Below, piece after piece: positions 1 through 64,000 of a stretch of 64,000 nt of DNA. The stretch comes from Glaucostegus cemiculus. Its lineage: Eukaryota. The notes beneath the pieces were generated by a model. The model did not search any database. It saw only the letters and a list, made by a program, of their open reading frames with translations, and was not told where the DNA came from. The DNA is taken from NCBI GenBank assembly GCA_976551045.1, contig CDPCPM010000007.1:16802001-16866000 (forward strand), in the 5' to 3' direction. The position numbers and the translations under genes were made by a program. Numbering within the stretch: the stretch's first letter is position 1; every line of letters starts with the position of its first letter.

Positions 1-2189
1 TATCTATTCTGGTTCCCTAATCCTTAATGAACTAAATCGAGTCCAATCAGGAGAGCATTTGAGTGAAGTTCTCAGGTAATTGCTAATTAACAATTAATGG
101 TGGCTGGTGAAGTCTTGACAATGTATCCAACAAAATGTTTCCAAAATCTTTAAACCTCCAGCAGCAAATGAACAATTCAATGTGATATATATTTAAGTAG
201 CATTCAAAATCCCATGCTTATTCACGATTAGGAGAAATAATAAGGTCAAGGGCTTATACTAAAATGCCATCCAAAAACTTGCTAACAGGCAACTTAATTG
301 GCAATCAGCCAGATAATGATTCTCTTAACACATGTTTCAAGTGTGTCTTGCATGAAGCACAGGCTAAACCAGCAGTTGAGCTTAAACCCCCACTTTTACC
401 ATCCCGGGAGTTCTTTATCACTGGAAGTATCTGGAGAAAAATTGCCCTCAAAGGACATGTCTGTACATCAAATTAGGTCTTGATCGAGAGTTGTTCATCA
501 GACTGTGATGTATTTAGTTAAGGGCTGAAACATCCAATGCATAACAGGCATCTGCACAGGTTCTCAATACATCCCAATATATTTGTCAAACAAACCACTG
601 CCTGCACTGACCGCATCTGTACATCAAGATCCACTTAGACCCTTGCAATTTTCCACAATTTATTTTATTCTGTTGCATCACTTAACCCAAATTTTATTTC
701 CATTAACAGGGTGTGATCCAATCACACCAATGTATTTTGCTCTGTGTTTTCCCTTAGGGTGTGCTAAGTGGTCTAAATGGGAGGAGAAAGTGGAGTGGAT
801 GGCAGTCTCTTGGGATGGAGGTCCATTAGCAGCTTATTCTGGGCCGGTAGATTATTGTGCAACTGCAGGTGCCACGGGTATTGAGGCAGTGGCTGCTTGT
901 GTGATACAACTTGAATGGAGCAGATGGTTATCACGATGTAATATTGTCCTGAGGGACATCACTGTCATCAGTAACTACAGAAACATCTGAATTTTGAATT
1001 AAATTTTGTTGGATACATTTAAAGAAAATTGAGAAGGCAAAAAGGGAAGTGGGGTATTTGAGTTTATTAATGATAAATAACGGCATCAACAAAAATCATC
1101 AATGAGATAGAAACGGAGAGAGATATGAGATAATAAAAGTTAAATCAACAGTATTCCTAACAGTGGCAGGTGGAGAAAGAAATATGCAAACGAATTAGGA
1201 AAATTAGTAAATCCATAGAAAGTAAAGATAATGGGACTTTCGCCTGTCTCAAATTTACTTGGCCAGAGGATAGTGTTCAAGCTCTTTGACTAGAACAATG
1301 ATGTCAGAGTGATGGAAGTTCACTAATCTGATACCATTGTTTAAAGAGTAGGAGGAAGTGACCATAGGCAAGTCATCCACCGCAGTGGTAGGCAAGTAAA
1401 TGGAAAACATTCTGAGGCGCAGGATGGAGCAGATCCTCCAACAATGATCCAGATGCCTGACCTTGCCAGCAGCTCAGCACTGGGAACATAATGTTTCCTG
1501 AGTGCTCTCCACAGGAGGACAGCCTCCAGCACATTGGTCCAATCACCTGCCGGTGCTTACTTAAGTAACAGTTTCGGGCTTTTCTTATTGTCCTAGGCTG
1601 TTGGCCTATCCTTTAATATTCCTCCCTTCAGCCCAGCAGGGAGCTCAGCATTCCACCTGCATCTTCTAGTGCTTGGTGGGATAAGCTCTGCGACCAGTGA
1701 CCCAGTTAATGCTAAATTTGAGTTGGCACACCTGGACTGCTGAACCATAGAAGAACTCTCAGGAGAATTTCTAGGTGTGACAATGTATCAGTCAAACCGC
1801 ATATATCACCCAGCACACTCTTGAATGGTATTGTACCCATTCTGAAGCTTGGTGCCCAGACCGTTACACAGTACCCTCCAGTTCCAGCAGCACCTTCCTG
1901 CTTTTACATTTTATGCCTCTGCCAACAGAGCCAAGTATCCCAAATGCAATTTTTACCACAAGATCTGTGTCCCACCATCTCTGGACATGCACTTCAACAT
2001 CTACACATTTCTCAATATCCCACCTTTATTTGAGTATTCCTTTGCTCAGTTTGTCCTGCCCAAGTATATTCTCTGAGTTCAATTCTCTGGATTTAAATTC
2101 ATTTACCACTTTTTTAATCACTTGATCGGTCCATTATCGTCTTCTTGATGCTACAACTTTCTTCCTCCTTGACAACATAGTTAAGATCT

Positions 2190-2470
2190 TAATTGAGGAT
2201 GTAGAACAGAGAACAGAGTGATGGCTGAGAAGAGGAAGGTACAATTGCTGATGGTGGTAGGGTTGGATACATGTGAAACTTTGGTGAGGCATTTGGCACC
2301 ACAAACCACCACCGAGGTATCATATGAGGAAATAGCCCAGACCCTGAAGGACATTGCATTGTGAAGGCATGCAATTTTTAAGAGATGAAAGATTGGCGCA
2401 TATAACCAGGGATCGAAGAAAACACTGGCAAAAACATGGCCAGACAGAAGATACTGGTAAAAAGGTGGAG
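2190..2470 (+). mobile_element. Possible decayed Ty3/Gypsy gag fragment
   Basis: Frame reads LLMVVGLDTCETLVRHLAPQTTTEVSYEEIAQTLK, resembling Gypsy gag N-terminal motifs; weak. Confidence 0.35.
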
Positions 2471-5400
2471 TTTCAGACGTACTTGATTGAAGATTACAAG
2501 GTGGATTAGTGTATAAACTGGTTGACAAGGGAATTTGAGCAAAACTATTTAATAAAGTTGACCTAACATTTGACCAGTTGAGTTTATAACTGGTTGAATT
2601 TATTAAATATAAGGAAAATTTGTTGGATAATTTCGATTGAGTAATTTATTTAACTGATTGAATGAATTTATTTCCTTTGTAAAGGGAAACAAGAGTGGTG
2701 TATATACATATATGGGGTACCTTTCAGAACTGAGTGAACTATGATGCTGGTCAGTCAAGGGTTAGTGTCTTCAAAAAATGCTCTGTTTTTGCTCTCCTTC
2801 AGTGATTGTTTTTATTTGCAGCAATGTAAAAGAAACTCTGTGATATTAGAGGTGCACTGGAGATTTACAAGGATATGGTTATATTTGGAATATTTTAGGT
2901 ATGAGGCTGGGGTGGGATTAATTTCTGTGGAATAAAAGAGGCAGAATGGATTGGGAGATGGTCATTCCCAGGCTCTTGTGTGGCACAATGGAAACTTGCC
3001 ATTAACCACCACATTTCAGTTGTAAAGACCTTGCTGCAGGTCGACAGAGATTGCCCACCTCACTCCATCCTCCTTTAGGTGTAGTAGGTAGCAGCAGCTA
3101 CCTGGAATGCTCCACTGGTTACAGAGCTCAGGTTTATTGCGACTGTAGTGTGATGCAGCAGGCAGCGAGAACTTTGTCATCAGTTTAGTATTGTGTAATT
3201 ATGCATTCTACTTAGTTTATTAACACTTAGTGATATGTGTAAACAACATTGTTAATAACCACTGGTGTGGTAATTGTTAATGTGTTAAACAGCTAAACTA
3301 CGCCTTGTTTGCTATAGTGATTTGTCATTTGACAGGAAGGGCATGTCATGTGACTGGAAGTTGTTTGAGGGGAGAACTTCACCTTTGGACTGGGATTGTG
3401 AGTGGTACCAAGAACCATAAATGGAGAAGACATTCTTACATCTGCATTGCCAGGAGTCCAGAACAGTAGAAGGAATGTGAGGATGAGGATTTGCTTGAGG
3501 ACTTTGTGTTTCTTAAATCACTCTATTCAACTTCCCTTTTGAAATGTGGACATGGGTGATATTAAGGACTATGTGTGGTACTAAGGACTATTGATAACTC
3601 TTGCATCTGCTGTTGCCAAGGATCTTCACCGGCAAAAGGGATGTGAGTCATTTACTTTAATGGGGCAAACTTCCTTCTCCTTGTTACTAATTGCTTAATA
3701 CAACAATTTTCTCAAATATATTGATTGGATCAGAACTGTGGTGTAATACACCAGTGTTTTGCACAGGGACATTCAGACAACGTGGTCCAGGTATGGGTCT
3801 GCCATGGGAAAAAATGACAAGTGGCAGTGTCCAACTCCCCTGAAAAGTATTAGCTTGCAGATATTTTGTTTTTATGATACATACAAATAGGTCAGTTGTT
3901 CCTAGGAGATCATGCCCTTGGGCCTATTGCTCCTGCTTGTGGAGACACCGGATGCCCAAGAACCACTACCAAAGCACTCATCTTTAACCAAAGCTGGAAT
4001 GAAAAGGAATTAAGGTTAATGCTGATATTTAGATAAGAGATGAGGGAAGGGGGCTTGAGTGGAGTATATGTGCTTGCATGGAGTGCTCGGGCTATATGAC
4101 CCTTTTCTATGATGTGCATTTGATGTGATTCCATGCAGGCTGTGCTGACTTCTGCTGTTCCCTGCAATGGAACGCTTCTAAAGCTTGGCAAAAGATCTGT
4201 GTGGGACCAGACAGCTGCAGATGCTTTCTAACTGTCAGTGGTAAAAGCAGATCAGACAGACTGATTTTGACTGGTCCATATCTGGGGCATTCAAGATAAA
4301 AGTTGTGTTTTCACCAGTGTTCCTGTGGAGACTGGAGTGAATACAGTTGTCACAGCAGCCTGTCACTTAGTCAGGCAATACGCAGGTACAACTTATGGAC
4401 ACCGAGGAGACCCACAAATAATATCAAAGTGTGAGCATATTTACTTTAGCAACAAACAAGCTGCTGGAGGAATTCAGTAGGTCAGGCAGTACCTGTGAGA
4501 CAAAGTGACAGTTTACATTCTGGGTTGAGGCCCTGTATCAGGACATTTACTTTGGCAATGTTGTGTAGTCCAGATAAGGTCATCACCAGCAATTTTAAAT
4601 GAAAGATGCTTCAATTTTTTTGGAAGTCTTGGTAGGTTGCCTTTTCATATTTGCCTGTTACTTTCGCTCTTATCAGGTTGGAGAAATTTCCTCTTTAAAC
4701 ATAACCAACAGCCACTTGGGACTTTCAAAGAACAAGAGGGTCAAAATATTCTACAGGCAAAACAAGGAACAGAATTGGCTCCATTGAATCAGGACCACAT
4801 GTGCACCCTCAGATAAATCCAAAACAGTGTGAAGTATAGAAACTTCAATTTAATAAATGACCACCAATAGCATCTAAGTAGAAAACATTGTGTAGAATTA
4901 AGATACGTAAATGAATCTAAAGAAAGATTAGGAAGAACAACCTCAATAAAAGATGGGATTTAAGGAGAAAAAGAAAGAGTAGAAGCAAGATTATTGCAGT
5001 GACTGTATCGACTACCTCTGCAAAATGTCACGGGCATTTGCCCTAATATATTATTAAAAATTCTGCATGTGCACTCTGTGTCCACAGACATTAGTTCCTG
5101 TAATCCATCTTATGTCAACATTTGTCATGGAAACTTTAAGCATTTATAATGGGCTTCAGTACATCAACATGTTTTCATGGGAAAACCATATGTAAACACT
5201 TGACCCTAATGGTTTATTGATGAAATAATCTAATTACTGCAAATGATTTAAAATAAAATTGTCTACTTTTTTTCCAGGGGACCTTGCTCCTTTTAAATTT
5301 TCAATTGTGATTCTAAACAAGACCTCTAAGTTCCATATTTCAGAACAATTTGACGATAGCTTTTATTGAATTGTCACATATTTCCATTGTTAGGTTTTGA

Positions 5401-6049
5401 AGACTTCATCCCTTTTGAGCTGTATTTTGTACTTAGTACTTTTGTCCAAATTGATGGCCTACAGTCTGAGTATGTGCAGCCTGTATAATTTCTCAGGAAA
5501 TCTCAATGGCATTTGCCCAGATAAGTGACATAAATTAATTAGAGAAAAGCCAGATGATATATTTTCAGAGCTTCATCTTCATTCATTCTAAATAATTGTT
5601 TTTGATATCTGTGTATATGGGTGAAGGGCAAGCATGGTATAATTTTCATGGAAAATGCTATTTGATGTTCAAATTATAAATAGACAATTCAGCAAGTATG
5701 GTAAGGTGAGAATGTCTCTTCTTAGTATGCAATTTTCTTTTTCAAAATCAGAAGCAATTCTGTTCCTTGAACACATTTCCCTATTCAATTAAATCATAGC
5801 TGATCTCGGTCTGTCATTGCTCCATAACTTCTAATGCAGTGGTTTCCAAACATTTTCAGCTAAGTGGTTTTTTGAGTTCTGGTTGCATTTCCCTAACCAG
5901 GACAGAAATAGACATATGCAAAAAAGTATGCTTTACAACCTACTCATTTGTGAAATCTTAGTAAAACAACTTTCCACTACTTGCAACAAAGTTTCAAGTT
6001 CTGACCCACAGCATAAAGACCTCTGCTAATGTGAGGGGGTTTACCTTTT

Positions 6050-7085
6050 TCTTGGCCCTAGGTCTGTCAGATTATGGGAACTTCTTGAAATCAAACTTCT
6101 GAGGTTGTTCTCTATTTTGTCCAAGAAACAACCTTTCACTATTACTGTTTCCTAATTCTGTCTCTGATTATTGTTTCTGGAAGTTTCCTCACCACTAAGG
6201 TTAAACTGTCTGCTCTAATGACTAGGTTTACCCCTACATTCTTTTATGTTGAATAAGAGCATAACAGTTGCAAATTTCCAGTCATCAGGCACCATCTCTG
6301 AATCTATAGATATTTAAAGGATTATGCCCAGGGCCTCAGCAGTTTACTCTCTAAATTCCCTCAACTACCTTGATTGTATTCCATCTGGACGTGGTGATTA
6401 AGTGCAGCAAGCCATTCTGGTATCTTTTTATTATTTGTTTTTAGCCCATCCAGAATCTCAGTTACACCTTCCTTTGCTGTGGCTCCAGCAGCATCATCTT
6501 CCTTGGTGAAAGTTGATGTGAAATATTCATTCCATATCTCAGCCATGCCTTCTGCCTCTGGGTGTAAATTCCTCTTTAGTGTCTGGTGAGCACCACTTCT
6601 CCGACAACCCTTTTCCTGTTCACATGGTGATTGAGTATTTTTGAATCCCCTTTTGCATTTGTAGCCAGACTTTCCTCGGGTTTTCTTTTTGTCATTTATT
6701 TCCTTTTTCACTTCCCCTTTGAATTTCAGTTATCAACCCAGCACTTGTTTGTATCAACAACTTGGTGTCTGCCAATTGTTATTTTCTCTGCTCTATTTGT
6801 TTGGTCACCCATGGAGATCTGGACTTTTCTTTACCCTTCTACCTAAGGGGAATGTACCTAGACTGCAGCTGAAACATCTCGAAAGGCTTTCCATTCTTCA
6901 TTTAGCTTTCCCTGTCAAGCTTTGATCCCAATGTACTTACATCAGGTTAAAAGTGACCTTTTTCCCAGTTGGCTATATTTTCCATTGGAGAGGTCTATAT
7001 CTTTTTCCACAACTCTGTTAAACTATGCTATTTTGGTCACTGTATCCTAGATGCTCTCACCCCCGCCAATCACTCATCCCATGTC
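6050..7085 (-). mobile_element. Decayed CR1 ORF2 segment (pre-RT to early RT)
   Basis: MAEIWNEYFTSTFTKED ORF; degraded SLTLVVRKL..IIRDRI at ~6150-6215. Confidence 0.75.
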
Positions 7086-7104
7086 CACCTTCCATTTTCT
7101 AGTT

Positions 7105-8225
7105 GACAAGATGTAATGAGTGATGTGCCACAGAGATCAGTGCTACAACCTCAACTTTTTAAAAAAATTATATAAATGGTTTGGAAAGCATTGAATGTAT
7201 GAATGTTAAACTTGATGATGACAAAAATAGGAAGGAAAGCAAGTTGGGAAGAGGACAATAAGGAGACCACAAAGGTTAAATAAATGGGCTAATGATCTGG
7301 CAAATGGAGAACAATATGGAGTTGGAAATGTGAAATTCTCCATTTTAGAGAAAAAATGTAATAGTATTATCTAAATGATGATGGACTGCAGAGCTGAGAT
7401 CCAGAGGGATCTGGGTATCCTGATGCATGATTCACAGAATGCTAGTATGCAGGTGTAGCAAGTAATTAAGAAAATTAACAATATTGTTTATTGCCAAGGA
7501 ATTGAATACAAATTTAGGAAGGTTATGCTTTAGATATAGGGCGTTACAGTCTCAGCATAACTTGGAACGCATTGTGCTCATTTGTTGCTTTCCTTGCTGT
7601 CTACATTGTTGTTCTACTGACATTAGTAGACTTAACTGGGCAGTCATATGTGTTCCAGAGTCCATTAAGTGAGATTAAACTAACAGTGAGAGTTTTGTCA
7701 AGGTGAGACTTCATCTTTGTGCAGAACAGGTTTCCTTCTTCAAAGAAGGATCCAAATATGTTGGAAGTAATTCAGAAAAGGTGTGCCAGACTGATATCTG
7801 GAATGGGTGGGTTGTTTTGAGGAACAGTTGGACGGGCTAAGTTTGCATCTGCTGGAATTTAGAAGAGAGTTAATTGAAACATATGAGATCGGGAGGGTTC
7901 TTGATGGGGTGGTTGTGGAGAGAACGTTTCCTCTTGTGGTAATATCTTGAAAATGGGAGTCACTGTTTAAAAATAAGGGCTCATCCATTTGGGACAAATG
8001 AGGCAAAATGTTTTCTGTCAGAGGGTTGAGTCTTTATAACCTTTTTCCTCAAAGGGATAGAAGCAGAGTTCTTGAATATTTTTAAGGCAGAGTTAGAAAG
8101 CATATTGAAAAATAAGGTGTTTAAAGATTACCATGGGTAAACAGGAATGTGATGCTGAGCTTGCAATCAGATCAGCATTAGATTTATTAAGTGGCTCCTG
8201 GGGTCAAGTGGCCCATTCATTCCAC
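7105..8225 (+). mobile_element. Decayed CR1 3' portion (RT C-terminus to 3' UTR)
   Basis: agtgatgtgccacagagatcagtgct (SGVPQGSVL-like), tggcaaatgga (WQME), CR1 3' UTR-like end. Confidence 0.75.
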
Positions 8226-8554
8226 CAGGGCTCAGGTTAGTCTTCCATCCTCTGAGATTGTGAAGATGATGCATGGCACATCTGTTTGAGTTGTTAATGT
8301 GCTTCTATCTTTGTTCCTCACAAGGACAGCCTCTGGATCCAGCTGTGCAGAGATTGGATAGAATATGCCTCTTGTGTTTCCTCATGAGTTGTGAATCATC
8401 ATGAAAACTCTCTAACCTAGTCCACAAGTGTTAACTATTGCCATGATGAAATGAGTGCTTCTAGGAACTGGTCACAAAACAAATGTAGTAAGGTTGAGAT
8501 ATCCTAATGTTATAAACCAATCTCATCAGATCTCTGCTTCCATCCTAACTGTGT

Positions 8555-10070
8555 TGCCCAGCGAGCTAGTCCTATCTGCCCATGTTTGGCCCATAGCCCT
8601 CTAAACCTCCCCTATCCATGTACCTATCTAGATGGATTTTAAATATTGGTAATGTGCTCACCTCAAGCACTATTTCTAGCAGCTCATTTCAAATATACAC
8701 CATCCTTTGTGTGAAAAAGCTGTTTTTGATGTCTCTCAAATCTCTCACCTCTGATCTTAAACCTATGTCTTCTTGTTTTAGTCTTTTTTTCCAGGGAAAA
8801 GGTGCTATGTGCTTTCACCCTATCTATGCCCTCCATGATCTTTTATTCCTCCTACATTCCCGGGAATAAAGTCCTAGTCTACTCAACCTCTCCTTGTAAC
8901 TCAGGCCACCAAGTCCAGGCAACATCCTGGTAAATCTTTTCTGCACTCATTCTAGTTTAGTAACGTCTTTCCTATAACAGGGTGACGAAAACTGTACACA
9001 ATTCTCCAAGTGAGGTCTCACCAACATATATAACTGCAACCTAACCTCACAACTTCAGTATCCCAACCAATGAAGGCCAGCGTGATAAATGCCTTCTTCA
9101 CCACCCTATCTACCTGAGACACTGCTTTCAGAGAACTATGCATTTGCCCTCCTAGGTCCCCCTGCTCCATAACACACTCCAGGGCCCTACCATTCACTGT
9201 ATAAGTGGTTTGATCTCCTAAAATTTATCTGGATTGAAAGTCATTTGCCAATCCTCATCCCACATACCTAGCTAATCAAGATCCCCCTGTAATTTTTCAT
9301 AACCTTCTACACTATCTACAACACCACCTATTTTGTATCACCTGCAAACTTACTAACCGTGCCTTGTACATTCACATCCAAATTGTTTACAGAAATTACA
9401 AACAACAAAGCACCGACCCCTGTGGCACACTACTAGACACAGGCCTCCAGTCTGAGAAGCAAATTTTGACCATCACCCTCTGCTTTCTAGCACTGAGCTG
9501 ATTGGATTAATAATTGGTTATTTACCACTGGATCCCATGTGATCTAACCTTCTTGACTAGCCTGCCATGAGGGACCTTGTCAAAGACCATATACACAACA
9601 TCCACTGCCCTACCCTAATCCACTCTGTTGGTTACTTCTTTGAAGGACTCCAAGAGACTTGTCAGACACAATTTTCCATGCACAAAGCTGACTGTCCCAA
9701 ATCAGACCCTGTCTCTCCAAATGTTGGTAGATCCTGTCCCTCAGAATCCCTTCCAGCAACTTACCCACCACCGATGTCAGGCTCACTGGCCTGTAATTTC
9801 CTGGCTTGTCTTTGCTACCCTTTTTAAACAATGGTACCCCATTAGCCACTCTCCAGTCCTCCAGAACCTTACCTGCGGTCAGAGATGAAGCAAAAATTTC
9901 TACGTGGGCCTCTGCAATTTCTTCTCTAGCTTCACATAAGGTCCGAGAATTCACCAGGTCAGGCCCTGGGGATTTATCCACCATAATGCACTTTGAGGTC
10001 TCAAGTACCTACTCCCTGGAAATTCGTATGTGGTCCAAAACATCACCACTCATTTCCCTAGCCTCCATCA
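8555..10070 (-). mobile_element. Decayed CR1 LINE
   Basis: DKSPGPD..DWRVANGVPLFKKGSKDKPGNYRPVSLTSVVGKLLE ORF 9610-9984; 3' UTR near 8560-8640. Confidence 0.9.
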
Positions 10071-10573
10071 TTTCCTATAGTTCCATAGCCTCCATAGTTT
10101 TATACCTTTCAGACCCCAACGATCCTTCCTGTCTGCTCTACCTGACCCTCCCTCACTTTGACCAGAGTTACCCACCAGAATCCACACTCTCTATATCCAA
10201 TAGTTCTTCTTCCCTAGCAAGTGTGTCAGATCAAAGGATAGTGTTACCAGAGCCTAGAACCATCTTCAGTGGAAGGAAGCTCTATCCCATACCCTCCCCT
10301 CTTTCTGCACCCCACCCCATACAACTAACATTAGCATTGCAATAACATCACTCTGGAATTTCTTGGGAGATCAGATGAAGCTGAAGCAGAACTGTTACCT
10401 TCCCACTTGAGAAGAATGTGTTAGAGATACCAGTATTTTGACTAGATCCTTGGATGGAGACACAGACAAAGGCGTTTCTAGGCACTTCTTTTCTCTTGAC
10501 TTTCTGCCTGGGAAGTAGGCAGCCCCTGGAGTCTGACAAGAATATCCCTCCCTTAATTTGCTGTTAAAATACA

Positions 10574-10842
10574 GGCAGACATGGTAGTGTAGCAGTTAGC
10601 ATAATGCTATTACAGCACCAGCGACCCAGGTTCAATTACGGCTGCTGCCTGAAAGGAGTTTGTACGTTCTCTCTGTGTCTGCGTGGGTTTCCTCCCACAT
10701 TCCAAAGACGTACAGGTTAGGAAGTTGCGGGCATGCTATGTTGGCGCTGGAAGCATGGCGACATTTGCGGGCTGCCCCCAGAACATTCTACGCCAAAGAT
10801 GCATTTCACTGTGTGTTTCGATGTGACTAATAAAGATATCTT
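10574..10842 (+). mobile_element. tRNA-derived V-SINE with Rex1-type tail
   Basis: A-box-like tggtagtgtagcag, B-box ggttcaattac, V-domain ggagtttgtacgttctc..gcgtgggtttcctcccaca, tail tttcactgt..gtgactaataaag. Confidence 0.85.
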
Positions 10843-10924
10843 CAAATATGCAATGACATTAATCTCTTTTCTTATGTACCAGATGTTACCCCAGATTGAA
10901 TATCCAGCAGAATTAACCAATAGC

Positions 10925-11029
10925 AACAAACAATCTGCTGGAGGAATTCTGCAAACTGAAGCACAACGATGCCTTTCCCCCTCACAGAAGCTGATCGACC
11001 TGCTGCCTTCCTCCAGCAGATTGTTTGTT
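10925..11029. repeat. MITE-like element with perfect 22-bp inverted repeats, same family
   Basis: aacaaacaatctgctggaggaa (10925-10946) / ttcctccagcagattgtttgtt (11008-11029). Confidence 0.85.
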
Positions 11030-14000
11030 CAGATTCCAGAACCTGCAGTCGCGTGTGCTGTCAGAATACCTGCTTAAAGGGGTTTAAAAACCCTTTTGCT
11101 GCATGAGCTAATCTTTCAAAATGTTATTTTGAAATGAGCAAATATTGAATTTTGTTTTCAGTATCAGACAATGTCAAAGTATTTACTTAAAGAAAGCTAT
11201 AGCTTTACACAAACTCTCGCCCCTGTGGGCACAGATGCTTTTCTTCTGTATATTTACAACCAAGTTGAAAGTCAACACTATGAATTTAATATGGAGTAAC
11301 TGTTTTTCTTGAGTAACCATAAATTATTTTAGTTTCTTCACAAAGGAAAGAAATCTGTAAAGTGAAGAGTAATGTACATCTGTTGAATGTATTAAAATAC
11401 TACACCTGGGTCACATACAACCTAGAATGAGAAATGTCTTATTCTTAGCTTTCTTCCCTCAGTTGAAGAATTATACAGACTGTTCTGGTGGCTGGGATCA
11501 CTGACCTCTGCACAATAGGCCATTCCTCTGGACTTCCTCTGCTGTATGAAACTGAATAGTTCAGAAACACATACTATGTTCAAAGGAACTGGTGTAATGA
11601 AACATTACCTATAGACAAATATTTGTCTTTGGTAGTCACAGATTCCAACAATATAACTCTCCAATTTAATAAATAGGTGTTCTGTTACATTGTATGCTGA
11701 TTTAAACTACTTAATGTGTCAATGTTTGGATAATATCATTGAAGGAATATTACAAACAATTGACATTATATTCTCAGTGTGAATTTAAACATCAATTGCA
11801 TAGAAAGTAGTAAGGAGGCCTGAGGTTTACAGCATACTCAAAGTACACTTGTGCTAAGAATGCATGAAGACAGGGCCAGTTGTGGACCAAACTCAGTACA
11901 CCACAAAGAAGCACCTCTGTAATATAACCAGCACTATGAGGGAAGGTGCCTTAAAGAACTTGTTTTAAAATTCCTATCCTCTATTTATTTCCTAACCTTG
12001 ACTCCAATGCTTCTGCAATACACTAGGTAGCCAGCAAAATGATGCTGAGTGCTGATGCCCCATATTGCAGCTGGTGCTCTCAGTGACACATATCTAGAAG
12101 TGTCCCAAATTATGCTGCTTACTCACTTGGGCAAGGTCAGCTCCTTTAGAAGGCACACCAAACTCTGTGGCACTATGCTCAGTTTGCAGTATTGACCTCC
12201 GTGTCGTTGAAATACCTCTCCTTCAGCCACCCTGATATTCTTTTCCTTTTCATTACTTTTATTTGGTCAATTTTAATTGAAAATGGCCCCAAGCACGCCA
12301 GGCAGATATGACTGCCTGTTGAGAGATCTTCTGGTCATTACCTCCCTCTTTCAGCAGCTTGTCCTGCCCTGTGTGTCCTCTGTACATTCTCCCAGTCATG
12401 CTGCTCTCCAGGGTAATATCCTCCAATGCACCTATTTCTAGCAATGACTGTTTTAGGCAGCAGGCATAAAATAATCAAAAAGTGCCTTGCCATATTTCAC
12501 ACGATTCCCTGAAGACTTTAGTAACTTTAGGAGATCTCTAGAAAGCATCATACTCTTGGAAAATTACAGCAACTGGTAGTAAAGATCAATCAGCAAATGC
12601 CTGGTAGCAGGAGCATGGAGAGATGGCCCTTCCTGCTGTTTGTAGCACCTTTGGCTGTTGAGCTCCAAAATGTCAGTCAGTGCTGGCATCAAAATTAGCA
12701 TAGCATGCTAACTGATATGAAGACTTGCCTCCTTTGCTTATTTCTGGTGGCTTAGCTGAACATATGCCAATTCCATCAGCAACATAGTGTCTGCAAGACT
12801 TACACAACAAATGTGTGGAGGCTATTTTGGAACTGATGCAACATTCTTACTGCCTAAAATGTGGATGTAATGGAGTTGCAGTCTGTGGTCAGAAAGAAAG
12901 TAAAATGGTAGTTCATCCCTGACTGACAAGACCACTAATAAGTTATGAAATTGATCCAATAGGGGATAGAAATCTATGCAATAATAACTTTGACAGAAGA
13001 GGTTTGTTAAAATGTTCCAGCAGAAAGAGAATCCACTCTGTAAAAATGTAGGAAAGCTAAGCAAGTACAGAGAAGTTGTACTTAAATCAACCAAATGCCA
13101 GCTAAAAAAAGACAAGTGAGTTACAGCTAAGAGTTGACTAATAGGTTACACCAATTGCAGTTAAGAATCATGATAGACAAGGTGGTGAGTATATAATTGC
13201 TGGGGAGATGAATTTTAAAGTATTAGATGAGAACATAATTTGCATAAACACTTCAACAGGGGCAAACTGGAATATTTGAAAATGTGCTGTGTGTGTCCTG
13301 GAAAAGTGTATATGTAGACTGAAGAATTTGTACTAATTAAGTATGACCCCAACAACAGAGACATAAAGTAAAATGGTGTTTTGTCTCTGACTGTCAGGAC
13401 CAATAATAAGTTATGAATTTGAAGTCCTTTAAGGACTAGGAATCCATGCAACAGTAACTTTGATAAGGCATCTCTATTTCAAAGCAATCCTTTAGAGAGA
13501 AACAAATTGAAGTTTACAGGTATGAGAACAGGTGCATGCAGAAATATATTCAAAGGACAAATAGAGGAGAAATTCATAGCTGCTGGTACAATGAAATCAC
13601 AAAGATCCATAATGGGAAAGTAGCAGGTAGAATAGCAACTTGTTGAGAAGAAGAATATATTAAAGTGTTACTTCATGAAGAATGAAACAGTTATGAACCC
13701 TTGGGAGAAGCTTACTGTGCAAACTTTGAGAATCCAAGTTTTCAAATAAGACATGAGGATAGATAATAAATCTTCTGCACCCAGTGGGATTAATTTTCAT
13801 GCACATGATTAAAATAATGCAATGAGAAGAGTGGAAGAGAACACTACTTGCAACTGCAACAATTTCTGATGATGCGCTGGACACTCAGGAGAACCAAGGA
13901 GGTTTCCGTAGCAGTAAAATCAGAGGTAGGACCTCAAAGAGTATGGGTGTCATCTACAGTGATTGCAAAAGCTGAACAGGAGTAAAATGCCAATCTCTCC

Positions 14001-14717
14001 AAGACTGGCATAGAACCAATTTCCTTAAAGCTTCCTTCAATGGTTACTTATGGAGATTCATATGAGCCTGACTCTTTTTTTGCTCCTGCACAGGAAAGGT
14101 TGTAGAAAGCTTCTCCTTCTTTCTTAGCTGCTTTTCTGAGATGTTTACTTGGAACCTTAAAAGTACCAGTTATCTTGTACTTTGAAAAAAAAAGCATGAG
14201 CAGGTCAGTTAAGCATTCTGATCATGAAAGCTACTGAAATGAGTTTTCTGTTGGATTCAAGCTTATAAATGTATCCTTGATCTTTAGGCTAAGTATGTCT
14301 TTATGGCTGTGTCAAGGCACCATACTGCGCCTCCAAAATTCATTTGTAATCAAAGTAAAAAAAAATACAGATTGTCACAAACCTGAAATAAAAACAATAT
14401 GTTGGGAATATTCAATAGACCAGATGGCATCTATGGAGAAAGAGAGAGAGGAAAAAAATCACAGGTCAATGATCTTTTACCTGAACTGATCACTCTCCAA
14501 ACATGCTGACTGATCTGCTGATTCTTTTTCTCTGGTATTTTCAGCTTTTAACTTCAAAATTCATTCTGTTGACTTTAACATAAGTAATTTTGGAAGCAGC
14601 ACTACTAACAAATATTCCAAATAGTAGGAATGAACTTCCAGAAAATGAGGATTTATTTGGATTACGTGTAGTTATTTTCAGACAATGCTGCCTTAGTGGT
14701 CTCTTGGACTGCAGATT

Positions 14718-14848
14718 CTGGAGGAACTCAAAAGGGTCAAGCAGCATCTGCAGAAGGAGATGGACAGTTGACCTTCCAGGTTGAGACCTGAAATGTTGAC
14801 TGTCCATTTCCCTCCACAGATGCTGCCTGACCTGCTGAGTTCCTCCAG
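14718..14848. repeat. Palindromic (head-to-head) Penelope terminal-repeat derivative, ~62-bp arms
   Basis: ctggaggaactca...ttccagg / cctgaaat...tgagttcctccag are diverged reverse complements around a ttgaga loop. Confidence 0.85.
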
Positions 14849-15879
14849 CAGTTTTTTTTTTACTGCCTTGCACATATTCAATTAATTTTTAAAATCAAAT
14901 TGTACACCCATTAGACTGGCTATCATCTACAAATATAAAATTTTATTACTTCACACATTTTCCCATTCTGTCCAAATTTATAATACGATCTATCTAAACT
15001 TGTCTCACCACATTTACCCCAACATCCGTAACGGCCCCATCCCAGTTGAAGTATTGCAGACAATGCACCAGAGTAGGAAAAGGGAAGTCTGAACAAATTG
15101 GAAGCAGATTTAGGGAAGGGTGGGACAACATCCATTCAAATACACCAAAATTCCCTGGCCAAAATGCCCCCCGATAAATATCAGTAATTCAGTACAACCA
15201 CACCAATGTAGAAATCCACTTTTTCCTCATTAGGGCAATTTGCATTTATTTCCATTGATTGAATTTACTTGAATGTTCTAGGTGTTGCTGTTTAATTCTT
15301 TTTAAATGATTTTTACTAATTTTTAATAGCTTGCTTGCTTTAATGTTTGAGTCAGTGTTCATAGTATTTTTCAGCATTTATGTGGGCAAGGTTTTTTCTG
15401 GACCACCAATATGATGGTATTTACATTCAGAATAGTTCTCTAATGAAGATCAGGACAGGTTCTGCAAGGAGGTTCTAGCCAGGGGATCTGCATAAGAGCA
15501 GGCAGGCAATCTTCAAGTGTAAGCAGCTCACCTCTGCTGAGACTTTCTGGGTTATTTTTTAAACAAAGGCTGAGAATTATTTTAAATTTCAGACACAGAG
15601 AATGTTGACTGTTTTGCTACCAATTCTAATATTTTTTAAACCATTGCTCCTTGTGCTATGCAGTTTATAACTATTTTTGCTTTGCAACTAAATCACATTC
15701 TGTTACTGGTGAAGCAATGGACCAAAACACACCTTAGTAATAACTAACATGGTAATTAAAAATGAAGCTAGCATGTAAATATTCAGCAAGACTGGCAGAG
15801 TCCTTCTTAAACGGCTGCTATTCCTTATGTTCAAAGTTTTTTGTTTTTCTTCATTTTCTGCCTTCCTTTCTTAAAACAC

Positions 15880-17080
15880 AAATTTTGATGTACAGTCCCA
15901 GGAGACCAAACTGATAGTTTTCATGTCCAATACCTACAAAGGATAGTTAATGGAGGATAAAATAGATTATCTAGTGAATGTAGCATACTTAGGTTTTCAC
16001 AAGATTTTTCAGAAAATACAGCAAGGTTAGAGCACATGGAATTGGGAATGATTGTCTATTAACTAATTTAAAGCCAAAGCTAAAATTGCATAAATATATC
16101 TTTCTCATGTTAGTAAGTCATTGGGTATTGACCCTTGAGGCCTAATTATTCACAATCTATAGATCAATGACTTGGCTGAAGGGACTAAGTGTCACATTTC
16201 CAAGTTTACTTATGATACAAAATTAGATGGGATTGTGAATAGGAAGGAGAATGTAAGAAGGTTTCAATACAATTTAGTCAAGCTGAGTGAGTGGGTAAGA
16301 ACATTGTAGATAATGTGGAAAAATGAGGGGGCATCGATCTTGCTGCACAAAAAAGAAATAATGTTTTTTTTAAATGGTGACACACTAGAAGTATTAATGT
16401 TCAAAAGGGACCAGGATGTCTTTATAGACAAATTAATGTATATATGTGGCAAGGAATTATCAAGGTAACTGGTATGTTGGCCTTTATTGAGAGAATTTGA
16501 GTACAGGAGCAAATAAGTCTTACTACAATTTACATGGGGCTTGGGTGAGAGAGCACCTGGAATATTGTGTTGTGCAGAGTTTTGATCTCCTTACCTAACA
16601 ATATATTTGCCAGACAAGGAGTGCAATGAAGATTCAAAAGACTGGGCCATGCAATAGCAGGTTTGCTACATGAGGAAAGATTGGGTAGACATTACCTGTA
16701 TTCTCTATAATTTACAAGAACAAGAGATAATCTCACTAAAATTTACAAATAGCTAATGGAGTCTTTGCAGGGAGAGATGATTTCCCCCGAGTATGGCGCC
16801 AATAACCAGAGGTCAGTACCTTGCATTAAGGAGTAGGCCATTTAGCACTGAAATGAAAAGAAATTTCTTCCGTTAGAAGTCAATCAGTTGTTGGTATTCC
16901 CTACAGTGGAGAGCTATGGAGTGTTAGTCACTAAGTTCATTCAAAACAGAGATTCAAGAGATTTCAGGATATTGAGAGAATCACAGGAAATTGGGATAGT
17001 GTAGGAAAAATGGAACTGAGGTAGAGGATCAGCCACAATCCTGAGGAAAGGAAGAAATGGCTTGAGGAATCAGATCCTTA
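15880..17080 (+). mobile_element. Old decayed CR1 LINE
   Basis: Degenerate RT motifs (atttccaagtttacttatgatacaaaattag = ISKFADDTKL-like) and CR1 3' end. Confidence 0.7.
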
Positions 17081-19829
17081 AATCATCCTAGCAAAAAGTG
17101 TCCAAAAATAAAACATTGAATAGAATTTCTCACAGAGTTTCTGAGTAGTCAAGTGACAGAAGGCAAAATCATTATTATAGAGGAGCAAGGGATACAGTAC
17201 TGCTTCATCTGGTCTCCTGTTGTTTGGCATTTATCACTGAATCTTTTCAACTTTTAGTAGGGTAAGATGCTCCTTTGCTGCCAACAAGATAGGATAGTTT
17301 CTGAACCAAGGTCTCTCTCAACAACATTAGGATTTGAAGCTTCCAGTTTATTTCAAATTGATGGCAGGGAATCCTTTCCAAAATAGTTACAGATAATGTT
17401 ACAAATCTGCAATAACCTTTCTGCTACTCCCTTGCCCCTTCAAAAAAAAGATATCTCATCAAGTTTCAATGAGTGAAGTAATTTTTCCAGTAATGTCCAT
17501 ATCTCCATTCAAACATCTGCAGTCTTTGAGTAGTGTTTGTGATAATCTGTATGTGTAAATTCTACCCAGCAATCTTATTAAAATGCCATGTGTGTGTAGA
17601 ATATCTCATATTATACACTTTAAAAAAATACACAAGCACTTAACTCTTCACATGGAATAAGTAGAAAAGCAAAACAAAGCTGTGTAAATAAATAATTAAG
17701 CGGTGTTCCCATAGCAATTATCAGCCAGGTGCAGGATGGGTTAATTATGCTCATACATCATTATAACCACGCAGGAAGATGTTGGAATTGTGTGTATAAT
17801 CTGATCAATTGACTGCATCTATACATGGAGCCCTCTAAGGAAAAGTGGTCTTTTGGTTGTAGGGCACAGTAAGATATTGCCAAGGATGTCTTGACAAAAG
17901 TGTTTGACTTCAGTTTATACAGAGGTAATATATTTAGGATTTGGGGGTTTAATATATTTGAAATACTCTGATGACCATAGGGCAAATAAAGTGATCAAAG
18001 CACTGCTATGTATCCAGACCCAGATGAAATGTGTTGGACAGCACTGAACCATCTGCAGTCCTAAAGTTGAATAGACTGGTATGAGGTAGGAAATCATGAA
18101 CAAATAAGATATCCACAGATTTATTTCTAATATTTGCTTGCAGCAGGACTTAGTCATGGTCAATATCTTTTCTGTTACCATACAGGTAGAAGTGAATGAA
18201 TTCATGCCTGACTCGCAACTTTTTGCTTTTTCAGAAAACAGTTTCATGACTAAAATGGACTAATATTGCAAGATCTTTGCTTAGCCCATCAAATGGATCA
18301 CATTTGGTTTTATTGCAAAATTAGAGCTGATTTCATACAGTTGATGTAAAGCAACAGAAAAAGGCATGTGAAGCTCCATTGGTGTTGGCCTCTGGCATTC
18401 AACACACAAGCTACTGTTTTTCATCAAGATCTAAATTGTCTGGAAAGCTAACACACAGTTAGAGGTTGTATGAACACAAGCAGTGGAAAACATCAATGCT
18501 TAAGAGATACTTTACATTCACCTAACACCATAAATAAACTTCTGAGTACTATTAGAACATGACTATTTTAGCCACTTTAATTCTCCATCCCACTGATTTT
18601 GGTTCAGATTTTTTCCCTCTCCATTAGTGCAGCCTAACCTGATTACATCTCACATCCCTGCTATTAGCCACACAAAGCAGCAATCACCCTCTACCTGCTC
18701 CAATTACAGACATTCCCCTGTACTATCCACTTCTTCCACACCATCTCTGCAAACTAGTTACCTTCATTTTTTTTTCTTAGTTTTCAACCTGAAGTATTAA
18801 CTGCATCTCTTTCCACAGATGCTACCTGACCAGTTGAGTGTTTCCAGCAATATTTTTGTGCTGTTTTAGCCTAAGCATTGCAGCAAGTTTCATATTATAT
18901 GACAGTTCTATTTATTGTGACAGAATGATGAATAAATGCAAAATAAGATGCTTCACTTTTTCCATAAAGTACGTAGCCTCACAAAGAATCCAAATGTGCG
19001 TGCAATTGTCAGAAGCTCCCACAAAATAGTACACATCAGTGTTGGATGGGACACAAACTGTAGCTCATTTGTGTGGTAGTGAGGTGCTGTTCTAATAACT
19101 GTTTACACAGGCAAAAGCATCAGCTGGACATTGAAGCTATGAGCTCAAGTACGATTGAACTGGTGACTTGGGTATCATCCCATAGCTCAGTTATTGGCCA
19201 TGAATACAATAAATAAGTTCTGAATATATGTATGCTATTTAGTGATTTCATATTCAAGATCTTCCATGGTATTAAATAATCATTAAAAATGCCTAATTGT
19301 TAAATCTGGTCCTTTCAAACTGGGGATTCACTCCAATTATTTGATATTTTAGAATATTCAGCCAAATTCCTTTCATATTTAATTCCCAAGTTAAACTCAA
19401 TATTCAATTTCTACACATTAATTGTTCAATCCAAAGCTAGTTACTGATCACTTTTATGATCCCAGCTGTGGGCCAAACTTTCACTCCTTCAATTGGTTCT
19501 GTTTCTACAGACAAGACCAGGAATGAATAAATTGGAACACTGCAACTTTCATGCAGAATCAAAAGGCTTGTACTCCACCCCAATTCTGGATTTAGTCAGT
19601 ATTAGGTGAGCCTTCACCAACAAATTCAAACAGGAATTTAGAGATCATTCTTAATACCAAATAATTCTTTCTGATGGCTATCCTGAATTGTTTTTTTCCA
19701 CCATCAGTTTTCTTGGAATGTCTAGAAGTTGCATACTCACCTTATTTGTGTAGAAACACGCTGCCCTCAAATACTTATTTCTGAGGGTTAAAGTTTTAAT
19801 TTCTCTGGAGAGCAACAAGACTAGGAAAC

Positions 19830-21030
19830 CTTGTGGCTCTGGTCCTATTGGCCATTTGTGGAGGGGAGAGGTAAGACTCGATGGGTAACATTCAGGCCCC
19901 TACTTCAACCTTTTCTTTCCATTACATTGATGACTTGATTGGTACTACTTTGATATGGAACTCAAAAACAAAATTCATAGCCTTCACTTGCCCATTTCCA
20001 TTCTACTGTCATCTTCATTTGGCCCATTTTGTTTCTTTACCAAATCTGGAAAAATGTGTCAACCAAATTTGCATTATAAGCCCACAGCATCTTTGAAGGC
20101 TTTCTACCACCCTACTTTCTGTAAGGTCTCCATTCCATTCTCCCAGTTTCTCCATTTTCATTGGTATTGAAAGTTTCTTCAATGCACATACAATGCCTTC
20201 AAGAAGTCTTTTTCCTTAACCATGGCTTCCCTTCTACAGGGTTCTCAACTGCAGTTTTTCTGTTTCTTGCACTTCTACTCTCACCTATTCTTCTCCTAGC
20301 CTGAGCAAGGACAGGGTTTCTTCATTCTCATTTTCTATCTCCAGACACATTATCCACCTCCCAGTACTGAGGGGACTGTTCTGCCTGAGACTTTTTGGTT
20401 CACTCTACACATTGTACTTTCCCATGCAACATTTGCTCTTTTACCTCTTCCCTTCAGGGTGAAGTAGCAATTCATTCGCACTTTGTCCAATTTAATGTAT
20501 TGTATTCAGTGCTTACGATATGATCTCCTGGAGGAACCAAACAGGTTGGGTAATCACTTTGCAGAATACATCCTTTCAGACTGCATGATCCTGAGCATCC
20601 AGTCACCTGTCGCTTTACTTCTTGTTCCACTCTGACCTGTCATCAGTCAGCTATTTTCAACAATGTCTAACATATGCCCGCAGAACCGCACCTCATCTTC
20701 CATCTGGGTTTGTTGCAGTCTTTAGGATTCAATTATTGAATTCAAGAATTTCAGGCAATCATTTTTTTCCTTCTCTCCACAGATGTTGGCAATTTCAGTT
20801 TTAATTTATTCTTTTTCCACTTGGCTTAGCTGATGAAATTTCAAGTAAATATCACCACAATAACTTTAGTCTGCATCTTATTCACTGTAGTCCCTTTCCA
20901 TTCACCCTTCTGCTCCTTAAAACAGGCTTGATTTCCCACTTGACTTCTGATGGTCACTGATCTGAACATTGATTCTGCTTCTCTTTGGATGCAGCCCAAC
21001 TTGCTGAACTCTAAAACATTCTGTTTTTGT
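19830..21030 (+). mobile_element. Decayed Penelope-like element (RT, GIY-YIG, terminal repeat)
   Basis: FHYIDDLIG and LHYKPT in ORFs; degenerate NLxYCIxC..GET..RLG..FAEH at ~20480-20570; terminal motif ~20945-21030. Confidence 0.75.
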
Positions 21031-21708
21031 CCCTCAGTGGAAATCTCCTTTTACAATTACCTGATAGCCTACATACCAAGAGCTATTTCAGATGTACTTC
21101 TAAGGATTCAAACAAATAACTAGTCTTTTTTGAAAAAATATTTAACAACAATTAGACTAAAATTGCTTTCTCAAATTGAAAGATAATATAATCACTATTT
21201 AAAGTTTGCTATATTTAATTATATCTCCCAATTGTTGTGTTATAAATTGCTGCAAAATACTCACGATAGGTTGAAGGTTAACTACAGGTATTTGATCCCT
21301 GGTGCAATTATCATTTTAATATCATGAATTTATACTATATAGACTATATTGTAAGCTATGGCACAAAAATTTACACAATCTTACCAGCCTCTCTCCTATC
21401 CCCAGCATTACATTCCCATTGTTAAAAGGGCTGCATTCAGAGGCATAAACTTAATTTGTGTTGAATTAAGATTAAAGTTGTTAAGTATTTAGATGAGAAA
21501 CAGAATAAGATAAACTAGGTGGATAACGTAGACCAACTGGGCTCAAGATGTCACAGAATCAAAATTACAAAATATTTTGCACATCAACTGCGATCCAACT
21601 AAATATGACCAGGCTTGAAATGACCTACTCTAGTATTCTCTCAGCACAAGGAATTGCCCTAACCTAATAGACATTCTTCATTTATGAGAATGGGCAAAGT
21701 ATTCTATA

Positions 21709-21937
21709 GGTGGCACAGTAATGTAGCTGTTAGCGTGACACTTACAGCACCAGTGATCGGGGTTCAATTCCTGTCGCTGTCTGTAAGGAGTTTGTACGTT
21801 CTCCCTGTGTTAGTGTGGGTTTCCTCTGGGTGCTACAGTTTCCTCTCATATTCCAAAGACATGTGGGTAGGTTAACATGGGTTTAAATGGGCAGCGCAGA
21901 CTCGTTGGACCAGAAGGGGCTGTTACTATGCTGTATA
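21709..21937 (+). mobile_element. tRNA-derived V-SINE with CR1-type tail
   Basis: B-box ggttcaattcc, V-domain ggagtttgtacgttctccctgtg..gggtttcctctgggtgct; tail similar to CR1 3' end at ~41500-41550. Confidence 0.85.
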
Positions 21938-23439
21938 ACTAATGTTTTATTGGCAGAGAGCCACTTGCTCCCATCCTCACCTAATGGTCATTTTCCAGCA
22001 GAAGTCAAAGCTAGCAGAAATAGACACATTGTGTGCCTTTCTTGCCCAAGCACATTTGCTTCCCATCAACTAATCCAGCAGATATTTAGAATCTGCATGG
22101 TTTGTGCACCAGAAATCCAGTAAAGAAATAAATCACAAACGATGGAGGGATAACATTCAATTACTGTTGATAATGTCAAACTCAAATTATACAATCCAGA
22201 AAATTAAAAGCACCAATATCATGCTATCAGAAACTGAGTTTCAGTATCAGCCACAATTGATTATTTAAGATGTTCATGATAACATCTATAAAATAATAAA
22301 AGTTGCAAAATTTTAAATTGCAAGTTGTGAAAATCAAAAGGAAAATCTTCCCTAGTGTGTACCAGAAGAATAAAGTTTTATGGCTCCTGAGAAGCCCAAC
22401 ATGAAGAGGGGAGCAATGCTAGATTTGCTGCTTGAAACTGTTGCCATTTTAAATAGTTTCAGAAAAATAACATTAGGAATTGCATTTGCTGCTTTGCATT
22501 TAATACTAAAATAGAAATTAGTGATAATTTGTCTCATTTCATGGCTGTTTATTACATTTGAGGCTGAACTGTGAATGTTTCTCTGCCCATTTAACACTCT
22601 CTCCTCACCTTAGACCAAAATAATGCTGTTTGAATTAACTTTTAAATATTTTATAGGAAATCTTCAGGAATCCAAGTTACTGAAGGAAACTTATGTGAAG
22701 CATTGACAGTAACTGAAAAATAAGCGATGATAATAAAATGATTTAAGGAAGTTACTTCAAAGTACAATAGTTTAAGGCATGACATTGTGAAACTAAGCTG
22801 ACCACTGGTAGAAACATAAATTGTACTGGATATCAAAAATTAATTTTCCTTTAATATATTCCTGAAGATCAAGATTTGCAAGAAATGGTTAACATCAGTA
22901 TACAAAAGGGACAGATTTCCAGGAGTGAAAATCCCAAACTTCACACTTCCAAACAGAACAACTCCTTTTGAAAGCTGCAATATTGGATTTATTATTCACT
23001 GATTGTGGTAAAACTCACATCACACAAGAAATACTGCATTACAATTTCAAAATTTCTTCTTCAAGCAGGTTACTGTAGGTATTGAATTGCATTGTTGGAA
23101 ATTAGACCAAGGCTGACCAAATTTAAATTCATTGATTCCATAACAGTTGTTTTTTCACTACCTGAAATGAATAATTCCACCAGTTGTCATGTAACAGGAT
23201 GGCGTTACAGCATAATGAAGTGTGGATTCTCCTCACTCCACTTCATTTTGTTTTTACAATCCTTGCTCATCTACAGCTTACACCACAATTGCTTCTTCCA
23301 GCTACGCAACGTGGCACCTGCTCAACGAGAAAGACTTTTAATTTCTGTTTTGCTACCAACATAATGGTTACGATGATGCTGTGCAGTATACCATCAGCAT
23401 TTCTAATAGGTCAAGATAGAACAGAACATAATGAAACCA

Positions 23440-24545
23440 GGATACCTAATACTGAATTGGTTTAATAATAAAGCTAAATTTCTTTGTATTTTAAGTACAT
23501 GTATTGTCCATTTGTAAACATTTACTTCACCAATAAACCAAAAAAAAATTTCCAGGAGCCAGAATATGGTATGTGTTTCTATTGCTACTAAGCAATGTAA
23601 CTAGTGAACACCAATCATAATTTGGTTTCTCTAGAATTTTGCTTTTTCTACAGTACATGTCACTGCATATCATGGGTCACTTTTATTAAAAGCATCGTTA
23701 CTACAGTTGGCAGCAATTTACATCTTATCTTACATGATAGCAGTTTTCAATTTTTTAAAAAACATCACAACAAAGAAAACATACATTTACAAAGTCATGT
23801 TTGTAAACTTCAATGCTAGTAGAACTGAGGTAATGCTGTTTAGCTTTGTGGCTAAAGTAACAAAGTCCTTTCTTTAGAGAAATGTACCTGAATTTTGTTT
23901 ACAACAGTGCATTACAAGAAAAAAAATCATGAGACAATGCAAATCAACTGTAGTTTATGTCAGAAATTGTGTCACCCTTCAGGCTTTTTATTGTCCAGAT
24001 TTTTTTTAAAAAAAAACATTCAACAGCTGCCAAGTTATTGCTGTGCCTCCGGGGTGAGACCTTCACACTATCGTGGGGATTGTCAGTGTGGACTCTTTAT
24101 ATACAGTCAAATCTATAGGCAAGATATGTTCTACAATGACTTTTGTCCATCTGTGCTCTTCACAGCAATGTTAAATATACATCTTCATTATTCCTTTATC
24201 AGCAGAAACTACTTCGGTCATTAACAATCACATGCCATGATCGAAGTTTGTTGCGTATCACAAATTACCATTGGTGAAAAACAAAAAGCAGAGCATTTAT
24301 TTTAACTTCATTCCTTAAATTCAGACACAATTTTGAACTTGATATCGCTTCTAGGATAATAAATAATGCACTGCATAATACTTATGACCAAGACATCTTT
24401 GACATCTGCATAACATGACTTGGAAATTTGCTACACTATGTTACAGAGATAGCTTAAAAAACTATGTGTGGACATTTAATGAATATGTAAACAGTAGGAC
24501 TACGACTTGAAGAGTTTTAAAACACTTAAGTAACTGGAAATGTAA
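23440..24545 (-). promoter_or_regulatory. CHD7: CHD7 3' UTR (end uncertain) with candidate poly(A) signals and miRNA seed sites
   Basis: AT-rich region after the stop with no recognisable repeat; minus-strand AATAAA at 23987-23992 and 23682-23687, ATTAAA at 23461-23466; another AATAAA at 22988-22993 could extend it. Confidence 0.6.
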
Positions 24546-25460
24546 TTAATCCTCATCTTCCTCCTCTTCTCCCTCTACTGAGTCCAACCCTGTTGCCTGT
24601 ACCAATTCATCTTCCACAAGAGAAGAATCTGCTGGTTTACTGGGGCTTCCCACAGGATCACTGTCATCTGAGTTGGCTTCTCCTTCAATAAAACTGCTGT
24701 CTTCAGTTTTGCCATCTGTCTTATCCTCTTTGTCATCACTTGAGCTTACTGTGCTCTGCAGTCCAGCCAGTGCAGTATGAGGAAACCCAGACAAGGTCAT
24801 TCCCAGGCCAGGAGGAAGAAACATAGATGGGTAGAATAATCCAGGAGCCATAGTGGAAAGCAAGAATGGGTTGAATGCGAGAGGATTGTTGGATAGTCCA
24901 GTGGTTGCAGTAGCTGTGAAAGAGCTTGAACTTGCACTATTCGAATCAACTGCAGATTCTGCACTGTTTATTTCTTTATCTTCATTTTCTTTATCATTTT
25001 CTTTATCATTTTCTGTCTTAGATGAAATACCACTTTCTGTTTCACTCGGACCCGATGCTGCTGAAGAAGTACTAGCTGTAGCAGTCAAGGGGTTGCTTAA
25101 CAAGCTTCCTAGTCCAAACATATTGGGCAGTCCTGCCATGCCTGGGAGCATCAGTGGTAGTAAAGAAGCAGGGTTTTTTGTATCTCCTCCTGTAGAAGCT
25201 GTAGCAAGGCCTGATGGGAAGCCCATCAATCCAGCTAATTGAAGACTCTGCAGGTTTTGTAAGTTCTGGAGGCTTGCAAGATCCATTCCAGCAAAAAGAC
25301 TATTCATCAGTAGTGGGTTTATTCCTGAAGCCGAAGCAGCAGCTGCCACCGCAGCTTTGGCAATCTCACTCTTAGGCCGTCTTCCTCTCCTACTTGCTCC
25401 CTCCTCTCGAACAACTGGTCCAGTGAGAACACGGTCAAACATGGACTCTGGTAAAAACCC
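24546..25460 (-). CDS. CHD7: CHD7 terminal coding exon (exon 38 equivalent, 915 bp incl. TAA stop)
   Basis: [35 protein letters not shown]...[17 protein letters not shown]...[29 protein letters not shown]...EEEEDED*; acceptor ctttttccag. Confidence 0.97.
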
Positions 25461-26393
25461 CTGGAAAAAGAACAGCAGGGTCACTACAATGAACCCTAAA
25501 CTGCAATGAACACATTATCATTGATTTACAGCTTCAAAATTAAATTTTGATTACACACTAATATCACTCAAGATATTGAAAACCTCTACATTATCTATTC
25601 AAATTCCCAAATACTGTGCACCTAGAGATAAATGCTTCAGTGCTGCAGTGACAAGATAAGGGTACCATTTCAAATCTAAATTCTGCCAACACACAACAAT
25701 GCCAACACTTAGGGAAAACCAATTTCAGACAAGATTTGATGGATAGCTGCCAAATGTGCCTCATCAGGAACATTATCACATACAGAAATAAGACCAGATG
25801 AAAGTGAGATTTTTAGGGAATTTAGTTTTTCCCTATTCAAGAGTATTTTAATAACTTCCAGAAAAATACAACCACACTGTTGAATTGTCATTCATAAACA
25901 ACTCAATTTTTACCAAACACAAGTCATGATAAAGTTTTATATAACATGACTCAATGATGACCTTTTAAAGTGGTCTTATGACACTTGTAATCTATTACAA
26001 CTTGGTTCAAAGAGTCATCACTTGATGCAACTTTAACTGATCTGCCATAAAAAACTGAGTGATCCATTATTAATCTTGAACAGAAATAAGCTCCAATTCC
26101 AAAGTCAAAAGGGTAGGAATTGATCCTCTGGCCCATGCACTAAATGAGCAGTGTGTGTGTGTTTTCCCACTGACTTCTATGGAGCCAAAGGAGGCAGAGC
26201 ACAACAAATAAATGCTACCATATTGTCTTTAGTGCTCGAGGCCAAGACAAATTTCCACTCCAAGACAATTCACAAAGCCCATGATTAATACATTGTTATA
26301 CACAGACCTACAAGTTCTACATTATACACAGATTCTCAAACACAATCATTTTATTTTGTTAAGGCTGGTCATGACAAGAAAAGCCACACTTAC

Positions 26394-26498
26394 AGATTGC
26401 TTGACCACATCAGCCCAATCAGGTGCAACAGCAAACTCAGGATTTTCTTCAAGCCATCTTGGCAAATCTTTCATTGGTGGGGCCATGGCACCACCCAT
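26394..26498 (-). CDS. CHD7: CHD7 coding exon (exon 37 equivalent, 105 bp; end of second BRK domain)
   Basis: [35 protein letters not shown]; acceptor tttatttag, donor gtaagt. Not in ORF track on this strand. Confidence 0.96.
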
Positions 26499-26574
26499 CT
26501 AATAAATATGGAAAAAGGTATTAAATAAGTCAAAGTATTACTTAAGCTATTAACTCAAATTCATATATTTAAAG

Positions 26575-28835
26575 TCACAGAGCACAGAAACAGACCTTCT
26601 ACCCACCACATCCAGGGTGACCATCAATTACTAATCTGCTCTAATCCCATTTACCAGCACTTGGTCTTTAGTCTTCAATGGCTCAGCAATTCAAGTGCTT
26701 GTCTCAATATTTAAATATTGAAGTCTACCTGCCTCCACCACCCACTCAGGCAATGCATTCTAGACTACAAAAAACTGCTGGCTGAAAGTGTACTTCCTCA
26801 GATCCCCTTTAAACCAAAGCCATGTCCTCTAGATTTTGACAACTGTGTTCTGGGGGAAAAAGTTTCTTACTATCTACCCTGTTTATGCCCTTCATGATTT
26901 TGCAACCTCTATCAGATACACCCCTCAGCCTCCTCCACTCCAAGGAAAACAAACCTAGTCCGTCATTACTGAAACACTTCTCCCCAGGTAACGTCCTCTG
27001 TACCCCAGGTGCTTCTTATACTGTGGTGACCAGAACTGTACACAGTACTCCAGCTGTGGTCTATCCAACATTTCATAAACCTGTACCATAGCCTCACTGT
27101 TCTTATATACAATTCCTGGACAAATGAAGGCTTTTACCCTGTAGGCTTTCTTCACCTTATCCATTTGTGGTGTCCCCTTCAAAGTCCCTCCGCTCCTCAA
27201 TGCTTCCTTGGGTCCAACTGTTCAGTGCTTATGTCCTCTTATTTGTCCTCCCATTAGTCCTCCTAAAGTGAGCCATCTTTCATTTATCAAGATCAAATTC
27301 CATCTCTCATTGTTCTGTCCATTTTACCAACTGATAGGTATCTTCTTGCAACCCAAGATGATGCTCTTCACTGTTATCAACACCAATTACCATAGAACAG
27401 TACAGCACAATACAAGCCCTTCGGCCCACCATATTGTGCCAATCTTTAAACCACTCCTAAGACTATCTAACCCCTTCCTCCCACATAACCCCCTATCTTA
27501 AAATCCTGTAGATGCTTATCTAACAATCTCTTGAATTTGACCAATGTACCTGCCTCCACCACTACCCCAGGCAGTGCATTCCATGCACCAATCACTCTCT
27601 GGGTAAAAAGCATCCCTCTGATGTCTCCCTTGAACTTTCCACCCATTACTTTAAAGCTATGCCCTCTTGTATTGAGCATTGGTGCCCCGGGAAGGAGGCG
27701 CTGGCTGTTCTACTTCATCTATTCCTCTTAATATTCTATATACCTCTATCACGTCTCCCCCCTATCCTCCTCCTCTCCAAAGAGTAAAGCCCTAGCTCCC
27801 TTAGTCTCTCCTCATAATGCATACTCTAAGCTAGGCAGCATCCTGGTAAATCTCCTCTGTACCCTTTCCAACACTTTCACGTCCTTCCTATAATGAGGCA
27901 ACCAGAACTGAACACAGTACTCTAGTAGACACAGTGTGGTCTAACCAGAGGTTTGTAGAGCTGCATCATTACCTCGCGGCTCTTAAACTCAATCCCACGA
28001 TTTATGAAAGCTAACACCCCATAAGCTTTCTTAACTATCCTATCCACCTGTGAGGCAAATTTCAGTGATTTGTGGAAATGAACCCCTAGATCCCTCTGCT
28101 CCTCCACACTACCCAGAATCCTGCCATTAACTTTGTGCTCTACCTTGGAGATTGTCCTTCCAAAGTGTACCACCTCACACTTCTCTGGATTGAACTCCAT
28201 CTGCTACTTCTCAGCCCAGTCCTGCATCCTTTCAATATCCCTCTGCAATCTTCAATAGTCCGCCACACTATGCACAACATCACCGACCTTTGTGTTGTCT
28301 GCAAACTTGCTAACCCACCCTTCTGCCCCTGATCCAAGTCATTAATAAATATTACAAAAAGTAGAGGTCCCAGAACCGATCCTTGTGGAACACCACTAGT
28401 CACAGCCCTCCAATCTGAATTCACTTCCTCCACCACAACCCTCTGCTTTCTACAGGAAAGCCAATTCTGAATCCACACAGCCAAACCTCCCTGGATCCCA
28501 TGCCCTTGGACCTTCTGAGGCCTACCATGTGGAACCTTGTTAAACGCCTTACTAAAATCCATGTATACCACGTCTACTGCACTGCCCTCATCAATCTGCC
28601 CTGCCCTCATCAATCTGCCTGGTCACCTCCTCAAAAAATCCTATCAGGCTTGTGAGACATGATCTTCCCTTCACAAAGCCATTCTAGCTGTCCCTAATCA
28701 GTCTATGATTCTCTAAATGCTCATAGATCCTCTCTCTCAGAATCCTAATTACCATCTGCATCATCTGTAAATTTACTAATCATACCTCCTACATTCCTAT
28801 CCAAATTGTTAATATATATGACAAATAAGGGCAAC
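26575..28835 (-). mobile_element. Older CR1 LINE split by nested insertion (pieces ~26575-27390 and ~28750-28835)
   Basis: [17 protein letters not shown] fragment; FADD-region sequence resumes after 28755. Confidence 0.8.
27394..28746 (-). mobile_element. CR1 LINE (frameshifted RT, apparently same family as 44345-45780) nested in an older CR1
   Basis: ORF fragments [39 protein letters not shown]; similar 3' UTR; flanked by AATTACCAT direct repeat. Confidence 0.9.
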
Positions 28836-28959
28836 TTCAGATTGAATATTGTGTAATGAAAGCGTAATTAAATCTTGTACATGCAAGGCCTTGCATAAAA
28901 AATGACCATAATGTAGGATTTGTATTAAGATTTAAAGTATATTAATTTCATCTGAAATG

Positions 28960-29445
28960 AGGGTCTTGAATCTAAGCAATGCAAACTACATTGAGTATAA
29001 AAGTTGGAAGGTCATGGTATGGTTGTACAAGACCATGGTGAGGCTGCACTTGGAGTATGGTGTTCAGTTTTTTGTCATCCTGCTATAGGAAAGATATTAT
29101 TAAACTGGAAAGAGTGCAGGAAAGATTTACAAGGATGTTGCCAGGACATGAGAGACAGAATGATAAGGAGAGGTTGGACAGGCTAGGACTTTATTCCTTG
29201 GGGTGTAGGAGACTGAGAAATGATCTTATAGGTGTATAAATTCACGATGGGCACAGATAGGGTGAATACACTCTGTCTTTTCCACCCCCACCAGAGTTGA
29301 AGAATAAAGAACTAGAGGGCCTAGGTTTCAGGTGAGAGGGGTAAGATTTAATAGGAACTTGAGGAGCAACTTTTTTTAATATATAAAAAGGGTGGTATGT
29401 ATGTGAAATGAGCTGCCAGAGGAAGTGGTTGAGACAGGTTCAACC
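28960..29445 (+). mobile_element. CR1 LINE 3' fragment
   Basis: YRKDIIKLERVQERFTRMLPG..ERLDRLGLYSL; similar to 40960-41400. Confidence 0.85.
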
Positions 29446-29793
29446 AAAACTGGAGGAAAAGTGAGTTATTGATCATTGATTGCATTTGGTGCTTGCAGAA
29501 TCTTGCTATGCCCAAAGTGGCTTTCATCTGTGGATGCAAAATAGGCACAGCATGTCAAAAGTAACTTATTAGGTGCAAAGCATCCTGGCACATTTATTAA
29601 TAAAATCATTTCTGCACAGTAAATTTGGCTGTATTAAAATCAATACTAGGACATCAGATTTTGTATTGTTCTGGTAGGTGTGCTAATTGTCTAGAAACTT
29701 CAATACAGTTTATTGTTGACACTAAGCATCAATTGTCTAGAGCAAAATGCTCCTGCATATCTGATTACCAATTTTATCTTCAAGTAGCCATAC

Positions 29794-29934
29794 CTTTTTC
29801 CCATTTCTTTTATTAACAACAGGCACTCTTTCATCTCCTGTCAAAGTGTTAACATCCAGTTTGTTAGGATTTCTGCAGCGATGCCTTTTCTGTTTAGGCT
29901 TCTGAAATGGGGTCAACAGCACTTCTCCACTCTT
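29794..29934 (-). CDS. CHD7: CHD7 coding exon (exon 36 equivalent, 141 bp; start of second BRK domain)
   Basis: [47 protein letters not shown]; acceptor tttccacag, donor gtatgg. Confidence 0.96.
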
Positions 29935-30419
29935 CTGTGGAAAGAGAAAAATGTTATGTATTCACTTATTTATCATTATGATGTATGCATATTTTGGAGC
30001 CCTGCAAAAATAAATTCATATGGTCAAAATTTCTAAATATCCCATTTTCATTGTTGCTTTATTCCATACATTTGATGAGAAATGTAAACATTCCAATTGA
30101 GTGCAAGTTCTGTACTGTGGAATTATCATTTACACGAATATAGAATTTTGAGTTGTTAAAGCCCGTAAAAGTGTCTAGTCGCAATACATCATTAGAATAA
30201 AGATTTTGGAACGACCTGACTGAGGTTTGTAAGTTAATGAAAGGAATAGACTAAATAGACTGGGGTCGATAGGAACAAGTACGAATAAAGTTCCTTTTTT
30301 GGCTAGGATCAGAATCTTTTTTTTAAAGATAGATACTGCAAGAAATTTCAGGACAATTTTTTTTTGCATTTGTGTTTCTACTGATGGCTGGCAATGAGTT
30401 TTTCCAGATTCTCTTTATG

Positions 30420-31000
30420 AACCATCCTAACTGCATACCGCCCAAGTTCCTGGTCACCTATCACTTCAATTCTACATCACAATCCCACTCTTGCCTGACA
30501 CTGTTCCAATGCAAGCTTGAAGAACTTCATCTCACCTTATGACTTGTTATGAAAGTCCTCAGGACAACAGAATTCAACAATATCAAGTAACCAGCCTTTC
30601 CAAAAAGTGGGCAGCAATCATCTCTCTCCACAGATGCTGCCTCACCTGCTAGGTATTTCCAGCATTCACTTACTACAGATTTTCAGGAACGCAGAATTTT
30701 CCATTCAGTTATAATATTCTCCCCACCTCTCCTCCATCTCCCCTCATTGCCATCTGTTTATATCTCTTCTGTTCAGATCATTTGCAATTAACAAGCTTTA
30801 ACATCCTTTGTGATGATACCATCATTTTGTGACTATCAGAAATGGATCTTTTATTCGCTTCACCCCTCCTCCTCCGCAACTTAAAAATTCTCCCAGGTCT
30901 GACGAAAGGTCATTGAAACATGACTACGTTTCTCCCTTCACAGAAGTTGCCTGATCTGTGAACATTTTCAGCTTTATCTACTTTAATTTCAGATTTCCAA
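30420..31000 (+). mobile_element. Penelope-like 3' end fragment with two terminal-repeat motifs
   Basis: GIY-YIG C-terminal-like DNA (aagcttgaagaacttcatctc), cacagatgctgcc motif ~30628, CTGACGAAAGGTCATTGAAAC at 30899. Confidence 0.6.
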
Positions 31001-31258
31001 TGGACTGGCAAGGAAATAATATTTTCCAAAAAATAGGAATCACAAAATCAGCAATGAATTAAAACTATTAAAATCACAAAGCCTACTTATAATTTGCAAC
31101 CTTCAGTGCCTTGTCACTCAATCTAAAATATTCTGCCAGAACAAGCCTGAATGTTGTTTCAGTTCTTGCTTCATGAAGACCGACTTGCTAGTTTTCATGA
31201 TAAGTTGATATTGCCTTTCAAACATTATACCAGGCAACATTTGTACTGCAGTACTTAC

Positions 31259-31483
31259 TGGTACATAACTAGGCATATCCACTGTATAAGCTGGGTGAAC
31301 TTTCAGCCATTCCACCAAATCTTTATTTTTAGGGGCAGCTTCGCCTACAAGCCTGGTCCCATCTTCCAAGTTAACAACAGGGATGTGTGCCTCTGGGTCC
31401 AACTGACCAGGAGATGGAATGTTTCTTAGTTGTGATGCTGTCTGCATGCTCTCCTCAAAAGCTTTGGTCACTTCTGCATCATC
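31259..31483 (-). CDS. CHD7: CHD7 coding exon (exon 35 equivalent, 225 bp; first BRK domain)
   Basis: [11 protein letters not shown]...[50 protein letters not shown]; acceptor tacatgcag, donor gtaagt. Confidence 0.96.
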
Positions 31484-31979
31484 CTGCATGTAGAAATGCA
31501 TCATTACTAATACTGCGACAAATAATTGCTTGTCTATACTATTAGATTCTGTGAATGAAAACTCAGGAAGGTGGATAGAACATTTGGTCTTTTAAATATC
31601 TGGTAATGTGCACTGCTGTTGGCTTTCACCAGCCTATGGGATTTTACTTTATTGACAAATGATCCTGTACCGTCCAATCAGGGAATTCAGATTTGATTTT
31701 CCTGCATGCAGTTACACAGTCACCACTGCATCTAGGGTTTGGGAATGAGGGGTTGCATTAAAACACAAATGACTACAGAGATCACGGAGCAAATCAAGGG
31801 AGTGACGTGCAAAAACATCTACAGAAGGACATGCATCACTGAGATACTGGGCTCATGCTTCAGAGAACATTAGTTCAAATCCCATCATGGTAGTTTGAGA
31901 ATTTGAATTCATTTTGAAAGATATAATTTGGAAAGAAAAATCTGAAATCAAGCAGTTTTTGTATTTTGGCATCTGTGGA

Positions 31980-32160
31980 AGAAACATAAAAGGATGTAAA
32001 TACTTAACAGGCTGGGCAGATCTGTGGACAGATAATCAAAGTTAATGTTGATGACCTTTCAATAAAACAGTTCTGAAGAAAGGTCACTGACTTGAAAAGT
32101 TAACTAGTTTCCCCATTCCATAGATGCTGCCCATCTTGCTAAATATTCCTGTTTGTATTT
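31980..32160. repeat. Degenerate palindromic Penelope terminal-repeat derivative with hammerhead-like core
   Basis: Inverted arms centred ~32065; CTGAAGA-A-AGGTC-act-GACTT-GAAA at 32073-32097. Confidence 0.7.
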
Positions 32161-32479
32161 TAACCCTAAATCAAGGTACTATTAAAAATTAAGTTTAGTT
32201 TTCCTTTTAAGAACAGCTAAAAGCAGCAAACTATCCCATTTATTAAAAGAATGATCTGGACAACTAGTAATCATGTATCATTACTGCACAATAAAATAGT
32301 TATCCAAATAAAATCAACTACTACAAAAATCCAGGGAAATAAATCTGCAATCTCTACCCAGTTTGGCTCTTCATAACCACAGCATGTAACCAACTCCTAA
32401 TTGCTGCACAAAATACCCAAGTTGATTCAGTTGAATCAAACTACAGCAGTGAATAATAATAAAAAAAGCAGACACCAGC

Positions 32480-34960
32480 CACTGTTGACTTGGGCACCAA
32501 ATATAAAAGGCACATTCAGCCCTGTCAATCCTACAAAGTCCTTTACTCCAGATTTTCAAACTCCAGAGAGCTGCTGCACAATCTATTCAAGCAACTGCCC
32601 AAGAGTCCTACTCGCAGCAATATAGCTGTCAGCCCATACAAAGCTTGTCCATTACCTAAGTATAGCCTATCACACCAGCAAGACAGGCTAGCTGAAGTGG
32701 CAGCACAACAAAATAGTCACCAGGGAGTGGCATACGTGTGCTCAACATTGATTCCAGACATCATGAAATCTCTTGGTATCATGTCAAACATGGGCAAGGA
32801 AATCACCTGCTCATTACTACCTACCATCTTCCTCCAGCTGCTGAGTCAATATTCCTCCGTTTTGAACATTTGAAGCAGCACTGAGGGTGGCAGCAGCACA
32901 AAATATACTCTTGGTGAGGAACTTCAATGTACACTACCAATTGTGGTTCAGTAGCACCATTACTAATTCTGAAGGACACTACCCTATGATAATAGAACCA
33001 ACAGCTTGATGTCAACCTCAATCTACTTTGCTTTAAGGATACAAGGTCCTGCTTTCACAGACTTTATGCTCTAATTTATGGCGCACTAGTACCACAACAT
33101 ATTTAATCCAGCAGCTCGAAACTGGCTATCCAAGAGGCACTAGGCACTATAAACAAAAATATATTTTACCGTAATCTGTTACTTCATGTTTTACTATGTT
33201 CTTCACTAACATTACCACCAAGTTAGATGGTCAACATTGGTTCAATGGGTGTAGAAGAGCATTCCAGGAGCATCACCAAGTTTAAATAAACATCTGCTGA
33301 CATCTGCCGAATATACAGAAAACAACCTGATATTAAATAGTATAAGCAGCATGCTTATAGAAAAAACCCCATGACCCCACAACTAATGGATCAGATCAAA
33401 GCTTTGCAATCCTGACAAATCCAGTCATGAATGATGGATGACAATGAAGCAGCAAAAGAACTCAAGGAATACCGGCATTCTTAATAATGGCAGAGTCCAG
33501 CAAACAGGAAAAGATCATCTTCAGCCATAGATAACCAAGTTGATAACACATCACTGCCTCTTCCCGAGGTTCTCACCATCACTAAACTTGTCTACAGCTT
33601 GATTCACACCACATTAAGAAACCAGAAAAAACACACTTTGGAATCCTGACAGTATGATTACAAGAGTAGGATTTTGCAATCTTTAGTGAGTTGTAGTGTT
33701 GGAGACCTGTAAACTAGATCTAGCTGTACCCATTACCAAAACTGTTCCACCATGAGAAGTTATCTACTTTTGCCTGGCCGCAAGTCAAATTGAGCCAATA
33801 ATCCTTCCTAATTATCAGCAAAACGATGATAGATACTGCTGACATGGCAATCAAGCAGCACTTTTTCCACCATCAGTTTTGTCACCAACGGAGAGTTTGG
33901 ATCAGGCTGGCATTTGCTGACTCTAATTCTCATCATAGTTTTGGCCCAAACATAAACCTAGAAACTGGGCGAGAGTGACATCAAGGCAATATTTCATTGA
34001 ACTTAGCATCAAGGACCTGGAGGAAAATTGAAGTTAATTGGAATTAAGGGCCGATCTTCCTTTGATCTAGCAGTGAAAAGCTATGTTTGGATGGTTTAAG
34101 AGTACAATCATCCCATACTCAGGACATCACTGTGGAAATTTGTCAGAACATTGATGGCCAATGTCTTCTGATCTTCAATAACTTTCTCTCCGTCAATGGA
34201 TCTGTACTGTGATGCTCACTGACAAATGCCAAGTGTTTAAATCCATTCATAAGTCCTCACACAATTAAACAGCCTTATCCATGCAGTGAAAGCTGGACAA
34301 CGTTCAGGCTTGGACTAATATGTAGCAAGTAACATTGTGTCAAATAAGTACTAGTAAATTCCCACGTCTAATCATCTCCTTTTGATATTCAATGATAATC
34401 GATCATGACATCAAGACCTTAAGAATCAATACAAACTGAACATTTAATTACACTATAGTATACATAAATTCTGTGATAACAGTGGGATTCTGCAGTGACT
34501 GACTTGCCTGCTGTCTCCTCAAATCTTTTCCACTTTTTATAAAACACAAGAACATAATGGAATACTCTAGACTTGCCTGGATGAGTACCACTCTAGAACT
34601 CTCATGAAGCACGTCTTTCACTACAAAACAGTGACTAGACAAGCAATCTATTACCAGCTAAAACATTAACTCCTTCCATCATCAGTGCACCAACTTGCTA
34701 ACATCTTTGACAAAATACCTTCTTCAAACCAATGATCACTGCAACATAGAACCAGATGGATGGTAATACCATCATCCAAATTTCCCATCAAGCAACTCAA
34801 TCCTGACAGAAATATGTCACCAATCATCATTGCTGGGTCCAAACCCAGAAAAAAAACTATCGTATTGCATTGTGAGAATACATTCAATAACTTATCTGTA
34901 AGAGTTCAAGGTAGTATTTCATCAGTGTCTTCTCAAGAGTAATTAAGAATTAGTAATAAA
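32480..34960 (+). mobile_element. Highly decayed LINE (Crack/L2-like clade, tentative)
   Basis: Degenerate APE motif (ggtgaggaacttcaatgtacac, GDFNVH-like) and RT motif (gacatcaaggca, DIKAAF-like); no long ORF. Confidence 0.55.
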
Positions 34961-35374
34961 TTGAACAAAATAAAAACATATACTCAGGGAACAAATCAAT
35001 AATGAAATCTGTCTGGCCAAATTAAAAGTATGCCTAAACCCAAATACATATCTGAACAAAAATGTAATATGTGCTTTACATACTGTATATTTTGGATCTG
35101 TTTAAGGAAATAGCCCAATTTCAGTGCATTTAACACCCAAGTTTTTGGTTTATAGAATACATCTGTTTTTCACAACTTAACTATGGCCTAAAGCAGAGTC
35201 TCTTCATTGGTACAACTGAGAATACCAATACGAAAACAAATGATTTATAAAGGAGGATGGTACAGCATAAAACTGCACGCTCTTACTTTCAGCTGCAAAC
35301 CCATGAGATTGGTAATGGACATCACAACTGCTGTTGACGCTGCTCTGAATTTATTGAAGAGTTACAACGTGTGG

Positions 35375-35655
35375 ACAGAGATTAATTCTGCCACTCATTT
35401 TCAAATGAGACCTTAAACCAAGATGCTGTCTATACCCCCAGGTGTAGGTAAGACAGCCCATGGCACTATTTCAAAGAATAAGTTATCTTGTACCATGGCC
35501 TATATTCTTTAGTAATAAACTTTACTAAATCAGATCAATTGGTTATTTTGGAGTTGCTGTTGTGGGAGCTTGCAGTCCACAAAGTGCCATTTTCTACATC
35601 CCCATTATAACCACACTAAAGTACTTTATTGGCTATGAAACACTTCGGGATTATT
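35375..35655 (+). mobile_element. Deu-domain SINE (SacSINE1/AmnSINE1-related), decayed
   Basis: gagaccttaaaccaag..cccatggcactatttcaaag..ttgctgttgtgggagcttgc..aaagtactttattggctatgaaacacttcggga matches the DeuSINE core as I recall it. Confidence 0.7.
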
Positions 35656-35911
35656 TCTTTCCTTATTCTTTCAAGCTGCCAAACAAATGCTCTTTTGAGG
35701 AGCATCGACCCAAAGGCATTTTCTGCCTATTCTCATATTTACCATTAAATAACAGGTGAAAAATCCTGCTTAGATCCCAGCAATATATGAAAAAGGAGAA
35801 CCATGTTCATTACTTTGAACTGATTTCACTCAAGATGGGGGTGGGTTAGAAAAATTATGTACAAGAAATTCAAAAAAATCCAAGAACTTTCCCCTTTTAG
35901 GTGTTACTTAC

Positions 35912-36358
35912 AGCATTTAACGTTGTCCGTTTGTTGTTCATAAATAAGAGATCAAGTCCCTCCACATTTTTCCTCCTTCCTCTTCTCCTTTTTATTGGCA
36001 TTTCCCCATCAACTAGTGAACCATTTATCATAAGTCCAGTTGGTGTTCGTGAAAGGCCTGCTTGCAGCATTTCGACATGGGCTTTATAGGCATCTGATAC
36101 TGGCACAGAGGCATTCGGCAAAACGTACTTGGGATTAACAGAAGGGTTACTGACTGAGGTAGAACTTCTCGCCTCTCTGGAGGCTTTTGATAAATCCACA
36201 GCTCTCTCCTGTCCACTATCTGAGGCTGCCTGGGACTCACGAAGCTGAGCCACCATCTCCATCAGGTTTCTTCGCCTTGCAGCTCGCTCAGCTTCTATTT
36301 CAATCTTCTTTCGTCGTCTCCTACGTTGCCTTGGAACTGATAGGTTCATTGCATCATC
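35912..36358 (-). CDS. CHD7: CHD7 coding exon (exon 34 equivalent, 447 bp)
   Basis: [43 protein letters not shown]...[18 protein letters not shown]...TLNA; acceptor ctgttacag, donor gtaagt. Confidence 0.96.
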
Positions 36359-36749
36359 CTGTAACAGAAAATATACAGATTTCAATCCCAAATGCAAAAC
36401 TTCCATTCAGGAGTAAGTTCTATTGTATTTAGAGTGCAAGGGCTCTCTGATTTATTATGTATTTCAATTTCAATAGTTAGGAAATTAGAACCCTATTAGA
36501 GTCTCTCCCTTTCAAAGACAGGCAAATAAATAGAAGCAAAAAGTCCTGAATTAGAGTACTCATGCAAGTTAGCTCGTTATTATTCTAAACAGAACAGAAC
36601 AAGCTATTGGCAATATCTTAACAAAAGTACCATCTCCCATGAAAGAAATGCTAATTTAAATGTATCCAATGAAATGAAAGCCATTGCGAATAAAGCCATG
36701 TTCACACTAACTGCCAAACATCTATAGATATAAAACTCCCTTTGGATTT

Positions 36750-39700
36750 TCTTAAGTATATTAAAAAAGAAGAGTAACTAGAGAGAAAAATCAGGACCCC
36801 AAAGACCAAAGGGGACACCTTTGTGTGGAGCTGCAGGAAATTGGGCAATGTCCTCGCTGAATATTTCCCCTCTGCTTTCACTCCGGAGAAAGACATGACG
36901 ATTTCAGAACTCGGAGAAGTGAATGAGGTGGTCTTGGGGATAGTCCACATTACAGTAGCAGTGCTTGATGTCTTAAAACATATGAAGGTAGACAAATCTC
37001 CAAGGTCTGACCAGGTATATCCAAGAACACTATGGGAAGTCAGAGAAGAAATTGTGGGACCCCTGGCTGAGATATTTGTATCATTGTTAGATACAGATGA
37101 GGTGCCAGTAAACTGGGGGGTAGCGAAAGCTGTGCTTTTATTTAAGAAGGGCGGCAAAGAAAAACCTGGGAACTATAGACCATTAAGTCTAAAATCTGTG
37201 GTAGGAAAGTTACTGGAAATGATTCTGAAGGATAAGATATACGTACATCTGGAAAGACAGGGGTTGATTAGGGGTAGTCAGCATGGCTTTGTGTGTGGGA
37301 GATCATGTCTTACGAATTTGATTGCGTTTTTTGATGATGTGACCAAGAAAGTCGATGAGGGCAGGGCAGTAGATGTGGTTTATATGTATTTCAGTAAGGT
37401 ATTTTATAAAATTCCACATGGTAGGCTGCTCTGGAAGGTTAGATCACATGGAATCTAGTGATCTCATTGGATACACAATTGGCTTGATGGTAGAAAACAG
37501 AGGGTGATGGTGGAAGAGAAACAAAGGACTGCAAGTGCTGGAATCTGGATGAAAAACACAATGATGCTGGAGGAATTCAGCAGAGATGATGGTGGAAGGT
37601 TGTTTCTTAGACTGGAGGACTGTGACTAGTGGTGTGCCCCAGGGGTCAGTGCTGGACCCATTGTTGTTTGTCATCTACATCAATGATTTGTATAAGAATG
37701 TACAGGGGGTGATTAGTAAGTTTGCAGATGACACTATGATGGGTGGTATAGTGGACAATGAAAGTGGTTATGAAAGATTACAGGGGGATCTTGATCAGCT
37801 AAGTGGGCCAAGCAATGGCAAGTGGCACTTACATACGGACATAAGAAATAGGAGCAGGAGTAGGCCGTCTGGCCTGTCGAGCCTGACCTGCCATTCAATA
37901 AGATCATGGCTTATCTGGCAGTGGACTCATATCCACCCAGCTGCCCTTTCACCATAACCCTTAATTCCCCTACTAAGCAAAAATCTATTGATCTCTCTCT
38001 TCAATATATTTAATGAGGTAGCTTCTACTGCTTCCCGGGGCAGAGAATTCCACAGATTCACTACTCTCTGGGAAAAGTGGTTTCTTCTCATCTCCATCCT
38101 AAATCTATTCCCATCAATCTTGAGGCTATGTCCCCTAGTTCTAGTTTCACCTACCAGTGGAAACAACCTTCCCGCCTTTATCCTATCTATCCCTTTCCTA
38201 ATTTTATGTTTCTATAAGATCCCCTCTTATTCTTCTGACTTCCAGTGAGTATAGTCCCAGGCAACTCAATTGCGCCTCATAGGCTTACCCCCTCATCTCC
38301 AGAATCAACTGGGGTATCTCCTCAGCACTACCTCCACAGCCAGTACATCTTTCCTCAAATGAGGAGACCAGAACTGCATGCAGTACTCCTTGCTCTTAAG
38401 TTCAATCCCTCTAGCAACAAAGGCCAACATTCCATTTGCCTTCTTGATAAGCTGCAGTACCTGCAAACCACCCTTTTGCGATTCATGCACAAACACTCCC
38501 AAGTCCCTCTGCTCAACAGCATGCTGCAATCTTGCATCATTTAAACAATAATCTGATCTATTCTTCCTTCCAAAGTGGATGACCTTGTATTTACCAACAG
38601 TGTACTCCATCTGCCAGACCCTTGCCCACTCACTCAACCTATCTACATCTCTCTGCATGATTACCCTTTCCACTCAATTCACTGTCATCAGCAAACTTAG
38701 ATACGCTACACTCAGTCCCCTCTTCCACATCGTTAATGTACATCGTATACAGTTGCGGGCCCTGCACCGATCCCCACGGCACCCTGCTCACCACTGATTA
38801 TCAACCATTTATTCCAACTCTCTGCCTTCTGTTGGTTAACCAATCCACGCTAATATATTACTCCCAATTCCATGCATCCTACCTCATGGATAAGTCTTTT
38901 ATGCCGCACCTTATCAAAAGCCTTCTGGAAATCCAATTATACAACATCCACCTGTTCCCCTCTACCCACTGTGCTCATTATATCCTCGAAGAACTCCAGT
39001 AAATTTGTCAAACTGCACCTGCCCTTCCTGAATTCATGCTGCATCTGACTGATGAAGCCACTTCTATCCAGATGTCTTGCTATTTCTTCCTTAATCATAG
39101 CTTCAAGCATTTTCCCAACTACAGACACCAAGCTAACTGGCCTATAGTTACCTGCCTTTTGCTTACATCCTTTTATAAACAATGGCGTGATATTTGCTGT
39201 CTTCCAATTTGCCCAGAGTCCAGAGAATTTTGGTAAATTATCGCAAATGCCTCTACTATAACTTCCGCCATTTCTTTCAGTACCCTGGGATGCATCCCAT
39301 CAGGACCAGGGGACTTATCTACCTTTAGGCTTACTAGTTTGCTCATCTCTACTCTTTAGTGACAGCGATTGTAGAGGTTCTCACTTCCCATCACATGCAT
39401 AACATCCCTCTTTGGCATGTTAGTTGTGTCTTCCACCAGGGAGACCAACTCAAAATAGTTGTCAAAGCCTCAGCCATTTCCACATTACCTAATTTTAATT
39501 CCCCCTCATCTTCTACAGGACCTATGTTCACTTTAGCCATCCTTTTCCACTTTATACAATTATAGAAACTTTTACTATCTTTTTTATATTTTGTGCTCGC
39601 TTACTTTCATAATCTATCTTCCCTTTCCTTATTGGTTGTTTAGTGGTTCTTTATTGTTTTTTAAAATTTTCCCAATCTTCCAGTTTCCCACTACTCTTGG

Positions 39701-41555
39701 TGACTTTGTATGCATGAGCTTTTAGCTTGATGCCTTCTTTTATTTCCCTAGTTATCCAAGGCTGGCTCTCCCTACCATTACTGTCCTTGCCTTTAACTGG
39801 AATATACGTTTGTTGAGCACCCTGAAAAATCTCTTTGAAAGTCTTCCACTGTTCCTCAACTGTCCCACCATATAGCCTGTGTTTCCAGTCGACGCTAGTC
39901 AAATCCTCCCTCATACTGTTGTAGTCTCCCTTGTTTAGGCATAATACATTAGTTTTCGATCAAACTATCGAAAATGCACCCTCCATTTGTATGAGAAATT
40001 CAGTCATGCTATGATCACAGTTTCCAAGAGGATCCCTAACTACAAGATCGCTAATTTTACCCATCTCATTGGACAGGACCAGATCTAAGATAGCATTTTC
40101 CCTTGTAGGTTCACTAGCATGCTAATCAAGAAAGCTGTTATGGATGCATTCTATGAAGTCCTCCTCAAGAATGCCTTGACCAACTTGATTCGCTCAATCT
40201 ATGTGCAAGTTAAAGTCCCCCATGACAACTGTCGTTCCATTTTTCCATGCATCAGATATTTCTTGGTTTATTGCCTGTACCACTGTAATGTCATTATTCA
40301 GTGGCCTATAGACAACAACCACCAGTGATGTTTTCCCTTTACTATTCCTGTCTACCCAGATAGACTCAACATTCTGCTCCCTAGATCTTAAATTGTTTCT
40401 TACTATTGCACCGATCTCCTTCTTATTTAAGAGCGCTACCCCATCTCCTTTACCTTCCTGCCTATCCTTCTGTATTACCTGATACCTTTGGATATTTAAT
40501 TCCCACTCATCTACACCCTGCAACCACATTTCTGTAACGGCCACTAAATCATTACCCCTTTGTAATGATTTGTGCCACAAGTTTACCAACCTTGTTTTGA
40601 ATACTACAGGCATTCAGATAAAGTGTCCCTACACTCATTGTCCTTTTAGGATCTAGTAATCTTTTGTTCCCTTTGCGTTTGACTTTTCTGTACACCACTC
40701 TTACTTTCCTTTTTTCTAAGTTTTGCTCTCGTCTCTGCTTCCCTCTGTCTTTCAACATGGATTCTCATTCCCGCTGCCTTTAATTCAGATAAGCGTGAGG
40801 TGTTGCATTTTGTAAAGTCAATTCCAGGTGGGACTATTACGGTGTAGAAGGGAGACCTAGGAGTACAGGGTTCACTAAGAGTGGAGTCACAGGTAGACAG
40901 GGTGGTGAAGGTGGCCTTTGGCACACTGGCCTTCATCAGTTAGGGCACTAAGTATAAAAGCTGGGAGTCATGGTGTGGTTGTACAAGATGCTGGTGAGGC
41001 TGCACTTAAGAGTATTGTGTTCAGTTTTGGTCACCCTGCTATAGGAAAGATGTTATTCAACTGGAAGGAGTGCAGCAAAGATTTACAAGGATGTTGCCAG
41101 GACTTGAGGGACTGTGTTACAGGGAGAGGTTGGATAGGCTAGGACTTTTTTCATTGGAGACTGAGGTGATCTTATAGAGGTATATAAAATCATAAGCAGC
41201 ATAGATAGGGTGAATGAACTCAGTCTTTCTGCCCCCCTGACCCCCCCACCCCAAACCCCAGAGTTGGGGAATCAAGAACTAGAGGGTATAGGTTTAAGGT
41301 GAGAGAGGAAAGATTTAATATGAACTTGAGGGGCAAGTATATTTGTTTTAAACAAAGGGTTGTATTATGTGGAATGAGCTGCCACAGGAAGTGGTTGAGA
41401 CAGGTACAATAACACTTTTTAAGACGACAGTTGAGAAGGTACATAAATTGGAAAGGTTTAGAAGGTTATTCACCAAACACTGGCAAATAGGGCATCTTGG
41501 TCAGCATGGACCAGTTGGACTGAGGGGCCTGTTTCCGTGCTGTATGACTCTAAAC
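36750..41555 (+). mobile_element. CR1 LINE host split by a nested opposite-strand CR1 (pieces ~36750-37821 and ~40779-41555)
   Basis: [33 protein letters not shown]..aatggcaa (KWQ), resuming tttaattcagataag (FNSDK), then CR1 3' UTR ~41500-41555. Confidence 0.88.
37830..40778 (-). mobile_element. Long decayed CR1 LINE (APE endonuclease through RT and 3' UTR), nested
   Basis: LYLNACSIQNKV, VAVTEMWL, VVYRP, VMGDFNLHID, GNYRPVSLVSVVGK, QFWSPHLRKD fragments. Confidence 0.9.
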
Positions 41556-42612
41556 ACAATCTTAATCGTTAGCCCTGTTATTACTACCTTGTGCTGTCAG
41601 GTGTCAACTTTACAGTATGAATTCCTGTATCCAGTTATGTTACTCTGACCACAAACTTGCCAGAAACCTTACCTCCTTCTACTAGTGATTAGTTTTATTT
41701 ATCTAGCTCCTCAGCCTCTGATGTAAACGTGTTTTAACCAACTTAACTTTTCTTCATGATTAGAATAAATGCTGGCATAATAAACAGAAAATCTTGTGCA
41801 TTTAAAAGTGCTAAAGGAAGGACTGAATTACATCTACATATACAGGACCAATTAACTCTGTCCTCTAATTTCTTAACTGAAAGGCTTCATTTTGTTTTGA
41901 CTTGGGTACAGCACCATACAAGATTGCAAGTACTCATGGAGCATCAGATAAATATTTATTCATAGGGCTGCAGCACTTGGTATAGAGGTTTCTGGAATTT
42001 TGAGGAAATGCTCAAAATTTAAACCGGTAACATTAAGGAATTAAAGACTCAAAGCCTGTAACAAACATATTGTACGTTGCTATAAAGTTCTGCATAGCCA
42101 AGGGGAATGGAACACATTGTTAAATTGAATGAAAAAAATCCTAGTTTATAAAGCTCTCAATGAGCTGAAGCTAATTTCCCTCCACTTATGGAAAGAAGAA
42201 TTTTACTTTGCAGGATGATTGCCCACTGCAGGAGGGAACAGGCACTCACCAACGTTTTTAGCAACAAGAGTGCATCAGATCTTTCAAAACCATTAACTAG
42301 TTGAGGGCTGCAGCACTACCAATAAAGTTCACAATCTGATTAGGTGATTAAATACTCTCAACCAGAAGTTAAAAATCCACGGTCTGACTTTCAATTTTGC
42401 CATTCTTCTCTCCCTACCAGATGAAAATGCTGACTTGTGTAAACTAGGACAAGAATGGTAGAGATACAGTTTTAACCCCCACAAATATAGGGGTTTAATT
42501 GCTACAAATGGGCTGCAAACCGATTTTTGATTCGTACATCACCCAAGACTTGCTCCTTATTAGTTAGAGTGCATTCATTTGACATCGCACAACAATAATT
42601 TTAAATACTTAC

Positions 42613-42837
42613 CCTTGACACCTGAGGAGAACCTGCTATATCTTCACAGGCACTGAAGCTCCCTTGACCAACAATGGAGAGTTCAGTAAAACTCCTCCTT
42701 GGCAGAGGGCTTTCCACTGAAGTAGGGGTATAGTTGATTATACCATGAAAATCAAATGGCTGGCGTCTATTTATAGGCCACTTCCCCTTGATCATTGCTT
42801 CACAAATGTTGTCCAAACGATTAATCATTACGCGATC
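42613..42837 (-). CDS. CHD7: CHD7 coding exon (exon 33 equivalent, 225 bp)
   Basis: [30 protein letters not shown]...SPQVSR; acceptor ggttttcag, donor gtaagt. Confidence 0.95.
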
Positions 42838-44344
42838 CTGAAAACCAAAAATATACTTGCTTAAGTATACATAAACTTGTAACAATGTAATAATCAGGAT
42901 TTTGTAAACCTTCACTGACATACGAATTTTTGTGCCGCAGTATTTAAATCAGGGTTTTTCAAATTTGAAGTATAATATGTGCTCCACACAATTATAGAAA
43001 TTTGTTTTTTCTAATGGATGTATCAGGGAAGAGTGCTATATAAACACTAGATTGAGGAATTCAAAAATAAATACTGCTTATTAATGTACCTATACATTAG
43101 ACATATTCCCACAGGATCAGTGTTCTTAACTTGTTTTCTTATCTCCATACATTATCTTACTATTTGCAAACTTATCAGATTTTCTGACTTTTAGATCAGG
43201 AAGCTATTAGAGACTAGCTATGCATTTAGGCAAATGAATAAAATTTAAATCATGCAAATTATTGCAAACATATAAAAAAATGTAAAGCATTTTGTGCACG
43301 GAACTGAATCAATACAGGAGGCCAAAGTAATCAGGGTATGATGATAGATGAGTCACTGGCAATATTCAGATACTGTGACAAAAGTAAAACATCAAGAAAT
43401 GTGCATATGGTCAGAATAGTAGTATTTATTCATATAAACACTATGCTGAGTTTTGCAATGCAATGCTTAATCTACACTTAATACTCTCTTATGGTACGTG
43501 ACACAAAAAGGCAAAAAATATTGTACAGGTTGCAATTTGAACTATTATGGAGTTATCAAACTTTGTGGTCTATTAAGGAAGCAATGAAGGTGAAACTAAT
43601 TGAGCTACATATATTGATTGTGGATAAACAAAAAAAAAATAGAATCTTACATTACTTTGTAGAACCAATGTAAAGTAGGTTCAGTCTAAAAAATGGAAGT
43701 TAGTGAAAAGTTTAACATAATAAATTTTAAAAGAGTGCTATATGTTTAGAATAGTTTGTTTAGTAACAAAAACAAAATCATAAGGGTTTTTTCCTCCAAA
43801 ATACAGGTGTATTCCAAGTTATGGCAGTAGTGATGAGCTGTGATGGGTTAAGTGTTTTTTTTAAATACATAAACAAGTTTATCACCTTAAGAATACTTCA
43901 CAGGAAGTATAATGCTAAAAATAATATGCTTCACCGTGCATACTCTTCCTTGTAACATCCACAAGCTGGTCATTTTAACCACAGTAGAAATGCATAAAAC
44001 TTTTTCATTTGAAGATCAATTTGAAGAGGTAAGAAAAAATTTAATGTGGCGTAGAGTGTTCAAACTTTGAAACAAAAAGCTATGAAGTATAAAACATCTT
44101 ACTAAATTTATATCACAGAACACAAAAGGCTAATTCAAAATTAAATTTCAATTGTGTACATATTAGTATTTTAATCTGCCATGAAAGAAGAGATTCTAAA
44201 ATTCAAGCTCTCAGCAGCAGTGCCTTGCAATGGAGTGCAAGCAGTTGAACACTTAGCAACATAATCTATAATGAGACGCTCAGTAATAGAATCTCTCATT
44301 TGTCTGGCTGTGGGAAACCATGTTCTGGCCTACTGAGAATTGAT

Positions 44345-45780
44345 ACATAGAACAATACAATACAGCACAGAACAGGCCCTTCGGCCCATCAAGCTGTGCC
44401 ATCCTACAAACAACTCCCAAACTAACTCTTTCCACCCTCATATCCTACTATTCCACATTCTTCCATGTGCTTATCTAACAATCTCTTAAAACTGTCCAAC
44501 GTATCTGCCTCCACTACCACCCCAGGCAGTGCATTGCATGCACCAACCACTCTCTGGGTGAAAAACTTCCCTCTGACATCTCCCCTATACTTTCCACCAA
44601 TTATCTTAAAGGCATGCCCTCTCGTCTTGAGCATCTGCGCTCTGGGAAAGAGGCGCTGACTATTAACTCTATCTATTCCTCTCAATATCTTATACACCTC
44701 TATCAAGTCCCCTCTCATCCTCCTCCTCTCTAATGAGTAGAGCCCTAGCACCTTCAGCCTCCCTCTATATTCCATACCCTCCAATCCAGGAATCATCCTG
44801 GTAAATCGCCTCTGCACCCTCTCCAACGCCTCCACATCCTTCCTACAATGCGGCGACCAGAACTGAACACAATATTCCAAGTGCGGCCTAACTAGAGTTT
44901 TGTAAAGCAGCATCATCACCTCTCTGCTCTTGAACTCAATCCCTTTATTTATAAAAGCCAACATCCCATAAGCCTTCTTAACAGCCCTATCCACCTGCGA
45001 GGCAACTTTCAGTGAACTGTGGATATGAACCCCCAGATCCCTCTGCTCCTCTACACTGCCAAGTACCTTGCCATTTACCTTATACTCTGTCCTGGAGTTT
45101 GTCCTCCCAAAGTGTACCACCTCACACTTCTCCGGATTAAACTCCATCTGCCACCTGTCAGCCCAGCTCTGCATCCTATCAATATCCCCCTGTAAGCTCC
45201 TACAGTCCTCCACACTATCTACCACACCACCGATCTTGGTGTCATCTGCAAATTTACCAACCCATCCCTCCACTCCTTCATCTAAATCATCTATGAATAT
45301 AACAAAGAGTAGAGGCCCCAGAACCGATCCCTGCGGGACTCCACTAGTCACAGCCCTCCAATCCGAGGGCACTCCCTCCACCATAACCCTCTGCCTTCTA
45401 CAGGAAAGCCAATTTCTTATCCACACAGCCAACCTCCCCTGGATACCTCGACCCCTGATCTTCTGAAGAAGCCTGCCATGAGGAACCTTATCGAACGCCT
45501 TACTAAAATCCATATACACTACATCCACCGCCCTGCCCTCATCAAGCTTCCTCGTCACCTCCTCAAAGAACTCTATCAGGCTCGTGAGGCAAGATCTTCC
45601 CTTCACAAAGCCATGCTGACTGTCCCTAATCAGTTCATGACTCTCCAAGTGCTCATAGATCCTATCCCTCAAAATCCTTTCCAACAGCTTACCTACCACA
45701 GACGTGAGACTCACCGGTCTGTAATTTCCCGGACTATCTCTACTGCCCTTCTTAAACAAGGGAACAACATCCGCTACCCG
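44345..45780 (-). mobile_element. Young 5'-truncated CR1 LINE with intact RT ORF (stop at 44422)
   Basis: [66 protein letters not shown]; CR1 3' UTR at 44345-44420. Confidence 0.95.
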
Positions 45781-46174
45781 CGGGGGGGGGGTTGGGAAAA
45801 TGGGGAAAGAAGCAGTGGCTCCAACCAAGGGGATAATGTCGACATAGCACCAACTGATATACTGAGTACAGTCATCCAGTGCTTGGCTGCACTGAATGGA
45901 CCTTTATCCCCCGAAAAGTCATGGGGAAAACATGATGTACTAGCTCAATGTGGAGATTGGAAAGAGAGTGCACTTAAAATTAAAGCTATTTGCTTTATTA
46001 CAGTTATGTAATTATTGTAAACATAAAATAGCACCACCCTCTTCATATTTTGTTGAAAGGAACAGAAATTTGAATAGATTTGAATATGGATTTTCCAAAG
46101 ACAATTAGTTCCCACTTCATTTTTCACAAAACAAAAATAATAAATAAAAATTCATGCATCAAGTCCACCCATAC

Positions 46175-46335
46175 CTTTGGCCAGAATGAGAAGGAATATG
46201 TTCTTTCGTGAAGTAGTTGAGCTACTGTGGGTTCACTATCTTCCATAAAAAAGCCATCACGAGTTTCATCACGGGCAGTGCTTAAAGAAGCATTGCTTTC
46301 TTCATCAAAATGTTTGCCTTGAGAAATAGTGCCAG
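46175..46335 (-). CDS. CHD7: CHD7 coding exon (exon 32 equivalent, 161 bp)
   Basis: [53 protein letters not shown]; acceptor ctacacag, donor gtatgg. Confidence 0.95.
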
Positions 46336-46789
46336 CTGTGTAGAAAATTATGCAAGTTGAATGCAACAACATTAACTCCATGACCCTGCTACTGAATGAA
46401 GCATGAAATTATGAATAGAAAAACATTCTTTTATTCAGTTTTATGTGGCTCAATTTCAAAATAAAAATATAATCTACCATGCAATTACTTAAAGTACCTT
46501 GACATCAAAGTTTTCCTACTAGTTGGTTACATTGGCATATCATATGAAGAATTAAGTCCTAATGCAGTCACAATGAAACAGGCGAGAGGGAATTGCTATT
46601 CCACCAGCCATTTAACTCATGATTGCTGTAAATCATCTTATTTGTGGAAGTTACCTGGGTGTACATATTAATTTAACCGAAGGATATTAGAACTAATACT
46701 GCAGTTCTTCTCATTTTTCATATCAGTTCATATTTGCTAATGATGAATGCAGCTATCTTGATCATTGCTGATTCATAGAACAATCCCAT

Positions 46790-47053
46790 TTGCCCACCGA
46801 TTTTCTCTTTAACCTGTCCTTTCCATCTTCCCATCAACTTCCTCCATATTCTACAACGCACCCTTCACTGGTGATTTATAATAACTGGTTAACCTCCCAA
46901 TCTGCACATCTTTGGAAGGTAGGGAGAAATCAGAGTACCTGGGGAAATCCACAGAGTTACAAGGAGAATGTGCCAAGTCTATACAGACAGCATGAGGGGT
47001 CAGGATTGAACGTGTCTTCACTGCATCCAAGGCAGCAACTCAACTGTGCCACC
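46790..47053 (-). mobile_element. Decayed V-SINE
   Basis: Reverse complement begins ggtggcacagttgag, B-box-like gttcaatcc, V-domain-like ggatttccccaggtactctg. Confidence 0.65.
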
Positions 47054-47777
47054 TAGTCCTATAATCTAGTTTTCATTGGTGTTGATTATCCAATTTAAAC
47101 TTCATCAGGAATGATATTTCCACGTAAATGCTTACAAAGCTAATCTCTGATTTTACTGAATCACTGCAAAAACTCTTAAACTTCCAGATGAAGCAAAGGA
47201 TTAGGTACCATTATTTAGCAAGTTCAGCATATACACAGTTTAACATAAAACAAATTTAATATTCTGCTGAGACACATTTAATAGTGTTCCACTTAGGGAT
47301 CATTAGATTGTTACAAACACACAAAAGCTCACAGCCAGCTGCTACATATTACTTTAATACTGGAATTATTCTATACTCTGGTATTATGGAAGTAGAGTCA
47401 CTTTCTCTTGACTAGGTGAAACAAAAGTTACTGCTTGAACACAAGATGGAAAGCAGCATTTATTATTCAACCAAATTAAAATTTTGTGTTGAAACATTGA
47501 TTTGATTGAAATTTTAAAACATCATTGTAATCAAAATAATGCTTAACTTTAAGCAGGATTTTGTGTATTAGACAAATATAGAAATATAGAAAACAGTTCT
47601 GGCTTCTCGTAAGACTGCTTTTCTAATTTATCTGAAATACCAAGTAGTTCCATTCAAGTACCTTGCTCTCAAGAGCAGAAGGTATTTACACAAGGAAACA
47701 AATTCTTTATTAGGAACTCCATTAGGAATTCCATAAAGAACAAATTCTTTATGGAATTGTCCATTTACAAACGGTAC

Positions 47778-48533
47778 CTTCAGGTTGGGATGATTCTTCC
47801 GACTTATCATCAATGTCGTCATCGTCCTCCTCATCTTCATCTTCATCTTCTGACACTTTCTCAAATGGCAATTTAGGTCTGATTTCCTTTTCTTCAGAAT
47901 CAGCAAGCATTTTTGTACCCAGGGCTGAAGTCTCATTAGCATCATGCTCAACTTTCACAGACAATGGCTCTGAGGTATCCTGACAATCAGAATCAATTTG
48001 TATGTTCTCTGCACAATTTGTTTCTCCATCATCCTTGGAAGGCTCTGCACTTTGCTCACCCCGAGCTGTTGGTATAGGACTTTTTAGTTCACCTTCAGTT
48101 TTACTATCGTCAAATTCTGCTTGTTCTGTACATCTTTCTTCTTGAACTGGCGTAGCTGGAGCAACAGAAGGTATTTGGCTCACGCAGGCACCAGGTTGGT
48201 TCTGGAAAGGTGTACTGGTCCGCTGGCTGGCCCCTTTGTTTTGAGCAAAATTTTTATGGGCTTCCAGGAAAGAAAGTTCAGGGTCATTTAGTATGTGATA
48301 ATCTGTCCTGCTAACTCCATGCTTTGCAGCACCAATCAATAAATCTTTGTCATGTTTGCCACACTCCCACCATTCAGGCAGGTCCATGCTTGGCTGGCAT
48401 AACTTGAGTCGCTCATCAAGTTGAGCATGGAGCAACACCTGCTCTCGAACCTTCCGGAGAAGTTCTATTCGGTACAAGGTTCTAGAAGCACGCTCTTCCG
48501 TGATTGGCTCAATGAAAATGGTAGAATCAGATT
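47778..48533 (-). CDS. CHD7: CHD7 coding exon (exon 31 equivalent, 756 bp)
   Basis: [27 protein letters not shown]...[37 protein letters not shown]...[11 protein letters not shown]; acceptor ttcctttaaag, donor gtaccg. Confidence 0.94.
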
Positions 48534-48919
48534 CTTTAAAGGAAAAAAACAAAAACTGATTTAAGTCTCCACATTGGTTGTTACCTGTTGCGCAATTCAT
48601 ATGATTCAGATTTTATACAAGTCACATTTGGATTGATGAATATCCTGAATGCAATGAATTCCCACACAAACTAACACAGATCAGGTCACTGATTAAGGAA
48701 ATATTTGTAATGACCACAGAATATTAGGGGTTCCAGTGTACAAGGCTAGCATGAACTTTCATTTAAAAGTCAAACTAGAGACTTATGAAACCCAAATTAG
48801 AATGAGCCTGAAAAAAAGGGACCTTGTTCTACTCCTGCATTAGAGCAAGAATCCTGTACAATTATGATGCAGAGTATGCATATAAAAATATGAAATAAAA
48901 CTGGCTGGCAACTGCATTA

Positions 48920-49100
48920 AAGAGGCTCAGCCATTGTCAGCATTCAAAACCAAGGTTGATGGATTTCTGGATGTTAGAGAAATCTGAAGATATGGGAACA
49001 GGGCAAGAAAATGTTGGAACATTAGTTGGATTAGCCATGATCTCGTTGAATGACAGAGCAGCCTTGAAGATCTCACATGACCTACTACTGCTACTATTCA
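48920..49100 (+). mobile_element. CR1 3' end fragment (similar fragments ~21440-21640 and ~50930-51110)
   Basis: ttcaaaaccaaggttgatggatt..gatatggg..ttagccatgatctcgttgaatgacagagcag..gacctactactgct. Confidence 0.65.
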
Positions 49101-49636
49101 TTATGAGCTACAGAGGAACAAGGCCATTCATTTCCTGCAGCCTGCATCTCAACTCTGAGAAATCAAAACAAAAACTGCAGATGCCAGAAATCTGAAATAG
49201 AAAATGTTGGAAACACTCAGCAGGTCAAACAGTATGGCTGTATCAAACCTGGTCATTTCTGACCCAAGTCATCCAATGATATCAGCTTTCCTCTCTCCAT
49301 TAGTACAGCTTGATCTGCTGAGCATGCTCCACAGCCCTGCTATCAGCAACACAACAAAGTATAATTACCCTCTAATGGTCTCATTAATGCATTTAACCTA
49401 ATTTCACCTGATTAGATACTTCATCCCTCCCACCACCTCAAACTTAAGATCACCTTTTCTTTAAAAAAATCAATTATGTTCAATTCTAATGAAGGGTCAC
49501 CAATTTGAAACATTAACTGTTTCCCTTTCCACATATGCTGTTTGACCTGTAGAGTGTTTCAGTATTTTTCTGTTTTTATTACGTATTGTGCTTCAACTCT
49601 ATCTGCTTGCCATGGGTCTCTACAGTAATGTCTTAC

Positions 49637-49845
49637 CTTCGTCGGGATTAGGAGGCATATGACAAACTTTTCTACACATAGTCACAAAAGAGTTGAAGTA
49701 CTTTTCCAAACTATCATCAGACTTTTTATCCAGTCTAGCAAAGGCACGGAATTGGCTCCAGTCAAATTGCTTCTTCATGGGATCGAAAACTACACCAAAG
49801 GTTGATACTACACGGTAGAAGTCTGCCTCCTCCCTCCTGGTCCAC
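49637..49845 (-). CDS. CHD7: CHD7 coding exon (exon 30 equivalent, 209 bp; SANT-like region)
   Basis: [50 protein letters not shown]...PNPDE; acceptor ttatctag, donor gtaaga. Confidence 0.96.
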
Positions 49846-49904
49846 CTAGATAACAAAAATGTTGATAAAAACATTTCAACATTGAAATCTCATGAGAACT
49901 AACA

Positions 49905-50165
49905 GGTATTGGTATATTTTCATCACTTGCACCGAGATACAGTGAAAAGCTTTAGCTTGCATGCCATCCAGGCAGATCAAGCCATAAGTACATAGAAGCA
50001 GTAAAAAGAAAACAATACAGAAATATGGTACTTCAGCTGCAGAGAAATTGCAGTGCAAGTAAACACTACAAAGGCCATGACTAAGTAGATTGTGAGATCA
50101 TGAGTTCATCTTTCACATACGAGAGATTTGTTCAAGAGTCTGAGAACAGCAGAAAAGCAGCTCAG
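49905..50165 (-). mobile_element. 3' end fragment of a Rex1-type LINE
   Basis: Reverse complement aaagcttttcactgtatctcggtgcaagtgatgaaaatataccaatacc, a LINE tail with short tandem end. Confidence 0.55.
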
Positions 50166-51570
50166 CCACAAGCTATTATGGGTATAAACTGAAACCCTAA
50201 TTGCACTACATTGTAAAGTCTGAAACATCAATGATACAGAACTATAATACCAATTGAGAGATGGTGAGTTTAATTTCTACTCCAAAGAACAGATGATAAA
50301 ATCTAGGCTTAAACTAGATTGAAGCTCTGTTGATGGTGCCACTTTTTGTTAGAATGTTAAACAAAGGCCTTGCAATGTTGCTAAGCTTCAAAACAAAACA
50401 GTAAGGCTCTTCGGGGCATCAAGATCAGGAAGTTTAGATTTTTTTTCCCCTGTACAAGATAGAAGACAACATATTTCCAGATATCCCACCCCAACCACTG
50501 TATGCTTCCCCCAAGAGTGATGAGCTTTTCAGTTAACATATGTAAAACCACAAACCATTGCCCATAGACAGACAATTCACTGCAGTACTATGGGGATCTC
50601 CATAACCTCCAGATAAATGAATTAATTTCCATGGTCCATTTTAAATCCAAGCCCCATAGCTTGGACTTAAAATCGACTATGGAAATTAATTCAATTATTT
50701 GGAGGTTACCATCTGATGCAACATCTTCCACGCCATACAAAAAAGTGGCTGAAAATCAAATCAATACTCATTGTGAAGAAATCAATGAAAATTTTAAAGC
50801 CTGTAACAGTGCAAAAATTTAAACAAAGGATTAAAACACAACTGAATGTTACTTTCTTAGAAACTGAGTGAATAACTCCAGACTAGTCAGCATGCACAAA
50901 GCATGGACCAAAGGGAAAAAAAAATCACATGACCTTACAGCTTCTGTTCTAAGGAAGAGATGCTAGCTGAAGCACTTATGGACAAAATGGAAAAACTAAG
51001 GGAAGAGTATGGGAAGTTGGAGTTGAGGCAGAAGATTCAAAATGTTTTTCCTCAATGTTTGAGTTGATTCAGGGACTGAATGGTTTACTATTGGACCTTT
51101 TCTTTGTATTCTTAGAATGCTGAATCCCAACTATCATTTTATAACTTATTCCTATAAATGAATACTTGATTTTTGTTCTTTGTCCCAGCTATACATTGAT
51201 TTGCACAACTAATTTCTACTAAATCCACAAGGGGATTTATAATTATTTTCAGTATTAGGTTTCACTTTATTTTTGAATTATAATTATGTTATAAATATTC
51301 AGCATGATTTGTTTTTGTGATTGCTGAAAACATGTTCTTTTGAGAGGAAAATTAGTTCTCAAGTATTTTCTCTATCCAACAGCTTCACTAAAAAAAAGTT
51401 GCATAGCCTAGAGATCTGAGACCTTAATGCTCCCTTATTCAGGCACTTTAGAACGAATAATTCACTGTTAATGCATTTAATTTAATAAGACAATGCCACA
51501 GGTAAGTATTCCAAAGCATGTCACATACATTGAAAATACTTGCAGTTAAGTGCGCAGTTCATGGTATTAC

Positions 51571-51799
51571 CTTTGACGCTTCTCAGATATGGCTGCATTT
51601 CTCTCTGCCTCCCGAGCTCTCACTTCATCTCTTGGCCGACGTCTGCGACGGTCACTTTTGTTCAGTGCTTCTAATTTCATCTGCTCCCTTTTGTAGCTGC
51701 GTTGATAAGCTGTGATAAGCCGGCGCAGGCGTGTTGTGAGGACTGATGTGCTGGGCCAGTAGAGTTTATCCGATTCATCATCTTGATCAGGTTGTTTGT
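51571..51799 (-). CDS. CHD7: CHD7 coding exon (exon 29 equivalent, 229 bp)
   Basis: [41 protein letters not shown]...ISEKRQ; acceptor tttttacag, donor gtaata. Confidence 0.95.
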
Positions 51800-53595
51800 C
51801 TGTAAAAACACTATATTCAGTAATGCTACTCATGCCTAATCCTTAGATCACTTAAATCCTGCACTATCAGCACAAAAATGTACAACCAAATCCTTTGTGT
51901 AATCCAAAATCTGTTCTATTACTGTTCATGTAATTTTTGCATCTTTTGAGTTAGTTGGAGCTTATTTAAATGTTCCATAAATCTGTGCTAATATCAAAGT
52001 ACAAATGACAATCACAATATGAACTTATATACCAAGAACTTAATTTATTTACATTTTATTTAAAGCATTTTTGATTGAATTAACTCAAAAAAATGAAGCC
52101 AAACCAACAGCAAAACTAAGTGTATTTAAGATCATGTGTTTTGTTCAAGTTTGGTTAATGACAGAATGTTTGTGTGCAATAACTAGATGGTGAAAAACGA
52201 AACAGAATCCCTGTACTAGAGCAAATACACTATCCTGCAAGTTTTTCTCCCACCACTCTTCAATCCCTTCTTAGCCATGTAATTTTCATCACCACTACTA
52301 GCTATAAACAGCAATCCTATGACACATCATTCATACAATCCAGCATATAGTTTCTGCCTGACATCTTACTATAGCATTTTCTATTTTTATTTCATACTTT
52401 CATAGTATTTTGTTCATTTCCATACCACTACCTTGAGGAGACACACAATTATTTCGTGCTTTTTAAAAATATATATTTCTTGGGAAATATCAACTCAAAC
52501 CTATATAATGTTTTACTTAAATTAATTGCAGGACAATTCTCTGATGACCTTTGCCTATAGTTTCAAATCAAATGAAGACCACCATTAAAATTAAGAGCAT
52601 TTTTTAAACAAAAAGGATGCCTCACGTTGTTTAAACGAATCCCATTTGAATTGCAGTTTTTATGAAAGCTTGTTCGTCAGATCTCTATAAACTTGTATGC
52701 AAATAATTTCAAACTCACTAAACCATAGAGCCACATTATCTTTTTGACTATTACCAGAAATAAAGAATCTACTTTGTCCCACAAGTTCAGCTTTTGTCTT
52801 GGGTATTTGAACACAAAAGTAACACTAAATTGTACTACATCTATCAATGACTTTGATATTATAATGTTAACTCTATTGTGCAATTTTAACCTAAATGTTT
52901 ATTTTGTGCACATCACAGCCTATTCATATTTCTCATTTTCGTTTCATTCCTAGTCTTTTTTCCCCACCTGATACTTTTTACTCATTTATTTTCCCACTCA
53001 CCATCCCCCCCACCCCCAAGCATAATTCACTTTGTGCTATAAAAGGTTGAGATTACTGTCAGGATGTCACAGCTTGAAGATTTGATGCACTTGCATCAGA
53101 TTCAGCTCTTTGCTGAATTAAAAGAAATTAAACCCATTTAAAGAAAGAATTGAACTCTCCAGCAGGATAACAGGAAGGAAATTTACTAGGAGTGTATTAA
53201 AGATGAGAATTTTAACCTTCCATCATTGTGCTCTTGCTGTTTCTTGCAACAATACAAAACTAAAAGCAGCTAATATGAAGATCTGATTTTAGTATTTTAG
53301 ATTTGTGCACAATTAGACAGCAAACAGTTAATTAAATCCAAAGGAATTCCAATCAACAAGCTAAACTGTGAGGATGTCTGGCATTCAGCTATGGATTCTG
53401 TCTAACTGTATGCAGTTTTAATAATTTAAATTACTAGGCAAGAACATATGTAAACAATGATTGTGAATTCCACACTTAGATTGGATATATAGAGTTAACT
53501 GCATGCTGGAAATTCATGTAGTCTAAGCCTGGAATCATTGCTATTGGTTACCAGAAAGGTCCACTAATTCCCTGTCCCTTATCACAAGACCTCAC

Positions 53596-53653
53596 CTGTA
53601 TTCACAGTATCCATACATTCTTCCTTGTCATCTTGTGGAGAATTCTCAAATTC
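53596..53653 (-). CDS. CHD7: CHD7 coding exon (exon 28 equivalent, 58 bp)
   Basis: EFENSPQDDKEECMDTVNT; acceptor ttttttgcag, donor gtgagg; phases fit both neighbours. Confidence 0.9.
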
Positions 53654-53861
53654 CTGCAAAAAATTATCTATTAAGATTTTTGGCACAAGATCATGGATTG
53701 TTAATCTTTCCCAAAAGTTTATGAAATGCAAAATACTTAAGTTCAAAGCAGTACTTTCAAATTATTAGTGTGTGATGTTCACATCAACAAAAATGGGCAA
53801 ATCAGATAATTTAAGTCAAATTTTGCAATGAGAAGCTTATAGCTTCATTAACGTTACTCAC

Positions 53862-53934
53862 ATCCATTTCATCTTTGAATGGAATTCTGCCTGGTTTATA
53901 TTCTGGATCTTCCTCCTCTCTGTCAAAATCAACA
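53862..53934 (-). CDS. CHD7: CHD7 coding exon (exon 27 equivalent, 73 bp)
   Basis: VDFDREEEDPEYKPGRIPFKDEMD; acceptor ttctttcag, donor gtgagt. Confidence 0.94.
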
Positions 53935-54061
53935 CTGAAAGAACAGTTTTTATTAAAAGTCATAGCCTTGATGCTGCTGCTTATTGAATGTTGGACTGGG
54001 TGAGTTTGGGGAGGGGGGGTGGGGGTGCTGGATTGTAAAGGGTCTCAAAAGCACAACTTAC

Positions 54062-54191
54062 CCATCACTAACATCTGCCAGCACATCTGTTCCCCTCTGT
54101 TCAGCAGCCATGGCCTTTGCGTCAGGCATTCCTACCCGCTCCAGGAAACAGAATAAAGGATCTGCCCTTATAGAATTGTATTTTTCATAGC
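54062..54191 (-). CDS. CHD7: CHD7 coding exon (exon 26 equivalent, 130 bp)
   Basis: [44 protein letters not shown]; acceptor ctttacgtag, donor gtaagt. Confidence 0.95.
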
Positions 54192-55559
54192 CTACGTAAA
54201 GGAACCAAGAATTTTTAAACCACACATTTTAATCTGTGAACATAACTGTATACAAATCATTTTTTATTTTTACACAAAATATCGATTTATATGCTTATGC
54301 ACCCACATAAAACATATTTCCTGGAAGTTGGAGAAATGTAATAGAAGTTAACATTTCAATAATTCAATTTACCAGTTTGATCATAATTTCCTGTACTGAC
54401 ATACAAAGTTACATTACAGCTTGACATTTTCTTGAATATACTTGTCTTTGAAATTATGATTTAATATAGAAACATTTAATATTTGCAAGATGTTTAAGTC
54501 TGAAGTTAATCACTTAATGGGAACGGAGAAGTGTAATTATATAGCAACAATTTTACTTTACGATAATTCCCCTTTCAAAATTTATATACACTAATTATAA
54601 GATATTTGGCTGCAAAACTTTAGGAGAATTAGTCAATCAAGAAATGAGACTTAAAAGGAGGGGAAATTAGCAGCATCTTTTGAGCTAGTTATAGCACTTC
54701 CATTAATACAGAACATTAAAAAGTTGTACGTTCCAGAAATAACTGAGAAAATGATTGTCAGGCTAGACTCACTTCAGTTGGACCACAAGCAATACTGCCT
54801 CAGTCAACCAAAAACAGCATAATTCAATTAGGTTCTGCACTGTGACACATTGTTCTTAAGTACTCTTGAGCCTCAAGCCAAATTGTAATCATGAAAGGTT
54901 TTATAAGCCATCAGTCTACCCCCCTAGTCAGGACACACACTAGAGAATTCCACTGTGACCTCGAGTGAATTTGGATTATGATTAGGAACTGCTCTTTGTA
55001 TACATCACGGCTGTTCTGCATCCCAGTGGTTCAGAGTTAACAAGACAGTATTCCACAACAGGGAATGGGAAAGTCTCAGTGCTGACATTTGTGAAATACT
55101 ACTTGGAAAAAAGCCCAGGAGGCACTTATACAGATTAATAGCGAAGGTTAAGCTACTATTCACTCCAATGCAGGGCTAGAGCAGAGAAGTGGAACAAGAG
55201 AAGCAGTGCTGGGAGCAGAGATAGTTGCAGTTTAGTAACATAAACATGCTCTGAGTTTTTAATTATTGAAATAGGTGCATTTTGCAATGAACATTTGGGA
55301 AAAAGATCTTCATTAGAGTGTCTTAAAGTATAATGTGCAACATCCAAGCAATCAACCATAAACATTAAGTATTTCAACAAGAATCAAAAAACAAACCCCT
55401 CAATTTGGAATTTATTTTCTTTAGATGAGGTCAATTTGATTCAAATTAGTCTCTTTTTCCTTAACTGAAATTCTCCTCCTCCATAGAGTACAGTTCCTTT
55501 AACTGTTAGTTTCATTTCTTACACTGTTCTCAACCCTATTCCTCCCTCAGAGCCACGAG

Positions 55560-56475
55560 AAAGATTGCCCATCTTAATCTAATAGCTTTGACATTTAGTA
55601 AGTATCTGATATTCACCATAGTGTGTGAAATCTTCAACATGCATTTGGTGATCACAGCATATCTGCCTCTCCACTCTATACAGCATTTTGAAGAGACCAT
55701 TCCTTTCAGAACACACCATTTCACTCCTCCAACACTAATATCCCCAGATACTTCCCTGTGCAGCCACATGCTTCCTCCTTTCAAGGGTCCAAAACACTTT
55801 TTGATCAAACAACAATTTACCTGTAGTTCTTTTAACATAGCATATCATCGATCACGTTCATGATGCTGTGTCCTCTACAATGGACAACATAAACAGCCTT
55901 GCTAAACAACTTCATTCAGTCCACAAATTTGTGTGTGTGGAGTTCTGAGAGACCCTCTCCCACTGCTCTACCTCTGTGGTTTCTACTGGTCCTTTTCATC
56001 TTTGAATGGAATTCTGCCTGGTTTATATTCTGGATCTTCCCCCTCTCTGTCAAAATCAACACTGAAAGAACAGTTTTTATTAAAAGTCATAGCCTTGACG
56101 CTGCTGCTTATTGAATGTTGGACTGGGCGAGTTGGGGGGGGGGGGGGGGTGGGTGGGGGTGCTGGATCGTAAAGGGTTTCAAAAGCACAACTTACCCATC
56201 ACTAACATTTCAACCCAAAATTTCAACAATTCTTCCCACCCTGCCCCCAGATGCTCCTTGACTCAGAGGTTTTTCCTGATTTTCAGGTCACCTGCCACTT
56301 GGTTGTCTCACCTTTCATCGTATCCATTCCACTCACATCACCCTCTCTGCAACTGGAAACCAATCTCAACCTGAAATTAGCCCCCTTTGGGGCTTCAACA
56401 TGGAACTAGCCCCCTTCATCTTTCCATGGATCCTGACTGACCTGCTTAGTAATTCCAGCATTTTGTTTTATTCTG
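55560..56475 (+). mobile_element. Decayed Penelope-like 3' fragment interrupted by the CHD7 exon duplicate
   Basis: FKGPKHFLIKQQFTCSSFNIAY (GIY-YIG N-terminal motif); terminal motif gactgacctgcttagtaattccagca ~56435-56460. Confidence 0.7.
55994..56208 (-). pseudogene. Intronic duplicate of CHD7 exon 26 3' end + intron 26 + most of exon 27
   Basis: Near-identical, same-orientation copy of 53867-54074 (5 substitutions plus an altered G-tract). Confidence 0.95.
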
Positions 56476-56794
56476 CAATTATCTTTTTCATTTTAAATTT
56501 GCAACTTTGTCCATACATCAAGATGAATTACACCTACAGAACAAATGAATAATTTTTCATCTGATTATCTACCTTACAACCCTCCCCCACCCCAACTATG
56601 ATATCCAAGCTATTTCAACATGGTGTTTCAAACCCCAAAGCCTTGCTTTTTCATCCCAACATCCACAATAGGCATATCTTTCTGTGGTAGTCGCTGGACG
56701 TCATTCTGCAAGGGTGAAACTAGCTTGCATTTTTTCCATATTGCCAAAGACCATGCTCTCTCATGAAAATTTGGTAAAAATCAGTTAACTTGCA

Positions 56795-58350
56795 GTTAAG
56801 CTGTGCGGACCAGCTTAAAGATGTACTGGCTGACATCTTCAACATCTCCCTACAGCAGGCTGTTGTTCCTAAGTGCCTAAAATCTGCCACCATCATACCT
56901 GTTCCCAAGAAGCCTCCTCCAAAGTGTCTGAATGACTACCGTCCTATAGCCCTAACACCGATTGTCATGAAATGCTTTGAGAGGCTAGTTATGAAGCACA
57001 TTAGAGCCTCCCTCCCCCCATCCTTGGATCCTCATCAGTATGCTTATCGGGCAAACAGGTCAACCGATGATGCAGTCTCCTCTGCCATGCACTCTGCACT
57101 ACATCACTTAGAGAAGAAGGACTCATACTGCCGGCTGCTATTCATTGACTTCAGCTCCGCTTTCAATACCATCATCCCACAACAACTTATCAGGAAGTTG
57201 AGCGCTCTGGGCATCAACACTCCTCTCTGCAACTGGATACTGGATTTTCTAACTGGCAGGCCGCAGTCAGTCAAAATTGGTGAAAACATCTCAAGCACCA
57301 TCACACTGAGCACTGGCTCCCCTCAGGGTTGTGTGCTCAGTCCGCTCCTGTTCACCTTGTTGACCCACGACTGTGAGGCCAGATTCAGCTCCAACCGCAT
57401 TGTTAAATTTGCCGATGACACGACAGTGGTGGGTCTTGTTACGAATGACGATGAGTCGGACTATAGAGAGGAGGTGAACCAACTAGCCGTGTGGTGCCAT
57501 GACAACAACCTCTCCTTGAATGTGGATAAAACCAAGGAGATGATAGTGGATTTTAGGAGGGGTCATCGTGTGCACGCTCCGCTGACCATCAACGGGTCTG
57601 CTGTGGAACAAGTACGCAGCACCAAGTTCCTGGGGGTGCACATCACCGACGACCTGACCTGGTCCACTAATATTACGGCCCTCACGAAGAAGGCTCAGAA
57701 ACGCCTCTACTTCCTGCGGAGACTGAGGAAAGCGTACCCACACCCCACAGTCGTGAAATCCTTCTACAGGGGGACCATTGAGAGCATCCTAACTCAATGT
57801 ATCTCTGTTTGGTTTGGAAGCTGCTCAGCTGCTGGGCGGAAGTCCCTTCAGAAGATAGTTAAGGCTGCGGAGTGGATCATAGGTGTCTTGCTTCCATCCC
57901 TCGCAGACATATACAAAGACCGTTGTGTGAGGAAGACCAAAAGCATAATGGACGACCCCTCTCACCCCTCCCACCACCTCTTCACAATTTTGCCATCAGG
58001 GAGGAGGCTTAAATGTATCAGGGCAAGAACGTCCAGGCTGAACAATAGCTTCTTTCCGCAAGCCATAAGAACTGCAAACTCTCTCATCCCTCCATCTTCC
58101 CTTGTTAACACTAGGAGATGCTAGGTGCACAGAAATGCACCAGCACTTTAAATGCCCGACACCAGCCTGTTCACTTTAAGATCTATTTATGTAAGAACTA
58201 ATGGGTAATGTTTTGTACTGTGTATGTGTCTCTCTGTTGGTTGTTATGTTATTCTTTTCTATGAGACGTGTTCCTGTGGAGGACGGTATCTCGCTCCTAT
58301 GCGTACCATGTATGTATATGGTTGTGACAATAAAGCTGATTCTGATTCTG
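56795..58350 (+). mobile_element. Young 5'-truncated Rex1/Babar-type LINE with uninterrupted RT ORF (56790-58124)
   Basis: [60 protein letters not shown]; 3' end AATAAA followed by GATTCT repeats (~58329-58350). Confidence 0.9.
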
Positions 58351-58467
58351 AACATAATTAGAATTGTACTTAGAGCTATACTTGTGTGCCACATTAAGTA
58401 TTTACACATTATGCTTTGATTGGGGTACTTATGAATTACATACAAGACATACATAGAAATTACATAC

Positions 58468-58571
58468 CATGCTTAAATACTCCAATAAGAAGGCATTTAT
58501 CAGCCTCCCGATCCCACCAATCTGTAGGAAGTTCACCATGATCGATTTCTGGGATCCAGATATCTACATCA
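58468..58571 (-). CDS. CHD7: CHD7 coding exon (human exon 25 equivalent, 104 bp); first exon in window, gene continues beyond 64000
   Basis: Manual translation [34 protein letters not shown](G); acceptor tttgtttag, donor gtatgt; phase 2 in, phase 1 out. Not in ORF track. Confidence 0.93.
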
Positions 58572-60244
58572 CTAAACAAAAAAGTTTTCACGTGTAAATG
58601 AAAGCTGTTTCTCAAAAATTGTCATTTATTCAATCTTGAAACAGGAATTTCTATAACGACATGCAAAAATGCCAATTAATTTTCATTAATATTAATGTCA
58701 AAAACTTATTCAATGGAACAAAAAACTAAGGACTTCAATTTTAAAATCTAGGACAATTTTAGTTTTCAAGTTCTAGTGCAACAGTAATTTGACTTTTTAT
58801 TCCCACTTCTCAGAGCTTTAAATGGAATACAGCAGTTTATCACCAAAATTAATTATGAAGCTACAAACTTTTATGCATTTTTAAAACCAACTACATGAAC
58901 AGATTGCTGTAATTAACATTTAAGCTAAATCTTCAAGAAGGTATTCCTACCTAATCTACAAAATTGGACACAGATTCTAACTCACTTTTCAGAAGAAATT
59001 CTGTTGGGTGTTTGGGCCACCGTATTAGATTACAATAGATTCCAAAATAAGTACTGCAAGCTAACTGCAGGTATCTAAATACAAAATGATCCTAGATTAT
59101 AATAATGAGAAAATAGATAAGATTATACATTAAGATTAAAATGTCTGATGGGATGGTTGCAGAGAAGATTAAAGGCATAACATCACCTCTTTGCTAGAGA
59201 AATGACTTCCAATCTACTCAACATTTCCTGAAGAAACAATTTTAAAACATCCTACAAAAATCTAAAAACAATGTACATTTTAAAGTATATAATCTAAAAC
59301 CCTGAATGTAAAAAAAAACTTGCAAGATAGCACCACCCATTGAGATTGAGATAAATTTAGTATAGATTTAGAATCAAATCTCGGGCCTTTCTGATACATT
59401 AACTACTGTAAGTAGCCAACATAAATATTATATTTAATTGAAAACTGCTCTCAAAGGTACGGAAACATTTGGTAAGTTAGTCAGCTGAACTGTGGTAAAG
59501 GCTGATAGGAGGTTACAGCTTGGACTCTGCTAGCAAGAAGAAATAAAAAGGAGGCTTGCCAGCCAGGTCCAAGTCAGTTCCACTTCCAGTGTCAGAAGCC
59601 TGGCAAACGGCTTACTGTCGCTTCTACTTCAAGTCCATCTGTTTTATTTTCTACAATTTAGCTTGTTATGCAAAATGCCTTGCTTACAAGTTGTAGTATT
59701 CTGACTGCACAAGATCTGTGATTCTAACTGATCATTTTTTGTACCATCTCCAACAACTGTATCCTTTTAATAACTATTCACGTCTGTATGATTAAATCAG
59801 TTACATAAAAATTTATTATTTTCTGCTTTTGTTTCTCTCACTAGAAATAAATCCCAATATACTGATGCATTCATATGGCCTTACTAACCTACATTGATAT
59901 TGATGCATGATTCAATCCCATTGTTTCTAAGTCACCAGACTCTTTCAAGTAGTAACCAAATTTTTCTCCAGCAAAATACATTTCACATTTATACACTAAG
60001 CTTTATTTGCTGATTACATGCCCATTCTTAAAGTGTATTAACTTCTCCTGTAGTTTGAAGCTAGCCTCTGTATTAACTATACTGTATATCCACAAATCTC
60101 CTCAAAGCTATCCACAGATTTTGAAATTGCACTTCCAATCCAGAGCTCACATTTATGCAAATAATGAACAATAAGCAGTTCCAGCACCAATTACAGCACA
60201 CGCTTCACTACTTTTATCAAATACAACAATTAAATCCCAAGTGA

Positions 60245-62460
60245 AAATAAAAGTGGCAGATGTTAGAAATCTTAAAAAAAATGAAAACACTGTAAACATT
60301 CAGCTGATCTGGTAGCATCTGTGGAAAGAGAAACAATATTTCAGGTCAAAAACCCTTCATCAGAACTGGAAAAAAGAAAACTAGTTTTATATCGCAGAGA
60401 AGGTGAGACAGGGATGGAGAGGATAAAGGGAATATTTCTGATAAACCAGATCTAGGTATGCCATAAGGTTAAGTTGTAGAGGTTTTCCAATTATGGGGTT
60501 AATGTGAACAGTTAGTGGGGGTGGGGGGAGAACAAAAGCGGAGAAGAGGGCGGTGAGGTGAGATTACAAAGGAGACAAGAGAAAGTCCTGATGCAGTGCA
60601 GTGACCTGAAACATCAACAATTCCTCCCTGCCACCCCCCACAGATGCTGTTCGACCCGCTGAGTTCTCCCAGCGGGTTTGATCTTTTTTGACAAACGAAT
60701 GTAACAAGGTGCTAAATGCAGCCCAAAGGTCAGGCTGAGCTAATGGAGTAAAACTGAACCAATATCACAGATGGGTAATTTACTACAAAAATGGCCAGTT
60801 CTGATACAGTCAGAAAAAGCGCATTACCTAAAGTCAAAGAATTTGACATGGGGTCCAGAAAGCTGCAAAGTGCTCAGGTACATAAGGTGTTGTTCTTCAA
60901 GCTTACGTTGAGCATCAGGAAGCCACAGATAGGTCAAAGTGAAAGTGGGATGGTCAATTAAACTGGCAAGCAACAGGGAGCTTGGAGTTGTCCCTGCAGG
61001 CACCCTGGAAAGCAGTCTTTTGTGTTTGGTTTTGTCAATGTATGGGAGACTAGACTGCTAATGATGAATGCATACATAGATTCGGAGAAATGCAAGTAAA
61101 TTACTGCTTCACTTGGAATGATTGTGCAGATCTATGGATGGTGGGAAGGGAAGAGGTAAAAAGGACAGGTGTGTCATCATCTGAAGTTGCATGGGAATTT
61201 CAAGAGGTGAGAGTCTGGTGGGGATGAAGAGAGGACCAGGATTCAGACTGTCCTCTTCAAAATGCTGAAAGGGAGGAAAAGATGTATGGGTGGTAGAATC
61301 TTGCTGAATCTGGTGGAAATTGTCAAGGATGATCTGTTGATTGTGGAGGCTGATAAAAAGTGTTGAGGGGTGAGGGAGTGAGAGCAGAAGTGTGTGCAAA
61401 AGATGAGATGTGGTTAAGGGCTCTCAAGTATGGTAGAGGGAAAGTCATGATTTAGAAAGACATATTTCAGAGGCATCTCTGTGGGAGGTCTGATCATCAA
61501 AGCAAATATGATGGAGGGACTTAAACTGGGAGAATGGAATGGAGTCCTCAGAGGAGGCAGAGTGGGAGAAAGTATTGATAACTCTCCTACATTTCCCCAA
61601 GAGGGAGAAATCCGGAAAGGGAAGGAAAAAGTCAAAGATGGACCACATGAAGGTAGAAAATGGCAACTAAAGCAATGAACTTTTTTTTTTAAATTTCAGA
61701 TGGCGCAGGAAGCAGCACCAATGCAGTCAGCTGATGTACCTGAAAAAAAGTTGAGGGAATGGGCCAAGCAGGACTGAAATAAAAACTACCCCACAAGAAG
61801 AGGGACATATATTGGGCCCAAACAAATTTCCACAGTTTTTGTATATCTTTGATTTGAGTGATGTTCAAGGAGAAGTTGGGCAATGCGAGGATGAGTTCAG
61901 CGGATGAATGAGTCAATGAAAGGGAAATGGTTGGGCCTCCGTTCAAGGAAGTGGAGGGCTCTCAGACTATCCTCATGTGGAATAGAGGTTTAGAGGTAGT
62001 GTCCTTGCCATGTGCATACAAGGAAACCAGAAGTAGTCAGAATGTGGAGGGCATCAGAGGGGCATGGATGTAGGTTGGAAGGGACAAAGCCAGGAGAGAA
62101 AGGGTGGAGTTAAATAGGAAGAAATCAATTTGGTAGGGCAGAGCAGGCAGAAACAATAATTGCGCCCAGATAGTTCTGCTTGTGGATTTTTGACAAAAGA
62201 CAGTGAACTGTGCTGGCTGGAGGACTATAAGCCTGGAAGCTGCAGAGAGTAGACCTCCCAAAGAAATGAGATCTCCAAGAGCCTGAGAGACAATGGCCTG
62301 ACTTTTGGTTGTGGGGCCATGGTCCAGAGGGAGGTACGAGGACAATTTTGAGAGCTGATGCTTGGCCTCTTTGAAGTAGAAGACAGTCTGCCAGACAACA
62401 GCACCAATCTTGTTGACAGGCTGGCAACCCGGTGTTCTTGGTCCATTCTTCCATCCTCCA
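60245..62460 (-). mobile_element. Decayed Penelope-like element
   Basis: LLSKIHKQNYLGAIIVSACS (LPKIHK..GRPIVS motif), FRYIDDCIGAAS-like DNA at ~61710-61745, GIY-YIG relic ~61020-61120, terminal CTGATGA..GAAA motif ~60339-60363. Confidence 0.8.
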
Positions 62461-64000
62461 CCAACCATTCCCCTGCTTTCAATTTACTGTCCTGCATTTG
62501 GTGTTCACAATATGGTCTCCTCTACATTGGAACAAACCACTCTGAACTGGTCACTTTTGTTGTAAATTATCCATCTGTAACATTGGCTCAATTTCTCTCT
62601 TCCATTAGCAGCTCTTCATCTCTATCAGATTACCAAAGCCCAACTCAACTCTCTTCTTTTCTGAAGTGCTTAGGATACCCCAAACTGTGAAAGATGGAAT
62701 ACAAATTCAAGTTTCAATACTTTTTTTCTATAATTCTCTGGATATCCTCTTTTTAAAATGGCAATCACATTGCAAACCTCAAATGGGCAGGCAGGCAATG
62801 AAAAGCCTAAACTATTTTTCACCCAAGCTGCAGAGTGAACCAAGCCTATTTCATTGCCAACTTGGTTCCCCATTTTTACATAGATCTGGAAAATTAAACA
62901 TTGGATGGAATAAACAAGCATAAAGACAAAGTTAGTTCAATTCCAATAATATTGCACATTGATTTAAATTAGGTGGGGAAACTTAAAGTCAGTTGGTGAG
63001 AAGCAAATTTGCAAGATTTCAAATTTGAAAAGGATTTTATATTTGTATCTTATTGAGTACAGGGCTGCATAATGACCACTGAGAACTGCACATTATTAGA
63101 TCATCCTTGCTAAAGGACAAGATGAGCAAAGAGACATCAAAACTAAAAGGCTCTTGGTGATTTTCATATTGTGAAAAGTTGAATTTACAAATCTATGACT
63201 AAATGAGTTTTGAATTCAATCTATATCACCAATGTTGTGAAAAATTAGCAACCCTGGAAAGTACAATTTTTACTTGGGCACTGCTCTACCTGGTAACTGG
63301 TCATCGACATTCATATTTTAAGACCTGGAAGCTCTTATGTATGAACATAACCTGATTAATTTTACTGCATACGTTAAAATTATCAAACATTAAAATGGAT
63401 CTATTGCTAAGGATTAAACAAGCTTTAAAAATATTTTGGAAGATATCATCCAACAGGTTGGGTTTGCAGCAGCATTGAAGTCAGACCAACAGGAGAGGCA
63501 CTGAGCTACAGATAAGTTCAGCATCATATGCCTGCACGTTCCATTGGAGGATATGGATAGACCAGTCAAATCAGTAAACAAGCTCTGGATGCAGATTGCC
63601 CACTTACCTTCTCAAAAGAAAAAGATCAGATTTGAAAAGTGATTAAAGACAATTTTAGGCTTTAATCATTTGAAATTTCAACCGAAGCTGCTTGCTTTCT
63701 TCCCCCCACTCATTTATCTCAAAGGTGTATTGACAAGTCAGTTTAAACCTAGTTGTCTTTAGGTCTTTTTTTAAAAAAACATTGAAGTCTCTTAATCTGC
63801 ATGGTTAATAATGCAAATAATGCACTAAATTCATCAAATTGATTGCACTGAAGTAAACTTTGCAGGATTGTTAATTTTGCCATTTAAAAAAAAACTTAAA
63901 GTACTCTAAGACAGCCATTATGTCAATTACCAACAATCCTTATTTGTTGAAAACTTCAGGCCAGAAAGGGTATCAGATACAAATTCAAATAATTCAACTA

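Follow-up and report, generated by a model that had tools for sequence, protein, structure and literature searches.

A 215-nt copy of CHD7 intron 26 within a Penelope-like relic of intron 25 in Glaucostegus cemiculus: a probable, and likely neutral, scar of break repair

Intron 25 of CHD7 in Glaucostegus cemiculus holds, inside the remains of an old repeat, a second copy of the gene's own intron 26 with both of its splice sites. How such a segment came to lie there, and whether splicing takes any notice of it, are the questions we address here for a window of 64,000 nt (assembly GCA_976551045.1, contig CDPCPM010000007.1, positions 16,802,001 to 16,866,000 of the forward strand; coordinates below are those of the window). 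The answer that we judge probable is that the 215-nt copy replaced at most 10 nt of the relic when a double-strand break was patched from DNA 2 kb away, and that the result is a likely neutral scar that splicing ignores.

The copied segment and its source

A downstream exon identifies the gene as CHD7, with a best match to this protein of 256 bits, compared with 204 for CHD9 and 181 for CHD6. Consistent with this assignment, consecutive exons of 130, 73 and 58 nt have the sizes given for human CHD7 exons 26, 27 and 28 (PMC5790995). A PDB search with the large CHD7 exon returned no matches, and in an Atlas search the CHD-type lead scores stayed below 0.9. The source intron 26 is 127 nt long and occupies 54061-53935 on the minus strand. 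The features of the gene and the two copies are as follows.

58468..58571, minus strand: CHD7 exon 25, 104 nt
54062..54191, minus strand: CHD7 exon 26, 130 nt, the size of human exon 26
53862..53934, minus strand: CHD7 exon 27, 73 nt, the size of human exon 27
53596..53653, minus strand: CHD7 exon 28, 58 nt, placed by a loose end in RNA, its splice sites and its size
53867..54074, minus strand: donor segment within the working gene, from the pairwise match
55994..56208, minus strand: inserted copy (acceptor locus) with the end of exon 26, intron 26 and most of exon 27, from the pairwise and genome matches; absent at the orthologous site in a relative (relative C)

Two open reverse-transcriptase frames also lie in the window. 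One of 448 aa at 56778-58124 (plus strand; RVT_1, E 3e-37) is antisense within CHD7 intron 25 and looks like a young 5'-truncated LINE insertion, and another of 493 aa occupies 44422-45903 (minus strand; RVT_1, E 1e-34) and is 79% like 27397-28746.

A reading made from the sequence only had proposed that 55994-56208 is a same-orientation copy of 53867-54074, and every coordinate that we checked holds. A pairwise blastn alignment gives 93% identity (204 of 219 columns, E 3e-94) between the two segments, which share one orientation and are separated by 1,916 nt. This is the sole pair above 81% identity among the 19 self-matches listed when the window was compared with itself, and a whole-genome search with the copy, which skips very common words, found two places (two of two candidates scored). 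Read in the direction of the gene (56208-55994 against 54074-53867), the copies differ by 7 substitutions over 208 positions (3.4%) and by a 7-nt expansion of a C/G tract, which makes the intron 134 nt long in the copy and 127 nt in the source. Between 53914-54044 and 56041-56178, at four of the five differing positions outside the tract the sense strand reads A in the source but G in the copy, and CpG occurs three times in the copy and not at all in the source.

The copy comprises 13 nt of the 130-nt exon 26, the entire intron 26 and 68 of the 73 nt of exon 27. It carries a donor GT at 56195-56194 and an acceptor AG at 56063-56062, and its 9-nt donor and 23-nt acceptor windows are letter-identical to those of the native intron-26 sites; the donor of exon 27 is missing. 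These coordinates bear out the earlier description of a complete intron flanked by both splice sites and lacking the exon-27 donor, as well as the conclusion that a processed mRNA was not the template, given the retained intron and the lack of poly(A) and of a target-site duplication. We rejected a processed retrocopy or class 1 templated insertion on the same grounds, since none of its hallmarks (introns removed, poly(A), target-site duplication) was found.

The surrounding relic and the empty site in a relative

Both flanks of the copy match a widespread repeat, with 40 scored genome matches each, and at one other locus (L017) the two flank pieces follow each other colinearly, 62 nt apart. 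The pieces around the copy are listed here.

56209..56334, minus strand: upstream flank, the end piece of a genome-wide repeat, colinear with the downstream flank in L017
55939..55993, minus strand: downstream flank, a piece of about 53 nt of the same repeat family
55607..55895, plus strand: decayed piece of an old family with a GIY-YIG-like motif (Penelope-like), from DNA matches to loci L059, L056 and L061

The copy had been described as sitting inside a Penelope relic. What stands of this description is a two-step link to GIY-YIG retroelements: 55607-55895 matches L059, L056 and L061 at 64-72% (L059 at E 3e-7), and members of this old family (L057, L059 and L062) align in turn with the frames of young GIY-YIG elements in the genome, the best at E 2e-5. 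A direct domain match in the flank did not materialise. Pfam returned no domain for the copy's flank itself, and on 44 frames from repeat loci it returned two reverse-transcriptase matches and no GIY-YIG; the decayed flank frame, searched in the genome, matched itself only, and the Atlas gave no usable match for L059. The Penelope-like label therefore depends on the two-step chain, which supports it indirectly. A pattern that we take to resemble the hammerhead core occurs at three places among the repeat loci scanned, and Rfam detected no hammerhead in the window stretch or in ten repeat loci. A minimal hammerhead ribozyme in the terminal repeat is a described feature of Penelope-like elements (PMC6155905).

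Other members of these families were seen along the way. The young GIY-YIG retroelements (L044-L053 and others) form a family of many copies, distinct from the old one around the CHD7 copy, which is possibly still active since several copies are in open frames of 740 aa. In intron 24, a further decayed piece of the old Penelope-like family lies at 60824-61057 (minus strand), and a putative one at 62352-62690 (plus strand) was recognised by motif resemblance, with no Pfam match. At L029:1481-1611 the two ends of the flank repeat are joined head to head as a fold-back hairpin, which accounts for spurious microRNA-family scores, all below the cut-off.

The state of the site before the event can be read from a relative. 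We used sequencing reads of relatives, the best of which share 0.25 of the window's words. A 1,289-nt contig of relative C matches the window over 56210-56398, apart from 11 differing letters and 2 gaps, and then continues at 55994 after only 10 letters, where the window has the 215 nt. This empty site is one contig from one of three DNA runs, at a depth of 5.4 and with 25 letters on its short side; the DNA reads of relatives A and G yielded repeat copies only and no orthologous contig. We take the contig of relative C as orthologous because its 189-nt alignment is longer than the best paralogous matches of the flank in the window's own genome (at most 143 columns, at 64-90%) and because it is the only one over most of the upstream flank among the contigs listed. 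At 7 positions its 10 letters agree with the letter most frequent among 35 repeat copies. This agreement with the repeat family indicates the ancestral state, such that the copy was gained, and 8-10 nt were lost, in the window's lineage.

Against this empty site, neither a target-site duplication nor poly(A) is seen at the copy junctions, in agreement with the sequence-only reading, which had found no obvious duplication. That reading had also called for an alignment of the orthologous intron and for a measure of any deletion at the insertion point; relative C supplies both, having the relic without the copy and placing the loss at 8-10 nt. Microhomology amounts to one certain nucleotide at each junction, with 3 nt upstream if one later substitution is allowed and an imperfect 5-nt match downstream. 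Over the flanks, the window and relative C differ at 16 of 257 positions (6.2%). The lower divergence between copy and source (3.4%) points in the direction of a younger event and fits a duplication later than the split from relative C, a difference that is not significant (Fisher p 0.20).

The same site bears on two other accounts of the copy. The piece could have been captured by template jumping during the Penelope element's own insertion, in keeping with the patchwork structure of the repeat copies, whose flank pieces are 62-281 nt apart in the clearer cases and some of which fold back. However, in relative C the same relic lacks the copy and shows the letters typical of its family at that place. 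The relic must then predate the copy, and this account is largely refuted; moreover, among five other local duplicate pairs described below, none has flanks that match Penelope references. We consider it highly improbable. An assembly artefact, in which the second copy would be absent from the chromosome, is extremely improbable in our estimation. It could be argued from the lack of any contig across the copy junction in four runs of relatives' reads (three DNA and one RNA). Yet mis-assemblies usually produce near-identical, adjacent copies, whereas these differ at 7 positions and by a 7-nt indel, and the copy is set, to the exact base, into a site that relative C has uninterrupted.

Probable repair from a nearby template

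The templated repair patch that the sequence-only reading had proposed is supported by the empty site, by a deletion no larger than 10 nt and by the missing target-site duplication. In outline, a germline double-strand break would have occurred inside the old Penelope-like relic of intron 25; a broken end would have primed on the donor about 2 kb away over 1-3 nt of microhomology; and about 208 nt would have been copied before the other end was rejoined with a loss of 10 nt or less. The repair may have been SDSA-like or of the theta type, the enzyme not being readable from sequence.

Events of this description are known. Pace, Sen, Batzer and Feschotte (2009) applied the term repair-mediated duplication to an insert that breaks up a transposable element and has a single donor (PMC2671141). 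Their 824 human cases have donors within 5 kb, a mean length of 162 bp and a maximum of 619 bp, with deletions of 1-15 nt and poly(A) in none of 39 inspected (PMC2671141). The CHD7 copy agrees with this class in most respects: its 215 nt exceed the minimum of 50 bp and interrupt one transposable element, whose flanks are colinear in L017 and continuous in relative C; it matches exactly one other genomic place; its donor lies 1,916 nt away, between the bounds of 50 bp and 5 kb, and its length is below 619 bp; its junctions have no poly(A/T) tail; 8-10 nt were lost, within the range of 1-15 nt that, with filler or microhomology, marks the class; and an empty site exists in a relative, in one contig of relative C. 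One point that counts against this explanation is microhomology, reported as 2-9 nt by Pace et al., which here is one certain nucleotide per end, or 3 nt upstream with one later change. SDSA from a DNA template was deduced by Pace et al. from sequence alone, as it is here. The hosts named in the available text of that study are primates, other mammals, chicken and zebrafish, and Glaucostegus cemiculus does not appear among them. On this comparison, the copy is likely a proximal repair-mediated duplication of an ordinary, known kind.

What the patch contains is less common. Donors with exon sequence make up 8 of the 824 human cases, and some of these duplications copy exon and intron sequence into the same gene (PMC2671141). 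A whole intron with both exon ends is not in Table 2 of Pace et al., although their RD supplements could hold one. A search by title found no publication on this locus, a result from which we do not conclude that it is absent from print.

A break patched from reverse-transcribed, unspliced CHD7 pre-mRNA would leave a neutral scar too, and would place the copy with the class 2 templated sequence insertions (TSI/TSIP) of Onozawa and Aplan (2016), whose experimental patches span 73-414 nt (PMC5110952). Such insertions have microdeletions and microhomology but no target-site duplication, and RNA can be their source (PMC5110952); the CHD7 copy resembles them as a patch of about 200 nt with an intact donor, a microdeletion, microhomology, and neither a target-site duplication nor poly(A). 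The retained intron makes a pre-mRNA template possible, and four of the five substitutions outside the tract are A>G when read on the transcribed sense strand (p ~0.016, post hoc), which could point to an RNA step; in addition, the donor is transcribed, as RNA reads of relative A attest, and the genome has open reverse-transcriptase frames. Several observations weigh on the other side. At three of the four A>G sites the copy has CpG where the source has CpA, which CpG decay in the source would explain too, and just one of the four, at 56041, is polarised to the copy. The contig of relative C for the source stops at the tract, with 56099 close to its end, and the CpG-type differences are not polarised. 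The bases next to the A>G sites do not fit the preference of ADAR. Furthermore, class 2 insertions are defined by a distant template and argued to be RNA-derived (PMC5110952), whereas the donor here is only 1.9 kb away and all six local pairs found in this genome lie within 10.2 kb. We therefore favour a DNA template on account of the proximity of the donor, and regard a pre-mRNA template as unlikely. The bridges of templated insertions described in cancer genomes (PMC7025897) differ further, being somatic and typically templated on other chromosomes, while this copy is germline, local and 215 nt long.

The source also contains a tract on which the sequence-only reading had remarked.

53998..54025, plus strand: G-quadruplex-type tract in the source, with a G3-N1-7 x4 pattern; expanded in the copy at 56125-56158

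The tract does fit the G-quadruplex pattern, for which the chance in a random 215-nt segment is p ~0.04, and the motif is present in none of the five other local pairs. As a cause of the duplication we rejected it: the tract is internal to the copied segment, with about 50 and 130 nt separating it from the two ends, and so marks neither junction.

How often such copies arise was gauged by a screen for local pairs of at least 80 nt and at least 85% identity, mostly unique in the sample and at any distance, over 864 kb in three stretches of the genome. It returned six pairs, the CHD7 copy included. Three of the others were checked genome-wide and two of these occur in two copies only: a 208-nt direct pair at 91%, 4.4 kb apart, located 3-8 kb before the start of the window (L083:2079-2286 and L083:6710-6917), in whose flanks no repeat was detected, and a 109-nt inverted pair at 91%, 744 nt apart (L108:4646-4754 and L108:5498-5606). 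A 115-nt pair has one full-length partner and 30 partial genome matches. The remaining two, of 675 and 720 nt, are probably copies of mobile elements and do not enter the rate, a judgement made solely from repeat matches in their flanks. The rate is then 3-4 local duplication events per 864 kb, with the CHD7 copy counted, and copies of this sort are common in this genome. A preference of patches for Penelope relics was considered and set aside, as flanks matching Penelope references occur in none of the five other pairs, compared with 53 of 400 random windows, and the match of the CHD7 copy itself is circular. Within the window, 12891-12993 and 13359-13463 form a further same-orientation pair (105 nt, 79%, 366 nt apart) that may be an older local duplication.

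Extrapolated roughly from these three stretches, 3-4 events per 864 kb implies about ten thousand in a 2.85-Gb genome. A patch carrying a full pair of splice sites is then uncommon yet expected, since about 1 in 100 of the human cases reported by Pace et al. has exon sequence.

Predicted silence of the copied splice sites

We scored splice sites with a crude matrix built from 22 acceptors and 23 donors of CHD7, a few of them probably misplaced, with the intron-26 sites held out. The elements that could act in intron 25 are these.

56190..56198, minus strand: decoy 5' splice site, equal to the intron-26 donor; 9.9 bits, with 2 of 279 intron-25 GTs as high
56059..56081, minus strand: decoy 3' splice site, equal to the exon-27 acceptor; 2.8 bits, with 44 of 316 intron-25 AGs as high
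55821..56061, minus strand: possible 241-nt pseudo-exon from the decoy acceptor to a latent donor at 55820, predicted to cause a frameshift and an early stop if used

The decoy acceptor had been called one of native strength. Its letters are indeed those of the native site, but that site is itself weak on this matrix, at 2.8 bits compared with 10.4 for the true exon-26 acceptor and a range of 2.8-13.3 for real sites. The decoy donor is strong, in the top 2 of 279 GTs in intron 25, which counts against silence. The latent donor at 55820 in the relic scores 6.3 bits with the same crude matrix, a score reached by 17 of the 279. The pair that bounds the 241-nt pseudo-exon is one of 59 acceptor-donor pairs found in intron 25 at the same thresholds.

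RNA from relative A does not bear on use of the decoy. One raw run, of which about 18% was read and which has almost no intronic depth, gave 10 aligned reads. All 8 reads over 56041, in one mate direction, carry the source letter, loose ends match exons 26 and 28, and no read spans a junction of the copy.

The copy is probably silent in splicing. The spliceosome would pass over the copied sites because the acceptor is weak, the donor of its own exon has been lost and dozens of equally good pseudo-sites surround it. The contrary reading is that the scar is used, with the decoy acceptor, the purine-rich exon-27 piece and the donor at 55820 forming a 241-nt poison exon that lowers CHD7 through nonsense-mediated decay. 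Both sites are present at a workable spacing, the acceptor and branch region are native sequence followed by 68 nt of real exon, all five modelled inclusion routes stop early, and CHD7 is described as haploinsufficient in humans (PMC5790995). However, both sites score low (2.8 bits for the acceptor, 6.3 bits for the donor) and the intron has 59 comparable pairs, and intronic segments that have strong sites and are never spliced form a recognised class (PMC2095810). Changes in the exon part of the copy (1 of 81 nt) and in its tract also give no sign of constraint, in numbers too small for a test. We judge use of the scar to be quite unlikely; and a lineage-specific poison exon in a dosage-sensitive gene, in which the exon-27 acceptor, an enhancer-rich piece and a donor of the relic would make a 241-nt cassette that trims CHD7 by nonsense-mediated decay, very unlikely.

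The decoy had further been held worthy of attention because intron 25 of human CHD7 is a recurrent site of CHARGE splice variants. For c.5405-7G>A, a new adjacent acceptor that shifts the site by 5 nt was shown (PMC3172230), and other intron-25 variants include c.5405-17G>A (PMC7181484) and c.5405-3C>G (PMC9355507). The likeness extends to the same gene, the same intron and the involvement of an extra acceptor. The variants in these reports, however, adjoin the true exon-26 acceptor at 3-17 nt, whereas the decoy duplicates the acceptor of exon 27, lies 1,870 nt upstream and would need a donor of its own; if it acted at all, it would do so by exon definition, a different route. The argument from the hotspot is not supported, and we regard the CHARGE link as weak.

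As a neutral scar, the copy matters little by itself: it is one more repair-mediated duplication, a clean one with an empty site. It serves, too, as a presence/absence marker among close relatives, and it offers a small natural test of exon definition, in which the same acceptor letters stand in two contexts of one pre-mRNA. Should the pseudo-exon prove to be used, it would be a case of break repair creating a regulatory exon in a dosage-sensitive gene.
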